Assembly: GCF_000026545.1 (NCBI RefSeq)
Contig: NC_011601.1
Reading direction: 5' to 3' (one strand)
Source of the DNA: Escherichia coli O127:H6 str. E2348/69
GTDB taxonomy: Bacteria > Pseudomonadota > Gammaproteobacteria > Enterobacterales > Enterobacteriaceae
Length of the DNA: 64,000 bases
Shown: positions 1 through 64,000 of the stretch, in pieces
Layout: the number at the start of each line of letters is the position of its first letter
Position numbering within the stretch: the first letter of the stretch is position 1
Program-made: the position numbers and the translations under genes
The notes under the pieces: generated by a model
What the model was told of the DNA's origin: nothing
Database searches by the model: none
Seen by the model: only the letters and a program-made list of their open reading frames with translations

Positions 1-309
1 CCTGGTCCGCATAAAATTCAGGGTATTGGCGCTGGTTTTATCCCGGCTAACCTTGATCTCAAGCTGGTCGACAAAGTCATTGGCATCACCAATGAAGAAG
101 CCATTTCTACCGCACGTCGTCTGATGGAAGAAGAAGGCATTCTTGCTGGTATCTCTTCTGGAGCAGCTGTTGCTGCGGCGTTGAAACTACAAGAAGATGA
201 AAGCTTTACCAATAAGAATATTGTGGTTATCCTGCCGTCATCGGGTGAGCGTTATTTAAGCACTGCATTGTTTGCCGATCTTTTCACTGAGAAAGAACTG
301 CAACAGTAA
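1..309 (+). CDS. cysK: Cysteine synthase A, 3' partial (C-terminal ~100 aa, starts upstream of window)
   Basis: Frame-1 translation ends ...[21 protein letters not shown], matching the CysK C-terminus as I recall it; precedes ptsH as in E. coli. Confidence 0.9.
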
Positions 310-332
310 TGCCAGCTTGTAAAAAATGCGTA

Positions 333-360
333 AAAAAGCACCTTTTTAGGTGCTTTTTTG
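333..360 (+). terminator. Rho-independent terminator after cysK
   Basis: GC-containing hairpin (agcacc...ggtgct) followed by a T-run. Confidence 0.55.
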
Positions 361-692
361 TGGCCTGCTTCAAACTTTCGCCCCTCCTGGCATTGATTCA
401 GCCTGTCGGAACTGGTATTTAACCAGACTAATTATTTTGATGCGCGAAATTAATCGTTACAGGAAAAGCCAAAGCTGAATCGATTTTATGATTTGGTTCA
501 ATTCTTCCTTTAGCGGCATAATGTTTAATGACGTACGAAACGTCAGCGGTCAACACCCGCCAGCAATGGACTGTATTACGCTCTTCGTGCGTCGCGTCTG
601 TTAAAAACTGGCGCTAACAATACAGGCTAAAGTCGAACCGCCAGGCTAGACTTTAGTTCCACAACACTAAACCTATAAGTTGGGGAAATACA

Positions 693-950
693 ATGTTCCA
701 GCAAGAAGTTACCATTACCGCTCCGAACGGTCTGCACACCCGCCCTGCTGCCCAGTTTGTAAAAGAAGCTAAGGGCTTCACTTCTGAAATTACTGTGACT
801 TCCAACGGCAAAAGCGCCAGCGCGAAAAGCCTGTTTAAACTGCAGACTCTGGGCCTGACTCAAGGTACCGTTGTGACTATCTCCGCAGAAGGCGAAGACG
901 AGCAGAAAGCGGTTGAACATCTGGTTAAACTGATGGCGGAACTCGAGTAA
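693..950 (+). CDS. ptsH: Phosphocarrier protein HPr
   Basis: 85-aa [26 protein letters not shown]... is the canonical HPr sequence with the His15 region. Confidence 0.97.
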
Positions 951-994
951 TTTCCCGGGTTCTTTTAAAAATCAGTCACAAGTAAGGTAGGGTT

Positions 995-2722
995 ATGATT
1001 TCAGGCATTTTAGCATCCCCGGGTATCGCTTTCGGTAAAGCTCTGCTTCTGAAAGAAGACGAAATTGTCATTGACCGGAAAAAAATTTCTGCCGACCAGG
1101 TTGATCAGGAAGTTGAACGTTTTCTGAGCGGTCGTGCCAAGGCATCAGCCCAGCTGGAAACGATCAAAACGAAAGCTGGTGAAACGTTCGGTGAAGAAAA
1201 AGAAGCCATCTTTGAAGGGCATATTATGCTGCTCGAAGATGAGGAGCTGGAGCAGGAAATCATAGCCCTGATTAAAGATAAGCACATGACAGCTGACGCA
1301 GCTGCTCATGAAGTTATCGAAGGTCAGGCTTCTGCCCTGGAAGAGCTGGATGATGAATACCTGAAAGAACGTGCGGCTGACGTACGTGATATCGGTAAGC
1401 GCCTGCTGCGCAACATCCTGGGCCTGAAGATTATCGACCTGAGCGCTATTCAGGATGAAGTCATTCTGGTTGCCGCTGACCTGACGCCGTCCGAAACCGC
1501 ACAGCTGAACCTGAAGAAGGTGCTGGGTTTCATCACCGACGCGGGTGGCCGTACTTCCCACACCTCTATCATGGCGCGTTCTCTGGAACTGCCTGCTATC
1601 GTGGGTACCGGTAGTGTCACCTCTCAGGTGAAAAATGACGACTATCTGATTCTGGATGCCGTAAATAATCAGGTTTACGTCAATCCAACCAACGAAGTTA
1701 TTGATAAAATGCGCGCTGTTCAGGAGCAAGTGGCTTCTGAAAAAGCAGAGCTTGCTAAACTGAAAGATCTGCCAGCTATTACGCTGGACGGTCACCAGGT
1801 AGAAGTGTGCGCTAACATTGGTACGGTTCGTGACGTTGAAGGTGCAGAGCGTAACGGCGCTGAAGGCGTTGGTCTGTATCGTACTGAGTTCCTGTTCATG
1901 GACCGCGACGCGCTGCCCACTGAAGAAGAACAGTTTGCTGCTTACAAAGCAGTGGCTGAAGCGTGTGGCTCTCAGGCGGTTATCGTTCGTACCATGGACA
2001 TCGGCGGCGACAAAGAGCTGCCATACATGAACTTCCCGAAAGAAGAGAACCCGTTCCTCGGCTGGCGCGCTATCCGTATCGCAATGGATCGTAAAGAGAT
2101 CCTGCGCGATCAGCTCCGCGCTATCCTGCGTGCCTCTGCTTTCGGTAAATTGCGCATCATGTTCCCGATGATCATCTCTGTTGAAGAAGTGCGTGCACTG
2201 CGCAAAGAGATCGAAATCTACAAACAGGAACTGCGCGACGAAGGTAAAGCGTTTGACGAGTCAATTGAAATCGGCGTAATGGTGGAAACACCGGCTGCCG
2301 CAACAATTGCACGTCATTTAGCCAAAGAAGTTGATTTCTTTAGTATCGGCACCAATGATTTAACGCAGTACACTCTGGCAGTTGACCGTGGTAATGATAT
2401 GATTTCACACCTTTACCAGCCAATGTCACCGTCCGTGCTGAACTTGATCAAGCAAGTTATTGATGCTTCTCATGCTGAAGGCAAATGGACTGGCATGTGT
2501 GGTGAGCTTGCTGGCGATGAACGTGCTACACTTCTGTTGCTGGGGATGGGTCTGGACGAATTCTCTATGAGCGCCATTTCTATCCCGCGCATTAAGAAGA
2601 TTATCCGTAACACGAACTTCGAAGATGCGAAGGTGTTAGCAGAGCAGGCTCTTGCTCAACCGACAACGGACGAGTTAATGACGCTGGTTAACAAGTTCAT
2701 TGAAGAAAAAACAATCTGCTAA
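995..2722 (+). CDS. ptsI: PTS enzyme I
   Basis: 575-aa ORF directly after ptsH; classical ptsHI-crr operon order. Confidence 0.97.
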
Positions 2723-2762
2723 TCCACGAGATGCGGCCCAATTTACTGCTTAGGAGAAGATC

Positions 2763-3272
2763 ATGGGTTTGTTCGATAAACTGAAATCTCTGGTTTCCGA
2801 CGACAAGAAGGATACCGGAACTATTGAGATCATTGCTCCGCTCTCTGGCGAGATCGTCAATATCGAAGACGTGCCGGATGTCGTTTTTGCGGAAAAAATC
2901 GTTGGTGATGGCATTGCTATCAAACCAACTGGAAACAAAATGGTCGCGCCTGTAGACGGCACCATTGGTAAAATCTTTGAAACCAACCACGCGTTCTCTA
3001 TCGAATCTGATAGCGGCGTTGAACTGTTCGTCCACTTCGGTATCGACACCGTTGAACTGAAAGGCGAAGGCTTCAAGCGTATTGCTGAAGAAGGTCAGCG
3101 CGTGAAAGTTGGCGATACTGTCATTGAATTCGATCTGCCGCTGCTGGAAGAGAAAGCCAAGTCTACCCTGACTCCGGTTGTTATCTCCAACATGGACGAA
3201 ATCAAAGAACTGATCAAACTGTCCGGTAGCGTAACCGTGGGTGAAACCCCGGTTATCCGCATCAAGAAGTAA
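2763..3272 (+). CDS. crr: Glucose-specific PTS enzyme IIA
   Basis: 169-aa [19 protein letters not shown]... after ptsI. Confidence 0.97.
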
Positions 3273-3285
3273 TTCTTGCCGCAGT

Positions 3286-3316
3286 GAAAAATGGCGCCCA
3301 TCGGCGCCATTTTTTA
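3286..3316. terminator. Bidirectional hairpin terminator between convergent crr and pdxK
   Basis: aaaaatggcgcc-catc-ggcgccatttttt: perfect stem with A-run on one side and T-run on the other. Confidence 0.6.
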
Positions 3317-4165
3317 TGCTTCCGCCAGCGGCGGCAAAATCAATTCATCGCTCTCATGCTGCTGGGTGTAGCGCATCACTTCCAGTACGCGCAACCCCGC
3401 ACGGTGCACCGCATCGTTTAACGCCTTCCCTTTCAGCAAACCACTGATAAGCTGAGCACAAAACAGGTCGCCAGTCCCTTTCAGGTCGGTTTTTACCCGT
3501 GAATGGGAAATGACATTCACGCTGTCGGCACTGACCACCACCACCTGCATCTCCTGATTTTCTTCATTACCGGAGGCGCTGGTAATCACCACCCATTTTA
3601 ATGTGTCTGAAAGCAGACTTTTTGCGGCAGCAATGGCACTGTCGAGATCGCGGCAATTTTTACCGGTCAGGATTTCCAGCTCAAAAATATTGGGGGTAAT
3701 TCCCTGCGCCAGCGGCAGTAAATATTGTCGATACGCCTCGGGAAGGTCAGGTTTGACATAAATTCCGCTATCAATATCGCCAATCACTGGATCGACCATG
3801 ATCAATAGGTCAGGATGATCTTTGCGTAGCGCAGTCAGCCACTCGGCAAGGATTTTGATTTGCGATGCCGTTCCCATATAGCCCGTGGTTACAGCACGAA
3901 GTTGGCGCAGCGCATCACGCTCCTGAAGCGCACGCAAATAACCGCTAAACCATTCATCCGGAATCGCACCACCGTAGAAAGTGTCATAATGCGGCGTATT
4001 GCTCAGCAATACCGTCGGCACGGCAAAGACATTCAGGCCGTTCTGTTTGATAGCAGGCACCGCAATGCTGTTGCCTACGCTGCCGTACACTACCTGCGAC
4101 TGCACGGCAACGATATCCGCCTGCAGTGCCCTGCTCTTATCGTTAAACAACAACAAACTACTCAT
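3314..4165 (-). CDS. pdxK: Pyridoxal/pyridoxine/pyridoxamine kinase
   Basis: 283-aa ORF convergent with crr, consistent in size and position with PdxK. Confidence 0.9.
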
Positions 4166-4178
4166 TTAATTTTTTCTC

Positions 4179-4638
<460 letters not shown>

Positions 4639-4640
4639 TC

Positions 4641-5552
4641 TTAAATCCCCGCCCCCTGGCTAAAATACTCTTCCCCAAACACCCCGGTAGAAAGGTAGCG
4701 ATCGCCACGATCGCAGATGATCGCCACCACCACCGCGCCAGGGTTAGCTTTTGCCACCCGCAGTGCTCCGGCAACCGCGCCGCCGGAGCTTACGCCGCAG
4801 AAAATCCCTTCCCGCACTGCCAGTTCGCGCATGGTGTTTTCCGCATCGCGCTGATGAATATCCAGCACCTCATCCACCAGAGAAGCATTGAAAATCCCCG
4901 GCAGATATTCCGCAGGCCAGCGGCGAATGCCGGGAATACTGCTGCCTTCTTCCGGCTGCAGGCCAACAATGGTCACCGGTTTGGATTGTTCGCGCATAAA
5001 GCGTGACACACCGGTAATGGTGCCGGTCGTCCCCATACTGGAGACAAAATGCGTAATGCGCCCGCCAGTTTGCTGCCAGATTTCCGGCCCGGTGGTGGTG
5101 TAATGGGCGAAGGGATTATCAGGATTATTGAACTGATCGAGCAGCTTTCCTTCACCACGATTGGCCATCTCCAGCGCCAGATCGCGCGCGCCTTCCATGC
5201 CCTGCTCTTTGGTGACAAGAATCAGTTCCGCACCGTATGCCAGCATCGCTGCACGGCGCTCCTGGCTCATGTTGTCGGGCATCAGCAATTTCATGCGATA
5301 GCCTTTAAGCGCGGCAATCATTGCCAGCGCAATGCCGGTGTTACCACTGGTGGCTTCGATCAGCACGTCACCCGGTTTAATTTCCCCGCGCTTTTCCGCC
5401 TCAACGATCATCGAAAGTGCCGCACGATCTTTTACCGAACCTGCCGGGTTATTACCTTCCAGTTTCAACCAGACTTCACTGCCGTTATTCGGCCCCATTC
5501 GCTGCAACTTCACCAGAGGCGTATTGCCAATTGTTTGTTCTAATGTACTCAC
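4641..5552 (-). CDS. cysM: Cysteine synthase B
   Basis: 303-aa PLP-enzyme ORF; position at the end of the cysPUWAM operon. Confidence 0.95.
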   Translation of the reverse strand: MSTLEQTIGNTPLVKLQRMGPNNGSEVWLKLEGNNPAGSVKDRAALSMIVEAEKRGEIKPGDVLIEATSGNTGIALAMIAALKGYRMKLLMPDNMSQERRAAMLAYGAELILVTKEQGMEGARDLALEMANRGEGKLLDQFNNPDNPFAHYTTTGPEIWQQTGGRITHFVSSMGTTGTITGVSRFMREQSKPVTIVGLQPEEGSSIPGIRRWPAEYLPGIFNASLVDEVLDIHQRDAENTMRELAVREGIFCGVSSGGAVAGALRVAKANPGAVVVAIICDRGDRYLSTGVFGEEYFSQGAGI

Positions 5553-5571
5553 GATCTATGTCCATACGTGG

Positions 5572-5612
5572 TGTTGCCTGATGCGACGCTTGCGCGTCTT
5601 ATCAGGCCTACA
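5572..5612. repeat. REP (repetitive extragenic palindromic) element between cysA and cysM
   Basis: gcctgatgcgacgct...gcgtcttatcaggcctac imperfect palindrome typical of enterobacterial REP units (coordinates +/- a few bp). Confidence 0.5.
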
Positions 5613-5685
5613 GGTTACAAACCTTGCCATTAAAAAGCCCGGATCGCGGGAAGCGCCTCCGGGCGTTTAACATTCACTCAACCTA

Positions 5686-6783
5686 TCAGGCGCTTTGTGC
5701 GAGAGCAAGTTCCTCATCACGGGTTTCAATACGCTCATCGCCGTTATACAGCCGCGCATGTTGCAGACCAACGTATAAACGATCGCCACGCTGCGGGGCA
5801 TCGTCGCCATGCATCACGACCGTCAGCGGTTCGTTGTACCACCCCAGCGGCTGCACCACTAATTGGGTGTAGTGACCTTTCGGGCTGGCTTCCAGTACCT
5901 GTACTGGTAGCGGCGAATCGAGGCTGGTACGGCGGCTGATATCCACTTCCCACGGGCGCAGGAAGAGATCCACCGGCCCCTGATACGCGGGGGTGTATCC
6001 CAGCGGCCAGCGATGTGCGCCAACGTGGAACTGCCCGCCGCGAATGGTTCCCTGCAGGCGGTTTACCTCGCCCATAAACTCCAGCACAAAACGAGTCGCC
6101 GGTTCACGCCATACCTGATCCGGTGCGTCAGCTTGTTCAATATTGCCCTGACTCATCACCACTACACGATCAGCTACTTCGGTCGCCTCTTCCTGGTCGT
6201 GGGTCACGAACACGCTGGTGAATTTCAGTTCTTCATGCAGTTGACGCAGCCAGCGACGCAGCTCTTTACGCACCTGCGCATCCAGCGCGCCAAACGGTTC
6301 ATCAAGCAGCAAAATTTGCGGTTCCACAGCCAGCGCGCGTGCAAGCGCCACACGCTGTTTCTGACCGCCGGAAAGCTGCGCCGGATAACGATCCGCCAGA
6401 TGAGCAAGCTGCACCATCTCCAGCAATTTTGTCGCTTTCGCTTTGATCTGCGCCGCATTCGGGCGTTCACGCCGTGGCAACACCGTCAGGCCAAAAGCGA
6501 TATTGTCAAACACCGTCATATGGCGAAACAGCGCGTAATGCTGGAACACGAAACCGACTTTACGGTCCCGCGCGTGCAGACGGCTCACGTCGGTACCGTG
6601 AAAGCGAATATGCCCACTGGTTTGATGCTCCAGCCCGGCGATAATGCGCAGCAGCGTGGTTTTCCCGGAACCGGACGGCCCAAGCAACGCGACCATCTGA
6701 CCAGAAGGAATATCCAGTGAGATATCGTTCAGCACCTGGGTGCGACCAAACGACTTCTTAATATTGGCAATCTCAATGCTCAT
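5686..6783 (-). CDS. cysA: Sulfate/thiosulfate ABC transporter ATP-binding protein
   Basis: 365-aa ORF with Walker [10 protein letters not shown] and ABC signature [15 protein letters not shown]. Confidence 0.95.
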
Positions 6784-7648
6784 GATGCTCCTCCTGCTGC
6801 GCGCGTTTTTCCTGGTTCTCCAGGCGCCACTGCAACATACTCTTTAAAAACAGGGTGATAATCGCCATCAGCGTCAACAGCGCCGCGGCGGTAAAGGAGC
6901 CGACGGTGTTGTAGTCTTGCTCCAGCAATTCAATCTGTAACGGCAGCGAAAGTGTTTCGCCGCGAATCGAGCCGGAAACCACCGACACCGCACCAAACTC
7001 GCCAATCGCGCGGGCGTTGGTCAGCACCACGCCATAAAGCAGCGCCCAGCGGATGTTCGGCAGCGTGACGCGGCGAAACATCTGCCAGCCAGACGCGCCA
7101 AGCAAAATCGCCGCTTCGTCTTCCTGGCTGCCCTGGCTTAACATCACCGGCACCAGCTCACGCACCACAAACGGACACGTCACGAAGATGGTGACCAGCA
7201 CCATTCCCGGCCAGGAGAACATAATTTGCAGATTATGTTCATCCAGCCAGCCGCCGAGCGGGCCGTTAGAGCCGTAGAACAGCAAATACACCAGACCGGC
7301 AACCACCGGCGACACGGCAAACGGAATGTCCAGCAGCGTCAGCAATAACTGGCGTCCGGGGAAATTAAATCGCGTCACTAGCCACGCCAGCAGAATGCCG
7401 AACACTAGGTTCACCGGCACGGCAATCAGCGCAATCATCACCGTCAGCCAGATGGCGTGCAGCATGTCCGGATCGGCCAGATTCTGTAAAACCGGCATCA
7501 GCCCTTTGCTGAACGCCTGCACGAAGATGTAAATCATCGGCACCAGCAGGATGAACGCCGAAACCAGCATCCCGATGCCAATCAGAAACCATTTGCCCCA
7601 GTTAATCGGGCGCGCGTCATAACGCTTCAATTGTGTCACTTCCGCCAT
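6773..7648 (-). CDS. cysW: Sulfate/thiosulfate ABC transporter permease
   Basis: 291-aa polytopic membrane ORF overlapping cysA start; operon order. Confidence 0.95.
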
Positions 7649-8481
7649 TAATGACCTACCACACGCCGACCAAAGCGACTTTGCAGAGTGTTAATTGAGA
7701 ACAGCAGCAGCAGGGATGCCGCGAGGATCACCGAAGCAATTGCGCTCGCCGCCGGGTAATCAAACTCCTGTAAGCGCACAAAAATCATCAGCGACGTTAC
7801 TTCTGTTTTCCAGGCGATATTCCCGGCGATAAAAATCACCGCGCCAAACTCACCGAGGCTGCGGGTAAATGACAGCGCCACACCCGCCACCAGCGCCGGA
7901 GATAGTTCCGGCAGCACCACTTTGCGAAAACTCTGCCAGCGCGTAGCACCGAGCGTTTCTGCCGCTTCTTCATATTCCGGGCCTAACTCTTCCAGCACCG
8001 GCTGCACGGTGCGCACCACAAACGGAATGCTGGTAAAGGCCATCGCCACCGCAATCCCCAGCCATGTATAGGTGACTTTGATATCAAACTTCGCCAGCCA
8101 TTCACCGTAAAAACCGTTCACGGAAAAGAGCGAGGCCAGCGTTAAACCGGCGACTGCCGTTGGCAGCGCAAAGGGTAAATCCATCAGCGCATCAAGCAGC
8201 GTGCGGCCCGGAAAGCGATAGCGGGTTAAGATCCACGCCATCAGCAGACCGAAAACGCCGTTAAAAATCGATGCCACAAACGCCGACAGCAGCGTCACTT
8301 TATAGGCTGCGACCACCTGCGGGTTGGTGATCACCTCCCAGTACTGCGCCCAGCTCATCTGGGCCAGTTGCATCACCAGCGCGGAGAGCGGCAGCAGCAA
8401 AATCAGGCACACAAACAGCAGACTGGTGCCGAGGCTTAAGGTAAAGCCCGGCAGCACGCGTCTTGAAGAAACTGCAAACAT
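7648..8481 (-). CDS. cysU: Sulfate/thiosulfate ABC transporter permease
   Basis: 277-aa membrane ORF with start/stop overlap to cysW and cysP. Confidence 0.95.
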   Translation of the reverse strand: MFAVSSRRVLPGFTLSLGTSLLFVCLILLLPLSALVMQLAQMSWAQYWEVITNPQVVAAYKVTLLSAFVASIFNGVFGLLMAWILTRYRFPGRTLLDALMDLPFALPTAVAGLTLASLFSVNGFYGEWLAKFDIKVTYTWLGIAVAMAFTSIPFVVRTVQPVLEELGPEYEEAAETLGATRWQSFRKVVLPELSPALVAGVALSFTRSLGEFGAVIFIAGNIAWKTEVTSLMIFVRLQEFDYPAASAIASVILAASLLLLFSINTLQSRFGRRVVGH

Positions 8482-9497
8482 TACTTACGCCCCGCCGCTA
8501 ACAGCTTGTCTAACTCGCCGCCGCTGGTGAAGTGGGTTTTCATCACTTCCGGCCAGGAGCCAAATTTATCTTCCACGCGGAACAGCTCGGTCTGCGGAAA
8601 TTTATCTTTCAGTTTGCCCATGACTTCCGGGTTATTTACGCGGTAGTAATAGTCGGTGATGATGGTTTGCGCCTGCGGGCTATAGAGCCAGTTCAGGTAA
8701 GCTTTTGCTGCTTTTTCCGTACCGTTGGCCTGCACATTTTTATCGACCCACGCCACCGGGAATTCCGCCAGAATGTTGGTTTTCGGAATCACCACTTCAA
8801 AGCCCTGCGCTTCATACTGTTTACGGATGTTGTTCACTTCCGATTCAAAGCTGATCAACACATCGCCCAGGCCGCGCTCGGCAAAGGTGGTAGTCGCGCC
8901 ACGACCGCCAGTATCGAACACTTCAACGTTTTTCAGGAACTGAGTCATAAACTGTTCAGTTTTGGCTTTGTCGCCACCGTCGGCTTTGTCCGCTGCGCCC
9001 CATGCCGCAAGGTAGGTATAACGCGCGTTACCCGACGTTTTCGGGTTCGGGAAAATCAGCTTCACATCGGAGCGCACCAGGTCGTTCCAGTCGTGGATAT
9101 TCTTCGGGTTGCCCTTACGCACCAGGAAGCCCATGGTGGAGTAGAACGGCGAGCTATTATTCGGCAGGCGCGACTGCCAGTCCGCTGGGATCAGCTTGCC
9201 TTTATCGTGCAGGATTTGTACGTCGGTCACCTGGTTATAAGTGACAACGTCGGCTTTTAAGCCCTGCAAAATCGCCAGCGCCTGTTTTGATGATCCGGCA
9301 TGAGATTGTTTAATCGTCAGTTTGTCGCCACCGTTATCTTTTGCCCATTGCTGTTCAAACGGCGGGTTCAGGGCGGCAAACAGCTCGCGGGAGACGTCAT
9401 AAGAACTGTTCAGCAGTTCCGTTGCCTGTACATGGCCCGCCAGTAGCAGAGAAGCGACCAGCACGAGTGAGTTCTTTTTCAGTAAGTTAACGGCCAT
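8481..9497 (-). CDS. cysP: Thiosulfate-binding periplasmic protein
   Basis: 338-aa ORF with signal peptide; first gene of the cysPUWAM operon. Confidence 0.95.
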
Positions 9498-9636
9498 TGC
9501 GCACCCTTATAAATTTAACGACTTTCTAATAGCCATCATATTTATAACGGACGTGAAAGGAGTAACGGTTTTATATACCGTTTGGTGATTTGGAAGTTGA
9601 AAAGGGAATAAGACGAAATCCTCCCCACAAATGCAG

Positions 9637-11186
9637 CTGTCTCTTATACACAAATCCCCACCCGGGGATTTGTGATGTCTGTCAGTCTGCTTTAGGGGGA
9701 CTCTTTCCATCCGGTAGTTTCCTTCCTCCCCGGCAGCGATTTTTTGAACTTTTTCCTCACCCGTTGATCTTCTCTTATATTTCATTTTCTTCGGGTCTGT
9801 TATGGTACTTTCTGATTGTTATTCATGGGCTAACGAGCAGTTTGGACATGCCCGTCTCGGTGATCCGCGTCGTACACGACGCCTTGTGTCACTGGCCTCT
9901 TCTCTCGCTCAGCATGCAGGTCTTTCTATTGTGAAATCATCCCAGTCCACTGCTCAGGTTGAAGGTGCGTACCGCCTGATACGTAACCCGTCTGTGTCCC
10001 CGCAAGCCATTGCCGAAGCCGGATTTACCGCCACTGTAAGGACATGTGAGGCTCATCCGCTGCTCCTCGCGCTGGAAGACACCACCACCATTAACTTCAG
10101 TCACAGTACGGCATCTGATGACCTGGGGAATACCACCACTAACCCGAAGACGCGCGGGCTGCTGGCTCACTCTGTCCTGATGTACGCCCCCGACAGCGCC
10201 CTGCCAGTCGGTCTTATCGAACAGCAGCGCTGGAGTCGTGCCACGGACACCTACGGTGTTAAGCACCAGCGAAAAGAACGTCCCTATGAAGAAAAAGAAA
10301 GTTACCGCTGGCAGCAGGCTTCGGAGCGCATGGCCGAACGGCTGGGGGAGATACAGAAACGGGTAATCACTGTCTGTGACCGGGAAGCGGATATCTGGCA
10401 TTACCTGCATTATAAAGTCAGCCACGGGCAGCGCTTCGTGGTGCGTGCAGCACAGAATCGCCGGCTGGAAGAAGCACCCGGCAAGCTCTTCGAACTGCCG
10501 GAAGTCCTGGCAACCGCGGGAAGCCACACGCTGAATGTGATGCAAAAAGGCGGGCGGGCAGCCCGCCAGGCCCGGATGTTCATCAGTTACAGCGAAGTCA
10601 GCATAAAAAATCCCGACAACAGCGGCCAGGCGCTCCCGCTCACGTATGTCTGTTGCCGGGAGCAGGCAGAGGACGGCGCCTGCTGGCATCTGCTGACGTC
10701 AGAAAAAGTGGCGAGTGCCGCCGATGCGCGACGTATCGTCAGCCATTACGAGCGACGCTGGCTGATAGAGGAATACCACAAGGCGTGGAAAAGTGGTGGT
10801 ACATGTGTGGAATCGCTGCGAATGCAGACCCGGGATAACCTCGAGCGCATGGTGGTTATCAAGGCGTTTATCGCGGTGCGGGTGCTGGGCCTGCGGCAGG
10901 GCGGTATCAGTGAAGAAACACAAAATGACAGCTGTGAGAAAATACTGACGCCGACAGAGTGGAAACTGCTGTGGGTTAAGCTGGAAGGAAAACCGCTTCC
11001 GTCACAGATGCCGACACTGAAATGGGCCTGTCTGAAACTGGCGAAACTGGGGCGATGGCATGACAGCAAACGCACCGGTCGCCCCGGTTGGGTAGTCATG
11101 TGGGATGGCTGGTTCAGACTTCAGGATATGGTTGAGGGTTACCTGGTGATGAAGTCTCTTGATCAGGAGATCTGATCAAGAGACAG
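9637..11186 (+). mobile_element. IS4-family insertion sequence of the IS50/Tn5 type (~1.55 kb), flanked by a 9-10 bp direct repeat
   Basis: Left end ctgtctcttatacacaaat resembles the Tn5 outside end; right end agatctgatcaagagacag is the reverse complement of the Tn5 inside-end sequence as I recall it (two GATC sites). Direct repeat acaaatgcag at 9627-9636 and 11187-11196. Confidence 0.85.
9802..11175 (+). CDS. IS50-like (Tn5-type) DDE transposase
   Basis: 457-aa ORF with ...LGDPRRTRRLV..., ...VCDREADI... and ...YERRWLIEEYHKAWKSGG... motifs that parallel Tn5 Tnp motifs; clearly diverged from Tn5 Tnp itself. Stop codon lies inside the right terminal repeat as in IS50. Confidence 0.9.
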   Translation: MVLSDCYSWANEQFGHARLGDPRRTRRLVSLASSLAQHAGLSIVKSSQSTAQVEGAYRLIRNPSVSPQAIAEAGFTATVRTCEAHPLLLALEDTTTINFSHSTASDDLGNTTTNPKTRGLLAHSVLMYAPDSALPVGLIEQQRWSRATDTYGVKHQRKERPYEEKESYRWQQASERMAERLGEIQKRVITVCDREADIWHYLHYKVSHGQRFVVRAAQNRRLEEAPGKLFELPEVLATAGSHTLNVMQKGGRAARQARMFISYSEVSIKNPDNSGQALPLTYVCCREQAEDGACWHLLTSEKVASAADARRIVSHYERRWLIEEYHKAWKSGGTCVESLRMQTRDNLERMVVIKAFIAVRVLGLRQGGISEETQNDSCEKILTPTEWKLLWVKLEGKPLPSQMPTLKWACLKLAKLGRWHDSKRTGRPGWVVMWDGWFRLQDMVEGYLVMKSLDQEI

Positions 11187-11214
11187 ACAAATGCAGGGAG
11201 GAAACAGAGGTGAA

Positions 11215-12006
11215 TCAGATGCCGACGCTAACCGTCTCCGGTAGTGTGCTGCCGCCATCAATCACATTCTGTGTACCGGTTAAATAGCTGGATTCATCCG
11301 ATGCGAGGAAGGCCGCCAGTTCGCCGACTTCCAGCGGATCGGCGAGGCGACGCATCGGGATTGCTTTCGCCATTTCAGTCAGCACCGATTCTGGATCTTC
11401 CGGGTTTGACTGGCGGGCAATGCTTTCCGCCATTGGCGTGCGAACGTATCCAGGGCAGATGGCGTTAACGCGAATACCAGACTGCGCGTACTCCACCGCC
11501 AGCGATTTAGTCAGGCCAACAATCGCCGCTTTCGTTAAGGCGTACGCCGTTTCACCCGGGTCTGCCACCATATCGCCAGTAACTGAAGACATCATCACAA
11601 TGCGGCCATCTTTGCGGGCAATCATCTCCGGCAGCACCGCCTTCGTGACGTTCCATACGCCTTTTATATTGATATCAATATGGAAATCGCGATCTTCATC
11701 GCTCATATCGAGGAAACTGCCCAGACGACAAACGCCTGCGTTATTCACCAGAATATCAATGCGCCCTTCTTTTTCCTTAGCGCGCTTAATAGCTGCGGCT
11801 ACCGACGCCGGGTCACGCACATCGGCGACAACCGCCGTACAGCGATGACCACGACCACACAGTTCGTCCGCCAGCTTTTCGATCTCAGGGGAGATATCCA
11901 GCAAGATTAGGTTTGCGCCATGACGCGCAAAAGTTCTGGCAATTCCTTCGCCAATTCCCTGCAATGCGCCCGTAATCAGTGCTGTCTTGCCCGTGAGTTT
12001 ACCCAT
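11215..12006 (-). CDS. ucpA: Short-chain dehydrogenase/reductase UcpA
   Basis: Starts MGKLTGKTALITGALQGIGEGIA (Rossmann TGxxxGxG) with AGGAG RBS upstream; the track ORF extends 22 codons further upstream but the RBS supports this start. Confidence 0.9.
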   Translation of the reverse strand: MGKLTGKTALITGALQGIGEGIARTFARHGANLILLDISPEIEKLADELCGRGHRCTAVVADVRDPASVAAAIKRAKEKEGRIDILVNNAGVCRLGSFLDMSDEDRDFHIDINIKGVWNVTKAVLPEMIARKDGRIVMMSSVTGDMVADPGETAYALTKAAIVGLTKSLAVEYAQSGIRVNAICPGYVRTPMAESIARQSNPEDPESVLTEMAKAIPMRRLADPLEVGELAAFLASDESSYLTGTQNVIDGGSTLPETVSVGI

Positions 12007-12285
12007 TTTAATGCTCTCCTTGTTAATACAGAGCGTTACACTCCATTCCCTCTGAAAATACAGGATAAACAAAATATTGCTGCGGATCAGCTCACTAATT
12101 CAGGAAAATCTCAATTTAGTCGCTGCTTTATGCAGCACCTCAAGCGTTACGTCAGCGCGCAATCATTTTCAGTGACATCACATGAGTAATATTCGGACTT
12201 AATGATTCCTTTGTGTCTATCAAATCGGGATATATGATCCCATTTATCTGCAATTATTTGATCGCAAATATTAAGGTCACCACCG

Positions 12286-35202: not shown

Positions 35203-35429
35203 AAATTGAATTTTATGACCATGGGGTCACCGCAACTATCACTATTTCTTGTTGGTTCTGGGAGTTCCACCGTTACTTCAGAGTTGTAGATGCTGCGCTG
35301 TTTGTTGCACCGGGAGCGTTACATCACAGTGGAATCGGTATTGTTATGAACACTGTCATCAGCGGTAAAACGGTCCCGATGTTGCGGGCGTTTAAAGTGG
35401 CAAAACAGGAGGCTGGCAATGGTCATTGA
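35199..35429 (+). CDS. Hypothetical early protein
   Basis: 76-aa ORF with overlap to neighbours. Confidence 0.4.
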   Translation: MKIEFYDHGVTATITISCWFWEFHRYFRVVDAALFVAPGALHHSGIGIVMNTVISGKTVPMLRAFKVAKQEAGNGH

Positions 35430-35733
35430 TAAAACGATAACGATAGATGTAGCCATGAATACAGGTCTGGCGCTTATCGGTTATGGCTATATCACTTTTA
35501 TGTCATTCAGGTGGTTGATTTCTTCGCTCTTTAAGCAGCGTGAAAAACATCGTTGTAAAGACAAGCGCGCGAAGGCGCTAAATGCGTTTAATGACGCTTT
35601 TGATATTGACCATATGCAACAGGGCGACCCCGCACGCGTAATTACCCGGGGAGATATTGTAATTCTTGTGTACCGGAATGAAAAAAATGAACAGGAGACA
35701 ACCAGTGAGTCAGCAAACCAGAATAAGCGATAA
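35419..35733 (+). CDS. Hypothetical early protein with N-terminal transmembrane helix
   Basis: 104-aa ORF. Confidence 0.4.
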   Translation: MVIDKTITIDVAMNTGLALIGYGYITFMSFRWLISSLFKQREKHRCKDKRAKALNAFNDAFDIDHMQQGDPARVITRGDIVILVYRNEKNEQETTSESANQNKR

Positions 35734-35869
35734 GAGTCTGACCAGACTGATTGCCGATGCGGACAAGGTGCTGGAGCGGAACTCCCCCGTTGCCGATGAG
35801 GAATGGTGGCAGGATTTCCGGGCTGCAATGCTGGAACTTCAGGAACGTCGTCGGGAGGTGTTGAAGTGA
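35705..35869 (+). CDS. Hypothetical early protein (GTG start)
   Basis: RBS aggag upstream of GTG at 35705; the track ORF starts at 35666. Confidence 0.3.
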   Translation: MSQQTRISDKSLTRLIADADKVLERNSPVADEEWWQDFRAAMLELQERRREVLK

Positions 35870-36135
35870 GTGAATTAAAGTGTCGAATTAATGGCAATCA
35901 GATAGAACCGTGTGCGGTACTGGCAAAAGCACTCGAATATGGAAATCCAGCCTTTAAGAGTAAAGGCATATTTATCCCGGAACGCGTGAATATAAACACC
36001 GGCGAGCCAGGCTTAGACATTGCTCAAATTCACTCCGGCCAATATGTCGGTCGTGGTGTTGCCATGTGTTTTTGCCCGTTCTGTGGTGAAAGTCTGAAAA
36101 CATGGAAAAAGGAGGCAACCAGTGAGCGAGATTAA
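35866..36135 (+). CDS. Small Cys-rich (zinc-ribbon-like) early protein
   Basis: 89-aa ORF with CRING...C and CFCPFC motifs; GTGA overlap with previous gene. Confidence 0.4.
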   Translation: MSELKCRINGNQIEPCAVLAKALEYGNPAFKSKGIFIPERVNINTGEPGLDIAQIHSGQYVGRGVAMCFCPFCGESLKTWKKEATSERD

Positions 36136-36619
36136 CTATCAGGCACTGCGTGAGGTGGCAGAGGCCGCGAAGGGGGATACGACGTGGCAGAACCTACAGG
36201 CTTTTCATGCTGCGGCTACGCCGGAGGTTGTGCAGGCGTTGCTGGATGAAAACGAAAGACTGTGTCGCGATCTGATAGCTCGTAATGGTGAGATTGAAGG
36301 GCTTCGGGAGTGGGCAGAAGAACTGGAGGCACGGGAGGTGGCTTTGCCAGTAGCGTCATGCATTGTTGAAGATGGATGCATGTGTGTTGATGGGTTCAGT
36401 GAGTATGTAGGTCACTCGCTACCTGATGGAATGCATGAGCTTTATGCTGCCCCGCCAGCGTCGGTAGTGCCGGAAGGACTAGTTAAAGCAGTGCGTTTCT
36501 ATGAACAGGTAAAGTGTGAGAATCCGCCAGTCGAAACCGGAGCATGGAAAGACGCGGTTGACTGGGTACTCAACGAGGCTTGCCAGGCTGTAAATATTGA
36601 CGCCAAAGGAGGTGCGTAA
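36122..36619 (+). CDS. Hypothetical early protein
   Basis: 165-aa ORF. Confidence 0.45.
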   Translation: MSEINYQALREVAEAAKGDTTWQNLQAFHAAATPEVVQALLDENERLCRDLIARNGEIEGLREWAEELEAREVALPVASCIVEDGCMCVDGFSEYVGHSLPDGMHELYAAPPASVVPEGLVKAVRFYEQVKCENPPVETGAWKDAVDWVLNEACQAVNIDAKGGA

Positions 36620-37032
36620 TGCGTGTAGCGTTTATCGGTTTATTACCATACCCGACTCGTTTTTGGGCTTCTGCGCTAATTGCAAAGCCACATGCCCTGA
36701 TGGCTGACAGCATCATCCCGGCACAAAAGCGCCATACCGGTATTGCTGCTGCACGACGCGAAGCAAAGAAACGCAGGAGAGCAAAATGATGAAAAACCGT
36801 AAGGCAAGACTGCTGATAGCAAAGCCAGGGCAACTTATCCGTATCTCAAATCGACTTGTTGTTCACTATAGATATCTTGGTTTTAGGGAGTGGTCCTCTA
36901 TTCGTTTTTACGGTGTCTGGCGAAACAGAAGCGCGACACAAAACCGCTGGAAGAATCACACTAACGCAAAGTAATTAAATAATAACCAATAGCAGACCAA
37001 AAAGTATTTTTTGGTCTGCCAAAAGTGATGTT

Positions 37033-37320
37033 TTGGTCATTATGAAGATTGAACAAATCGGAATGGCAGCTTTCAGGCAACAGGCTGAAAGCGGTGGCGT
37101 GGATGAGTTCGTCGTGCAGCGGTTCGGTGGTGTGTATCATCTATTCGCTGTGAATCGCCGCGCCGGGGTGTCCTATTTTCTACAGGAACGTCGTGGCGAT
37201 TACAAGACATGGCTGTCTCTTGACCGTGCCGCTGCGTTCTTGTCAGGGATTGGCGTTTCACGTTTTACCGTGCGTTTTGAGGATAACAAACATGCTGAAA
37301 AAGATGATCGGGGCCATTAA
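37033..37320 (+). CDS. Hypothetical early protein
   Basis: 95-aa ORF (start may be the ATG at 37042). Confidence 0.4.
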   Translation: MVIMKIEQIGMAAFRQQAESGGVDEFVVQRFGGVYHLFAVNRRAGVSYFLQERRGDYKTWLSLDRAAAFLSGIGVSRFTVRFEDNKHAEKDDRGH

Positions 37321-37690
37321 AGCCGGTCAGGCGTATCTGGGGTGGGATGATGCCCTTTATCGCCAGACGCTGGCCCGCCTGACCGGTAAAACCAGCACCA
37401 CACGCTGCAATCTCGATGAACTGCGCATCATCCGGGAATACATGCACGAACAGGGATTCCCGCGCAAGGCACCCGCTGGTAAAGGTCGCCGCCCTCGTGT
37501 TGCAATGAGCAGAAAATCAGTATTATCCAAAATTGAAGCGTTGCTGGCTGATGCCGGTCGTTCCTGGGCGTATGCAGAAGGACTGGCATCTCACATGTAT
37601 AAGCAACATGTGATCGAATGGCTGACGGATGAACAGCTTTTTGGAGTGATGGTGGCGCTGGTTAAAGATTCAAGAAGGAGAAATCAATGA
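37292..37690 (+). CDS. GemA-like (Mu gp16 / DUF1018) regulatory protein
   Basis: 132-aa ORF MLKKMIGAIKAGQAYLGWDDALYRQTLARLTGKTS...; family assignment from memory. Confidence 0.55.
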   Translation: MLKKMIGAIKAGQAYLGWDDALYRQTLARLTGKTSTTRCNLDELRIIREYMHEQGFPRKAPAGKGRRPRVAMSRKSVLSKIEALLADAGRSWAYAEGLASHMYKQHVIEWLTDEQLFGVMVALVKDSRRRNQ

Positions 37691-38163
37691 TGAAAAAATG
37701 GTTGTTTTGTTTAGTAGGGGTTATTTTCTCTTGTTCTGTGCTGGCACAGACAGAGGAACAGGCGCAAAAGGAACTGAAACGTTATCAGGATATGAAGCCA
37801 TTGGCTGAACAGATGCTTCGGGAAAGTGGAAAACTTTATTACGCTATGCCAGAAGCTGCATCGCAGTATCAGCAGGGAAATATTGAAGAGTGGAAGAATA
37901 TCAAAAAAGGACTAAAACAACTGGATGAACAGGCCAGTAAACTGGGGGACGACCCGCTTGATCCTGTGTATGGTTCCTGCATAAAAATGAAAAACCAGCT
38001 ACAGGATTACTGGTCTAACGTTATCAGGGATGACAGGCAGTTTCTGGAGCGTTCAAGAAATCAGTTTAAAGAATATCGTATGGATTGTTTTGATTCGTTT
38101 GTTTTTGGTAAAGAGCAAATAGAATCAAGAAAAGGCCTGGTTATTCTAGACCTGACTAAATAA
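37687..38163 (+). CDS. Secreted protein with signal peptide (possible lipoprotein), last gene before the early terminator
   Basis: 158-aa ORF MMKKWLFCLVGVIFSCSVLAQTEEQ... Confidence 0.5.
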   Translation: MMKKWLFCLVGVIFSCSVLAQTEEQAQKELKRYQDMKPLAEQMLRESGKLYYAMPEAASQYQQGNIEEWKNIKKGLKQLDEQASKLGDDPLDPVYGSCIKMKNQLQDYWSNVIRDDRQFLERSRNQFKEYRMDCFDSFVFGKEQIESRKGLVILDLTK

Positions 38164-38174
38164 GACTTAGTTTA

Positions 38175-38200
38175 GCCCCTGCCATGCAGGGGCTTTTTTT
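38175..38200 (+). terminator. Rho-independent terminator ending the early transcript
   Basis: agcccctgc-catg-caggggct followed by 7 T. Confidence 0.65.
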
Positions 38201-38263
38201 GTGGTCTGTACAGGCGATCATGTATGGCTATAATAACAGTAAGTTACTACCGGAGACGCCATC

Positions 38264-38731
38264 ATGCAGACCTTCAGTGAAACAGATCTTCGCGATGCGC
38301 AGGCACTGCTGCCCGATTCCGTGCAGCAACTGATTAGCGTGATTGGCTTCCCCGCCCTGACCCGGTTGATTCGTTCTTTTGGTGGCGTGACGTTAAGCGG
38401 TAAAACCGGCGTACACGCCGAACGCACCGGCGGTGTCCATGCCCTGTTACATGACGTGCTCACCGAAGACGAAATCAACAAACTGATCCGCTTTCTTGGC
38501 GGTGCTCCGTTTTACATTCCCCGTTGCGATCATGCGTTACGTGCCCTGCGTAACACCCGTTTTATGGCTGATTTACAGCAGCATGTAAAAGACGGATGCT
38601 CACACCGGCAGGCGCTGGCACTGCTCTGTCCCCGTTACGGCATTTCAGACCGGTACGCATGGCAGCTGATACACCGACGACAAAAACAGACTTCGCTGAA
38701 AAGCCCCACCCAGGTGGGGCTTTTTGATTAA
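38264..38731 (+). CDS. Mor/C-family transcription activator
   Basis: 155-aa ORF directly after the early terminator, the position of the Mu middle/late activators. Confidence 0.65.
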   Translation: MQTFSETDLRDAQALLPDSVQQLISVIGFPALTRLIRSFGGVTLSGKTGVHAERTGGVHALLHDVLTEDEINKLIRFLGGAPFYIPRCDHALRALRNTRFMADLQQHVKDGCSHRQALALLCPRYGISDRYAWQLIHRRQKQTSLKSPTQVGLFD

Positions 38732-38757
38732 TGGGCCTCAGAAAAAAGGAGACACTT

Positions 38758-39036
38758 ATGACCAACTATATGGCACTTGGCGAGTATACGGCCTACTCAG
38801 AGCAGGCCCGGGATGCTGCCGGACGTCGCTTTGCTTATATGAAAAATTTGGCCAGTCAGTTAAACCGAATGGCCGAACAACCGGATATGGTTGTTCAGGA
38901 AGAAGCGTTGCAGTGTGCCATTGCTGACATCATCGCCAGCGAAAACGAGATGCGCGCAGCGATGGAAAAGGCGAACGCCTCTGCTCCGCTTTGTAATAAA
39001 CCTCTTATTACGCCGGATTCTCTTTCCCGCTTCTGA
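38758..39036 (+). CDS. Hypothetical protein
   Basis: ATG at 38758 with RBS aaaaggag; the track ORF begins at 38731. Confidence 0.4.
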   Translation: MTNYMALGEYTAYSEQARDAAGRRFAYMKNLASQLNRMAEQPDMVVQEEALQCAIADIIASENEMRAAMEKANASAPLCNKPLITPDSLSRF

Positions 39037-39218
39037 TTTATCACCCCGCCGCCGCGGGGTGCTGAACTCCCCCAGCAGTACCCACCACACCAGACCGTTT
39101 ACCCTGTCCACTCAGACCACAAGGCACCTTAAGGGATAGCGCCCTGCAAAAGGCTTTTGTGCCTTTGACAGGGTGTTATTTACGGGCCGTCAGTGGCTCA
39201 GATTTACAGGAGAAACTC

Positions 39219-39611
39219 ATGTCTGAACCCTTATCAGGCGGCGGAGCTGTGGCAGTCACCATCGGTGGTGCCAGTGTGTTTGGCCTTCTCACCAATACCG
39301 ATTTCGGGGTCGTGGTGGGCGCGTTTGCCGGGGCGCTTTTTGTTGTCACTCAGCAGAAAGAAATCCCGGTATGGCGAATGGCTATTCACCTGCTCGTCGC
39401 GTTTGTGGTTGGCGTTCTGGGGGCTGGCGTGGCTGCGTCACTGATGCAGTGGCTGACCCACTACAACGACAAACCGCTTGATGCATTGTGTGCGGTCGGT
39501 GTCTCGGCGTTATCCATCAAGATACTGACCTTTCTTTATCAACAGGAAATTTCATCGCTGTTCGGCCTGTTTTCCAGACTGCGCGGCGGAGGGGGTGGAA
39601 ATGGAAAGTAG
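39219..39611 (+). CDS. Membrane protein, putative holin-class lysis protein
   Basis: 130-aa ORF with 3-4 hydrophobic helices and RBS; immediately upstream of the endolysin cluster. Confidence 0.45.
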   Translation: MSEPLSGGGAVAVTIGGASVFGLLTNTDFGVVVGAFAGALFVVTQQKEIPVWRMAIHLLVAFVVGVLGAGVAASLMQWLTHYNDKPLDALCAVGVSALSIKILTFLYQQEISSLFGLFSRLRGGGGGNGK

Positions 39612-39897
39612 CCTTGCCGGTATCGTGAACGTCTGGCTGTGTCTCGCCATTGTGCTGGGGTTGTTTGTGTATCGCCGCCACGGTGCGGCGCATAAACCGA
39701 TGATTACCTGGCTGGCGTACTGGCTGATGCTCGGCTACATCATCATCCCGTTCCGCTGGCTGTCCGGTACATACACGCACTCCAGCTGGCTGGTTGTGGC
39801 GCTGAATCTGGTTTTCTGTGCGCTTATCGTGTGGGCGCACGGGAATTTGTCAAAAATCCTTTCGTTACTGAGGCATCCACATGAAATCAAAAGATGA
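39601..39897 (+). CDS. Membrane protein, putative holin/antiholin
   Basis: 98-aa ORF with 3 hydrophobic helices; stop overlaps the endolysin start. Confidence 0.45.
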   Translation: MESSLAGIVNVWLCLAIVLGLFVYRRHGAAHKPMITWLAYWLMLGYIIIPFRWLSGTYTHSSWLVVALNLVFCALIVWAHGNLSKILSLLRHPHEIKR

Positions 39898-40426
39898 CAT
39901 TTTTGATGAAGTCCTGGGCAAAGAAGGCGGTTACGTCAATCACCCGGACGATAAGGGCGGTCCGACCAAATGGGGCATTACGGAAAAAGTCGCCCGCGCC
40001 CACGGATATCGTGGCGATATGCGCGATTTAACCCGCGAACAGGCGCTGGACATCCTTGAAGCCGATTACTGGTATGGCCCGCGATTTGACCAGATCGCCG
40101 CATTATCCCCTGATATTGCCGCAGAGCTGTGTGATACCGGTGTGAATATGGGGCCAACCGTGGCGTCCAGAATGCTTCAGCGCTGGCTGAATGTGTTCAA
40201 TCTGCGCGGCAGGCTGTACCCGGATATGGACGCAGACGGACGCATCGGGCCTCGTACCATCAGTGCATTGCGCGCCTTCCTGAATAATCGCGGTCAGGAC
40301 GGTGAACGGGTGATGCTGACGGCCCTGAACTGTACGCAGGGGGACCGCTATCTGGAACTGGCAGAGAAACGCGAGGCTAACGAATCGTTTGTTTATGGCT
40401 GGCTGAAGGAGCGCGTGGCGGTATGA
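39881..40426 (+). CDS. Endolysin (GH108-type lysozyme with peptidoglycan-binding domain)
   Basis: 181-aa ORF GGYVNHPDDKGGPTKWGIT... characteristic of the glycoside hydrolase 108 family as I recall it. Confidence 0.75.
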   Translation: MKSKDDIFDEVLGKEGGYVNHPDDKGGPTKWGITEKVARAHGYRGDMRDLTREQALDILEADYWYGPRFDQIAALSPDIAAELCDTGVNMGPTVASRMLQRWLNVFNLRGRLYPDMDADGRIGPRTISALRAFLNNRGQDGERVMLTALNCTQGDRYLELAEKREANESFVYGWLKERVAV

Positions 40427-40605
40427 CGCGTCAGCACTGGACCCACAGAACGCCACGTAAAGCCGCGCGCTGTGTTCTGGCCCTGTTTCTGGTGATGTTG
40501 CTTCCGGTGGGATGCACAGACATTAACAGAGCGGGCCAGCTGTTTGACGCGGCGGCGCAGGTCTGCCGGATTATCGATGGTATCCGGCAGTGTTCACAGA
40601 ACTGA
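40423..40605 (+). CDS. Small lipoprotein-like protein, possible spanin component
   Basis: 60-aa ORF with hydrophobic N-terminus ending ...LLPVGC; ATGA overlap with the endolysin stop. Confidence 0.4.
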   Translation: MTRQHWTHRTPRKAARCVLALFLVMLLPVGCTDINRAGQLFDAAAQVCRIIDGIRQCSQN

Positions 40606-40625
40606 TTTTTTGAAGGTCTGACACA

Positions 40626-40832
40626 GTGAGCATTATCAGATTTACAGAATACAGAGGTTCAGGAGGTGCTGGCGCTGTCATGGTGCTCGCTGAACGCATC
40701 ACCCATTTTTACCGTCAGTACGGTACACATGATGGCACGGTCATTGAACTGGATACCGGGAAAAACGTGTTTGTTCTTGAAAATCCCGACGAAGTTCAGC
40801 GCAGGATTGAACAGGCTCAGAAGGACACTTAA
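40626..40832 (+). CDS. Hypothetical protein
   Basis: 68-aa ORF (probable GTG start). Confidence 0.3.
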   Translation: MSIIRFTEYRGSGGAGAVMVLAERITHFYRQYGTHDGTVIELDTGKNVFVLENPDEVQRRIEQAQKDT

Positions 40833-41332
40833 TGGCGTGGTCACAGGATATCAGGGACAAAGTCCGTAACGGGTACATCTTTGACCAGCTTCCGCTGGAT
40901 ATCGTCGCCATGAAGTACGCCGTGCCGCACGATACCGCGCGGCGCTGGAAAACGCAGGCGATGAAGAACGGCGACGACTGGGACAAGCTGCGGGCCGCTC
41001 ACGCGCTCGCCGGTGACGGGCTGGAAAGTGTCGCCCGCACCGTACTTATCAGTCTGGTGGTGAAGTGTCAGACGACGCTTGAACGGCTGAACCAGAACCC
41101 GGACATCCCGCCGCAGGAGTCCGTCGAACTGCTGGCGAGTCTGTCTGACAGTCTCAGTAAGGCGGTGTCCAGCAGTAAAAAAATCCTGCCGGAAACCGAC
41201 CGGCTGGCCACGGCACTGGAAGTGGTGCAGCGGCTCGGCGCGTTCATCAAGGAGCGTCACCCGGCACAGTATGCCCCGTTTCTTGAGGTGCTCGAAGGCT
41301 TCGCTAAAGAGCTTGAGGATAATTTCAGTTAA
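40832..41332 (+). CDS. Mu gp27-like protein (DUF1804; putative small terminase/DNA-recognition subunit)
   Basis: 166-aa ORF two genes upstream of the large terminase (the methyltransferase gene intervenes). Confidence 0.55.
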   Translation: MAWSQDIRDKVRNGYIFDQLPLDIVAMKYAVPHDTARRWKTQAMKNGDDWDKLRAAHALAGDGLESVARTVLISLVVKCQTTLERLNQNPDIPPQESVELLASLSDSLSKAVSSSKKILPETDRLATALEVVQRLGAFIKERHPAQYAPFLEVLEGFAKELEDNFS

Positions 41333-41378
41333 CCACAGCGGCCCGGTTTTCCGGGCCGTCTGATATTCGGGATTTGTA

Positions 41379-42119
41379 ATGCAAAAACAGATTATTGGTA
41401 ACGCAACGTTGTATTGCGGTGATGTTCTTGATGTGCTGCCGGCGTTATCCGAACGTTTTGATGCCGTCATTACCGACCCGCCTTACAGCAGTGGTGGCAC
41501 ACATAAATCAGACCGCAGCATGGCCCCTTCGGACAAGTATGTCGGTCACACCCAGTATGCCGAGTTCAGCGGGGATAACCGCGACCAGCGCAGCTGGGCA
41601 TACTGGAGCACCCTGTGGATGTCCGGGGCTGCCCGCCTTGTGCGCCCCGGTGGTTATGTCATGGTGTTCAGTGACTGGCGACAGCTTCCCACCATGACCG
41701 ACGTTTTTCAGGCCGGTGGTGTGCTGTGGCGTGGTCTTGTTGTCTGGGATAAAACGCAGGCTTCCCGTGCGCCACACACCGGCTATTTCCGGCATCAGGC
41801 CGAGTATGTGGTCTGGGGCAGCAACGGAAAACTCGACAAATGCCCGCACGGTGGCCCGTTCCCGGGTGTGATTACGCAGCGCGTTGTCCCGTCCGAAAAA
41901 CTGCATATGACGGCAAAGCCAGTTCAGTTGATGGCCGAGCTGGTTAAACCGCTGGCACCGGATGCGCACGTTCTCGATCCGTTTATGGGAAGCGGCACCA
42001 CCGCCATCCCTGTACTGGCCCGTGGCGGACGGTTTACCGGCATTGAAATGACTAACCAGTATTTTGATATCGCCTGCGCACGTCTCGAAAAAGCGCAGGC
42101 AGAAGCAGCGCAGGTGTGA
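41379..42119 (+). CDS. Orphan DNA methyltransferase, beta-class (motif IV before motif I), N6-adenine or N4-cytosine
   Basis: 246-aa ORF with catalytic DPPY near the N-terminus (ITDPPYSS) and AdoMet-binding FMGSGTT near the C-terminus; no adjacent endonuclease ORF. Confidence 0.85.
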   Translation: MQKQIIGNATLYCGDVLDVLPALSERFDAVITDPPYSSGGTHKSDRSMAPSDKYVGHTQYAEFSGDNRDQRSWAYWSTLWMSGAARLVRPGGYVMVFSDWRQLPTMTDVFQAGGVLWRGLVVWDKTQASRAPHTGYFRHQAEYVVWGSNGKLDKCPHGGPFPGVITQRVVPSEKLHMTAKPVQLMAELVKPLAPDAHVLDPFMGSGTTAIPVLARGGRFTGIEMTNQYFDIACARLEKAQAEAAQV

Positions 42120-42120
42120 C

Positions 42121-43761
42121 GTGGCAAAACGTAAACTTTCCATTAAAGAGTTTCAGAGAAGCTTACAGGAGTACATCGCCAACCTCCGCCAGACCATTGA
42201 GGCTGAATGTCTGGGGTTCGATGTAAACCCGCAGGCCACACAGGCCCGCCGGGCGGCAGTCTGTGACCCGGTGACGGGCTACGATTATTTTGTCGAAAAC
42301 TATTTCCCGCACTACGTCCGCAACCCGGCAAAAAGCGAGCTGCATAAATACCTGTTCAGCCGTCTGCCACAGGTTGTGGCAAGCCCGGACCCGGAGAACG
42401 ACGCCATCGCCGCGCCCCGTGGTGAAGCAAAATCCACGCTGGTGACTCAGCTGTTTACCCTGTGGAACATTATCCGGGCCATTAAACATTATCCGGTCAT
42501 CATTATGGACAGTATCGACCAGGCTTATCCGATGCTGGAAGCCATCAAGGCTGAACTGGAATTTAACCCCCGTTTAAAAAACGATTTCCCGGAAGTGTGC
42601 GGACAGGGGCGCGTCTGGCGTATGGGGACCATCGTCACGGCCAACAATATCAAGGTGACCGTTGCTGGTAGTGGTAAAAAACTGCGTGGGCTGCGCCACG
42701 GTCCGTACCGTCCTGACCTGGTTATCCTCGACGACATCGAGAACGACGAGATGGTGCGTAGCCCGGAGCAGCGCGACAAGCTGCATGACTGGCTTACCAA
42801 AACCGTGATGCCGCTGGGCGAGGCTGGCGGTAAAACCGATATTATTTATATCGGAACCATCCTGCATTACGACTCCGTGCTGTCGCGCACACTCAATAAC
42901 CCGATGTGGAAAACAGCCCGCTTTAAGGCTGTTATTCAGTGGCCTGCCAACATGAAACTGTGGGACGAGTGGGAAGAACTCATCCGCAACAAACAGCCGG
43001 AAGCAGCGGAGGCACTTTACCGACAGAACGAAGCCGACATGCTCGCCGGGTCGGTGGTGTCATGGGCGGCGCGTCCCCTGCTGGCGCTGATGAAAATCCG
43101 TGTCCGTGACGGTCATGACACCTTTGATTCTGAATACCAGAACGACCCGGTCAGCGGTGAAGATGCGCTGTTTGCGGGCTGCATTAAGTTCTGGGTTAAC
43201 CGTCTTGATGAATGGGTGTTTTATGGTGCTGTTGACCCCAGTCTCGGGAAGAAGAATAAAAACCGCGACCCGTCGGCCATTCTCGTGGGGGGCTTTAACC
43301 GTTTTACCGGCATTCTGGATGTGGTTGAAGCCGATATCCGCCGACGCCTGCCAAATAAACTTATCGAAGACGTGATTAAGTATCAGCGGGAATACCACTG
43401 TCTGTGCTGGTCGTTTGAGTCCGTCCAGTTTCAGGAGTTTCTGCGCACCGTGCTGGTTGAGCGTTCGGCGGCGCTGGGCGTTCCGGTTCCGGCGCTGCCG
43501 GTCATCCCGCTGGAGGATAAAGCGCTGCGTATCGAATCCCTTCAGCCGCATATGGCCAACGGCCTGATCCGCATCAGTCCGGCACATCAGACGCTGATTG
43601 ACCAGCTGCGCCACTACCCCAAAGCCGACCACGATGATGGCCCGGACTGTCTGCACATGCTGTGGACGCTGGCGGTATCGCGTAGCGCAAAATTTCAGAT
43701 ACACACCCCACGCAGCACCGGGCGTGACCGTGGCGGGCGTTTTGGTTCAGGAGGATGGTAA
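42121..43761 (+). CDS. Terminase large subunit (Mu gp28-like)
   Basis: Large ORF upstream of the portal gene with ATPase-like segment (PRGEAKST) and acidic nuclease-like segments. Start set at GTG 42121 just after the methyltransferase stop; an in-frame ATG at 42064 would overlap that gene. Confidence 0.75.
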   Translation: MAKRKLSIKEFQRSLQEYIANLRQTIEAECLGFDVNPQATQARRAAVCDPVTGYDYFVENYFPHYVRNPAKSELHKYLFSRLPQVVASPDPENDAIAAPRGEAKSTLVTQLFTLWNIIRAIKHYPVIIMDSIDQAYPMLEAIKAELEFNPRLKNDFPEVCGQGRVWRMGTIVTANNIKVTVAGSGKKLRGLRHGPYRPDLVILDDIENDEMVRSPEQRDKLHDWLTKTVMPLGEAGGKTDIIYIGTILHYDSVLSRTLNNPMWKTARFKAVIQWPANMKLWDEWEELIRNKQPEAAEALYRQNEADMLAGSVVSWAARPLLALMKIRVRDGHDTFDSEYQNDPVSGEDALFAGCIKFWVNRLDEWVFYGAVDPSLGKKNKNRDPSAILVGGFNRFTGILDVVEADIRRRLPNKLIEDVIKYQREYHCLCWSFESVQFQEFLRTVLVERSAALGVPVPALPVIPLEDKALRIESLQPHMANGLIRISPAHQTLIDQLRHYPKADHDDGPDCLHMLWTLAVSRSAKFQIHTPRSTGRDRGGRFGSGGW

Positions 43762-43764
43762 TTA

Positions 43765-45360
43765 ATGGCACAGCTTGTTGATATTTACGGACGCCCGCTG
43801 AAATGTGAGGCACTCAAAACCACGCAGTCGGTCAGAGTGGCGGAACGGCTGCGCATTTATCCAGACCACCCGTCGCGTGGTCTGAACATCAGAAAACTGC
43901 CGCGCATTCTGGAAGCTGCCGAACGCGGCTATCTTCCGGCGCAGGCGATGCTGTTTGCGGACATGGAAGAACGTGATGGCCATCTGTTCGCCGAGATGGA
44001 AAAGCGCAAAAAAGCCTTGCTGACACTGGACTGGTCGGTGGAGCCGCCCCGCAATGCCTCGAAGGCAGAAAAGGAGCTGACTGCCGCCGTGGATGAGTGG
44101 CTGCACGGCATCCCGGACATGGAGGACATCATCCTCAACGGGATGACCAGTGTCGGTTATGGCTTCAGTTGTCAGGAAATCAGCTGGGCGTTCGTGGATA
44201 AAACGTGGTTACCGGATGCGGTGACGCTGCGCCCGCATAACTGGTTTATTACCCTGCCGGAACACAATGACGAACTCCGGCTGGATGACGGCAACCGTGG
44301 GGAAGACGGTAAGGACGGTTCCGCATTGTGGCCATTCGGCTGGCTGGTTCACCGTTACAACGCCCGGTCGGGGTTCCTGGGGTCATCCGGCCTGTTCCGC
44401 GTACTGGTCTGGCCGTATCTGTTTAAAAACTTTGCGCTGCGTGATATGGCGGAATTTCTGGAGATTTACGGCCTTCCGGCGCGCATTGCCTACTATGCAC
44501 AGGGCACCAGTGACGAAGACCGGGATAACATTCTTGAGGCGCTGGTCAATCTGGGGCATGAAGCGGTGGCAGCCCTGCCGCAGGGTAACGAGATTGAGTT
44601 CAAGGAAGCCGCATCCGGCGGACCGGAGGCGTTCATGTCGATGGTGGAATGGGCGGAGCGTACCACCTCAAAAGTGATTCTGGGCAGTACGCTGACCAGC
44701 CAGGCCGACGGTAAAACCTCCACCAACGCACTGGGTAATGTCCATAACGAGGTCCGGCACGACATTCTGACCGCTGATGCACGCCAGCTGTCCGGCATGT
44801 TCAGCAGTCTGATACAGATGATGGCCAGTCTCAACGGCTGGCAGGATATCCCGTCACGCCGTCTTCCGCGCCTGGTGTTTGATGTGCAGCAGGAAGCTGA
44901 CATTAAGGGCGTGGCGGAAGCCGTCAGCGTGTTGCTCAACAATGTGGGGATGAAGGATATCCCGGCGTCGTGGGTGCGCAAAAAAACCGGCATCCCCACC
45001 CCGAAAGACGGCGAAGAGGTGCTGGTGCCGGTGGCACAGTCTCTCCCTGTGCAGGCCGGACTCAGCCAGCTGCGTGAGCGGCTGAATGTTGCCGCGCTCA
45101 GTCAGCAGGATAACGGGGAGGACGACCCGGCACAGAACGCCATCGACCGGGCAGAACTTCCGGCAGAGGTCATCGCGCAGGGGATGAACGAACTGGTGGC
45201 CCCACTGGTGCAGGCCATACAGGAAGGCCGGGATGCAGACGAGGCCATGAACGTACTGGCGGAAGCCTGGCCGGAGCTGCCGGATGACACACTGCGGCAG
45301 TTGCTGACGCAGGCATTCTTTGTGGCGGATATCTGGGGGCGACTGAATGCCGACAACTGA
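43765..45360 (+). CDS. Portal protein (Mu gp29-like, DUF935)
   Basis: 531-aa ORF directly after the terminase. Confidence 0.8.
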   Translation: MAQLVDIYGRPLKCEALKTTQSVRVAERLRIYPDHPSRGLNIRKLPRILEAAERGYLPAQAMLFADMEERDGHLFAEMEKRKKALLTLDWSVEPPRNASKAEKELTAAVDEWLHGIPDMEDIILNGMTSVGYGFSCQEISWAFVDKTWLPDAVTLRPHNWFITLPEHNDELRLDDGNRGEDGKDGSALWPFGWLVHRYNARSGFLGSSGLFRVLVWPYLFKNFALRDMAEFLEIYGLPARIAYYAQGTSDEDRDNILEALVNLGHEAVAALPQGNEIEFKEAASGGPEAFMSMVEWAERTTSKVILGSTLTSQADGKTSTNALGNVHNEVRHDILTADARQLSGMFSSLIQMMASLNGWQDIPSRRLPRLVFDVQQEADIKGVAEAVSVLLNNVGMKDIPASWVRKKTGIPTPKDGEEVLVPVAQSLPVQAGLSQLRERLNVAALSQQDNGEDDPAQNAIDRAELPAEVIAQGMNELVAPLVQAIQEGRDADEAMNVLAEAWPELPDDTLRQLLTQAFFVADIWGRLNADN

Positions 45361-46513
45361 CGATGTTGACCTGGGTTATGCGTACACCCTGAAGCCGGAA
45401 GAAGCGATTAAGTATTTCGAAAGCAAGGGATACGTCATCGGCTTCCGTTGGCACGATGTGAAGGACATCGCACACGCCCGGGCGTTCACGGTGGCGGGCG
45501 TGCTGAAACTGGATGTTCTGAAGGATATCCGTGATGGCCTGACGGCGGCACTGGCTGACGGCGGGACGTTCCGGGAGTTTGCTGCACAACTGGAACCACT
45601 GCTGGAATCAAAAGGCTGGCTGGGTAAAAAACTGATTGTGGACGAGGATACCGGCGAACTGCACGGCAGACAGCTGACGCCGCGCCGGTTGCGCACGATA
45701 TTTGATACCAATATTCAGTCGTCCTACAACGCCGGGCGTTATCAGCAACAGATGGCGAACGTGGCTGACCGGCCTTATTTTGAGCGGGTGGCGGTGATGG
45801 ACCTTCACACCCGCCCGAAACACGCCGCCCTGAACGGCTTTACCGCCCGGGCGGATGACCCGGTCTGGGAGTATTTCTACGCGCCTGACGGATACGGATG
45901 CCGCTGCCGTATCCGGGCGCGTTCGGCGTCAGATGTGGAGAAATATGGCCTGACGGTGCAGAGCAGCGAGGGGCGACTGGTTGAGGTTGAACAGGAATAT
46001 GGCCAGCCGGGCCAGACCATCAGAACAATGGGGCTGAAGATGCCGGACGGTTCCGTGTATACCGCCGACCCGGGCTTCGGATTTAATCCCGGTCGGGTGG
46101 CATGGCAGCCGGAACTGGAAAAATACGATTACCGCAGCGCCCGCCAGTATGTCACCGGCACCCTGACCGGGCCGGATTTTGCACGGGGGCTGGCGAACGT
46201 CAGCGAACTGGATGCGCGCCAGCGATATCCGCTGGCCATCCGTTCACCGGAACAGGTCGCCGCCACGGGCGCTGCACGGCAGACGGTAAACCTTACGGCT
46301 GACGTCATGAAGCGCCTCAGTGCAGCAAACACGCCCCCGACTGCCGCCGACTATGCGCTGATGCAGCAGACCATCGAACGGGCGGAGCATGTCACGCAGG
46401 ACGGTAACGCGTGGCGGTATGCGTTACAGTCAGGCGACCGCTGGTCGGTGGTGACGGTTGAGGATGACGTGCTGACAGACTGGGTTATGCAGGACACCCC
46501 GGAGGCATCATGA
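45347..46513 (+). CDS. Head morphogenesis protein (Mu F / gp30-like)
   Basis: 388-aa ORF overlapping the portal stop. Confidence 0.7.
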   Translation: MPTTDDVDLGYAYTLKPEEAIKYFESKGYVIGFRWHDVKDIAHARAFTVAGVLKLDVLKDIRDGLTAALADGGTFREFAAQLEPLLESKGWLGKKLIVDEDTGELHGRQLTPRRLRTIFDTNIQSSYNAGRYQQQMANVADRPYFERVAVMDLHTRPKHAALNGFTARADDPVWEYFYAPDGYGCRCRIRARSASDVEKYGLTVQSSEGRLVEVEQEYGQPGQTIRTMGLKMPDGSVYTADPGFGFNPGRVAWQPELEKYDYRSARQYVTGTLTGPDFARGLANVSELDARQRYPLAIRSPEQVAATGAARQTVNLTADVMKRLSAANTPPTAADYALMQQTIERAEHVTQDGNAWRYALQSGDRWSVVTVEDDVLTDWVMQDTPEAS

Positions 46514-47061
46514 GCAGCGGTGAACTGGATATTAAGATTGATTTAAGCGCGTATAACACCACGCTGGGTAAACTGATTCGTTCCGTGAAGGACCGGCGCG
46601 ACCTGATGACGGCGCTTGCGGGTTCCATGCTGGATGCGGTTGAGACTAACCTGGAACAACAGGGTCGCCCGAAATGGATGGGCTGGAGTCCGGCTTATGC
46701 GAAGCGGCGCGGCCCCGGGCAAATCCTTCAGAAGTCCGGGCGACTGGCCGCCAGTATCCGCTCTGCGGTTAACAATAACGAGGCCACGGTCGGGACAAAC
46801 GTCCGTTATGCCCGTATCCACAACGAAGGCGGCGAAATCCGCCATCAGGCACGGACGCAGAACCTGTATTTTAAACAGTACAAAAACGGCAGCGTCAGCA
46901 CCCGCTTTGTGAAAAAGCGCAACAGTAATTTTGTGCAGAGCGCAACGGTCGGAGCGTATACGGTCAACATGCCCGCGCGCCCCTTCCTTCAGCTTGTGCA
47001 GGACGACATCGACGAGCTGGAGAACACCGCAAACCGCTATTTTGCGCGTGTGATTGACTGA
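46510..47061 (+). CDS. Virion morphogenesis protein (Mu G-like)
   Basis: 183-aa ORF; positional and size match. Confidence 0.55.
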   Translation: MSSGELDIKIDLSAYNTTLGKLIRSVKDRRDLMTALAGSMLDAVETNLEQQGRPKWMGWSPAYAKRRGPGQILQKSGRLAASIRSAVNNNEATVGTNVRYARIHNEGGEIRHQARTQNLYFKQYKNGSVSTRFVKKRNSNFVQSATVGAYTVNMPARPFLQLVQDDIDELENTANRYFARVID

Positions 47062-47216
47062 ATGGCGACAAACGCGCTGTAATCGGCTGTGACAGCATAA
47101 ACGCTTCATGGATGAGGCATAACAGCACCGCATCCCATAAATGCCGTCAGAATCGTTTTTAAAAGGGTTTTAAAAACGGTTTTATTTCCCCTTTTATCCT
47201 TTCCCGTTATGGCAGG

Positions 47217-48386
47217 GTGCTGAACACCCTCCACAGTACCCCGTGTTCCCCTTCCGTCATCATGCCGCGTATGAAGATGAACATTGCGGCGTTAAGCCTC
47301 GAAATTACTAAAGCAACCCACAGCGAAATCCAGCTGTTTCCGGCAGGCGAGTTCAGTGCAGTGGATGGTCGCCCACATACCGATGAAGTCGAAAGCGGTA
47401 AATGGGTGCTGACTGCCGAACTGGCCGCGCAGCTTGTCGCACAGGTGGCAGCCCGTACCACGCCTTTTGTCATTGATTACGAACATCAGACGCTGCGCGC
47501 CGTAAACAACGGCAAGCCCGCCCCGGCGGCGGGCTGGTTCAGCCAGGTGGAATGGCGTGAAGGCGCGGGCCTGTATGCCATCGGTGTGGAGTGGACGGAG
47601 AACGCGGCGGCCATGATTGCCGCCGGTGAGTACAAATTTATTTCCCCGGTATTTGGATACAACCGGCGCGGCGAAGTCATCGAACTGTTACACGCCGCAC
47701 TGACCAATACCCCGGCGCTGGACGGTATGGACGCGGTCATGCTGGCTGCGGCCAGCCGTCTGGCGAGTCTGTCAACTGAAACGGAGACCACAACAGTGGA
47801 TGAAGAACTGTTAAACGATTTGCTGTCCAGTCTGCGCTGGATGCTTAACCTCCCGGTTACCTCAACGGCGGAAGATATCAAAAACGAGCTGCAAAAGGTC
47901 GTTGACATGATTTCGAACGGTCAGGGAACGGCGGCGGCATCCGTCAGCCTGCTGGCCCTGCTGAATCAGAAAGACGAGCAAATCGCCAGCCTGTCAGCCA
48001 GTGCCTATGACCCGTCAAAACACATTTCCCTTGCTGCCTTCGAAGAACTCCAGGGGCGTTATGCCGCACTGGCGCAACAGTCCGGTGAGGCCGAAGCCGG
48101 GGCACTGATTCAGGCGGCGCTGTCTGACGGGCGACTGCTTCCGGCACAGGAAGGCTGGGCGAAAGATTACGCCAGCCGCGATATCAACGGCTTTAAGTCC
48201 TGGCTGGATAACGCACCGAAACTTGTTGCGCTCAGTCAGACCCAGACCGGCGGCAAACCACCCAAAACGCCGTCGCCTGCCCCGGCGCAGATTAAAACCG
48301 GCGATGACGTCGATGTCGATATCGCCATTTGTTCAATGATGGGCGTCGATCCAGAGGATGTCGCCCGTTACGCAGGAGATGAGTAA
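47217..48386 (+). CDS. Head protease/scaffold (Mu I-like)
   Basis: ORF upstream of the major capsid gene with Ala/Glu/Gln-rich C-terminal half; true start may be the internal MPRMKMN. Confidence 0.6.
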   Translation: MLNTLHSTPCSPSVIMPRMKMNIAALSLEITKATHSEIQLFPAGEFSAVDGRPHTDEVESGKWVLTAELAAQLVAQVAARTTPFVIDYEHQTLRAVNNGKPAPAAGWFSQVEWREGAGLYAIGVEWTENAAAMIAAGEYKFISPVFGYNRRGEVIELLHAALTNTPALDGMDAVMLAAASRLASLSTETETTTVDEELLNDLLSSLRWMLNLPVTSTAEDIKNELQKVVDMISNGQGTAAASVSLLALLNQKDEQIASLSASAYDPSKHISLAAFEELQGRYAALAQQSGEAEAGALIQAALSDGRLLPAQEGWAKDYASRDINGFKSWLDNAPKLVALSQTQTGGKPPKTPSPAPAQIKTGDDVDVDIAICSMMGVDPEDVARYAGDE

Positions 48387-48782
48387 ATGGATCGCAATAC
48401 CCCCTATCGTGACGGCGAACTGAACCCGGTGCCGGTTGCCGCTGCGACCGAAATTTTTGGTGGTCATATGGTGGCCGTTAACGCATCCGGTTATGCCGTT
48501 CCGGCCAGTGCCACGGCCTCACAGATTACGCTGGGCGTGTCTGATGGCTGGGTGGATAACAGCAAGGGCAGCGATGGCGACGCCACCGTTCTGGTGCGTT
48601 GCGGCAAAGATTTTCTGATGGCGAACAGCACCTCAGACCCTGTCACACAATCGCAGGTCGGCAAGCTGTGCTACGTGGAAGACAGCGTGACCGTGGCAAA
48701 AACCGACAACAGCAGCGCCCGTCCTGTCGCAGGGAAAGTGATCGGCATCTGTGGCGATGGCGTCTGGGTTCATTTCAGTTAA
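48387..48782 (+). CDS. Small head-associated protein (Mu Z-like position)
   Basis: 131-aa ORF between scaffold and major capsid genes. Confidence 0.45.
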   Translation: MDRNTPYRDGELNPVPVAAATEIFGGHMVAVNASGYAVPASATASQITLGVSDGWVDNSKGSDGDATVLVRCGKDFLMANSTSDPVTQSQVGKLCYVEDSVTVAKTDNSSARPVAGKVIGICGDGVWVHFS

Positions 48783-48792
48783 GGAGCAAAAC

Positions 48793-49701
48793 GTGTTAGT
48801 CAACGTTAAAAACGTCAAACAGATTTTTATCAATCTGAAGGTCACCTTCCAGAAAGCCTTTGACCAGTCACCAACTGACTGGCAGAAGGTGGCAATGGAA
48901 GTGCCATCAAACGGCAAGGAAAACGACTACAGCTGGTTAAGTCGTTTCCCGAAAATGCGCGAGTGGATTGGTGACAAGGTCGTTAAATCACTGGCGGCAT
49001 TTAACTACACCATCCGTAACAAGGACTGGGAAGCCACGGTTGAAGTCGATCGTAACGACATCGAGGACGACCAGATTATGGGCTATGCCCTTCAGGCAAA
49101 AGGAGCCGGACAGTCGGCGGCAGAACTCCCGGCAGATATTGTGGCGTCCCTTATCAGTAACGGTTTTACCAATCCCTGTTACGACGGCCAGCCGTTCTTT
49201 GATACCGACCACCTGGTCGCCGGTAAATCGGTGTCCAACAAAGGCACCAAAAAACTCAAAGTTGGCTCGCTTGCCGAAGCGAAAGCCTCCTACGGTGCCG
49301 CCAGAACTGCCATGCGTAGTCTGAAAGATGACGAAGGCGCATCCCTCAAAATTCGCCCGAATCTGCTGGTTGTGCCACCGGCGCTGGAGGATGACGCGAA
49401 CTACCTGATGACCGCCGAGAAGTTCCCGGACGGTACGCCGAACCCGTACCGCAATACCGCCGAAGTGCTGGTGATGCCGGAGCTGGCGTCGGATTCTGCG
49501 TGGTTCCTGTTTGACACCACCAAACCGGTGAAACCGCTGATTTATCAGCTGCGTAAAAAGCCGGTTTTTGTGGAGCAGACGGACTATAACAGCGACAACG
49601 TGTTCAAACGTAAGAAGTTCCTGTTTGGTGCTGAAGCGCGCTGTAACGGCGGTTACGGCTTCTGGCAGATGGCATTTGGTTCTGATGGTACGACGGAGTA
49701 A
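48793..49701 (+). CDS. Major capsid protein (Mu T-like)
   Basis: GTG start with AAGGAG RBS; about 300-aa product; the track ORF starts at 48751. Confidence 0.8.
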   Translation: MLVNVKNVKQIFINLKVTFQKAFDQSPTDWQKVAMEVPSNGKENDYSWLSRFPKMREWIGDKVVKSLAAFNYTIRNKDWEATVEVDRNDIEDDQIMGYALQAKGAGQSAAELPADIVASLISNGFTNPCYDGQPFFDTDHLVAGKSVSNKGTKKLKVGSLAEAKASYGAARTAMRSLKDDEGASLKIRPNLLVVPPALEDDANYLMTAEKFPDGTPNPYRNTAEVLVMPELASDSAWFLFDTTKPVKPLIYQLRKKPVFVEQTDYNSDNVFKRKKFLFGAEARCNGGYGFWQMAFGSDGTTE

Positions 49702-49704
49702 TGC

Positions 49705-50037
49705 ATGGAAAAGGTGATTGAAATTACCGCCCGCCGTGAGGGTTTTCGCCGCTGCGGTGTGGCACACAGTGCAACCACGAAGGCATGGCCGGTGGATGCG
49801 TTCACCCCGGAACAGCTGGCGGTGCTGAAGGCTGACCCCATGCTGATTGTGGTGGAGCGCGATAAAGCGTCCGGTCAGAACGACGCGGCCCGGGGTGATG
49901 AACTGGCCGCACAGCTGGATGCCGAGCGTCAGAAAGTCAGCGAACTGACGGCGCAGCTGGAAGAAGAACGCCGGAAGGTCCAGGACCTGACTGCGGAGCT
50001 TAAAGCGGCGAAGAAAACGGACAAGAAGGAGAAGTAA
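49705..50037 (+). CDS. Hypothetical head-tail region protein
   Basis: 110-aa ORF with charged C-terminal coiled-coil-like tail. Confidence 0.45.
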   Translation: MEKVIEITARREGFRRCGVAHSATTKAWPVDAFTPEQLAVLKADPMLIVVERDKASGQNDAARGDELAAQLDAERQKVSELTAQLEEERRKVQDLTAELKAAKKTDKKEK

Positions 50038-50040
50038 CCC

Positions 50041-50472
50041 ATGTCTTACGCCACACCGGAACAGTTCATCAGGGCGTTCAGTGAACGCGAGGCGTGCACA
50101 CTGACGGATGAAGAGATGACCGGGCTTATCAACGAGGAAAAGCTGGCCTCCGCGCTTGCGCGTGCCAGTGCCCAGATTGATGGCTATCTGGTGGGGCGTT
50201 ACCGGACCCCGTGGCCTGACAGCCCGGGGATTCTGGTGGGTTACTGCTGCGATATCGCCCGTTATCACCTGGCGACCGATTACCGTATCTGCTCAGAAGA
50301 AATTCAGATGCGCTACCGGGACGCCATCCGCTTTCTGGAGAAAGTCGCGGCAGGACAAATCAACCTCGGGCGGGATACGTCCGGCAGCGTGATCCAGTCA
50401 TCGTCACAGGTGCGTATCCGCTCCGGCTCCCGTCAGTTCGGGCGTGAGTCCACGCGGGGAGGTGCATTCTGA
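50041..50472 (+). CDS. Head-tail connector-type protein (Mu gp36-like)
   Basis: 143-aa ORF; positional call. Confidence 0.45.
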   Translation: MSYATPEQFIRAFSEREACTLTDEEMTGLINEEKLASALARASAQIDGYLVGRYRTPWPDSPGILVGYCCDIARYHLATDYRICSEEIQMRYRDAIRFLEKVAAGQINLGRDTSGSVIQSSSQVRIRSGSRQFGRESTRGGAF

Positions 50473-50525
50473 TTACTGAAATTGAACGGGCGCTGGTTGA
50501 ACGTCTGCGTTGTGGTCTGGGGAAA

Positions 50526-51107
50526 ATGGTGCGGGAAGTCCGCACCTATGCCGGTGAACTGGATGAAGACCCGGGCCGGATTGTTCGCAGCCTTCCGGCA
50601 GCCTGGGTGACGTTCGGCGGCATCGCGAAAACCGAACGCTATTCCACGTCACGCCAGAAATACATTGCCACCGGACGCTTTGTGGTTGTGGTGGGTGATT
50701 ACAACACCCGCAGCGAACAGAGCGCCAGACAGGGAGGCACCGTCCGGGATGAAGTCGGGACAAACCAGCTGGTTGAATCCGTCCGTCGCCTGCTGACCGG
50801 TCAGGATTTGGGGCTGGAGATTGATTATTTCGAACCCGGGCGCGTCAGGACGCTGTTTAACACCGGCGTGGCAGAGCGGGCAATGTCCGTGTTTGCCTGT
50901 GAGTTTGATACCCGCTGGGTGGAGCACGCGCTGGAGAACGGCAAATGGCCGGAGCGCGGTGCAGAAGCGGATATGGTTTTCAACCGTTACCACGGCCGTC
51001 TGTCAGACCCCGACCCGGATTTACTGCGAATTGGTACGCAATACGGCGCAGATATCTGTGGTCTGGATGAATTAAGAGAGCAACAGCATGAACAAAATGA
51101 AGGTTAA
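50526..51107 (+). CDS. Head-tail region protein (Mu gp37-like)
   Basis: 193-aa ORF from the first ATG; frame is open upstream to 50448, so a non-canonical start near 50469 is possible. Confidence 0.45.
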   Translation: MVREVRTYAGELDEDPGRIVRSLPAAWVTFGGIAKTERYSTSRQKYIATGRFVVVVGDYNTRSEQSARQGGTVRDEVGTNQLVESVRRLLTGQDLGLEIDYFEPGRVRTLFNTGVAERAMSVFACEFDTRWVEHALENGKWPERGAEADMVFNRYHGRLSDPDPDLLRIGTQYGADICGLDELREQQHEQNEG

Positions 51108-51321
51108 GGCGGCTCCCGGGATGAAGTTCCCGATGGAGGATAACGCCCGGAAATACATCACCACGGAAGCGGTGATCGTTGAAAACACCGCTTATTACCG
51201 GCGCGCTGTTCAGGATGGTGACCTGATTCTGGTGGCTGAAGAGCCTGAAACGGCAGAACAGGACACCGGACCAGAAAAAGCGAAGGTGAAGAAAGAGAAA
51301 CAGGTGGGCTCCGATGAGTGA
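51088..51321 (+). CDS. Hypothetical small protein
   Basis: 77-aa ORF overlapping neighbours. Confidence 0.4.
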   Translation: MNKMKVKAAPGMKFPMEDNARKYITTEAVIVENTAYYRRAVQDGDLILVAEEPETAEQDTGPEKAKVKKEKQVGSDE

Positions 51322-52735
51322 AATTCAGTTTGACACCATTTCGGGCAGTATCCGTAAGCCCGGTGTGCATTTTGAGTTTAATACCCGGCTGGCCGTTAAC
51401 ACGTTGCCGGGTAACGAACAGCGTGTTCTGGTGATTGGCCCGATGCTGTCAGGCGGCACCGCCACGCCCCTGAATGCGGTTTCCGTGTATTCCGAAGACG
51501 AAGCGGATTTGTATTTCGGGGCCGGTTCACTGGCCGCAGCAATGGCGCGCGCGGCCATTAACGCCAACAGCTATCTGCAACTGGATGTTATCGGTATTGC
51601 AGACGGTGGTGCAGGAAAAGCGGCAACAGGCGCAGTTAAAGTCACCGGCACTGCAACCAGCAGCGGTACGCTGTCGGTATGGATTGCTGGCGAGCAGATC
51701 GCCATTAATGTGGACGTCGGGGATGAACCGTCGAAAATCATTCCGGCACTGGTGACGGCAATGACGCAGACGCCATCGCTTCTGGTCACGGGGGAATACA
51801 AATCTGACACCTCTCAACTGACAGTGACCGCCCGGACCAAAGGTACCTGGGGGAATGATATCACCCTGTCGGTATCCACCACTGCAACCGGCCTTGTAGT
51901 GGCTACCACGCCGATGGCGAGCGGCGAAATGGACCCGGATATTCAGCCCGCACTGGATGCGGTCTTTGCTGCCGGTCACAACATTCTGATTTGTCCGTTC
52001 AGTACCACACCAGCCCTTGCCGCCCTGAAGCAGCACCTGGAGAAAACCGGGAACGCGATGGAACAGCGTGGCGCGATTGGTTGTGCGGGCTGGACAGGTA
52101 GTCTGGGAAACGGGATCACCCTTGCAGCCGGTGTGAACAGCGGGCGCGTGTCTGTCCCCTGGTATCGTGGTTCTGTGATGCTTCCTGCCGTGCTGGCCGC
52201 CATCTACGGCGCAGTAATGGCGAGCGAAGAAGACCCGGCACGCCCGCTGAACTCGCTGGCGCTGTCCGGGCTGGATGTGGTCGCCATGTCACAGCGCGAA
52301 AGCCGTAACGAGCAGGAAAGCGCCCTGCATAACGGCCTGACACCGGTTGAGGTTGGACCGGGTAATACGGTGCAGATTGTGCGTGCGGTCAGTACCTACA
52401 CAGTGAACGCTCAGGGTGTGGCTGATGTCTCGTTACTGGATATCACGTCCATCAGAACGCTGGACTACACCCGCAAGGCGTGCCGCGAACGTATCAGTCT
52501 TCGCTTCCCGCGTGAAAAACTCAGCACCCGAACCATCGCAAAAGTGGAAAGCGAACTGTATGACGTGCTGCTCAAGCTGGAGGAGTCTGAAATTCTGGAG
52601 AATGTGGAAGCGAATAAGGCAAAACTGCGCGTTCAGCGAAACGGGAAAGATGCAAATCGCCTGGACTGCGCGATCCCTGCCGACGTGGTTAACGGCCTGC
52701 ATGTGTTTGCCGGTCGCATCGACATGATTTTGTAA
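51314..52735 (+). CDS. Contractile tail sheath protein (Mu L-like)
   Basis: 473-aa ORF immediately upstream of the tube gene. Confidence 0.8.
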   Translation: MSEIQFDTISGSIRKPGVHFEFNTRLAVNTLPGNEQRVLVIGPMLSGGTATPLNAVSVYSEDEADLYFGAGSLAAAMARAAINANSYLQLDVIGIADGGAGKAATGAVKVTGTATSSGTLSVWIAGEQIAINVDVGDEPSKIIPALVTAMTQTPSLLVTGEYKSDTSQLTVTARTKGTWGNDITLSVSTTATGLVVATTPMASGEMDPDIQPALDAVFAAGHNILICPFSTTPALAALKQHLEKTGNAMEQRGAIGCAGWTGSLGNGITLAAGVNSGRVSVPWYRGSVMLPAVLAAIYGAVMASEEDPARPLNSLALSGLDVVAMSQRESRNEQESALHNGLTPVEVGPGNTVQIVRAVSTYTVNAQGVADVSLLDITSIRTLDYTRKACRERISLRFPREKLSTRTIAKVESELYDVLLKLEESEILENVEANKAKLRVQRNGKDANRLDCAIPADVVNGLHVFAGRIDMIL

Positions 52736-52747
52736 GGAGCCTGATAA

Positions 52748-53122
52748 ATGTCCCTGAAAGAATATATCGGCTCGATTGTGTTGGAAATTGACAGCCAGGA
52801 AATCGAGATCACCGACCTTGATGTTCAGATCAACACCGGGCGAAAGCTGGTCAAGACCATGAACAAAAGCGGCAGGGCTAAAGGCTTTGCCCGTGGCATT
52901 GCCACCTACGAACTGTCCGTTTCGGCGGTTATTCCTGATACCAACGAGCCGGATTGGGAAAATCTGGAAGGTGTGAAAATCTCGCTGTACCCGCTCAGTA
53001 ACAGCGGCAAACGCACCTCTTATCTGGACTGCTTCACAACCGAAGTGGGTGAGAAATACACCGTCGATAATGAAGCGAAAATTGATATCAAAATGGCTGC
53101 ACTCAGGAAGGTGGAAGGATGA
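52748..53122 (+). CDS. Tail tube protein (Mu M-like)
   Basis: 124-aa ORF after the sheath. Confidence 0.7.
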   Translation: MSLKEYIGSIVLEIDSQEIEITDLDVQINTGRKLVKTMNKSGRAKGFARGIATYELSVSAVIPDTNEPDWENLEGVKISLYPLSNSGKRTSYLDCFTTEVGEKYTVDNEAKIDIKMAALRKVEG

Positions 53123-53502
53123 CGATTATCGCTACACAGACCGGCGAACTGTCCGATGGTCTGGTTTTTAACGGCACCATTCATAAAAACTTTGAGCTGC
53201 GTCTGCCGGTCATGCGTGATAACGGGCAGGCACTGGAAGAAACTGAAGAACGCTTTCAGACAGTGGACGGCTTCGCGGCGGATTATTACTACCGCTGTGC
53301 GGTGATGGCGGCAACGCTGGTCCGTCTGGGGGATATTCCGCAGGAAGAACTGACGGCGGAGCTGTTGCACGACAACATGACGCCGGAAGATTTTAATATT
53401 CTGCTGGCATCACGCAACGTCCTGAAGGTAAAGCGGAACGGCGGGAATCCCGGCTCGCCGGACTCCGGCTCGCAGTCCTTATCCTCGGGCGCTACGGAAT
53501 AA
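53119..53502 (+). CDS. Putative tail assembly chaperone
   Basis: 127-aa ORF between tube and tape measure; a -1 frame ORF extends downstream to about 53675. Confidence 0.45.
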   Translation: MTIIATQTGELSDGLVFNGTIHKNFELRLPVMRDNGQALEETEERFQTVDGFAADYYYRCAVMAATLVRLGDIPQEELTAELLHDNMTPEDFNILLASRNVLKVKRNGGNPGSPDSGSQSLSSGATE

Positions 53503-53664
53503 CCGAAGAACAAATCATGACCATGAGCCGTCCCGAGCTGGACGGCTGGCTTGCCGCCGTTGACAGGCTGAACGGCGGCGGCTCAGGAAGAAAGGACACC
53601 TCACAGACCACCCGCCAGTCATTTAAATCCCTCAGAAAGAAACGCAGAAAAGGTAAACAGAAAA

Positions 53665-64000: not shown

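Follow-up and report, generated by a model that had tools for sequence, protein, structure and literature searches.

The window, a stretch of 64,000 nucleotides from Escherichia coli O127:H6 strain E2348/69 covering its cysK-eut region, carries in the RefSeq annotation the gene order ptsHI-crr, pdxK, yfeK, cysM, cysAWTP, ISEc13, ucpA, murQ, murP, an 87-bp fragment, yfeX and yfeY. Its segment 3300-16400 was matched at 100% over the full length by three E2348/69 assemblies and at no more than 97.5% by other genomes. The three independent assemblies were concordant at all three junctions analysed here, yfeK/cysM, ucpA/murQ and murP/yfeX. The features of these junctions are the following.

4270-4638, plus strand: yfeK, 122 aa (124 aa in K-12).
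4636-4643: tail-to-tail junction of yfeK and cysM (TAA-tc-TTA), the empty site of the yfeS cassette.
4641-5552, minus strand: cysM, from the annotation.
11215-12006, minus strand: ucpA, 263 aa from the annotated ATG.
12135-12183, minus strand: decayed 3' remnant of murR, lacking, by a secondary deletion, 10 bp that E. albertii and K-12 have.
12167-12182, plus strand: TTTCA-gtgaca-TCACA, a CAP-site look-alike recognised by eye, formed by the murR 3' end in the register of the deleted CAP-like site.
12184-12195: 12-bp junction or filler, GAGTAATATTCG, common to E. albertii and strain Z1323CEC0015.
12196-12285, plus strand: the 90 bp of the murR-murQ control region that survive, from the alignment.
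12202-12209, plus strand: intact ATGATTCC box in the retained 90 bp.
12211-12216 and 12233-12238, plus strand: best sigma-70-like pair, TTGTGT and TATGAT with a 16-nt spacer, scoring equal to K-12.
12234-12241, plus strand: ATGATCCC, the mutated second copy of ATGATTCC in the retained 90 bp.
12280-12253, minus strand: promoter-like site, GTGACC and AATAAT with a 16-nt spacer, plausibly the former murR promoter.
12286-13182, plus strand: murQ (MurNAc-6-P etherase), intact, 298 aa.
13186-14610, plus strand: murP (MurNAc PTS EIIBC), intact, 474 aa.
14615-14704, plus strand: yfeW stub, a 29-codon ORF (in RefSeq 87 bp, "hypothetical, missing C-terminus").
14736-14769: hairpin in the spacer from the yfeW stub to yfeX, with a 14-bp stem (-24.5 kcal/mol, z = -6.8).
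14790-15689, minus strand: yfeX, from the annotation.

The initial annotation had described the yfeK and cysM stop codons as 2 bp apart with no terminator between them, a ucpA-murQ gap with no regulator ORF and a murP-yfeX gap of about 180 bp. The coordinates bear this out: the yfeK TAA occupies 4636-4638 and the cysM TTA (complement) 4641-4643, with no terminator-like site in 4450-4850; ucpA, with its start codon ending at 12006, is separated from the murQ ATG at 12286 by 279 bp without a regulator ORF; the murP stop is at 14610 and the end of yfeX at 14790. The genes yfeS, murR and yfeW, which the initial annotation named as the K-12 occupants of these positions, are annotated there in MG1655 (yfeS at yfeK/cysM, murR at ucpA/murQ, yfeW at murP/yfeX), in agreement with the blastn alignment.

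This alignment placed the breakpoints as follows, in coordinates of the K-12 region L002. At the yfeS site, window 4635|4636 corresponds to 5708|6667; the 958 bp of 5709-6666 are extra in K-12, and there is no filler. At the murR site, window 12183|12196 corresponds to 12811|13684, the 872 bp of 12812-13683 being replaced by 12 bp. At the yfeW site, position 14697 of the window joins 16185 to 17369, and the 1183 bp of 16186-17368 are gone. When the whole 64-kb window was searched by tblastn with YfeS, MurR and YfeW, YfeW aa 1-29 and aa 423-433 were the sole matches; none was obtained for MurR or YfeS. These differences in gene content are structural and not statistical, and chance is therefore not at issue.

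Copies elsewhere in the genome were searched for by megablast, in which copies of less than about 85% nucleotide identity would escape. The composite query consisted of a 3.5-kb strain-rare anchor (window 20500-24000), the K-12 yfeS CDS and the deleted murR and yfeW segments. On each of the three E2348/69 chromosomes the anchor was the single matching place, with no yfeS, murR or yfeW elsewhere, as the proposed absence of MurR and of a penicillin-binding protein (PBP4B) from this strain requires. Over the plasmid records of the whole collection, taken together, one matched murR and one matched yfeW; so low a count argues against plasmid-borne copies in this strain.

Prevalence was determined among 5426 complete E. 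coli genomes. The K-12 murR segment was present in 4379 and the murR junction of the window in 1046 (1044 at 99% identity or more); for yfeW the numbers were 4153 and 1271. The absence of murR and yfeW, first described as a property of this strain, is accordingly widespread and extends to CFT073 and 536; NRG 857C, APEC O1 and APEC O18 also carry the murR junction. The union of all composite-query matches amounted to 4387 genomes, that is, the 4379 murR holders and eight that matched the anchor only, so that every holder of yfeS or yfeW also has murR; 1047 of the 5426 genomes lack all three genes. E2348/69 belongs to the murR/yfeW-deleted haplotype, having the same murR and yfeW junctions and the same empty yfeK|cysM site as CFT073 and 536; in CFT073 the architecture of the three sites is identical to that of the window. 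Strain PCN033 has murR, yet its yfeW junction is that of the window, which makes the yfeW loss the more widespread of the two. With E2348/69, CFT073, 536, NRG 857C, APEC O1/O18 and ST95 taken by us to be phylogroup B2 strains, the distribution of the murR-deletion allele, found in about 19% of E. coli genomes, is consistent with phylogroup B2.

The polarity of the differences was examined in species-representative genomes, which were scanned with MurQ and then searched by tblastn with the K-12 proteins. In this survey murR adjoins murQ in the cryptic Escherichia lineages, E. whittamii, Salmonella arizonae, Citrobacter, Rahnella and Vibrio, and yfeW lies 3' of murP in several of the murR-positive genomes. 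Since remnants of murR and yfeW persist in the window, these genes were lost and not simply never present; remnants and outgroup occurrence together identify both as old deletions.

In K-12 the murR-murQ intergenic region is 163 bp long. The deletion takes its murR-proximal 73 bp and spares the murQ-proximal 90 bp, and the place of the divergent gene for the RpiR-family repressor upstream of murQ is held by a decayed 3' remnant of 49-61 nt. The gene was lost to a deletion of some 0.85 kb running from its interior into the divergent control region, with loss of the 5' end, the start codon and the 73 intergenic bp. A simple microhomology deletion at the motif CACA was considered and discarded, the 13 nt after CACA mismatching the right-hand sequence of K-12; a larger deletion followed by small secondary ones fitted the multi-species alignment better. 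The filler may be further decayed murR sequence with secondary deletions of 4 bp and 20 bp.

Footprinting alignment of the control regions of murR-positive Escherichia and Citrobacter revealed a conserved CAP-like site, TATGA/TTTGA-N6-TCACA, at K-12 L002 13655-13670, and two conserved ATGATTCC boxes, at 13690 and 13722. TATGAT lies inside the second box and gave, together with TTTAAG, the top sigma-70-like score on the murQ strand of K-12. Reckoned from this -10 element, the CAP-like site is centred near -71.5, which fits the class I CAP site that, along with face-to-face promoters, is said to have been described for this region. The putative -10, -35 and CAP-site assignments were drawn from footprinting, with a home-made sigma-70 score for the promoters, and from what Jaeger & Mayer 2008 reportedly describe.

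In E2348/69 no such cAMP-CAP site is left upstream of the murQ promoter, the motif lying within the deleted 73 bp. The look-alike at 12167-12182 is missing both G residues of the left half-site and could still bind CAP weakly. The conserved ATGATTCC boxes are represented by one intact and one altered copy (ATGATCCC); the MurR operator presumably consists of two adjacent inverted repeats in the murR-murQ intergenic region.

The retained 90 bp differ from those of murR-positive E. coli at 10 of 90 bases and from those of E. albertii at 4. Between the window and CFT073 only 1 of the 279 bases of the ucpA-murQ spacer is different, while murQ and murP show a pS of 0.15-0.17. A recent sweep across B2 was considered for this contrast and rejected, the SNP profile being mosaic: the murR junction lies inside a low-divergence, clonal-frame-like block (9550-12500), and a separate recombinant block begins at about 12550. 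Vertical inheritance within B2 is therefore sufficient to explain the near-identical spacer. The mosaic extends over window 3300-19300, where stretches with 0-2 SNPs per 250 bp to CFT073 alternate with stretches with 10-23 per 250 bp; the high-divergence blocks are cysM, cysW and the segment from the 3' end of murQ through murP to yfeX.

Both structural genes of the pathway are adjacent, co-oriented and full length in E2348/69, with 98% (MurQ) and 99% (MurP) amino-acid identity to K-12. Values of dN/dS were 0.053 for murQ and 0.035 for murP against K-12, and 0.08 and 0.04 against CFT073, which also lacks murR; overall they ranged over 0.05-0.09 for murQ and 0.03-0.05 for murP. Such values point to strong purifying selection on both genes and argue for their continued function.

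A murR mutant reportedly has about 20-fold higher murQ transcription and loses its growth lag. MurR represses murQP, MurNAc-6-P relieves this repression, and a murR mutant grows faster on MurNAc (PMC9177960). The initial annotation had expected murQP to be constitutive in this strain. This holds in that the repressor gene is gone, and MurR-independent expression of murQP is likely from the structure of the locus; however, the same deletion took the conserved CAP-like activator site, so that the expectation is only half borne out and constitutive expression at a high level does not follow. The operon would lie beyond repression by MurR or induction by MurNAc-6-P and would have lost its native cAMP-CAP site. 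Its transcription would start from TTGTGT-16 nt-TATGAT at a constant, probably moderate level and end at the retained hairpin. This promoter could be too weak without CAP, in which case constitutive would mean low, and cross-regulation by another RpiR-family regulator could also occur.

The loss of the CAP-like site could mean, further, that the operon is effectively silent and decaying into a pseudogene cluster, its presence being a matter of inertia. In favour of this are also the state of E. albertii, in which the same murR allele accompanies a murP split by IS1 and a frameshift and a decayed yfeW, and the failure of any plus-strand promoter in the window to reach the scan threshold. We consider decay unlikely, however. 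Both genes are full length in E2348/69, CFT073, Z1323CEC0015 and all listed matches; dN/dS stays at 0.03-0.09 even between murR-less strains with a synonymous divergence of 0.15-0.17; and the best-scoring core promoter has been kept at a score equal to that of K-12. In addition, MurQ is needed for the recycling of anhMurNAc whatever the state of MurP. Continued, MurR-independent expression is the reading we prefer.

The murR allele of the window occurs also outside E. coli. In the E. albertii type strain murR is absent and the ucpA-murQ spacer is 289 bp long. The murR junction reads CCACATtAGTggTATTCGGACT in E. albertii and TCACATGAGTAATATTCGGACT in the window; the filler and the 4-bp and 20-bp secondary deletions, defined relative to intact murR, are the same in both. 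Four more E. albertii contexts, including TW07627, showed the same architecture. Over the retained 90 bp the window is 95.6% identical to E. albertii and 88-89% identical to murR-positive E. coli, the reverse of what was found for the flanking ucpA and murQ, where the identities are about 90% (dS 0.40-0.47) and 95-97%. Nine positions in 12200-12271 are common to B2 and E. albertii against all murR-positive Escherichia examined, and each species has its own sequence type from 12321 rightwards and to the left of about 12150.

As judged from these shared features, the murR allele of B2 and that of E. albertii are identical by descent over a patch that does not exceed about 170 bp. Short-tract recombination between E. 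albertii and E. coli explains the shared allele most economically. The E. albertii remnant keeps the 10 bp lost in B2, and one of the shared states matches the cryptic clades.

Had the same junction arisen twice, in B2 and in E. albertii, a deletion-prone repeat might be responsible: the murR 3' end (TTTTCAATGACTCCACA) and the CAP-site region (CTTATGACGCTCTTCACA) share a short similarity, at which illegitimate recombination might tend to recur. The sharing of the filler, of both secondary deletions and of nine derived substitutions in 90 bp, absent from the murR-positive Escherichia examined, makes such a coincidence highly improbable. Common descent of the allele is preferred here, and a more specific version of it can be put forward tentatively, as a possibility well short of an even chance. 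The junction and a remodelled murQ promoter, on a tract not exceeding about 170 bp, would have been exchanged by homologous recombination between E. albertii and the B2 ancestor and kept in both because MurR-independent expression was advantageous, the shared AA-to-GT change, which gives TTG in the -35 element, partly compensating for the lost CAP site. Neutral drift on the B2 branch could by itself give about as many changes as the nine that are shared.

The rest of the E. albertii pathway has fared differently. In L035/L036 6901-9470, murP is interrupted by an IS1 and also frameshifted, and of yfeW only fragments corresponding to aa 1-56 and 161-228 are left; murQ is intact, and the etherase is the sole step of the pathway kept there.

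Strain Z1323CEC0015, a chicken isolate, combines the murR junction and the 10-bp secondary deletion with a 90-bp promoter piece of K-12 type (L005 9001-9201; the 201 bp are 92% identical to the window). The strain is probably a later recombinant, with a crossover within a few bases of the junction. Its candidacy as an ancestral intermediate was dismissed, the 10-bp secondary deletion, which E. albertii lacks, being already present.

Downstream of murP, the third gene yfeW (pbp4B) is reduced in the window to the 29-codon stub, in which the first 83 bp of the gene (aa 1-29, the signal-peptide region) run at 14697 directly into its final 39 bp. The gene for PBP4B was removed by the 1183-bp internal deletion common to the 1271 genomes. 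It is independently missing from two Citrobacter genomes and from SCPM-O-B-8794; the junction differs in SCPM-O-B-8794, the only one of these aligned. PBP4B is a non-essential minor penicillin-binding protein, and its loss should have little phenotype. The hairpin at 14736-14769 is probably the original bidirectional terminator, now closing the murQP operon. In the region of the yfeW junction, E2348/69 is 100% identical to the murR-positive PCN033 but only 94-95.5% identical to most other carriers.

The history of the yfeK/cysM site is of the opposite kind. The yfeS cassette of K-12, a WGR-domain gene with a REP/BIME element (of which each genome has at least 40 copies), has a GC content of 0.40 over its 958 bp, against 0.50-0.56 in the flanks, and is bordered by the direct repeat ATTAATCC; it replaces the final codons of yfeK, which is why this gene has two more codons in K-12. 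The full-length K-12 segment was found in 1381 of the 5426 genomes (about 25%) and the empty junction in 4038, among them O157:H7, O103, ST95 and other genomes. By tblastn, yfeS was found in none of the outgroups examined, and in Escherichia sp. E1V33 and SCPM-O-B-8794 yfeK and cysM abut as they do in the window. These results identify yfeS as a gain of the K-12 lineage and the 2-bp yfeK|cysM junction as the ancestral, majority state. At this site E2348/69 never had yfeS, the cassette having been inserted there in K-12 and about a quarter of E. coli. The proposal that three genes are missing from a conserved backbone therefore fails for yfeS, a minority cassette.

An origin of all three genes by insertion in the K-12 lineage, with the window ancestral and never occupied at any site, is true of the outgroup-absent, AT-rich and repeat-flanked yfeS, but as an account of all three sites it is scarcely tenable in view of the murR 3' and yfeW 5' (aa 1-29) and 3' (aa 423-433) remnants, the synteny of murR and yfeW in cryptic Escherichia, Salmonella and Citrobacter, and the GC content of 0.52 of both genes, similar to that of their surroundings.

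The tail-to-tail yfeK|cysM junction is an insertion hotspot, being occupied by the yfeS cassette in K-12 and by an unrelated 1.8-kb cassette in E. albertii (L010 2056-3895; ORFs of 280 and 175 aa with no confident Pfam match), each of which rewrites the final codons of yfeK.

With considerable confidence, the differences between E2348/69 and K-12 at the three sites can be ascribed to three independent events of different polarity. They are mainly ordinary lineage-level variation in gene content, visible in existing annotations. No relevant earlier report of the absence of murR or yfeW in B2 was found in the literature searched. What is added here to the initial annotation and to that literature is that the activator site was lost together with the repressor gene, that the allele is clade-wide, and that it is common to E. 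albertii.

Several other features distinguish this region. ISEc13 (IS4 family; window 9637-11186, 1550 bp), with IS50-like ends (CTGTCTCTT...) and the target duplication ACAAATGCAG, lies between cysP and ucpA, 140 bp upstream of the cysP start codon, and could affect the cysP promoter/CysB region. At this place it was found in the three E2348/69 assemblies only, each of which matched the 13-kb IS-containing query at 29-32 places. Two REP/BIME-like stretches occur in K-12 only and are absent from the window: L002 11646-11787 (142 bp, cysP-ucpA) and 17443-17594 (152 bp, yfeW-yfeX). Between hemF and eutR, which adjoin directly in K-12, CFT073 and PCN033, the window carries an island (19312-25148) encoding a 1149-aa SNF2-related protein, a DUF1963 protein and small hypothetical proteins; its 3.5-kb piece 20500-24000 gave a best match in only 8 of the 5426 complete E. 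coli genomes. Farther to the right (window 27507-64000), a Mu-like prophage with transposase, Mor, terminase and tail genes (about 28247-63552) is inserted in eutC, separating a 3' fragment (27507-27944) from a 5' fragment (from 63661), so that the ethanolamine-utilisation operon is interrupted.

The K-12 murR/murQ-murP-yfeW locus serves the MurR/CAP-regulated catabolism of MurNAc and its recycling (Zhang et al. 2022, PMC9177960). E2348/69 has in common with it the orthologous murQ and murP, the flanking genes, the murQ-proximal 90 bp with the ATGATTCC boxes and the TATGAT -10 element, and the downstream hairpin; it differs in the absence of murR, the CAP-like site and yfeW and in the 10 substitutions in the 90 bp. 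Laboratory murR deletion mutants of K-12 likewise lack the repressor but keep the whole intergenic region with its CAP site, which the natural allele does not have. The expression level and catabolite control of the natural allele may therefore be unlike those of the laboratory mutants. The ucpA-murQ locus of E. albertii (NBRC 107761, TW07627) is the same in murR junction, filler and small secondary deletions and differs in that its yfeW decayed through other deletions and its murP is disrupted. Like the cadA "black holes" of Shigella and EIEC, the present case is the deletion, fixed throughout a pathogen-rich lineage, of a K-12 core-like gene; unlike them, nothing here marks the loss as pathoadaptive, and the lineage includes commensals and probiotic strains (A0 34/86).

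The yfeS case illustrates that K-12 is not equal to the species backbone, and the allele shared with E. albertii shows neatly, on a small scale, that a loss-of-function allele can cross from one species into another. The control of murQP by MurR and CAP is textbook K-12 biology. If neither the repressor nor the activator site is present in about one fifth of sequenced E. coli, the K-12 model misdescribes cell-wall sugar recycling in these strains, a clinically dominant group that comprises the main extraintestinal pathogenic lineages, the EPEC strain E2348/69 and probiotic B2 strains. The murR-less strains are natural experiments in constitutive MurNAc-6-P processing, which bears on peptidoglycan turnover, on muropeptide release and perhaps on beta-lactam responses.

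Follow-up and report, generated by a model that had tools for sequence, protein, structure and literature searches.

The window analyzed here, a stretch of 64,000 nucleotides from Escherichia coli O127:H6 str. E2348/69, contains a complete insertion sequence (IS) of 1550 bp (9637-11186, by direct reading and script) in the spacer between ucpA and cysP (Table 1). RefSeq annotation places the element 28 bp from the ucpA stop codon and 139 bp from the cysP ATG at 9497, in agreement with the position given by a sequence-only reading of the same DNA. The element is identical over 1550/1550 bp to E2348/69 copies annotated as 'IS4-like element ISEc13 family transposase', and exact-sequence look-up of its transposase returned 'transposase of ISEc13 [Escherichia coli O127:H6]' (CAS08601.1 and CAS10159.1, NCBI), UniRef naming it likewise; 823 records have a best match to the element at an identity of at least 99%, and 873 genomes carry full copies. 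The window element is ISEc13, a member of the IS50 subgroup of the IS4 family. The sequence-only reading left the element unnamed; ISEc13 is named and annotated in the published genome. Both the name and the exact ucpA-cysP insertion are already present in the public annotation of this reference pathogen genome.

Table 1. Features of the ucpA-cysP spacer and the ISEc13 copy within it (window coordinates)
Feature	Position	Strand	Basis and remarks
cysP, first gene of cysPUWAM	8481..9497	-	RefSeq annotation of identical record
cysP -10 region GTTATAAATAT	9537..9547	-	conservation; hexamer TATAAA at 9546-9541
conserved block CTTATTCCCTTTTCAACTTCCAAATCACCAAACGGTATATAAAACCGTTACTCCTTTC, putative CysB activation site	9555..9612	-	footprint; intact
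predicted ucpA terminator, 3' arm GUGGGGAGGA (9628-9619) and U-rich tail UUUCGUCUUAUU (9618-9607)	9607..9628	-	fold
10-bp target duplication ACAAATGCAG, left copy	9627..9636	.	direct reading, script
ISEc13, full copy	9637..11186	+	100% identity to annotated E2348/69 copies
left terminal inverted repeat CTGTCTCTTATACACAAAT	9637..9655	+	script; OE/ME from PMC2566895
left sub-terminal perfect hairpin	9649..9674	+	11-bp arms, 4-nt loop; overlaps end positions 13-19
transposase gene, 457 aa	9802..11175	+	ORF list, Pfam, structure matches
strongest antisense terminator-like site within the IS	10549..10567	-	7 G-C pairs then TTTTT
right sub-terminal perfect hairpin	11154..11184	+	13-bp arms, 5-nt loop
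right terminal inverted repeat CTGTCTCTTGATCAGATCT (reverse complement)	11168..11186	-	script
10-bp target duplication ACAAATGCAG, right copy	11187..11196	.	direct reading, script
predicted ucpA terminator, 5' arm UCCUCCCUGC	11193..11202	-	fold of reconstructed empty site
ucpA, SDR oxidoreductase	11215..12006	-	RefSeq; stop at 11215, 28 bp from IS right end

The IS50 subgroup is tabulated with lengths of 1350-1550 bp, direct repeats of 8-9 bp and ends of the pattern CW------Y---CA-A--W- with 5'-NT termini, and the IS4 family is marked by a single transposase ORF lacking a frameshift (PMC2266710); ISEc13 is absent from the supplements of the IS4-family paper. The size of the window element falls inside the subgroup range and its transposase is encoded by one uninterrupted ORF, which carries the Pfam domains Tnp_DNA_bind, DDE_Tnp_1 and Dimer_Tnp_Tn5 and matches Tn5 transposase structures with E = 5e-84. 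Identity to the IS50 transposase is 39% across 480 aligned columns and nucleotide identity about 55% in local alignment, so that, together with the Tn5-type domains, the enzyme is indeed Tn5-related yet distinct, as had been proposed. Catalytic residues D93, D193 and E323 align with D97, D188 and E326 of Tn5, their spacings of 99 and 129 residues lying within the IS4-family arrangement D(60-110)D(100-150)E, and the Y(2)R(3)E(6)K signature is intact (Y316, R319, E323 and K330). A 250-aa antisense ORF at 9937-10689 was rejected as a gene, there being nothing beyond its length in its favour. A consensus promoter scan of 9400-11400 gave no match on either strand, locating neither a transposase promoter nor an outward one.

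The left end of the element matches the Tn5 outside end (OE) and the mosaic end (ME), as taken from PMC2566895, at 17/19 positions each, with its first 16 nt being those of the mosaic end. The right end matches the IS50 inside end (IE) at 19/19 positions and contains two GATC Dam sites (11169 and 11174), with a third at 11161, which bears out the OE-like and IE-like character assigned to the two termini. The IE reference was read from pSTM6-275, beside aph(3')-IIa; the Tn5 OE was not found in the IS50 copy of that plasmid, which is truncated. Both ends match the IS50-subgroup pattern at positions 1, 2, 9, 13-14, 16 and 19, and in the 64-kb window the motif CTGTCTCTT-N3-CA occurs without mismatch at these two ends only. 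A TATAAG stands 7 bp from the left tip. The transposase stop codon falls within the right sub-terminal hairpin, which also spans much the greater part of the IE-like end.

Both copies of the target duplication directly adjoin the element ends. The uninterrupted region of an IS-free relative, Z0117EC0036, reads ...atcctccccACAAATGCAGggaggaaac..., with one ACAAATGCAG copy and no gap, confirming the direct repeat; every element of the earlier description of a Tn5/IS50-like insertion sequence with flanking repeats is present in the sequence. A 9-bp duplication accompanied by one chance base is ruled out, as the empty site has a single 10-bp copy; in addition, both junctions obey the half-site rule described below only with a 10-bp duplication. 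Among 5426 complete E. coli genomes, the insertion, detected as a match to a 2360-bp junction region, is found in three, all E2348/69 assemblies, and 5422 have the empty site. ISEc13 entered the ucpA-cysP spacer in the E2348/69 lineage only.

On the ucpA side, the element lies within a hairpin that follows the gene, parting its two arms. The reconstructed empty site folds into a 10-bp stem with an AUUU loop (-17.3 kcal/mol) followed by the U-rich tail, and Citrobacter, Pseudocitrobacter and other Escherichia species have a hairpin at this position too, built from a different sequence. The predicted intrinsic terminator of ucpA is split and destroyed by the IS, which gives a more precise form to the earlier suggestion that the insertion could alter ucpA termination. 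Because the hairpin is split, read-through of ucpA into the IS is expected; the transcripts would run antisense into the element and probably stop at internal terminator-like sites, five of which are present on the minus strand versus 1.7 expected. The strongest of these would be the likely end point of read-through. A scan of 8000-13000 against Rfam produced no match.

On the cysP side, a phylogenetic footprint was constructed from 80 sequences of 79 Enterobacteriaceae species. Conservation starts abruptly at 9612 and continues to 9555, and is observed again at 9547-9537, in the -10 region; the IS begins at 9637, which lies upstream of the first conserved position by 25 bp and inside a non-conserved stretch. 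From the hexamer, the cysP start is predicted near 9534; relative to it, the IS junction lies at about -103 and the putative CysB activation site at about -78 to -21. The latter position agrees with an activation site whose centre is 50-60 bp before the start (PMC11329422). The sequence-only reading had expected CysB-dependent promoter elements where the IS sits; as far as the footprint indicates, the CysB sites are all downstream of the insertion and, with the -10 region, intact, an arrangement which that reading had itself listed as counter-evidence. The cysP promoter is probably untouched by the IS, because the conserved sequence begins 25 bp to the cysP side of it. In an E2348/69 microarray experiment on a subject other than sulfur limitation, cysP, cysU, cysW and cysA shift 2-3-fold alongside cysDNC and cysHIJ (PMC3891560), a modest co-change consistent with retained cys-regulon control of cysPUWA.

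Target choice was investigated at 22 independent ISEc13 insertions, comprising 44 half-sites. C is present at both -4 and -2 in all 44/44 half-sites, C or T at -3 in 43/44, T or C at -1 in 40/44 and C at -5 in 31/44, yielding a half-site consensus of 5'-CCYCT with each junction directly 3' of it on each strand; the strict target consensus is expected 0.14 times per 64 kb. The usual duplication length is 8 bp (15 sites), with 9 bp at five sites, 7 bp at one and 10 bp solely at the window copy; the 8- and 9-bp cases agree with the range tabulated for the IS50 subgroup, from which the 7-bp case and the window copy depart. Half-sites may be 7-10 bp apart, suggesting that duplication length is set by the target and not by the enzyme. 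For about half of the 22 sites, matches had been ranked using the window flanks as query, a procedure that could favour similar flanks; this concern is removed by the 12 sites sampled without regard to flanks (L003 and L009-L019), 12/12 of which follow the half-site rule. One further locus, L029, was left out of the set, its ends having no match to the search words. No description of a target rule for ISEc13 was found in the searchable literature, where eight papers name the element, each once. We propose, tentatively and at slightly less than even confidence, that ISEc13 stands within the Tn5 subgroup as an element that chooses its targets by sequence, joining 3' of CCYCT half-sites spaced 7-10 bp apart and so homing to G+C-rich terminator stems and intergenic palindromes of a similar kind. 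Terminator stems often contain the CCYCT motif, and the strict half-site rule would account for the accumulation of ISEc13 after genes.

The same insertions could be read differently, with ISEc13 recognising structure in the DNA, such as a cruciform or hairpin extruded at terminators, and not a short motif. In favour of this, 13 of the 22 empty sites fold more stably than all but roughly 1% of random 40-mers and are unusually strong hairpins, 6/10 sites in one genome lie 24-59 bp past a stop codon and duplication length changes with arm spacing. However, L007, L008, L010 and L022 fold no better than random sequence and L006, L008 and L022 are insertions interrupting coding sequences, yet these non-folding and coding-sequence sites all keep the half-site with its invariant C at -4 and -2; moreover, none of the targets examined is a hairpin of other stem sequence. 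We consider recognition of structure unlikely. Somewhat less probable again is the proposal that the insertion changes cysPUWAM regulation, whether by an outward promoter at the left end, by loss of upstream sequence on which CysB-induced bending depends or by a block to read-through from ucpA that would normally add to cysP transcription. In its favour, no more than about 103 bp separate the IS from the predicted cysP start and 25 bp separate it from the conserved block, TATAAG is present at the left tip with an adjacent hairpin that could affect local structure, and the U tract of the native ucpA terminator is poor, so that some read-through into cysP may normally occur and would now be lost. 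Against this, all of the conserved upstream sequence is retained, cysPUWA act like other cys operons in the E2348/69 arrays (PMC3891560), the insertion is kept across three independent assemblies of the strain lineage and no promoter-like site was detected on either strand at 9400-11400, by a consensus scan crude enough for a weak outward promoter to escape it.

We regard as very unlikely, the least probable of the alternatives, that the window copy is a dead relic, complete but immobile through, for example, A81T or host silencing, and fixed as a scar. The window copy has the same structure as the ISEc13 reference, and its transposase differs from the commonest variant, WP_000244358.1, by a single residue, T for A at position 81. 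Exact-protein look-up placed this variant at only two distinct sites in E2348/69 and at one metagenomic site, against ten sites for the much more widely distributed dominant variant, and many E. coli genomes hold ISEc13 fragments alone, observations which a relic would fit. On the other hand, the window copy keeps an unbroken ORF, two complete ends and its catalytic residues, and a second copy of its variant, at L003, has its own 9-bp duplication, which implies at least one transposition or copying event for this variant. E2348/69, an EPEC strain, carries 27-30 copies in all, and the other 26-29 could act in trans to move the window copy even if it were defective. The intact ORF, one residue removed from the dominant variant, and the presence of 27-32 near-identical copies per genome suggest that the window copy is probably still an active element.

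Combined, we consider it highly probable that the locus carries a complete, probably active ISEc13 that inserted in accordance with a symmetric target rule, split a hairpin and spared the cysP promoter. ISEc13 would be a cut-and-paste DDE insertion sequence inserting at a symmetric target, with strand transfer on each strand directly 3' of a 5'-CCYCT half-site, and the sequence enclosed by the pair of half-sites would become the duplication, 8 bp long in most copies and 10 bp in this one. ISEc13 would have landed in the ucpA-cysP spacer because of this symmetric target, the G+C-rich stem of the ucpA terminator (CCTCCCC...GGGAGG) supplying the pair of half-sites. Since the whole cysP promoter (putative CysB activation site, -10 region and leader) would lie on the cysP side of the insertion and no outward consensus promoter was detected, little or no change is expected in the control of cysPUWAM by CysB, a prediction that the array data support indirectly.

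Elements of the IS50/Tn5 family transpose by cut-and-paste through DNA hairpin intermediates. ISEc13 resembles them in its single transposase ORF ending within the right end, in its DNA-binding, DDE and Tn5-dimerisation domains, in the alignment of its DDE and YREK residues and in its termini, the right one being fully IE-like, Dam sites included, and the left one close to OE; because of this shared architecture and the conserved ends and catalytic residues, ISEc13 probably works, by analogy, as Tn5 does. Unlike IS50, with which its limited amino acid identity marks it as a related but distinct IS, ISEc13 is 1550 rather than 1534 bp long, has perfect sub-terminal hairpins at both ends and, by direct reading, is without an in-frame ATG near residue 55 for an Inh-like inhibitor. 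Tn5 generates a fixed 9-bp duplication at a weak target consensus, A-GNTYWRANC-T, in contrast to the 7-10 bp duplications and strict CCYCT half-sites of ISEc13. Two other IS4-family elements, IS186, which targets GGGG(N6-7)CCCC, and IS231A, which targets GGG(N5)CCC, have in common with ISEc13 a short symmetric G/C-rich target and duplications of variable length; however, the subgroups differ and the polarity of the ISEc13 target is opposite, a C-run preceding a G-run (CCYCT-N8-AGRGG). Insertion sequences that home to palindromic intergenic repeats (REP/BIME) belong to other families (IS3, IS110/IS1111 and others). The outcome is similar for ISEc13, whose copies gather at hairpins in the spacers that follow genes and cause little damage there, but ISEc13 also enters coding sequences which carry the short motif (L006, L008 and L022). 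For some IS4-family members, 'spectacular' specificity of insertion within the target arms has been described, together with variable direct repeats (PMC2266710).

The ucpA-cysP insertion itself is of little consequence, being already annotated and with the evidence favouring an intact cysP promoter, and the target rule is a modest bonus. In E2348/69, ucpA, with its predicted terminator lost, probably produces antisense ISEc13 RNA. The mosaic end is probably also the Nextera adapter sequence. Because the ends of ISEc13 differ very little from the Tn5 IE, OE and mosaic ends, resident copies could interact with Tn5-based mutagenesis and their ends could be clipped by adapter trimming in carrier strains; strong target selectivity in a relative with nearly Tn5 ends could, in turn, interest those who engineer Tn5-type transposases. 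If true, the target rule would set ISEc13 apart from Tn5, which has nearly the same ends but inserts almost at random with a fixed 9-bp duplication, and homing to G+C-rich terminator stems would provide a low-cost niche which would explain how ISEc13 reaches 27-32 copies per genome.

The element in the ucpA-cysP spacer is a copy of ISEc13: along its whole length it shows 100% identity to E2348/69 copies that bear the annotation 'IS4-like element ISEc13 family transposase', and an exact protein look-up returned 'transposase of ISEc13 [Escherichia coli O127:H6]'. E2348/69 carries 27–30 copies per chromosome, with more on pMAR2. A 2360-bp region across both junctions is matched in full in only 3 of 5426 complete genomes, all E2348/69 assemblies (LT827011.1, LT903847.1 and CP059840.2), and an empty-site query, from which the IS and one repeat copy were taken out, finds a one-piece match in 5422 genomes. 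Thus, the insertion is lineage-specific. The empty site of strain Z0117EC0036 reads ...atcctccccACAAATGCAGggaggaaac..., indicating that the 10-bp repeat arose by genuine target duplication. The sequence-only reading had described the element with its direct repeat, which is confirmed: 1550 bp lie between the 10-bp copies, and the empty site has a single copy. Both ISEc13 and this insertion were already known and annotated. Approximately 2100 further E. coli genomes hold only fragments of ISEc13-like sequence, including 452-bp left parts annotated 'IS4/Tn5 family transposase DNA-binding protein', 120–320-bp right parts on plasmids and solo right ends of 33 bp.

The transposase contains three Pfam domains (Tnp_DNA_bind, DDE_Tnp_1 and Dimer_Tnp_Tn5), its residues 6–453 match Tn5 transposase structures (E = 5e-84), and D93, D193 and E323, together with the YREK residues Y316, R319, E323 and K330, are present at family-typical spacing. 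Identity to the IS50 transposase is 39%, so that its earlier description as Tn5-related but clearly distinct was accurate. Classification of the element as IS50/Tn5-like was likewise correct. Its size and terminal pattern fit the values listed for the IS50 subgroup in 'IS4 family goes genomic' (PMC2266710), and so do the duplication lengths at most sites. By family membership, ISEc13 would use cut-and-paste chemistry. In the window sequence the left end is CTGTCTCTTATACACAAAT and the right end, reading inward, is CTGTCTCTTGATCAGATCT, three GATC sites lying within the last 26 bp of the element; a search of the 64-kb window detected the terminal motif without mismatch only at these two ends. In the right sub-terminal hairpin, the IE-like end forms part of the palindrome and the transposase stop codon lies inside it. 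Insulation from outside transcription, mRNA stability and transposase binding are possible roles of the sub-terminal hairpins. A 250-aa ORF antisense to the transposase gene (9937–10689, - strand) is probably a by-product of composition.

Features of the ISEc13 copy between ucpA and cysP (window coordinates)
Feature	Coordinates	Strand	Description	Basis
Insertion element	9637-11186		1550 bp	direct reading + script
Flanking repeat, left copy	9627-9636		ACAAATGCAG	direct reading + script
Flanking repeat, right copy	11187-11196		ACAAATGCAG	direct reading + script
Transposase ORF	9802-11175	+	457 codons, most of element, stop inside right end	ORF reading
Sub-terminal hairpin, just inside left end	9649-9674		perfect, 11-bp arms, 4-nt loop	
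Sub-terminal hairpin, just inside right end	11154-11184		perfect, 13-bp arms, 5-nt loop	

At the sites examined, insertion of ISEc13 follows a target-site rule. Flanks were gathered by exact-protein look-up, IS-alone matches and matches in other genomes, leaving 22 independent sites once duplicates were dropped and one inversion pair resolved, and half-sites of both strands were aligned at the junction (n = 44). C is invariant at positions -4 and -2 (44/44 each) and predominates at -5 (31/44), position -3 is C (32/44) or T (11/44) and position -1 is T (28/44) or C (12/44). The consensus half-site is therefore 5'-CCYCT followed by the joint, and the full target CCYCT-N8-AGRGG. Of the 22 duplications, 15 are 8 bp long, five 9 bp and one 7 bp, the window copy having the only one of 10 bp; the register of the joint to each half-site is constant in 22/22, indicating that duplication length equals half-site spacing. 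All copies examined, those with flanks from other sites or genomes (L003, L006-L019, L021-L028, L031 and L032) and that in the window (9620–9636/11187–11201), lie at 5'-CCYCT-N(7-10)-AGRGG; the window site fits on both strands (top ...CCTCCCC^ACAA, bottom ...CCTCC^CTGC). For roughly half of the sites the query carried the window flanks, a possible bias towards similar flanks, but the rule was kept in 12/12 sites sampled independently of flanks (L003, L009-L019). The strict consensus is a rare one, found 0 times in the window, with 0.14 expected.

Many of these targets are terminator hairpins just past stop codons, 6 of 10 copies in one genome lying 24–59 bp past a stop. Recognition of structure might account for this, as 13 of the 22 empty sites, when reconstructed and folded, surpass about the 1st percentile of random 40-mers, several with T tails. 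However, non-folding sites (L007, L008, L010 and L022) and insertions in coding sequence (L006, L008 and L022) still carry the motif, which argues that ISEc13 seems to read sequence rather than structure, terminators being targeted because their stems often hold the motif. This half-site rule with spacing-dependent duplication length is the only part for which we could not find an earlier description in a search of published papers, eight of which name ISEc13, each listed with one mention; the IS4-family review (PMC2266710) does not cover ISEc13.

In CP148541.1, the duplications of two inverted copies (L015 and L016, near 2.305 Mb and 2.366 Mb) are exchanged, CTCCCCAA and CGAACCAG cross-matching, which indicates a ~60 kb inversion by IS-IS recombination; the fklB-side site of this pair is intact in L021. 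L004/L005 and L026/L027 represent one shared insertion site adjoining ibsE, L004 and L005 being without the left 8-bp duplication copy TCCTCGGG through a small deletion beside the IS. The right flank AGGGGCGAGGGGACCGTTCG is common to two different sites, L025 and L016, so that ISEc13 also inserts in a repeated G+C-rich intergenic element.

On the ucpA side, the sense strand of the empty site forms a hairpin (-17.3 kcal/mol) in which a 10-bp stem (UCCUCCCUGC/GUGGGGAGGA) closes an AUUU loop; it starts 11 nt past the ucpA stop and is followed by the tail UUUCGUCUUAUU. The same hairpin follows ucpA in other Escherichia species, and Citrobacter and Pseudocitrobacter have a hairpin of different sequence there, immediately ahead of the conserved block upstream of cysP. 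A position kept while the sequence changes between genera is what an intrinsic terminator would be expected to show. The IS places the hairpin arms 1560 bp apart (1550 bp of element and one copy of the 10-bp duplication). The suggested effect on ucpA termination is supported. The ucpA 3' region now meets the 13-bp sub-terminal IS hairpin, without a U tract, and ~460–640 nt further into the IS the antisense strand has terminator-like sites, the strongest at 10567–10549. We infer read-through from ucpA into the IS, ending there; such sites would halt transcription coming in at the right end. Five terminator-like sites occur within the IS at 10305–10722 (- strand), compared with 1.7 expected.

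On the cysP side, cysP loci of GTDB species representatives were compared: for 79 of them, the 263 nt that precede the start codon were aligned with the reconstructed E2348/69 empty site. Conservation is low across the ucpA end and hairpin, jumps to >90% at 9612, stays high as far as 9555, dips for ~7 nt and returns over GTTATAAATAT (9547–9537) and the leader. Taking TATAAA (9546–9541) as the -10 hexamer, the cysP start is predicted near 9534, which would place the conserved block at ~-78 to -21. Such a position is in keeping with the CBS-P1 footprint of -85 to -41. The IS junction lies at ~-103 relative to the predicted start, 25 bp beyond the block, and placement of the IS among CysB sites is consequently unsupported. 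The putative position of the block also agrees with that of the CysB activation site, centred 50–60 bp upstream of the start (PMC11329422). A promoter scan detected no outward-facing consensus promoter from the IS. In an E2348/69 microarray (ler+ vs ler-, late log), cysP/U/W/A shift 2–3-fold alongside cysD/N/C and cysH/I/J (PMC3891560), as retained cys-regulon control would give, in an array designed for another question. In Klebsiella and Enterobacter (L047, L048, L051 and L054), long G+C-rich palindromic repeats (CCCTCTCCC...GGGAGAGGG) lengthen the spacer that precedes the conserved cysP block, and these repeats also fit the ISEc13 target motif.

The ends closely resemble those of Tn5. Over its first 16 nt, CTGTCTCTTATACACA (9637–9652), the left end equals the Tn5 mosaic end, and in all it matches the outside and mosaic ends at 17/19 positions each (Tn5 sequences from PMC2566895). 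The right end is identical at 19/19 positions to the IS50 inside end, taken from an IS50 copy adjoining aph(3')-IIa. The mosaic end is probably the Nextera adapter sequence as well. In strains with 27–32 ISEc13 copies, such near-Tn5 ends may give rise to adapter-trimming artefacts at ISEc13 junctions and may permit cross-mobilisation with Tn5-based tools.

Follow-up and report, generated by a model that had tools for sequence, protein, structure and literature searches.

Morons, in the sense of Hendrix and Juhala, are accessory genes inserted between conserved phage genes, and those of the lambdoid phages lie between genes that are adjacent in relatives, deviate in composition and are polymorphic for presence or absence. 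Cor of phages phi80 and N15 and Llp of T5 are lipoproteins that plug FhuA. Both are phage-encoded exported proteins acting at the envelope, and Llp is made early (PMC9586334). The Spackle protein of T4 is early and periplasmic, a helical bundle with one disulfide that excludes superinfection by blocking the tail lysozyme (PMC7677548). In the Mu-like phages of Pseudomonas (the D3112/DMS3 group), unrelated accessory genes alternate at fixed genome positions (PMC4378225). These hot spots belong to a phage lineage other than the one considered below, and occupy another position in the genome. To our knowledge, they have not been described as loci dedicated to proteins with signal peptides.

We report here on a gene, termed ORF158, whose product shares traits with each of these exported proteins. 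The window, by which we mean the whole stretch of 64,000 nucleotides that was analysed, comes in this region from the chromosome of the enteropathogenic Escherichia coli O127:H6 strain E2348/69, with 100% identity over the 2 kb around ORF158. As in the case of T4 Spackle, a phage gene expressed before the late genes encodes a cleaved signal peptide and a small, soluble, all-alpha periplasmic bundle with one disulfide, these traits, the timing among them, being predictions in the case of ORF158 (PMC7677548). In contrast, the two proteins match neither in sequence nor in fold: mature Spackle has 75 aa and short helices, whereas mature ORF158 has 138 aa, four long helices and a C-terminal tail, and Spackle, which targets the gp5 tail lysozyme, is encoded by a virulent phage and not on an exchangeable cassette. 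By analogy, Spackle would be the nearest functional counterpart of ORF158, without homology. The gene resembles the lambdoid morons in its insertion between genes that adjoin in relatives, its deviant composition and its patchy presence; unlike them, it has no promoter or terminator of its own, is coupled to gemA, uses the terminator of the phage backbone, and has its joints inside coding sequence (the gemA 3' end and the signal peptide). The likeness to Cor and Llp lies in being a phage-encoded exported protein with a proposed role at the envelope, but ORF158 lacks a conserved lipobox cysteine and its predicted fold is unrelated to theirs.

The gemA-mor interval

In the RefSeq annotation, eutC of E2348/69 is disrupted by the Mu-like prophage that carries ORF158. 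A repressor-like gene occupies the opposite strand, and the + strand holds a ner-like gene, the transposase genes A and B, small early genes, a gp16/GemA gene, WP_000976762.1 (ORF158) and a Mor-family activator; 3' of the activator the annotation places two holins and a GH108 endolysin, with the head genes after them. An ORF with a lipobox is also found among the first phage genes downstream of ORF158, beside the holins and the endolysin. The interval comprises the following features.

37292 to 37690, + strand: gemA (Mu gp16 family; Pfam GemA PF06252, E = 1.5e-18; RefSeq name "gp16 family protein"), its last codons overlapping the ORF158 start.
37675 to 37680, + strand: AAGGAG ribosome-binding site read from the sequence, 6 nt 5' of the ATG and within the gemA 3' end.
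37676 to 38170, + strand: approximate extent of the low-GC swappable cassette, from a six-allele alignment that includes two empty sites and from GC contrast.
37687 to 38163, + strand: ORF158 coding sequence, 158 aa plus stop, ATG start (WP_000976762.1, RefSeq "hypothetical"; omega = 0.155 against the RM9088 allele).
37687 to 37746, + strand: signal peptide, residues 1-20, MMKKWLFCLVGVIFSCSVLA, with predicted signal-peptidase-I cleavage at VLA/QT.
37747 to 38133, + strand: predicted mature four-helix-bundle domain (AlphaFold2 mean pLDDT 90.3, pTM 0.81).
37978 to 37980, + strand: codon of Cys98 within P-V-Y-G-S-C, the first of the two invariant cysteines (seen in alignments A1 and A2 as well as in every distant member).
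38086 to 38088, + strand: codon of Cys134, the second invariant cysteine (conservation; AlphaFold2 geometry).
38134 to 38160, + strand: C-terminal tail, which reads GLVILDLTK here against a family consensus of [DE]-x-L-x-I-I-D-V-T-x.
38174 to 38201, + strand: intrinsic terminator with a 9-bp stem, loop CAT and T7; backbone sequence, found also 3' of gemA at empty sites.
38207 to 38234, + strand: sigma-70-like promoter TGTACA-16-TATAAT, 10/12 matches, invariant in six alleles and directly 5' of mor.
38264 to 38731, + strand: Mor/C-family transcription activator (Pfam Mor PF08765, E = 1.7e-6; RefSeq annotation).

The sequence-only reading had described a 158-aa secreted protein encoded within 37687-38200 by the last early gene, ahead of a strong terminator. 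Its coordinates and description are correct, the gene being last in the sense that no other lies between it and the terminator on the early strand, and a GC-rich hairpin followed by T7 does lie 3' of it. The start codon overlaps the gemA stop codon (ATGA, 37687-37690), and the terminator stem (38174-38194; 9 bp, 7 of them GC, with a loop of 3) begins ten nucleotides after the ORF158 stop, the minimum free energy being -17.6 kcal/mol (z = -2.4 relative to shuffled sequences). A second version of the terminator occurs in relatives (AACCTCCGC...GCGGAGGTT), and it, too, folds into a hairpin at this position. A chance or spurious ORF is ruled out by homologues down to 25% identity and by a dN/dS of 0.155 between alleles; judged from these comparisons, ORF158 is a genuine gene under purifying selection.

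On the + strand, no promoter-like site was found between 36983 and 38207, which takes in the ~700 bp 5' of ORF158, and the sole promoter-like match for the orf92-gemA-ORF158 unit (9/12 at 36955-36983) is within chance expectation. With a start codon that runs into the gemA stop, and no promoter to itself, ORF158 should, we predict, be made whenever gemA is made. We also considered a separate gem-type promoter at 36790-37033 but do not claim one, as the apparent 250-bp gap there is mostly ORF and the only promoter-like match is weak (9/12). The gap is largely taken up by an unannotated 62-aa ORF, homologous to annotated genes in relatives, and its remaining ~67 nt contain a conserved hairpin.

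The slot, its occupants and their history

The gemA-mor backbone (at least 90% identity) is present in 57 of 5426 complete E. coli genomes, yet an ORF158-family gene in only 22 of the 57, nearly identical in 11 of them and as a 76%-identical allele in the other 11. The other backbones have an empty site, or else carry the unrelated ORF112 (112 aa, with a weak Sel1-like motif) or ORF174 (174 aa), both beginning with signal peptides by our heuristic. At the empty sites (F163 and tcmA_3), gemA runs straight into the terminator, and 96 bp separate gemA from mor. The multiple alignment of six alleles, two of them empty, places the 5' joint of the cassette in the last codons of gemA and the 3' joint just before the terminator, and assigns the terminator and the mor promoter to the backbone; for the terminator this follows from its presence at empty sites too. 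GC content is 0.40-0.44 in the cassette versus 0.53-0.56 in the flanks. Read this way, the cassette depends on the gemA unit for transcription, for translational coupling and for termination. The earlier description of the gene as a moron thus holds in part: ORF158 is accessory, inserted between genes that are adjacent in relatives and deviant in GC, but with a backbone terminator, no promoter of its own and a start that overlaps gemA, it is not a self-contained moron.

A word-indexed search returned ten close relatives of ORF158, in E. coli, E. albertii, Salmonella and Yersinia, and an exhaustive profile search of 1.84 billion representatives matched only 12 proteins. Two fragments and one unrelated 847-aa repeat protein were set aside from these 12, and the remaining matches have 147-172 aa, all with signal peptides. 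Scans of ORF158 together with ten relatives and alternative cassettes against Pfam, PHROGs, NCBIfam and PADLOC gave nothing above threshold, ORF158 had no PADLOC-DB family at E <= 1, and none of these four resources linked it to a known exclusion or defence protein. Neither megablast of the region nor tblastn of the protein found a match in 50,697 phage records, and our literature search on the accession, or on an exported protein at gemA-mor, found nothing specific. On these searches, ORF158 is a member of an undescribed family.

Wherever the surroundings of an ORF158 homologue were available, they were those of a Mu-like prophage, with the gene set between GemA and Mor or else placed next after Mor and ahead of the lysis genes; the hosts are many and include environmental metagenomes, and the family is confined to prophages of this type. 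We took 80 GemA-anchored loci from IMG/VR for analysis by script, and 83 loci with enough sequence were scored. An iterated search that used the mature domain as query settled on 23 distinct proteins, spread over 34 loci. A signal-peptide protein occupies the slot in 59 of these 83 GemA-anchored loci (~70%), against 60 of 563 background ORFs under the same heuristic. The occupants fall into at least four sequence classes, namely the ORF158 bundle family, Sel1-like proteins akin to ORF112, a "VDGYKGV" family of ~175 aa, and the ORF174/L025 type. Taken at the sequence level, Mu-like prophages conserve this position next to gemA and mor as a slot for exported proteins, the content of which is hypervariable.

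The alleles themselves are deeply diverged. Between E2348 and RM9088, GemA and Mor are 98-99% identical and ORF158 67%, with a dS of 1.28 in ORF158 versus 0.09-0.12 in the flanks and an omega of 0.155. A recombination joint falls near codon 38 of ORF158 in this pair, and the first 38 codons, which encode the signal peptide and the start of helix 1, show the same low divergence as the flanks. In two Salmonella-type loci (L008 and L010), the flanks are 97-99% identical and the slot ORFs 30%. In locus L025, the same signal peptide is fused to a different mature domain, which confirms the signal-peptide coding region as a recombination joint. This pattern indicates that the ORF158 alleles are old, swapped by recombination and under purifying selection, and that they are not the product of rapid divergence in place.

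Export, predicted fold and C-terminal tail

The signal peptide noted earlier is borne out, with n-region, h-region and cleavage site all present: an n-region MMKK (+2), an h-region LFCLVGVIFS with a mean Kyte-Doolittle value of 2.74, and a cleavage site VLA/QTE after residue 20, so that the N-terminus reads MMKKWLFCLVGVIFSCSVLA/QTEE. The same layout recurs in every family member examined. Signal-peptide calls were made with an in-house heuristic (n-region charge, h-region hydrophobicity and small residues at -3/-1), and by this heuristic ORF158 scores as a Sec-exported protein cleaved by signal peptidase I. The suggestion that it might be a lipoprotein fares less well. A permissive PROSITE-type lipoprotein pattern matches Cys16 (LFCLVGVIFSC) in the E2348 allele and in 8 of its 10 closest relatives, but the strict lipobox [LVI][ASTVI][GAS]C is not found in ORF158, where position -2 is Phe. 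Cys16 is replaced by Phe in P0003 (from Yersinia, 82% identical) and P0005 (70% identical), and is missing from 25 of 25 more distant members, all of which keep an AxA-type signal-peptidase-I site (AxA/Q) four residues downstream of the Cys16 position. The pattern of conservation points to a product that is most probably a soluble periplasmic protein.

AlphaFold2 models the mature protein (138 aa) as four long helices, at mature residues 3-42, 47-66, 76-94 and 97-137, with a mean pLDDT of 90.3 and a pTM of 0.81. Cys98 and Cys134 are kept by every member of the family, even at 25% identity, and in the model each lies ~18 residues from the turn between helices 3 and 4, at the same height on adjacent antiparallel helices. 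From this geometry and the conservation we infer a Cys98-Cys134 disulfide, and a geometry that fits a disulfide would in turn imply an oxidising compartment. A profile search of PDB sequences with ORF158 gave nothing better than E = 0.18. Among the structural matches, the periplasmic ligand-binding four-helix bundles of chemoreceptor and sensor-kinase proteins (Tar, Tsr, PcaY, QseE, TorS) share 2-13% identity with ORF158, which, unlike the Tar/Tsr-type domains, is not bordered by transmembrane helices and is not matched by Pfam 4HB_MCP. Long bundles match one another as a matter of course, with equal scores for talin, catenin and designed bundles, so these matches show a fold class and not homology, and no known family corresponds to ORF158 by fold. 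ORF158 has no Pfam match to the lysozyme inhibitor families Ivy, MliC/PliC, PliI and PliG, and its predicted fold is all-alpha; the sole lysozyme-inhibitor match, to the NCBIfam "C-type lysozyme inhibitor" (E = 0.12), spans the signal peptide alone.

In most family members the second cysteine is followed by a linker, Pro-rich or acidic, that leads into a terminal, hydrophobic, strand-like motif, for instance EELAIIDVTQ, DDVEIIDVTQ, DDRIVIEVP or DTAVVPVWNMSN, the E2348 version being KGLVILDLTK. The Sel1-like slot family ends in the same motif (GELEIIDVTK, DDLQIIDVAP), but in a profile-profile comparison the bodies of the two families are unrelated (probability 0.1%) and only the last 12 residues align. 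The tail codons vary synonymously, so the motif is conserved at the protein level. In both AlphaFold2 models, described here and below, the ORF158 tail has a pLDDT of ~50.

Candidate functions

We propose, tentatively and by analogy, as the best supported of the readings, that ORF158 is an accessory factor for envelope conflict, one that would bring about superinfection exclusion functionally like that of T4 Spackle and unlike that of the lipoproteins Cor and Llp. Made along with gemA, the protein would be exported to the periplasm through its Sec-type signal peptide, where it would mature into a soluble, disulfide-stapled four-helix bundle with a flexible hydrophobic tail. It would then most likely bind either to a portion of an incoming phage that is exposed in the periplasm or to some component of the host envelope by which other phages or colicins enter, through contacts made by the bundle surface and the conserved tail, and a cell carrying or replicating the prophage would thereby be protected from secondary infection. 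The hypervariable slot for secreted proteins, the deep and recombined alleles and the lysis and regulatory neighbours fit a conflict-type function, as far as such features of sequence and gene order can speak to it. Were expression of ORF158 to begin only on induction, exclusion would benefit the lytic cell alone.

It is also conceivable, if unlikely, that ORF158 has a part in the control of lysis, as a periplasmic protein that tunes it in the manner of an antiholin or of a factor binding endolysin or spanin, or that inhibits lysis from without. Its targets would be the exported lysis proteins of the phage itself. RI and Spackle of T4 are periplasmic phage proteins that affect lysis (for Spackle, PMC7677548). 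The family member of distant relatives lies directly after Mor and just 5' of the holin and endolysin genes (a slot protein followed by Holin_2-3 in L014, and Mor, the slot protein, then lysozyme and Rz in L018), and holins, the GH108 endolysin and the lipobox ORF are the first phage genes downstream in E2348. An ORF158-family gene adjoins the lysis cassette in many relatives, a position with which a role in lysis agrees equally well. Yet the terminator and mor stand between ORF158 and the lysis genes, and the case for lysis control loses ground because lysis cassettes differ among the loci that carry family members (GH108 and two holins in E2348, GH24 Phage_lysozyme and LysC in L008 and L010) and because the slot is dispensable, being empty or filled by an unrelated protein in prophages with the same holin, WP_001372993.1.

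Somewhat less likely again is lysogenic conversion, in which ORF158 would be expressed with gemA in the lysogen and alter the host envelope, with effects on stress tolerance, colonisation or EPEC virulence. Translational coupling to gemA would favour this, as would the low GC and the presence/absence polymorphism, which are typical of conversion genes. The Mu gem operon is reportedly expressed constitutively and an instance of lysogenic conversion (Paolozzi and Ghelardini 1992, as listed in PMC3820752). The orf92-gemA-ORF158 unit, however, has no convincing promoter beyond its chance-level 9/12 match, no similarity of ORF158 to known virulence factors was found, and the family resides in Mu-like prophages of many hosts, environmental metagenomes among them, and is not tied to pathogens.

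The shared tail invites a broader proposal, which we consider improbable as it stands: that the slot next to GemA and Mor is a dedicated, recombining arsenal of secreted periplasmic effectors, in which the tail (L-x-I-I-D-V-T) serves as a portable docking peptide on at least two unrelated domain families and targets a common periplasmic acceptor by beta-strand augmentation, with mimicry of the TolA box of TolB as one candidate. That particular candidate, in which a mimic of the TolA box (or TonB box) would deny competitors entry by way of Tol, or else loosen the outer membrane, we hold to be more doubtful still. The TolA box of TolB binds TolA through parallel strand augmentation, with I25, V26 and I27 as key residues (PMC7066135). 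Like the TolA and TonB boxes, the ORF158 tail is a short hydrophobic strand on a flexible periplasmic segment, and its run of three consecutive hydrophobic residues and an acidic one (V-I-L-D in E2348, I-I-D in the consensus, R-I-V-I-E in P0018) recalls the I-V-I-D in the verified N-terminus of E. coli TolB, E-V-R-I-V-I-D-S (EVRIVIDSG). Its place after a Pro-rich or acidic linker, its occurrence on two unrelated domain families and its selection at the protein level are also in keeping with mimicry. On the other hand, the known boxes are N-terminal and the tail is C-terminal, it does not match a PROSITE-type TonB-box pattern, and a likeness that amounts to a short hydrophobic strand could be due to chance. 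We also modelled a TolA(329-421)-(GGGGS)5-ORF158 fusion as a single chain with the ptm model of AlphaFold2 and block MSAs for both parts (A6), TolA being the sole partner modelled. Both domains are confident (pLDDT 81-92 and 87-97), but the tail is a coil (pLDDT ~52) with no strand and no docking, and TolA keeps its apo-like fold, with C-terminal helix and strand. This is a weak test of docking, given that such complexes are of low affinity and need the TolA helix displaced; the model lends no support to TolA-box mimicry, which we retain as a lead only.

A lipoprotein of the Cor/Llp type, lipidated at Cys16 and blocking an outer-membrane receptor, is equally hard to credit, for the permissive match at that residue in E2348 and its closest relatives is set against the absent strict lipobox, the loss of the cysteine where the AxA site is kept, and a PHROGs search that returned no Cor or Llp similarity.

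Transposable (Mu-like) prophages are common in Enterobacteria and many Proteobacteria, and their accessory genes are largely unannotated; the ORF158 family is absent from Pfam, PHROGs, NCBIfam, PADLOC and all deposited phage genomes searched. Should the slot proteins turn out not to act in exclusion or envelope manipulation, the analysis would still attach a clean and testable annotation to what the genome of a reference pathogen lists as a "hypothetical protein". We note, nonetheless, that a slot for exported proteins with a common C-terminal tail motif amounts to more than a secreted moron, and that superinfection exclusion is a plausible reading of it. If TolA-box mimicry were true, the phage could hijack or block the Tol/Ton energy-transducing systems. 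And if the slot proteins do mediate exclusion or envelope manipulation, they would constitute new phage-resistance determinants, and possibly probes for Tol, Ton and other periplasmic machinery.

Alternative cassettes and possible decay of the slot gene

The site beside gemA and mor that holds ORF158, the signal-peptide protein gene of this Mu-like prophage, is occupied by alternative cassettes at other Mu-like loci, among them:

L002, 978-1316: alternative cassette
L003, 1032-1556: alternative cassette
L025, 3396-3899: alternative cassette, chimeric

One type of cassette gene, ORF112, encodes a Sel1-like protein and is a relative of a larger family that bears the C-terminal IIDV tail, while ORF174 represents a second type. 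The cassette of L025 joins an ORF174-like mature domain to the signal peptide of ORF158, and all three proteins (ORF112, ORF174 and the chimera) carry a signal peptide together with two cysteines. The secreted proteins of a third family are about 175 aa long and, after the signal peptide, start with the sequence VDGYKGV. Its gene lies directly 3' of Mor in L045, L049, L053, L056, L058, L061, L083, L084, L086 and L091; its C-terminus (…N-L/M-x-x-D-L/I) is conserved and distinct from those of the other families, and a Pfam search returned no match for it.

In some E. coli genomes the ORF158 gene is present as frameshifted or truncated copies (P0010, 106 aa; P0014, 66 aa), which suggests that it occasionally decays in resident prophages.

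Regulatory features around gemA and mor

In Mu proper, the early operon ends with mor, and Pm is located 3' of that gene. The position of Mu Pm is about nt 9163 (PMC9239132). In the phage lineage studied here, a strong terminator separates gemA and the cassette from the gene for the Mor-family activator (window 38174-38263), and the same interval holds, 5' of the activator gene, a sigma-70-type promoter sequence that is invariant and close to consensus (TGTACA-16-TATAAT). The annotation of this prophage lists a single Mor/C-family gene, and the phage's regulatory cascade may therefore differ from that of Mu. In distant Mu-like phages (L041-L078), a conserved non-coding motif, CCACTGAACCCCTTCACCTGAT, occupies the 25 nt following the slot-gene stop codon (e.g., L057 4352-4376); this motif may serve as a Mor-dependent promoter or operator, in which case the early unit would end there.

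Two further features lie upstream of gemA:

window 36786-36974: 62-aa ORF (MMKNRKARLL...), unannotated in the E2348/69 RefSeq record
window 36975-37041: interval containing a perfect 12-bp palindrome, GCAGACCAAAAA-GTAT-TTTTTGGTCTGC

The 5' end of the ORF is homologous to annotated 60-aa genes of related prophages (e.g., L003 88-270). The palindrome, some 20 nt 5' of the small gene preceding gemA, is kept in all six related backbones, including those whose upstream sequence is mosaic, and may act, where a gem-type sub-operon would begin, as a binding site for a protein, as an RNA element or as a structure resembling a terminator.

A candidate spanin lipoprotein and the interruption of eutC

At its end, the GH108 endolysin gene overlaps a short reading frame with a good lipobox (LLPVGC), a candidate for a spanin-type outer-membrane lipoprotein:

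window 40423-40605: 60-aa ORF, described in RefSeq only as hypothetical

The prophage itself interrupts eutC, which encodes the beta subunit of ethanolamine ammonia-lyase and is annotated as a partial pseudogene:

window about 27944-28250 (L001 2508-2945): eutC, interrupted

Given this insertion, we expect E2348/69 to have a defect in the use of ethanolamine as long as the prophage stays in place.

Follow-up and report, generated by a model that had tools for sequence, protein, structure and literature searches.

Positions 39219-40605 of the window (the whole 64,000-nt stretch of Escherichia coli O127:H6 str. E2348/69 DNA that was analysed) encode two small membrane proteins, a GH108-type endolysin and a 60-residue lipoprotein-like product. 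The locus raises the question of which of these proteins would open the inner membrane, and what would carry out the last step of lysis at the outer membrane. We consider it probable that the cassette is the first late operon of a Mu-like prophage, that holA and holB form the hole jointly, and that orf60 serves in the final outer-membrane step.

Gene layout and prophage context

All four ORFs of the cassette were found on the + strand, and the RefSeq/PGAP annotation of E. coli E2348/69 contains the identical four CDS with identical coordinates. The features of the region are as follows.

38264-38731, + strand: Mor/C-family transcription activator (PF08765 Mor, 1.7e-6; phrog_836, 3.5e-42)
39100-39218, + strand: leader upstream of holA, with two RNA hairpins and the holA Shine-Dalgarno sequence
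39219-39611, + strand: holA, 130 aa (PF16931 Phage_holin_8, phrog_198)
39601-39897, + strand: holB, 98 aa from the ATG (PF05449 Phage_holin_3_7, phrog_217)
39881-40426, + strand: endolysin, 181 aa (PF05838 Glyco_hydro_108 and PF09374 PG_binding_3)
40423-40605, + strand: orf60, 60 aa (phrog_7528)

The locus is an ordinary lysis cassette of a known type that is already annotated. The initial annotation had described a lysis cassette in which two multi-helix membrane proteins precede a GH108-type endolysin, with a small lipoprotein-like ORF as the fourth member, and the Pfam and PHROG matches bear this out, placing both membrane proteins in holin families. The overlapping arrangement that it reported is also seen, consecutive genes sharing 11, 17 and 4 nt; as read from the DNA, the four genes are translationally coupled. 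The cassette lies in a Mu-like prophage of ~35.7 kb that is inserted in eutC and splits it. This prophage, apparently complete, also encodes a Mu transposase and a MuB-like ATPase, and the lysis genes come after Mor and before the DUF1804, terminase, portal, head and tail genes. A search for literature on this Mu-like prophage of E2348/69 found none.

Phage Mu has its lysis cassette at the same genome position, between Mor/C on one side and the DUF1804 (gp27-like) and terminase genes on the other. The Mu cassette consists of the SAR endolysin gp22, the spanins gp23/gp23.1 and accessory membrane proteins. Its content is wholly different from that of the E2348/69 cassette, which has a soluble GH108 endolysin, holA and holB of lambdoid type and no spanin pair. 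Lambdoid phages, the Stx2e phage phiP27 among them, also have modules of the holA-holB-endolysin-orf60 type. As it stands, the cassette is of little significance; it is correctly annotated, and its type is already known from Stx2e phages of the phiP27 kind and from many prophages of enterobacteria. In phiP27 (L28-L31 and an unannotated lipoprotein ORF) and P27-like prophages, the counterparts of holA and holB are 59-61% and 49% identical, respectively, and overlap too; an orf60-family protein with 57% identity likewise closes the cassette of phiP27. However, phiP27 is lambdoid and Q-dependent and has an M15 peptidase as endolysin, whereas the E2348/69 cassette is Mu-like and has a GH108 enzyme. 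Moreover, a 489-nt insert separates the endolysin and lipoprotein genes of phiP27, which in E2348/69 overlap by 4 nt.

The endolysin and the two holin-family proteins

The endolysin matched PF05838 Glyco_hydro_108 (2e-27, 95.7 bits) and PF09374 PG_binding_3 (1e-26, 93 bits), with an EGGY motif at residues 15-18. In a phmmer search against the PDB, it aligned over its full length with 6V3Z, which is Sen1395 (E=4e-106, ~85% identity), and with 6V40 (3e-85, ~68% identity), which we take to be TtsA. The protein is predicted to be a soluble GH108 enzyme of the N-acetylmuramidase type with a C-terminal PG_binding_3 domain; its enzyme activity is likewise a prediction. The N-terminus is hydrophilic (MKSKDDIFDEVLGKEGG). 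A search for a signal-anchor-release (SAR) sequence, suggested in the initial annotation, was run and gave none; TMDs and signal sequences were also absent, no window across the whole protein having KD15 >= 1.5. A soluble endolysin without an export signal needs a large-hole holin. This bears on the earlier suggestion of a pinholin system, in which small depolarising pinholes free a membrane-tethered endolysin. Helix 1 of holA, with 63% Gly/Ala/Ser/Thr and marginal hydrophobicity, does recall SAR-type helices. Nevertheless, the endolysin lacks any hydrophobic segment at its N-terminus and is ~85% identical to the soluble Sen1395, and neither holA (four helices) nor holB (three TMDs) has the 2-TMD architecture. 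A pinholin system is thus scarcely credible here.

Sen1395 (6V3Z) and TtsA (6V40; typhoid-toxin type 10 secretion), both from Salmonella, resemble the E2348/69 endolysin in combining GH108 with PG_binding_3, in lacking an export signal and in depending on a holin (PMC13284979). Type 10 secretion systems derive from lysis cassettes of such a kind (PMC13284979), and the cassette could be read as a domesticated, non-lytic secretion module of the TtsA type. [quoted passage not shown] However, TtsA is PhoP-controlled, has been domesticated for secretion and has no spanins, whereas the E2348/69 enzyme belongs to a prophage late operon. The surrounding Mu-like prophage is uninterrupted and has genes for transposase, Mor, terminase, head and tail, and no cargo toxin adjoins the cassette. 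A role in type 10 secretion is therefore very unlikely.

The holin assignments rest on family matches of holA to PF16931 Phage_holin_8 (E=3e-25) and phrog_198 holin (9e-42), and of holB to PF05449 Phage_holin_3_7 (6e-17) and phrog_217 holin (2e-31), the matches to the curated holin families exceeding the cutoff. Both proteins have the structural features of holins, being small TMD proteins encoded beside an endolysin and having a charged C-terminal tail. The topologies were derived from hydropathy scales; for holA a low-confidence AlphaFold2 model with four helices (pLDDT 60) was added and used for the helix count only. The sequences of lambda S105 and S21 and the Hessa scale served as rough controls in the hydropathy analysis and carry no weight. 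By hydropathy, holA has four hydrophobic helices at about residues 8-25, 29-46, 51-80 and 85-106/122. Its helix 2 contains a glycine zipper, DFGxxxGAFxGA, which is invariant in the family alignment, and its C-terminal tail is Gly-rich and basic (SRLRGGGGGNGK). Hydropathy and charge distribution give holB three TMDs at about residues 5-24, 33-51 and 62-79. Because loop 1 (RRHGAAHK) and the C-terminus (tail HGNLSKILSLLRHPHEIKR) of holB are basic, an N-out/C-in topology is predicted, and the protein fits a class I (3-TMD) holin. The topology check proposed at the outset therefore supports a holin class for holB, whereas the four-helix layout of holA lies outside classes I-III.

Overlapping or directly adjoining genes for holA-like and holB-like proteins occur in phiP27, Rac-SA53, ENT39118, mEp390 and HK639, and also in Klebsiella KPN U2874, Pseudomonas UF_RH7, Vibrio Pm34 and Hafnia yong2, and the phages sharing the pair differ in endolysin type. 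In mEp390, HK639, ENT39118, KPN U2874, UF_RH7 and yong2, as in E2348/69, a 122-140-aa holA-like protein with (D/E)xGxxxGAFxGA comes first, then a 3-TMD holB-like protein whose gene overlaps or abuts that of the holA-like protein, and then the endolysin. An obligate pair would explain this conservation no less well than would a holin with a dispensable antiholin.

The initial annotation had also raised a holin/antiholin pair. On such a reading, holB (class I, 3-TMD) would form the hole and holA would set the timing as antiholin, or the roles would be swapped. Neighbouring holin-like genes are often such pairs, for example LydA/LydB of P1 and Y/LysA of P2. Some database records label members of both families "holin/antiholin", and holB by itself has a textbook holin topology. 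These points give the holin/antiholin reading some probability, though we lean against it for three reasons. First, data from porcine STEC show that deletion of a holA homolog ends antibiotic-induced Stx2e release and that holA alone complements, the quantity measured being toxin release, not lysis (PMC12571312). That homolog is 59-61% identical to holA of E2348/69, and primer mapping showed that the deletion took out holA and the first 11 nt of holB, including its start codon. Since holA alone complemented a deletion that also removed the holB start codon, holA is no pure inhibitor; judged from this homolog, it may be able to permeabilise the membrane alone. Second, both genes are retained across phages of Pseudomonas, Vibrio, Hafnia, Klebsiella and E. 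coli, which is unusual for dispensable antiholins. Third, the lambda-type dual-start motif is absent. We infer that holA and holB are a cooperating pair and not a holin with a dispensable antiholin, although sequence alone cannot separate their roles.

Dual-start antiholins were considered for each gene. holA has a single ATG, and the GTG at 39159 is within a non-coding leader whose alignment shows frame-breaking indels (lengths not divisible by 3). For holB, an in-frame GTG (39595) is located two codons upstream of the ATG (39601), forming GTG-GAA-ATG, but the intervening Glu is not basic. The GGAGG sequence is 8 nt from the ATG and only 2 nt from the GTG, a spacing that suits the ATG only, and the ATG aligns with the start of phiP27 L29. 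The holA-holB pair extends from Pseudomonas phages to Mu-like coliphages. As one holA homolog controls the release of Shiga toxin 2e, the identity of the hole-former is relevant to toxin release by STEC.

The probable lipoprotein at the spanin position

At the position of orf60, relatives with the same holin pair have canonical i-spanin and o-spanin genes. mEp390, HK639, ENT39118, KPN U2874, UF_RH7 and yong2 have a recognisable i-spanin with an N-terminal TMD, usually together with an o-spanin, after the endolysin, whereas E2348/69 has orf60 only. The orf60 precursor has a basic n-region, a hydrophobic h-region and the sequence LLPVG-C31; the mature part of 30 residues is predicted to be helical, contains C48 and C57 but no Pro, and has a net charge of 0. 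orf60 matched phrog_7528 (2e-43), which is annotated as function unknown. No Pfam or NCBIfam family was found for orf60, and orf60 and three relatives gave no Pfam match even at E<=1. The AlphaFold2 model of orf60, a single long helix of low confidence, was uninformative.

The lipobox had been called imperfect, correctly so: Pro at -3 before C31 (LPVGC) puts it outside [LVI][ASTVI][GAS]C, and it fails both the PROSITE and the Kongari rules. The canonical LLVGC or FLVGC is present in 63 of the 83 family copies and in all distant members (FLVGC in phiP27), whereas orf60 of E2348/69 and 19 other copies have LPVGC or LPLGC. Residue +2 is Thr, not Asp. G30, C31, C48 and C57 are invariant in the family, even at 32-48% identity, and a dN/dS of 0.11-0.18 indicates purifying selection on the mature part. 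To judge from these sequences, orf60 belongs to a genuine family of lipoproteins and is itself probably an outer-membrane lipoprotein in the spanin slot, a prediction made for a protein whose LPVGC variant is outside the consensus.

We found 265 relatives of orf60 in IMG/VR and counted neighbourhoods at 80 of these loci. orf60 was downstream of holA-holB-endolysin in 75 of the 80, and the other five end at a contig edge. The endolysin was GH108 in 30 loci and M15 in 49, the two being interchangeable even among Mu-type prophages, and orf60 directly abutted the endolysin in 48 of 79. Distant family members come after lambda-S-type holins (PF05106) and M15 or GH108 endolysins. This occurrence beside other holins and endolysins indicates that the gene tracks the lysis cassette and not a particular holin or endolysin.

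Small phage lipoproteins with roles other than lysis are common, such as T5 Llp and Cor (exclusion and receptor masking) and lambda Bor (serum resistance). orf60 might likewise be a moron lipoprotein at the end of the operon that acts in superinfection exclusion, receptor masking or serum resistance. The lack of a family annotation would be compatible with this, and so would the endolysin/orf60 junction, a hot spot that often holds inserted morons in relatives. However, orf60 is co-oriented with the endolysin gene, and their 4-nt start/stop overlap predicts late coupled expression, not expression in the lysogen. Both in Mu-like and in lambdoid phages it also tracks lysis cassettes, whose holins are of three types and whose endolysins are of two or more, and it sits exactly at the spanin position of sister cassettes. 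We therefore regard a moron as unlikely and favour a role of orf60 in lysis.

Known outer-membrane lysis proteins resemble orf60 in part. Like Rz1 of the lambda Rz/Rz1 pair, orf60 occupies the slot after the endolysin and has a lipoprotein-type precursor and periplasmic Cys residues, but mature Rz1 is a Pro-rich protein of 40 aa, whereas the mature part of orf60 is helical, Pro-free and 30 aa long, and no i-spanin gene is present here (PMC6139136). The unimolecular spanin gp11 of T1 has a C-terminal TMD (PMC6139136); orf60 ends in DGIRQCSQN without a hydrophobic segment and was rejected as a unimolecular spanin. It was also rejected as a disruptin, because it has a signal peptide and a mature net charge of 0, whereas disruptins of the phiKT gp28 type are small, highly cationic and amphipathic and have no signal sequence (bioRxiv 10.1101/515445). 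A 30-residue lipopeptide is too short to span the periplasm, and there is no established mechanism for a partner-less o-spanin.

Colicin lysis (bacteriocin release) proteins are tiny lipoproteins with mature parts of ~27-35 residues and often a lipobox of the LLVGC or LLVAC type. Their gene is the last of an operon induced by the SOS response, and they make the outer membrane permeable with no partner in the inner membrane. orf60 is similar to them in size and architecture, an analogy with no detectable sequence similarity; membership in Lysis_col was rejected, as no Pfam match was obtained at E<=1. Our literature search found nothing on partner-less o-spanins or on links of orf60-type proteins to colicin lysis proteins.

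A partner for orf60 was sought throughout the prophage. Among all prophage ORFs with any start codon, a lipobox scan gave only orf60 and orf158 as credible, and a TMD scan of all 54 annotated prophage CDS gave only holA, holB, orf60 and orf158. A further scan, for unannotated prophage ORFs that reach 50 aa or more and have one TMD, at the N-terminus, gave only spurious antisense or embedded ones. No credible ORF of the i-spanin type (an N-terminal TMD and a periplasmic domain) was present beside orf60 or elsewhere in the prophage. orf158 was the sole N-terminally hydrophobic candidate and was rejected, as it occurs in just 7-8 of 20 Mu-type relatives. Most loci of the relatives likewise have no credible i-spanin beside orf60, although in 27 P27-type relatives a 57-60-aa TMD ORF, which could be a partner there, ends 1 nt before orf60. 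In one distant relative, a protein with an N-terminal TMD is encoded 245 nt downstream. The caution with which the initial annotation had treated its spanin call was justified.

Kongari et al. (PMC6139136) class the phiP27 homolog of orf60 with the o-spanins and give it a 64-aa i-spanin as partner. orf60 could accordingly be one half of a spanin whose inner-membrane partner went unrecognised, being a small unannotated ORF, or else holA or holB. The invariant periplasmic Cys residues are typical of spanins, and the TMD proteins next to orf60 in the 27 relatives fit the same idea. On the other hand, the phiP27 "i-spanin" begins with TTG, is antisense to a conserved 90-aa ORF, and had no homolog in the 64-kb window or in 80+ other loci. 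The prophage has only the four membrane or secreted proteins named above, and only in orf158 does a periplasmic domain come after an N-terminal TMD; more than half of the loci (48/79) have orf60 immediately after the endolysin, and the joint periplasmic length would be far too short for bridging the envelope. A hidden partner is, in our judgement, improbable.

We tentatively propose, as one possibility with the balance still against it, that the orf60 family (phrog_7528; precursors of ~60 aa, mature lipopeptides of ~30 residues with two conserved Cys) is a stand-alone outer-membrane lysis lipopeptide that replaces the i-spanin/o-spanin pair and resembles colicin release proteins. The novelty is modest, possibly a partner-less outer-membrane lysis lipoprotein. 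If orf60 does stand alone, it would add a further class to two-component spanins, unimolecular spanins and disruptins; the phiP27 "i-spanin" would be a mis-call and the published spanin assignment would be corrected. It would also represent a new, easily testable solution for the final step of Gram-negative phage lysis.

Probable late expression and the proposed course of lysis

Our proposal for the cassette begins with the Mor-family activator, which would turn on the lysis operon late in infection. holA (four helices) and holB (three TMDs) would then build up in the inner membrane in fixed proportion as a joint hole-forming device. Their holes would have to be large, not pinholes, because the folded ~20-kDa cytoplasmic endolysin must pass through them; once outside, the endolysin would bind and then cut the peptidoglycan. 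Meanwhile orf60 would be exported by Sec, lipidated at C31 and, with Thr and not Asp at +2, sorted to the outer membrane. It would perform the last step, outer-membrane disruption, at the slot that an i-spanin/o-spanin pair fills in related cassettes. Since no inner-membrane partner was detectable, orf60 would act alone or through an unrecognised partner.

The gene at 38264-38731 is named "Mor transcription activator family protein" by PGAP, and phrog_836, which it matches, is described as "late transcriptional activator". The protein is likely the activator of the late operon that begins with the lysis genes, its role at the lysis promoter being deduced from Mu biology. A promoter scan found no sigma-70-like promoter in 38600-41400, which fits an activator-dependent late promoter. 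Terminator matches across the scanned region were at chance level only.

The leader contains hairpins at about 39143-39172 and 39184-39199, and the Shine-Dalgarno sequence AGGAG (39209-39213) is 5 nt 5' of the single holA ATG. This leader is homologous to that of the phiP27 lysis genes, and both have two hairpins. In the alignment of the two leaders, the gap lengths are not multiples of 3, which counts against the upstream GTG (39159) as the holA start. Directly after the second hairpin the phiP27 leader has U6; the E2348/69 leader has AGAUUU at that place and has lost the U6 terminator tail.

Genes of the cassette

The lysis cassette of the Mu-like prophage consists of four genes with overlaps of 11, 17 and 4 nt, and the initial annotation had placed and ordered them correctly.

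Genes of the lysis cassette (window coordinates)
39219-39611, + strand: holA, 130 aa; 11-nt overlap with holB
39601-39897, + strand: holB, 98 aa; 17-nt overlap with the endolysin gene
39881-40426, + strand: endolysin gene, 181 aa; 4-nt overlap with orf60
40423-40605, + strand: orf60, 60 aa; last gene of the cassette

HolA matches PF16931 Phage_holin_8 (E=3e-25) and phrog_198 'holin', and HolB matches PF05449 Phage_holin_3_7 (6e-17) and phrog_217 'holin'. The endolysin contains PF05838 Glyco_hydro_108 and PF09374 PG_binding_3 domains. In Pfam and PHROG searches, the sole family match of Orf60 was phrog_7528, of unknown function. By these sequence matches, the family assignments are unambiguous. 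RefSeq annotates the same four CDS in E. coli O127:H6 E2348/69, which is 100% identical to the window, as two entries of 'phage holin family protein', a 'glycoside hydrolase family 108 protein' and a 'hypothetical protein'. Among 5426 complete E. coli genomes, 148 contain DNA similar to the cassette region; in 32 of these, the similarity extends over 80% or more of the 2.7-kb region. This is an ordinary cassette with existing annotation and with relatives described in earlier work (phiP27 2002; PMC6139136; PMC12571312).

Holin pair and endolysin

Topology prediction, which the initial annotation had proposed as a check, gave three strongly hydrophobic segments for HolB (5-24, 33-51 and 62-79 by hydropathy) and four for HolA. 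The basic first loop (RRHGAAHK) and basic C-terminal tail of HolB point to an N-out/C-in orientation, and we predict that HolB has the topology of a class I holin. In HolA, the first two segments are marginal and rich in Gly and Ala, and the third is strongly hydrophobic. A low-confidence AlphaFold2 model of HolA (pLDDT 60) places helices at 8-25, 29-46, 51-80 and 85-122. In a family alignment of 22 sequences, the glycine-zipper DFGxxxGAFxGA in helix 2 and a lysine in helix 4 are invariant, and the SRLRGGGG tail is conserved. Dual-start motifs were rejected for both genes. holA has one ATG with AGGAG upstream, and its upstream in-frame GTG (39159) was rejected as a start because indels in the alignment of the leader with that of phiP27, a lambdoid Stx2e phage, are not multiples of three. 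holB begins GTG-GAA-ATG, where the Shine-Dalgarno spacing fits the ATG only and the added residue would be Glu.

Overlapping holA-holB pairs precede the endolysin gene in phiP27 (L28/L29), Rac-SA53, SerU-LTIIb, phiSTEC1575-Stx2k, an Actinobacillus phage record and ENT39118. Genes of the holB family occur in 134 phage records, and in every case inspected (mEp390, HK639, Klebsiella KPN U2874, Pseudomonas UF_RH7, Vibrio Pm34 and Hafnia yong2) the gene directly upstream encodes a 122-140-aa protein with a (D/E)xGxxxGAFxGA motif; some of these HolA-like proteins are too diverged for tblastn. As judged from these comparisons, the two genes are an old pair, strictly inherited together and coupled in translation, and an obligate two-protein device is the favoured reading. 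In porcine STEC, replacement of the 130-aa holin downstream of stx2e ended enrofloxacin-induced Stx2e release, and a plasmid-borne holin gene restored it (PMC12571312). When we mapped the published primers on phiP27, the deletion proved to span the whole of holA and to reach 11 nt into holB, taking out the holB start codon; the complementing clone carried holA only. Thus, HolA is not a mere inhibitor.

Two further proteins carry these holin domains. P0108 (E. coli ECZC06_53770, 219 aa) contains both PF16931 and PF05449, either because HolA and HolB are fused or because the gene call is frameshifted. A 172-aa protein in two related loci (L090/L091 1277-1795) has Phage_holin_8 and Big_1 matches and lies upstream of a lambda-S-type lysis cassette.

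Hydropathy analysis of the whole endolysin found no hydrophobic segment that could serve as a signal-anchor-release (SAR) sequence, and the protein carries no export signal. Full-length alignments were obtained with the solved Salmonella muramidase Sen1395 (PDB 6V3Z; E=4e-106, about 85% identity) and with a second solved Salmonella muramidase, 6V40, which we take to be TtsA (about 68% identity). We conclude from these two observations that the enzyme is soluble and cytoplasmic and depends on a holin that makes large holes. The pinholin system suggested by the initial annotation was therefore ruled out.

Orf60 and the search for a spanin partner

The Orf60 precursor has a long basic n-region and a hydrophobic core followed by LLPVG-C31. 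The proline at -3 is off consensus, and the earlier caution about an imperfect lipobox was justified. The mature part has 30 residues, contains no proline, is predicted to be helical with net charge 0, and carries C48 and C57. We found 265 relatives in IMG/VR, and only 22 clusters matched the family profile among 1.8 billion representatives. In 83 family copies, the lipobox is the canonical LLVGC/FLVGC in 63 and LPVGC/LPLGC in 20, the latter being the Mu-type members. G30, C31, C48 and C57 are invariant even in relatives at 32-48% identity, and dN/dS is 0.2-0.3 overall and 0.11-0.18 in the mature part. By these conservation patterns, the Orf60 family is a genuine lipoprotein family.

The order holA-holB-endolysin-orf60 was found in 75 of 80 IMG/VR loci; in the other five, a contig end truncates the locus. 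A GH108 endolysin is encoded in 30 loci and an M15 peptidase in 49, and one type replaces the other even where Mu-type prophages share HolA, HolB and Orf60 with the window at 90% identity or more. orf60 abuts the endolysin gene in 48 of 79 loci (4-nt overlap or 16-17-nt spacer); in the remainder, morons of 250-1070 nt are inserted between them. Distant family members directly follow lambda-S-type holins (PF05106) and M15 or GH108 endolysins in other prophages. Thus, orf60 tracks the lysis cassette and no given holin or endolysin. In contrast, sister cassettes with the same holin pair have a canonical pair of inner-membrane (i-spanin) and outer-membrane lipoprotein (o-spanin) subunits in the orf60 slot.

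phiP27 has been listed with a 'separated' two-component spanin of the shortest periplasmic length in the survey (62 residues), both subunits being singleton families (Kongari et al., PMC6139136). By coordinate mapping, the o-spanin (20706-20861) is the Orf60 homolog and the i-spanin (20348-20542) is a 64-aa ORF. This ORF (L002, the phiP27 locus, 3693-3887) has a TTG start and runs antisense to a 90-aa ORF that related loci retain at 44-46% identity. Neither the window nor any other of about 85 related loci contains a homolog, and no typical i-spanin is present among the annotated phiP27 CDS. The phiP27 i-spanin is probably a mis-call.

ORF and CDS scans of the window prophage found only HolA, HolB, Orf60 and Orf158 as membrane or secreted proteins. 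orf158 (37687-38163; 158 aa) is an early/middle-region gene situated between the gp16/GemA-like gene and the Mor gene, and only 7-8 of 20 Mu-type relatives carry it. At its N-terminus the product has a signal-like or lipobox-like sequence (MMKKWLFCLVGVIFSC-S, or alternatively an AXA site at VLA-QT), followed by a helical E/K/Q-rich body, and no Pfam, PHROG or NCBIfam family was found for it. It is probably a moron.

Partners may exist in some lineages, though not in the window prophage. In 27 P27-type loci, a 57-60-aa protein with a C-terminal transmembrane domain (TMD) and a conserved KYKxxxLRL N-terminus (phrog_4493 and relatives; e.g., L005 2326-2499 and L052 3826-3999) ends 1 nt before the orf60 homolog. 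This protein, absent from the window, may partner the lipoprotein in that lineage only. A distant orf60-family member in two other loci is followed, after 245 nt, by a gene for a 144-aa protein (L092 3961-4395 and L093 3202-3636) that combines an N-terminal TMD with a K/E-rich helical domain. This protein resembles an i-spanin but has no family assignment, only a weak DUF2730 match (E=0.03).

Orf60 was rejected as a unimolecular spanin because it has no C-terminal TMD, and as a disruptin because it is neither cationic nor signal-less. By position Orf60 resembles the outer-membrane component of a lysis cassette, yet it fits none of the established classes. Our literature search found nothing on partner-less o-spanins or on the lysis genes of this prophage. 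Colicin lysis proteins provide a precedent for a small, partner-less lipoprotein that permeabilises the outer membrane; Pfam searches found no sequence relationship between them and Orf60. We suggest only tentatively, and with some doubt, that Orf60 might be a stand-alone outer-membrane lysis lipopeptide. In the lysis pathway that we propose, the genes would be transcribed late under Mor control, HolA and HolB would accumulate together and make large holes, the released GH108 muramidase would degrade peptidoglycan, and lipidated Orf60 would disrupt the outer membrane.

Prophage context and leader

The prophage is about 35.7 kb (27930-63674) and splits eutC, fragments of which lie on both sides. 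It encodes a Mu-type transposase, AAA ATPase, gp16/GemA-like protein, Mor, DUF1804 protein, TerL, DUF935 portal, Mu F-like protein, gpT head protein, sheath, tape-measure and baseplate proteins. The flanks carry the direct repeat ACACT (ACACACT) at 27930-27934 and 63670-63674, the right end being ambiguous because of the ACAC repeat, and inverted motifs lie near the ends (CAATTCTGGGCGGAG, 27949-27963; CTCCGCCCAGAATTG, 63620-63634). The lysis genes directly follow the Mor-family activator gene and a small ORF of unknown function and directly precede the packaging genes. Mu lysis genes hold the equivalent position, after the activator and before packaging.

A promoter scan of the cassette region found no sigma-70-like promoter, as would be expected if late transcription starts at a promoter that depends on an activator. 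The leader in front of holA (39100-39218) is homologous to that of phiP27 (L002 2382-2500), including two hairpins. The second phiP27 hairpin is terminator-like, GGGCC...GGCCC followed by U6, whereas that of the window has a weaker stem and has lost the U-tract. This comparison suggests that phages under Q control and phages under Mor control have exchanged the lysis module, which lost a terminator.

Several neighbouring genes were also recorded. The ORF at 40626-40832, between orf60 and the DUF1804 gene, encodes 68 aa from a GTG (50 aa as annotated), does not encode a membrane protein, and is kept in most Mu-type relatives; it matches phrog_7691 (function unknown) and, below cutoff, a FlbD-like Pfam family (E=3e-4). 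The region at 61191-63433 resembles a Mu G-segment-type invertible host-range region, in that behind the tail-fibre and tail-fibre-assembly genes come, on the opposite strand, a second assembly gene and one like gp53, but the window has no annotated invertase gene. A DNA methyltransferase gene (41379-42119) separates the DUF1804 (Mu gp27-like) gene from terL, an odd site for it within the packaging module.

Follow-up and report, generated by a model that had tools for sequence, protein, structure and literature searches.

Introduction

The occurrence of a small DNA methyltransferase gene between two packaging genes of a Mu-like prophage raises the question of what the encoded enzyme does there, i.e., whether it would protect the progeny phage DNA, act on the lysogenic host or take part in packaging itself. 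This gene, here called the MTase gene, belongs to a complete-looking Mu-like prophage that splits eutC in enteropathogenic Escherichia coli E2348/69, and the window analysed is the whole stretch of 64,000 nucleotides in which it lies, 100% identical to the chromosome of that strain. The ORF is 100% identical to the E2348/69 RefSeq entry named 'DNA-methyltransferase' (WP_001171800.1), which means that its recognition as a DNA methyltransferase is not new. An earlier sequence-only reading of this DNA had recognised the same 246-residue ORF with a DPPY and an FMGSGTT motif, and its coordinates were found to be exact, the motifs lying at residues 33–36 and 202–208. Searches of the literature for the E2348/69 methylome, WP_001171800 and the BPP-1 protein Bpm found no methylome or biochemical data, and no experimental specificity, for this MTase or a close relative.

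Judged by its pattern of substitution, the ORF is a functional gene under constraint. Its dN/dS ratio (ω) is 0.045 against the Yersinia orthologue and 0.084 against the Serratia orthologue, values for which dS is saturated, and an alignment with 46 homologues of 54–83% identity contains 58 invariant columns. A purine-rich, Shine–Dalgarno-like element stands 5′ of the start codon in E. coli, Yersinia and Serratia. Two long antisense ORFs overlapping the MTase region gave no family matches.

Position in the prophage and expected expression

The prophage carries a repressor, a Mu-type transposase, an AAA ATPase, a GemA-like protein, a Mor-family protein, holins and a GH108 lysin, followed by DUF1804, terL, a Mu-type portal (DUF935), Mu F, a protease and the gpT head protein, and by sheath, tape measure, baseplate and tail fibre genes. 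At its right end, a duplicated, inverted set of tail-fibre and assembly genes is followed by eutC. The genes mom, com and gin are absent from the prophage. A Com-like ORF was also looked for upstream of the MTase gene and none was found, the 68-residue ORF at 40626–40832 having no cysteines and matching PHROG 7691, whose function is not known.

Between the stop codon of the DUF1804 gene, whose counterparts in related loci show PF08822, and the MTase start codon there are 46 nt, and the MTase TGA is separated by a single nucleotide from the GTG of terL (junction TGAcGTG), an arrangement that is the same in Yersinia and Serratia. The MTase ORF ends in 9 nt (CAGGTGTGA) that include the Shine–Dalgarno sequence (ribosome-binding site) of terL. 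In phage Mu, the corresponding gp27 and gp28 are contiguous within the C-dependent lys transcript; nothing lies between the end of gp27 at 12891 and the start of gp28 at 12899, and the sequence-only reading had likewise noted that Mu has no such gene at this position. That reading had also remarked on the lack of an adjacent restriction endonuclease, which holds for the entire element: no endonuclease adjoins the MTase gene and none is annotated anywhere in the prophage. The cognate endonuclease that a Type II restriction–modification system would place beside its methyltransferase is thus missing, the neighbours being the DUF1804 gene and terL, and the MTase is an orphan without a restriction partner. 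The coordinates of these and the other features are collected in Table 1.

Table 1. Features of the MTase locus, numbered from the first nucleotide of the window
Feature	Coordinates	Strand	Basis
Mor/C-family late transcriptional activator, head of the lysis–packaging block that includes the MTase gene	38264..38731	+	RefSeq Mor family; PHROG 836 'late transcriptional activator', E=3.5e-42
DUF1804 / Mu gp27-like gene (small-terminase-like, DNA-binding), upstream neighbour	40832..41332	+	RefSeq DUF1804; PHROG 756, E=2.5e-67
GC-rich hairpin just past the DUF1804 stop; part of the flank, not of the MTase segment	41336..41362	+	fold energy -22.3 kcal/mol, z = -5.9
Presence/absence segment, 743 nt; 'TGTATAC' stands in its place in MTase-less prophages	41368..42110	+	junction sequences read
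MTase gene (orphan beta-class DNA methyltransferase)	41379..42119	+	246 aa, ATG start; RefSeq WP_001171800.1
Motif IV DPPY, residues 33–36, catalytic / target-base pocket	41475..41486	+	read from sequence
Beta6–beta7 hairpin loop, residues 125–140, KTQASRAPHTGYFRHQ, candidate DNA-contact loop	41751..41798	+	model and conservation
HMTAKP, residues 176–181, counterpart of the conserved HPTxKP element preceding motif I in beta-class MTases	41904..41921	+	alignment
Motif I FMGSGTT, residues 202–208, AdoMet-binding loop	41982..42002	+	read from sequence
terL, terminase large subunit, GTG start	42121..43761	+	RefSeq; PHROG 38, E=1.1e-142

A sigma-70 consensus scan of 38000–43000 returned one site only, at 38207–38234, just upstream of the Mor/C-family activator gene, and no promoter-like site within 38235–43000; the scan is a crude one, which a weak or activator-dependent promoter could escape. 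Because there is no promoter-like site near the MTase gene, its stop lies 1 nt from the start of terL and a Mor/C activator heads the block, we infer that the MTase is expressed only late, alongside the packaging enzymes. Orphan MTases of other prophages, e.g., M.EcoGII, were reported to be silent in lysogens (PMC5778455), and comparable silence has been described elsewhere (PMC6602927). The hairpin between the DUF1804 and MTase genes is found in alleles with and without the MTase gene and is kept in Yersinia, where a C-G pair of the stem has become U-A. It lacks a U-tract and did not register as a terminator.

Assignment to the beta class

The profile searches place the MTase among the DNA amino-methyltransferases. 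The Pfam model PF01555 (N6_N4_Mtase) matches in two segments (4.3e-12 for residues 174–232 and 5.1e-08 for residues 28–151), PHROG 67 'DNA methyltransferase' matches with E=1.3e-55, and the PADLOC model for Type II MTases (MTase_II, PDLC03321) matches with E=7.6e-65. More than 7,500 homologues were found at E<=1e-5. Matches occur in 703 sequenced phage records, and at least 80% of the protein is covered in 568 of them. All NCBIfam models stay below their cut-offs, with 76.8 bits (cut-off 244) for the plasmid-type model PRK13699 and 54.9 bits (cut-off 830) for the CcrM equivalog NF050803, which aligns with the C-terminal 70 residues only.

Among the solved structures, the sole full-length match by sequence is M1.HpyAVI of H. 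pylori (3e-15; PDB 5HEK/5HFJ), whereas the alignments with CcrM, M.BceJIV, M.MboIIA and M.RsrI are confined to the surroundings of motifs X–I. An AlphaFold (AF2) model built on 46 homologues (pLDDT 85.7, pTM 0.86) was compared with known structures using Foldseek, and every match was a beta-class amino-MTase, with M1.HpyAVI, CcrM and M.BceJIV, which are adenine enzymes, at the head of the list. The model superposes on these three and on M.MboIIA and M.RsrI with E values of 1e-15 to 1e-10, and the Foldseek probability is 1.00 for 5HFJ, 6PBD, 8URK, 1G60 and 1EG2. Two N4-cytosine enzymes, the rotifer N4CMT (8s9m) and M.PvuII (1boo), are also among the matches (E 1e-14 to 1e-11).

The assignment to the beta class of DNA N6/N4 amino-methyltransferases is solid, since the profile, sequence and predicted-fold matches all lead to beta-class enzymes, and the order of the motifs is the one proper to the class. 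The sequence-only reading had proposed this class from the motif order, and had likened the protein to CcrM and M.HinfI. The likeness to these GANTC enzymes holds at the level of the class, i.e., for the beta motif order and the fold (6PBD, E=1e-15). It does not extend to the family, in view of the CcrM model score given above and of the extra C-terminal DNA-binding domain of CcrM, which the MTase lacks. Based on family and fold, the protein is predicted to be an AdoMet-dependent DNA methyltransferase.

Motif IV of amino-MTases typically has Asp in N6-adenine enzymes and Ser in N4-cytosine enzymes. In the MTase, the stretch around this motif reads TDPPYSSGG, and T32, D33, P34, P35, Y36, S37, S38 and G39 are invariant in the 46 homologues. 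As the motif IV Asp is invariant, N6-adenine is favoured over N4-cytosine, and the product is most probably N6-methyladenine.

Motifs and candidate DNA-contact loops

Motif I is the best-aligned stretch of the MTase with all solved beta-class MTases; F202, G204 and S205 are invariant among the 46 homologues, so that FxGS is kept. The preceding HMTAKP element aligns with 'HPTQKS' of M1.HpyAVI, and its H176, T178, K180 and P181 are invariant. In the model, beta4 (27–32) leads to DPPY, a loop of 33 residues modelled with lower confidence (37–69), a helix (70–85) and beta5, which are followed by a helix (103–112), beta6 (116–124), a hairpin (125–140) and beta7 (141–148). Only about 27 residues separate beta7 from HMTAKP, which leaves no discrete target-recognition domain (TRD). 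The C-terminus extends 38 residues past motif I and ends as a single helix (226–245).

This architecture is that of M1.HpyAVI, the best full-length match in both sequence and fold (232 vs. 246 residues), which likewise has DPPY first and FxGxG last. M1.HpyAVI was reported to possess a short disordered TRD, a flexible loop past DPPY and a conserved beta6–beta7 hairpin, to be a dimer in the crystal and in solution, and to insert, as its authors proposed, the hairpin corresponding to MTase residues 125–140 into the minor groove (PMC5173035). The MTase shares the long loop after DPPY, the conserved hairpin and the very short TRD. However, the two proteins are only about 22% identical, and M1.HpyAVI is encoded in a chromosomal restriction–modification locus and reads GAGG/GAAG, in contrast to the phage-borne, orphan MTase.

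By analogy, the MTase is probably a homodimer, and DNA would probably be read by two flexible loops, residues 37–69 and 125–140; a review of beta-class enzymes is consistent with a homodimer that reads DNA in this manner (PMC7544214). In the beta6–beta7 hairpin, residues 131–137 have pLDDT below 50, and eight residues (R130, P132, H133, G135, Y136, R138, H139 and Q140) are invariant in the 46 sequences. The same loop differs in the actinophage members of the family. The invariance of the candidate DNA-contact loops in proteobacterial members and their difference in actinophages suggest a defined sequence specificity common to the proteobacterial subgroup.

Relatives in other phages

Phage-borne orphan N6_N4 MTases of the same subfamily include Bpm of BPP-1 (Bordetella), gp20 of KS5 and gp28 of KL3 (Burkholderia), gp04 of Smp131 (Stenotrophomonas) and the homologue in Chuche (Escherichia), which show 47–55% full-length identity to the MTase, have the same invariant motifs and are without an endonuclease (PMC3091744). 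They differ in position, bpm following cro in BPP-1 and the P2-like genes being paired with Com near tail or portal genes, whereas the MTase gene stands beside terL in a Mu-type late operon without Com. In the P2-like phages and prophages (Chuche, Smp131 and a Delftia prophage), the homologue is placed at the end of the element and comes directly behind, and often overlaps, the gene of a Com-type zinc-finger translational regulator; the Com-paired homologue of KS5 was known from the literature (PMC3091744). In the Delftia prophage, the Com-like ORF beside the homologue had been missed by gene calling.

Mu-like prophages also hold relatives in other slots. In Salmonella, a relative lies between holin and lysozyme in the lysis cassette, and in S. 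marcescens a 60%-identical homologue closes the prophage on its right side, i.e., in the mom position, abutting the host men genes. Actinophage homologues are found in early or right-end regions, the PFR1 copy being near recET. The homologues in early or replication modules (BPP-1 and PFR1) indicate that the family as a whole is not tied to late expression. In all slots compared, the relatives are orphans. The MTase gene is a routine phage accessory gene; phage orphan methyltransferases are common, and the family is already represented in PHROGs and PADLOC. Its comparative value is modest and comes from one subfamily recurring at several late or cargo sites in transposable and P2-like phages, the mom slot and the position behind Com among them.

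Several better-known proteins were considered as relatives and set aside. Hia5, Hin1523 and Nma1821 are nearly non-specific adenine MTases that stand in place of mom in Mu-like prophages (Drozdz et al. 2012, PMC3299994), and they resemble the present system in that a Mu-like prophage without mom has an adenine MTase instead, presumably for anti-restriction. Unlike the MTase, they are alpha-class and Dam-related, with FxGxG first and DPPY at about residue 194, and are located at the mom position (PMC3299994). Since the motif order is opposite and only the MTase fold is common to both, homology was rejected, and these enzymes are analogues rather than homologues. The MTase accordingly has neither the alpha-class order nor the right-end location of that group.

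M.EcoGII, a non-specific beta-class prophage MTase (PMC5778455), is likewise a prophage-encoded orphan for which silence in the lysogen is expected. In contrast to the MTase, it has 349 residues, and its gene lies downstream of Q in lambdoid phages of the Stx type. A BLASTP comparison with the M.EcoGII homologue of phage 1720a-02 gave just two short alignments, of 56 and 32 residues, at the shared motifs IV and X–I (34% identity over the 56), so that the likeness is at the motif level and full-length homology was rejected. Burkholderia phiE125 gp27, named 'DNA adenine methylase', was dismissed as a characterised relative, having DPPY alone in common with the MTase. The Stx-prophage protein called a 'DNA adenine methyltransferase', M.EcoPA8orf6770P, is an MT-A70-type rRNA methyltransferase with a DPPW active-site motif and a partner subunit (PMC10810198); it was also rejected, as MT-A70/DPPW differs from PF01555/DPPY. 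Mom of phage Mu, finally, is not an AdoMet methyltransferase and has no sequence relation to the MTase (PMC3299994), and neither mom nor com is in the prophage; the resemblance is that of a late-acting phage DNA modification, some MTase relatives being in the mom slot or paired with Com.

Presence, absence and age in the lineage

Among 5,426 complete genomes of E. coli, 34–35 carry the MTase gene, CP059840, CP018991 and CP026935 being examples. In about 19 further genomes, the DUF1804 and terL flanks are about 97% identical and enclose a clean gene-sized gap, so that about one third of the near-identical E. coli prophages are without the gene. The final 9 nt of the MTase ORF, i.e., those containing the terL ribosome-binding site, are common to the empty allele. 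The MTase-less sister prophage has no mom, no com, no other MTase and no substitute modification gene, showing that the MTase is dispensable and that replacement of mom is thus not obligatory. The same finding rules out a complementary distribution of the MTase gene with mom. Prophages with and without the gene (e.g., those of the E2348/69 type and of the strain 47-1826 type), being otherwise nearly identical, provide a natural pair for gauging the effect of the methylase on host range in the face of restriction.

Mu-like prophages of Yersinia and Serratia carry the MTase gene, at 83% and 77% identity, in the identical slot between DUF1804 and terL, and the flanks show comparable values (Yersinia/Serratia: DUF1804 87/75%, TerL 91/90%, portal 77/73%). 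The GC and GC3 contents of the gene are like those of its neighbours. The neighbour-like composition and the co-divergence with the flanks across genera rule out a recent horizontal insertion. Because the same slot is occupied in three genera with divergence parallel to that of the neighbours, the MTase gene is an old resident of this phage lineage and not a recent gain by the E2348/69 prophage. The sequence-only reading had described the gene as inserted between the gp27-like and terminase genes; its position is as described, but the word 'inserted' does not fit this history, a presence/absence polymorphism within E. coli notwithstanding. The empty E. coli allele may have arisen either by deletion or by recombination from an MTase-less lineage.

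Proposed role and alternatives

The explanation favoured here, with moderate confidence, is that the gene encodes a late-expressed orphan beta-class MTase, probably specific for N6-adenine, that shields progeny phage DNA from restriction. From the place of the gene in the late lysis–packaging block, the MTase would be made only after induction, together with terminase. The putative homodimer would read the DNA with loops 37–69 and 125–140 and methylate the replicated phage DNA before headful packaging, and the methylated progeny would then resist the restriction systems of the next host. The replacement of mom with an adenine methylase in other Mu-like prophages provides a precedent (PMC3299994). 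The anti-restriction role is proposed by analogy, and self-protection is plausible. In Mu, this job is done by mom/com, the module that is absent here. Points that count against the explanation are that PF01555 spans both N6-adenine and N4-cytosine enzymes, with a rotifer N4-cytosine MTase among the top fold matches; that the MTase-less sisters have no substitute; that some relatives are in early modules; and that Com also accompanies unrelated cargo.

A related but distinct possibility is that the MTase is an adenine methylase of relaxed or no specificity, a functional analogue of Mu Mom that would blanket the phage DNA with m6A against many restriction enzymes. The lack of a discrete TRD would fit such an enzyme, as the short disordered TRD of M1.HpyAVI has been linked to promiscuity (PMC5173035), and so would the lack of mom in this prophage, the homologue in the mom slot of S. 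marcescens, the pairing with Com in P2-like phages and the apparent confinement of expression to a late operon, which is expected of a potentially toxic enzyme (PMC5778455). However, the equally compact M1.HpyAVI still reads 4-bp GAGG-type sites (PMC5173035), and the candidate DNA-contact loops, rich in invariant polar residues yet different in actinophages, look more like loops that read sequence. In addition, the likeness to M.EcoGII-type enzymes is limited to shared motifs, and the motif order of Hia5 is opposite. Broad methylation of this kind is therefore considered unlikely. The wider proposal that the MTase and its proteobacterial-phage subfamily are the Mom-equivalent of mom-less Mu-like and P2-like phages, constituting, next to the alpha-class Hia5 group and the 349-residue beta-class M.EcoGII, a third, unusually small, independent family of broad-spectrum anti-restriction methylases, is likewise a tentative one that we would not favour. 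Pairing with Com is weakened as an argument for a Mom-like role by the Com homologues that stand beside unrelated cargo genes (PMC4684702). If the MTase were indeed non-specific, its small size would be attractive for m6A footprinting methods, which now use Hia5 or M.EcoGII.

Returning to the favoured reading of a protective adenine methylase, its chemistry could be mistaken in that the MTase might be an N4-cytosine rather than an N6-adenine enzyme. PF01555 includes both chemistries (PMC3091744), and the N4-cytosine enzymes 8s9m and 1boo are among the fold matches, as noted above. Against this, the DPPY of motif IV is invariant, the best matches in sequence and in fold are adenine enzymes, and the automated source names read 'adenine-specific', which is weak evidence. 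N4-cytosine methylation is thus quite improbable.

Orphan MTases can regulate genes, and the MTase might accordingly be an epigenetic regulator in the lysogen that methylates the host chromosome and alters gene expression in the host or the prophage. The sequence-only reading had raised chromosome methylation by the prophage enzyme as a second role, beside self-protection. A different, MT-A70-type methyltransferase of Stx prophages does affect induction and virulence (PMC10810198), and the strong hairpin upstream of the MTase gene could mark a separate regulatory unit. However, that hairpin is also present in the MTase-less alleles, the crude sigma-70 scan found no promoter-like site from 38235 up to the gene, the gene is wedged in a late operon directly before terL, comparable enzymes of other prophages stay silent in the lysogen (PMC5778455, PMC6602927), and about one third of the near-identical prophages lack the gene. 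Chromosome methylation in the lysogen is thus disfavoured, being unlikely and the less likely of the two roles suggested earlier, and a regulatory function in the lysogen is very doubtful.

The least probable alternative, to which hardly any weight is given, is that the methylation is tied to packaging, by marking a pac-type site or regulating terminase in the way that Dam methylation regulates packaging in phage P1: this would explain the place of the MTase gene between two terminase genes and the conservation of that position and of the stop/start junction in three genera, but the homologues of other Mu-like prophages lie elsewhere (lysis cassette or right end), the MTase-less sisters retain the terminase genes at about 97% identity, and Mu packages its DNA with no such gene.

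The DUF1804–terL junction

A strong hairpin (fold energy − 22.3 kcal/mol, z = − 5.9) follows the DUF1804 (Mu gp27-like) gene and is present in both the MTase-less and the MTase-containing alleles. Its counterpart is retained in a Yersinia prophage with a compensatory change in the stem, and a less strong counterpart is found in Serratia. The hairpin lacks a U-tract, suggesting that its role may lie in RNA processing or stability and not in termination.

The match to the E. coli RM9088 prophage (NZ_CP042298.1, H123) begins exactly at the end of DUF1804, i.e., at query position 706 (window position 41331), which indicates that the MTase and terL are common to the RM9088 and E2348/69 prophages while the upstream gene is different. 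This match start also points to a recombination breakpoint at the hairpin. In the Salmonella Mu-like prophages (L009/L010), the MTase is located in the lysis cassette, and other small genes occupy the junction. The DUF1804–terL junction looks like a hot spot for cargo in general.

Positions of the features discussed (window coordinates unless a locus is named)
Feature	Position	Location	Details
GC-rich hairpin	41336-41362	immediately 3′ of the DUF1804 stop codon	GCGGCCCGG-UUUU-CCGGGCCGU
Small genes	L009/L010 6542-7759	DUF1804–terL junction, Salmonella Mu-like prophages	72 aa, 159 aa (reverse strand), 57 aa
Com-type zinc finger ORF	L011 3802-4098	Delftia P2-like prophage	98 aa, uncalled; PHROG 6417, 1e-19
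Tail-fibre and assembly gene pair, then second pair inverted	61191-63433	prophage right end	
eutC (ethanolamine ammonia-lyase small subunit) fragments	~27507-27944 and ~63640-63912		annotated pseudogenes
SNF2-related protein, DUF1963 protein, small hypothetical gene	~21379-25148 (L001 1-3770)	adjoin eutR, outside the prophage	

Com–MTase pairing and the prophage right end

In the Delftia P2-like prophage, an ORF with a zinc finger of the Com type (Com being a translational regulator) overlaps the gene for the MTase homologue at its start, and the same Com–MTase pairing occurs in phages Chuche and Smp131. At the right end of the E2348/69 prophage, from the tail-fibre genes to the host eutC fragment, neither com nor mom is present. 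The arrangement of a tail-fibre and assembly gene pair with a second, inverted pair after it resembles the Mu G segment, and no invertase gene (gin) lies between these gene pairs and the eutC fragment.

Insertion site and other carriers

The Mu-like prophage cuts the host eutC into two fragments, and eutA, just past the window edge, is truncated according to RefSeq. Because eutC is split and eutA is marked as truncated, the eut operon of E2348/69 looks inactivated. The gene group adjoining eutR may be an inserted island.

Two matches to the MTase–terL region, in E. coli NZ_OZ547097.1 and NZ_OZ547049.1, lie on plasmids of ~249 kb, not on chromosomes, which argues that a Mu-like element of the E2348/69 prophage type has transposed into large plasmids.

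Follow-up and report, generated by a model that had tools for sequence, protein, structure and literature searches.

A Mu-like prophage of Escherichia coli O127:H6 strain E2348/69 carries a tail terminator gene in which no ATG, GTG or TTG codon is present at the point where the homologous proteins begin. [quoted passage not shown] Alignment with homologues shows that the true N-terminus of the tail terminator corresponds to the CTG position, as far as sequence comparison can place it. We infer the decoding of CUG rather than the adjacent AUU, the coupling of initiation to gp36 termination, and any adaptive value of the low efficiency.

The prophage and the gp36-gp37 junction

All positions refer to the window, by which we mean the whole stretch of 64,000 nucleotides that was analysed. 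Over this region the DNA shows 100% identity to strain E2348/69 of E. coli O127:H6, and the prophage that it contains is inserted in eutC, the gene for the ethanolamine ammonia-lyase beta subunit, such that one eutC fragment flanks each prophage end (~27945 and ~63660). The E2348/69 prophage has a full complement of phage genes, none of which is a pseudogene. These include early and lysis functions (repressor, transposase A and B, Mor and lysis genes), head functions (terminase, portal, protease, major head protein and adaptor) and tail functions (gp37, DUF2635, sheath, tube, tape measure, baseplate and tail fibres). Our literature search found no papers on the E2348/69 Mu-like prophage. The features relevant to the present analysis are as follows.

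27945-63660 (roughly): Mu-like prophage of ~35.7 kb, inserted in eutC and splitting that gene
50041-50472, + strand: gp36-like head-tail adaptor gene (Pfam Phage_Mu_Gp36, 113.9 bits; PHROG head-tail adaptor; RefSeq 'gp436 family protein')
50458-50464, + strand: SD sequence GGAGGTG inside gp36, a 7-nt match to the 16S 3' end, with 6-nt spacing to the CTG at 50469
50469-51107, + strand: full tail terminator coding sequence (gp37-like, DUF1834), 212 aa, assigned from PF08873 (168.9 bits), an AF2 model and Foldseek
50469-50471, + strand: putative CTG start of the tail terminator, from the CTGA overlap with the gp36 stop, homologue N-termini and RefSeq NZ_LT827011.1
50470-50472, + strand: gp36 stop TGA, read from the sequence
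50472-50474, + strand: ATT (Ile 2), a second near-cognate candidate start, spaced 9 nt from the SD
50472-50525, + strand: codons 2-19, forming the first alpha-helix (AF2 helix residues 2-20), with E6 nearly invariant family-wide
50526-50528, + strand: internal conserved Met 20 (ATG), the first canonical start; relatives share this Met yet begin upstream

The first-pass annotation of this DNA had described a gp37-like frame that is open from 50448 but lacks an ATG before 50526, and that is preceded by a ribosome-binding site. Each of these statements is borne out by the sequence. An in-frame TGA at 50445-50447 leaves the frame open from 50448, where it translates as VHAGRCILITEIERALVERLRCGLGKMVR... 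and continues to the TAA stop at 51105-51107. A mechanical list of open reading frames gives the ATG at 50526 as the earliest ATG, GTG or TTG, and a ribosome-binding site is present as GGGGAGG at 50456-50462. The first canonical start of this frame lies 19 codons inside the conserved domain. The 26 open codons upstream of it are not significant alone, given that a run of this length is expected by chance in about 0.29 of random frames, and it is homology rather than open-frame length that raises the observation above chance. The same annotation called the locus a head-tail gene, a label that is too generic: the gene is that of the tail terminator, which caps the tail and docks it to the head adaptor.

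The final codons of gp36 (GGA GGT GCA TTC TGA) provide both the SD of the downstream gene and the overlapping stop. This stop/start overlap (CTGA, 50469-50472), together with an intragenic SD, constitutes a geometry for translational coupling, and the arrangement is kept family-wide as TTGA, ATGA or TGATG. No promoter or terminator was found between gp36 and gp37, and no stable RNA structure was detected at the junction when the fold of 50410-50530 was compared with those of shuffled sequences (z = +1.3). We therefore rejected a model in which an RNA structure hides the start site and enforces coupling, since the native fold is no stabler than the shuffled ones.

Two other parts of the prophage deserve comment. 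The neighbouring DUF2635 (Mu gp38-like) gene at 51088-51321 has two starts in RefSeq, namely ATG 51088, which yields 77 aa and a 20-nt overlap with the end of gp37, and ATG 51121, which yields 66 aa and is used in the E2348/69 record CP059840.2. The 77-aa product is matched by PHROG phrog_208 from the first position of the profile, and this points to the longer form as the correct one. At the right end of the prophage, 61940-63433 holds tail-fibre and tail-fibre-assembly genes on both strands and is reminiscent of an invertible region like the Mu G segment. The corresponding region of strain tcmA_3 holds fragments annotated as 'integrase'.

Identity and N-terminus of the tail terminator

The gene at 50469-51107 encodes the tail terminator, for which a hexameric ring is predicted by likeness to Mu gp37. 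Its product belongs to the PF08873 family (168.9 bits against a cut-off of 25, with profile positions 2-148 of 149 covered). The AF2 model of the 212-aa form has a pLDDT of 91.6 and a pTM of 0.82, and a Foldseek search of the PDB with this model returned Mu gp37 chains 9lj8_A and 9khy_1 as the top matches (E about 1e-8), followed by the pyocin R2 collar, T5 p142, lambda gpU and T4 gp15, all consistent with the tail-terminator fold. The functional assignment follows from cryo-EM of Mu, in which six gp37 subunits close off the tail tube and sheath as a hexamer and dock onto gp36, the dodecameric adaptor (PMC11915804).

The two proteins also share their genomic setting. The gene sits between the adaptor gene and those for DUF2635 and the sheath, in an order (gp36 adaptor, terminator, DUF2635, sheath) that matches Mu Mup36-Mup39, and both terminator genes have a tight stop/start overlap with the adaptor gene and N-termini that align residue for residue. 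However, identity to Mu gp37 (PF08873; PDB 9khy, 9lj8) is about 15%, the E2348/69 protein is 30 residues longer at its C-terminus, and Mu uses ATG in a TGATG overlap, in contrast to the CTG in CTGA found here. Both PHROG phrog_490 and Mup37 in the Mu RefSeq record (NC_000929.1) are labelled 'portal protein'. This label is a propagated mis-annotation, as the cryo-EM structure and the fold search show a tail terminator.

The first-pass annotation had proposed a start at CTG or ATT near 50469-50472, or else an N-terminus made through coupling to the upstream gene. Several comparisons favour this region, with residue 1 placed by sequence alignment on the CTG. In the Pfam Phage_Mu_Gp37 profile, position 2 aligns to the Ile codon at 50472, which puts position 1 on the CTG. 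A single-sequence search of the PDB gave no match, and a family profile built from 107 members was needed to reach Mu gp37. This profile matches chain 9khy_1 (PDB 9khy/9lj8, 'Probable tail terminator protein') with E = 2.7e-10, and Met1 of the solved Mu chain aligns to the CTG position.

Homologue N-termini agree with this placement. When the 212-aa protein was searched against 1.84 billion cluster representatives, 357 homologues were recovered, and the best 150 of these were scored for the location of the N-terminus. In 71 of the 150, the protein begins exactly at the CTG position; in 51 it begins further upstream (25 by 1-3 residues, 26 by more), and another 17 have extra unaligned upstream residues. 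Conservation, which the first-pass annotation had suggested locating by alignment, begins 19 codons upstream of Met 50526. Homologues that start at the equivalent of this Met, the observation named there as contrary to an upstream start, number two among the best 150, and both are fragments from the CTG clade that are 89-99% identical. No homologue outside the CTG clade starts at Met 20 among the best 150 of 357. The homologues therefore support the proposal of an upstream start rather than refute it.

The structural model is in keeping with the longer form. Residues 2-20 are predicted to form a single helix (pLDDT 98), such that a start at Met 50526 would remove helix 1 entirely, and the gp37 chain in the Mu virion is ordered from residue 1.

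Public annotations of this gene are divided. In NZ_LT827011.1, the 212-aa 'DUF1834 family protein' (WP_071791946.1) has a coding sequence that begins on the CTG. The identical sequence in NZ_CP059840.2 is annotated as a 193-aa 'phage protein Gp37' (WP_000251260.1) that starts at ATG 50526. Judged by product name, which tracked the start form without exception in the ten loci checked, about 33 of 54 RefSeq records use the CTG start, and the short ATG form accounts for the other 21 or so. The Met 50526 starts in RefSeq are probably mis-annotations. A CTG start is therefore already predicted by the NCBI pipeline, and the phenomenon is known; we found no paper in the literature that describes the CTG start or confirms it experimentally.

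Origin and fixation of the CTG codon

The start codon was examined in 60 related IMG/VR loci. All 21 loci with at least 89% amino-acid identity carry CTG, and in these the first canonical start lies 19 codons downstream. Each of the remaining 39 has a canonical start at or upstream of the position equivalent to 50469, including 13 with TTG exactly there and nine with TTG one codon upstream, all as TTGA, and the most distant loci carry ATG. The same TTGA is found in the species representatives of Morganella morganii and Providencia alcalifaciens, and Klebsiella phage ST405-OXA48phi1.1 (QBA84978.1) has an annotated TTG start, again within TTGA. A pattern scan of a genome collection matched three species representatives, each of which has TTG; this prophage is absent from the genome that represents E. 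coli. In a phage collection, a nucleotide search gave one weak match and a protein search gave seven distant phages. The close relatives occur as prophages, both in E. coli genomes and among IMG/VR sequences.

The TTG orthologues, which occur in Mu-like prophages of Morganella, Providencia and Klebsiella, share 52-87% amino-acid identity with the E2348/69 protein and have the same SD and overlap geometry. They differ at the start by a single base, and retain the canonical though weak TTG. By parsimony, these sequences indicate that TTG is ancestral for this branch and that CTG arose from it by a single T-to-C transition, a change that is silent in gp36 because TTT and TTC both encode Phe. We also considered whether the CTG clade had acquired a stronger SD in compensation. 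This was rejected, and no compensating change is visible, because the same 7-nt GGAGGTG is already present in members of the TTG clade. In the TTG clade, the codon after the start varies synonymously among ATT, ATA and ATC, and it is thus an ordinary Ile codon there.

The ancestral junction has a further peculiarity. Its sequence, GGAGGU-GCA-UUU-UGA (equivalent to window 50458-50472), is laid out like the prfB +1 frameshift site, with an SD, three nucleotides, a slippery codon and UGA. This layout of the TTG-clade junction could influence the efficiency of gp36 termination.

Every close relative sampled has CTG; these 41 comprise 10 E. coli loci from RefSeq (92-100% identical at the nucleotide level), 21 IMG/VR loci and 10 metagenome contigs, the last matched by a pattern that left the start-codon base free. 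As TTG or ATG is found beyond the clade, CTG is derived and clade-specific. The 29 assembled coding sequences represent 23 distinct sequences, all intact open reading frames, in which codons 2-19 are free of stops and indels.

In the CTG clade, the gene body has a pN/pS of 0.28 and codons 2-19 have one of 0.48; the corresponding values in the TTG clade are 0.44 for codons 2-19 versus 0.44 for the rest of the gene. Among the variable columns of codons 2-19 in the CTG clade, four are synonymous and two are non-synonymous, and both of the latter also vary family-wide, while the family-invariant residues E6, R12, L13, G16 and G18 are unchanged. With about four synonymous versus about four non-synonymous events (binomial P about 0.1), these sequences are no more than suggestive of selection on codons 2-19 in the clade.

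Prophages with the CTG occupy at least four sites, namely eutC, a site beside cbeA/cbtA, a site upstream of melA, and a 249-kb plasmid, and their hosts were isolated from human, chicken, swine, bovine, mouse, crow and soil sources. The varied sites are consistent with Mu-type transposition or repeated lysogenisation. They show past mobility, and say nothing of the production of infectious virions by the E2348/69 prophage of today. From this history it can be argued that phages with a CTG start stayed infectious, and therefore had a working tail terminator, which is required for an infectious phage. Given the intact open reading frames, the pN/pS of 0.28 and the four or more insertion sites, CTG is evidently tolerated.

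An unusual arrangement was noted in E. coli C5 (NZ_CP010122.1), where only a few bases separate the gp37 CTG from the end of an IS3-family element lying upstream of it (840-910 of the extracted locus). In this prophage remnant, gp36, the SD and everything upstream are gone, which leaves gp37 without an SD or coupling.

Proposed initiation at CUG and competing explanations

In the mechanism we favour, a ribosome that ends gp36 translation at the UGA (50470-50472) would sit over the CUG at 50469 and would be held there by the strong SD, GGAGGUG, at its optimal 6-nt spacing. Because of the CUGA overlap, ribosomes finishing gp36 would already be at the start site. Either these terminating ribosomes or newly recruited 30S subunits would then initiate with fMet-tRNA on the near-cognate CUG, a codon that derives from the ancestral UUG start by a change silent in gp36 and has since been fixed in the E. 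coli clade. Published evidence indicates that a 4-nt stop/start overlap with an intragenic SD gives tight translational coupling in E. coli (PMC6728339), that CUG initiates at about 1-2% of AUG in isolated reporters (bioRxiv 10.1101/063800), and that CUG initiation complexes are unstable because of the first-position C-U mismatch (PMC11497404). Ribosomes supplied on the spot by gp36 translation, in combination with the strong SD, may give enough gp37 for the six copies in each virion. A weak codon would be tolerable, and possibly useful, because a virion needs six terminator subunits versus twelve adaptor subunits.

Known systems resemble this arrangement in part. The ATGA coupling pairs hyfHI, astDB and menDH (PMC6728339) likewise have a 4-nt NUGA overlap, a strong intragenic SD with optimal spacing, and paired genes that encode subunits of one complex. 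However, these pairs have AUG in the overlap rather than CUG, and coupling is assigned here by geometry. E. coli infC and pcnB, which start with AUU, offer examples of a near-cognate start one position off AUG that is used by the initiator tRNA at low efficiency and is conserved in close orthologues. Their mismatch is at the third position, in contrast to the first-position mismatch of the CUG that appears to be used here, and this CUG is a recent derivative of UUG, restricted to a single clade of phages. Unlike in that comparison, we found no evidence of IF3-linked autoregulation for the tail terminator CUG.

Given that the AUU at 50472 directly follows the CUG, it must be weighed as the start itself, in which case the protein would be one residue shorter (fMet-Thr-Glu-Ile-Glu...) and the junction would read UGAUU, akin to the UGAUG of Mu. 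[quoted passage not shown] Nevertheless, we regard an AUU start as doubtful, because this codon is the one that serves as an ordinary Ile codon in the TTG clade, because the invariant Glu at family position 6 fits numbering from the CTG and not from the ATT, and because the 6-nt spacing of the CTG is nearer the optimum. CTG is the likelier of the two as the positional homologue of the ancestral start. A different possibility is that, since the TTG-to-CTG change, only a 193-aa protein has been made from ATG 50526, truncated but functional or else defective, with the 19 upstream codons persisting as a relic. This would accord with the ATG being the first canonical start, with its annotation in the short-form RefSeq records (including E2348/69 CP059840.2), with the weakness of CUG as a start codon, and with the limited support for selection on codons 2-19 within the clade. 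We find it quite improbable, however, as it would remove a whole helix from a compact fold, one that is predicted with high confidence and ordered in the Mu virion chain, and the ATG is preceded by only a weak SD-like GGGG with a 3-nt spacer. Moreover, synonymous divergence per site exceeds non-synonymous divergence in codons 2-19, the conserved residues and the frame are intact across the 23 unique sequences, the CTG clade went on spreading to new insertion sites, and those of the best 150 homologues that begin at Met 20 all belong to that clade.

A programmed -1 frameshift from gp36 into gp37 within 50448-50470, which would create an adaptor-terminator fusion, was also considered, given that the gp37 frame is -1 relative to gp36 and open for 22 nt alongside its end, and that the overlap contains a strong SD-like element, a known stimulator of frameshifting. 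This explanation is exceedingly improbable, and we rejected it. No slippery X XXY YYZ heptamer is present in 50440-50472, including the overlap GGG CGT GAG TCC ACG CGG GGA GGT GCA TTC TGA, and the overlap sequence varies in relatives, with the exception of the SD. In relatives, Mu among them, the two genes are separate and start independently at TTG or ATG, and gp36 and gp37 are separate chains in the Mu virion at 12:6, with the C-terminal arm of gp36 entering the portal (PMC11915804). A prfB-like +1 frameshift was rejected likewise, since the +1 frame (GAT TAC TGA) ends after two codons and therefore no extended product is possible.

Initiation at CUG thus remains our preferred reading, and it raises the question of whether the weak codon is itself an adaptive setting. 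Near-cognate reinitiation might fix the terminator:adaptor ratio near 6:12, or might make terminator synthesis sensitive to IF3 or to initiation fidelity late in infection. We offer this proposal tentatively and think it unlikely to be correct.

The CTG start is a small point, a modest example of an uncommon but understood phenomenon, and it involves no new mechanism. Its practical consequence is that the short form, including that in the E2348/69 reference CP059840.2, drops the first helix, and annotation as the 212-aa form is warranted. Only two E. coli genes, both with AUU, have a confirmed non-canonical start. The CTG clade and its TTG sister phages constitute a natural isogenic pair, one base apart, that could serve to measure the extent to which a near-cognate start is rescued by a strong SD and stop/start coupling. 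If the adaptive proposal were true, no natural gene of an E. coli phage with a functionally important CUG start would have preceded the tail terminator, which would also provide evidence that coupled reinitiation relaxes start-codon discrimination.
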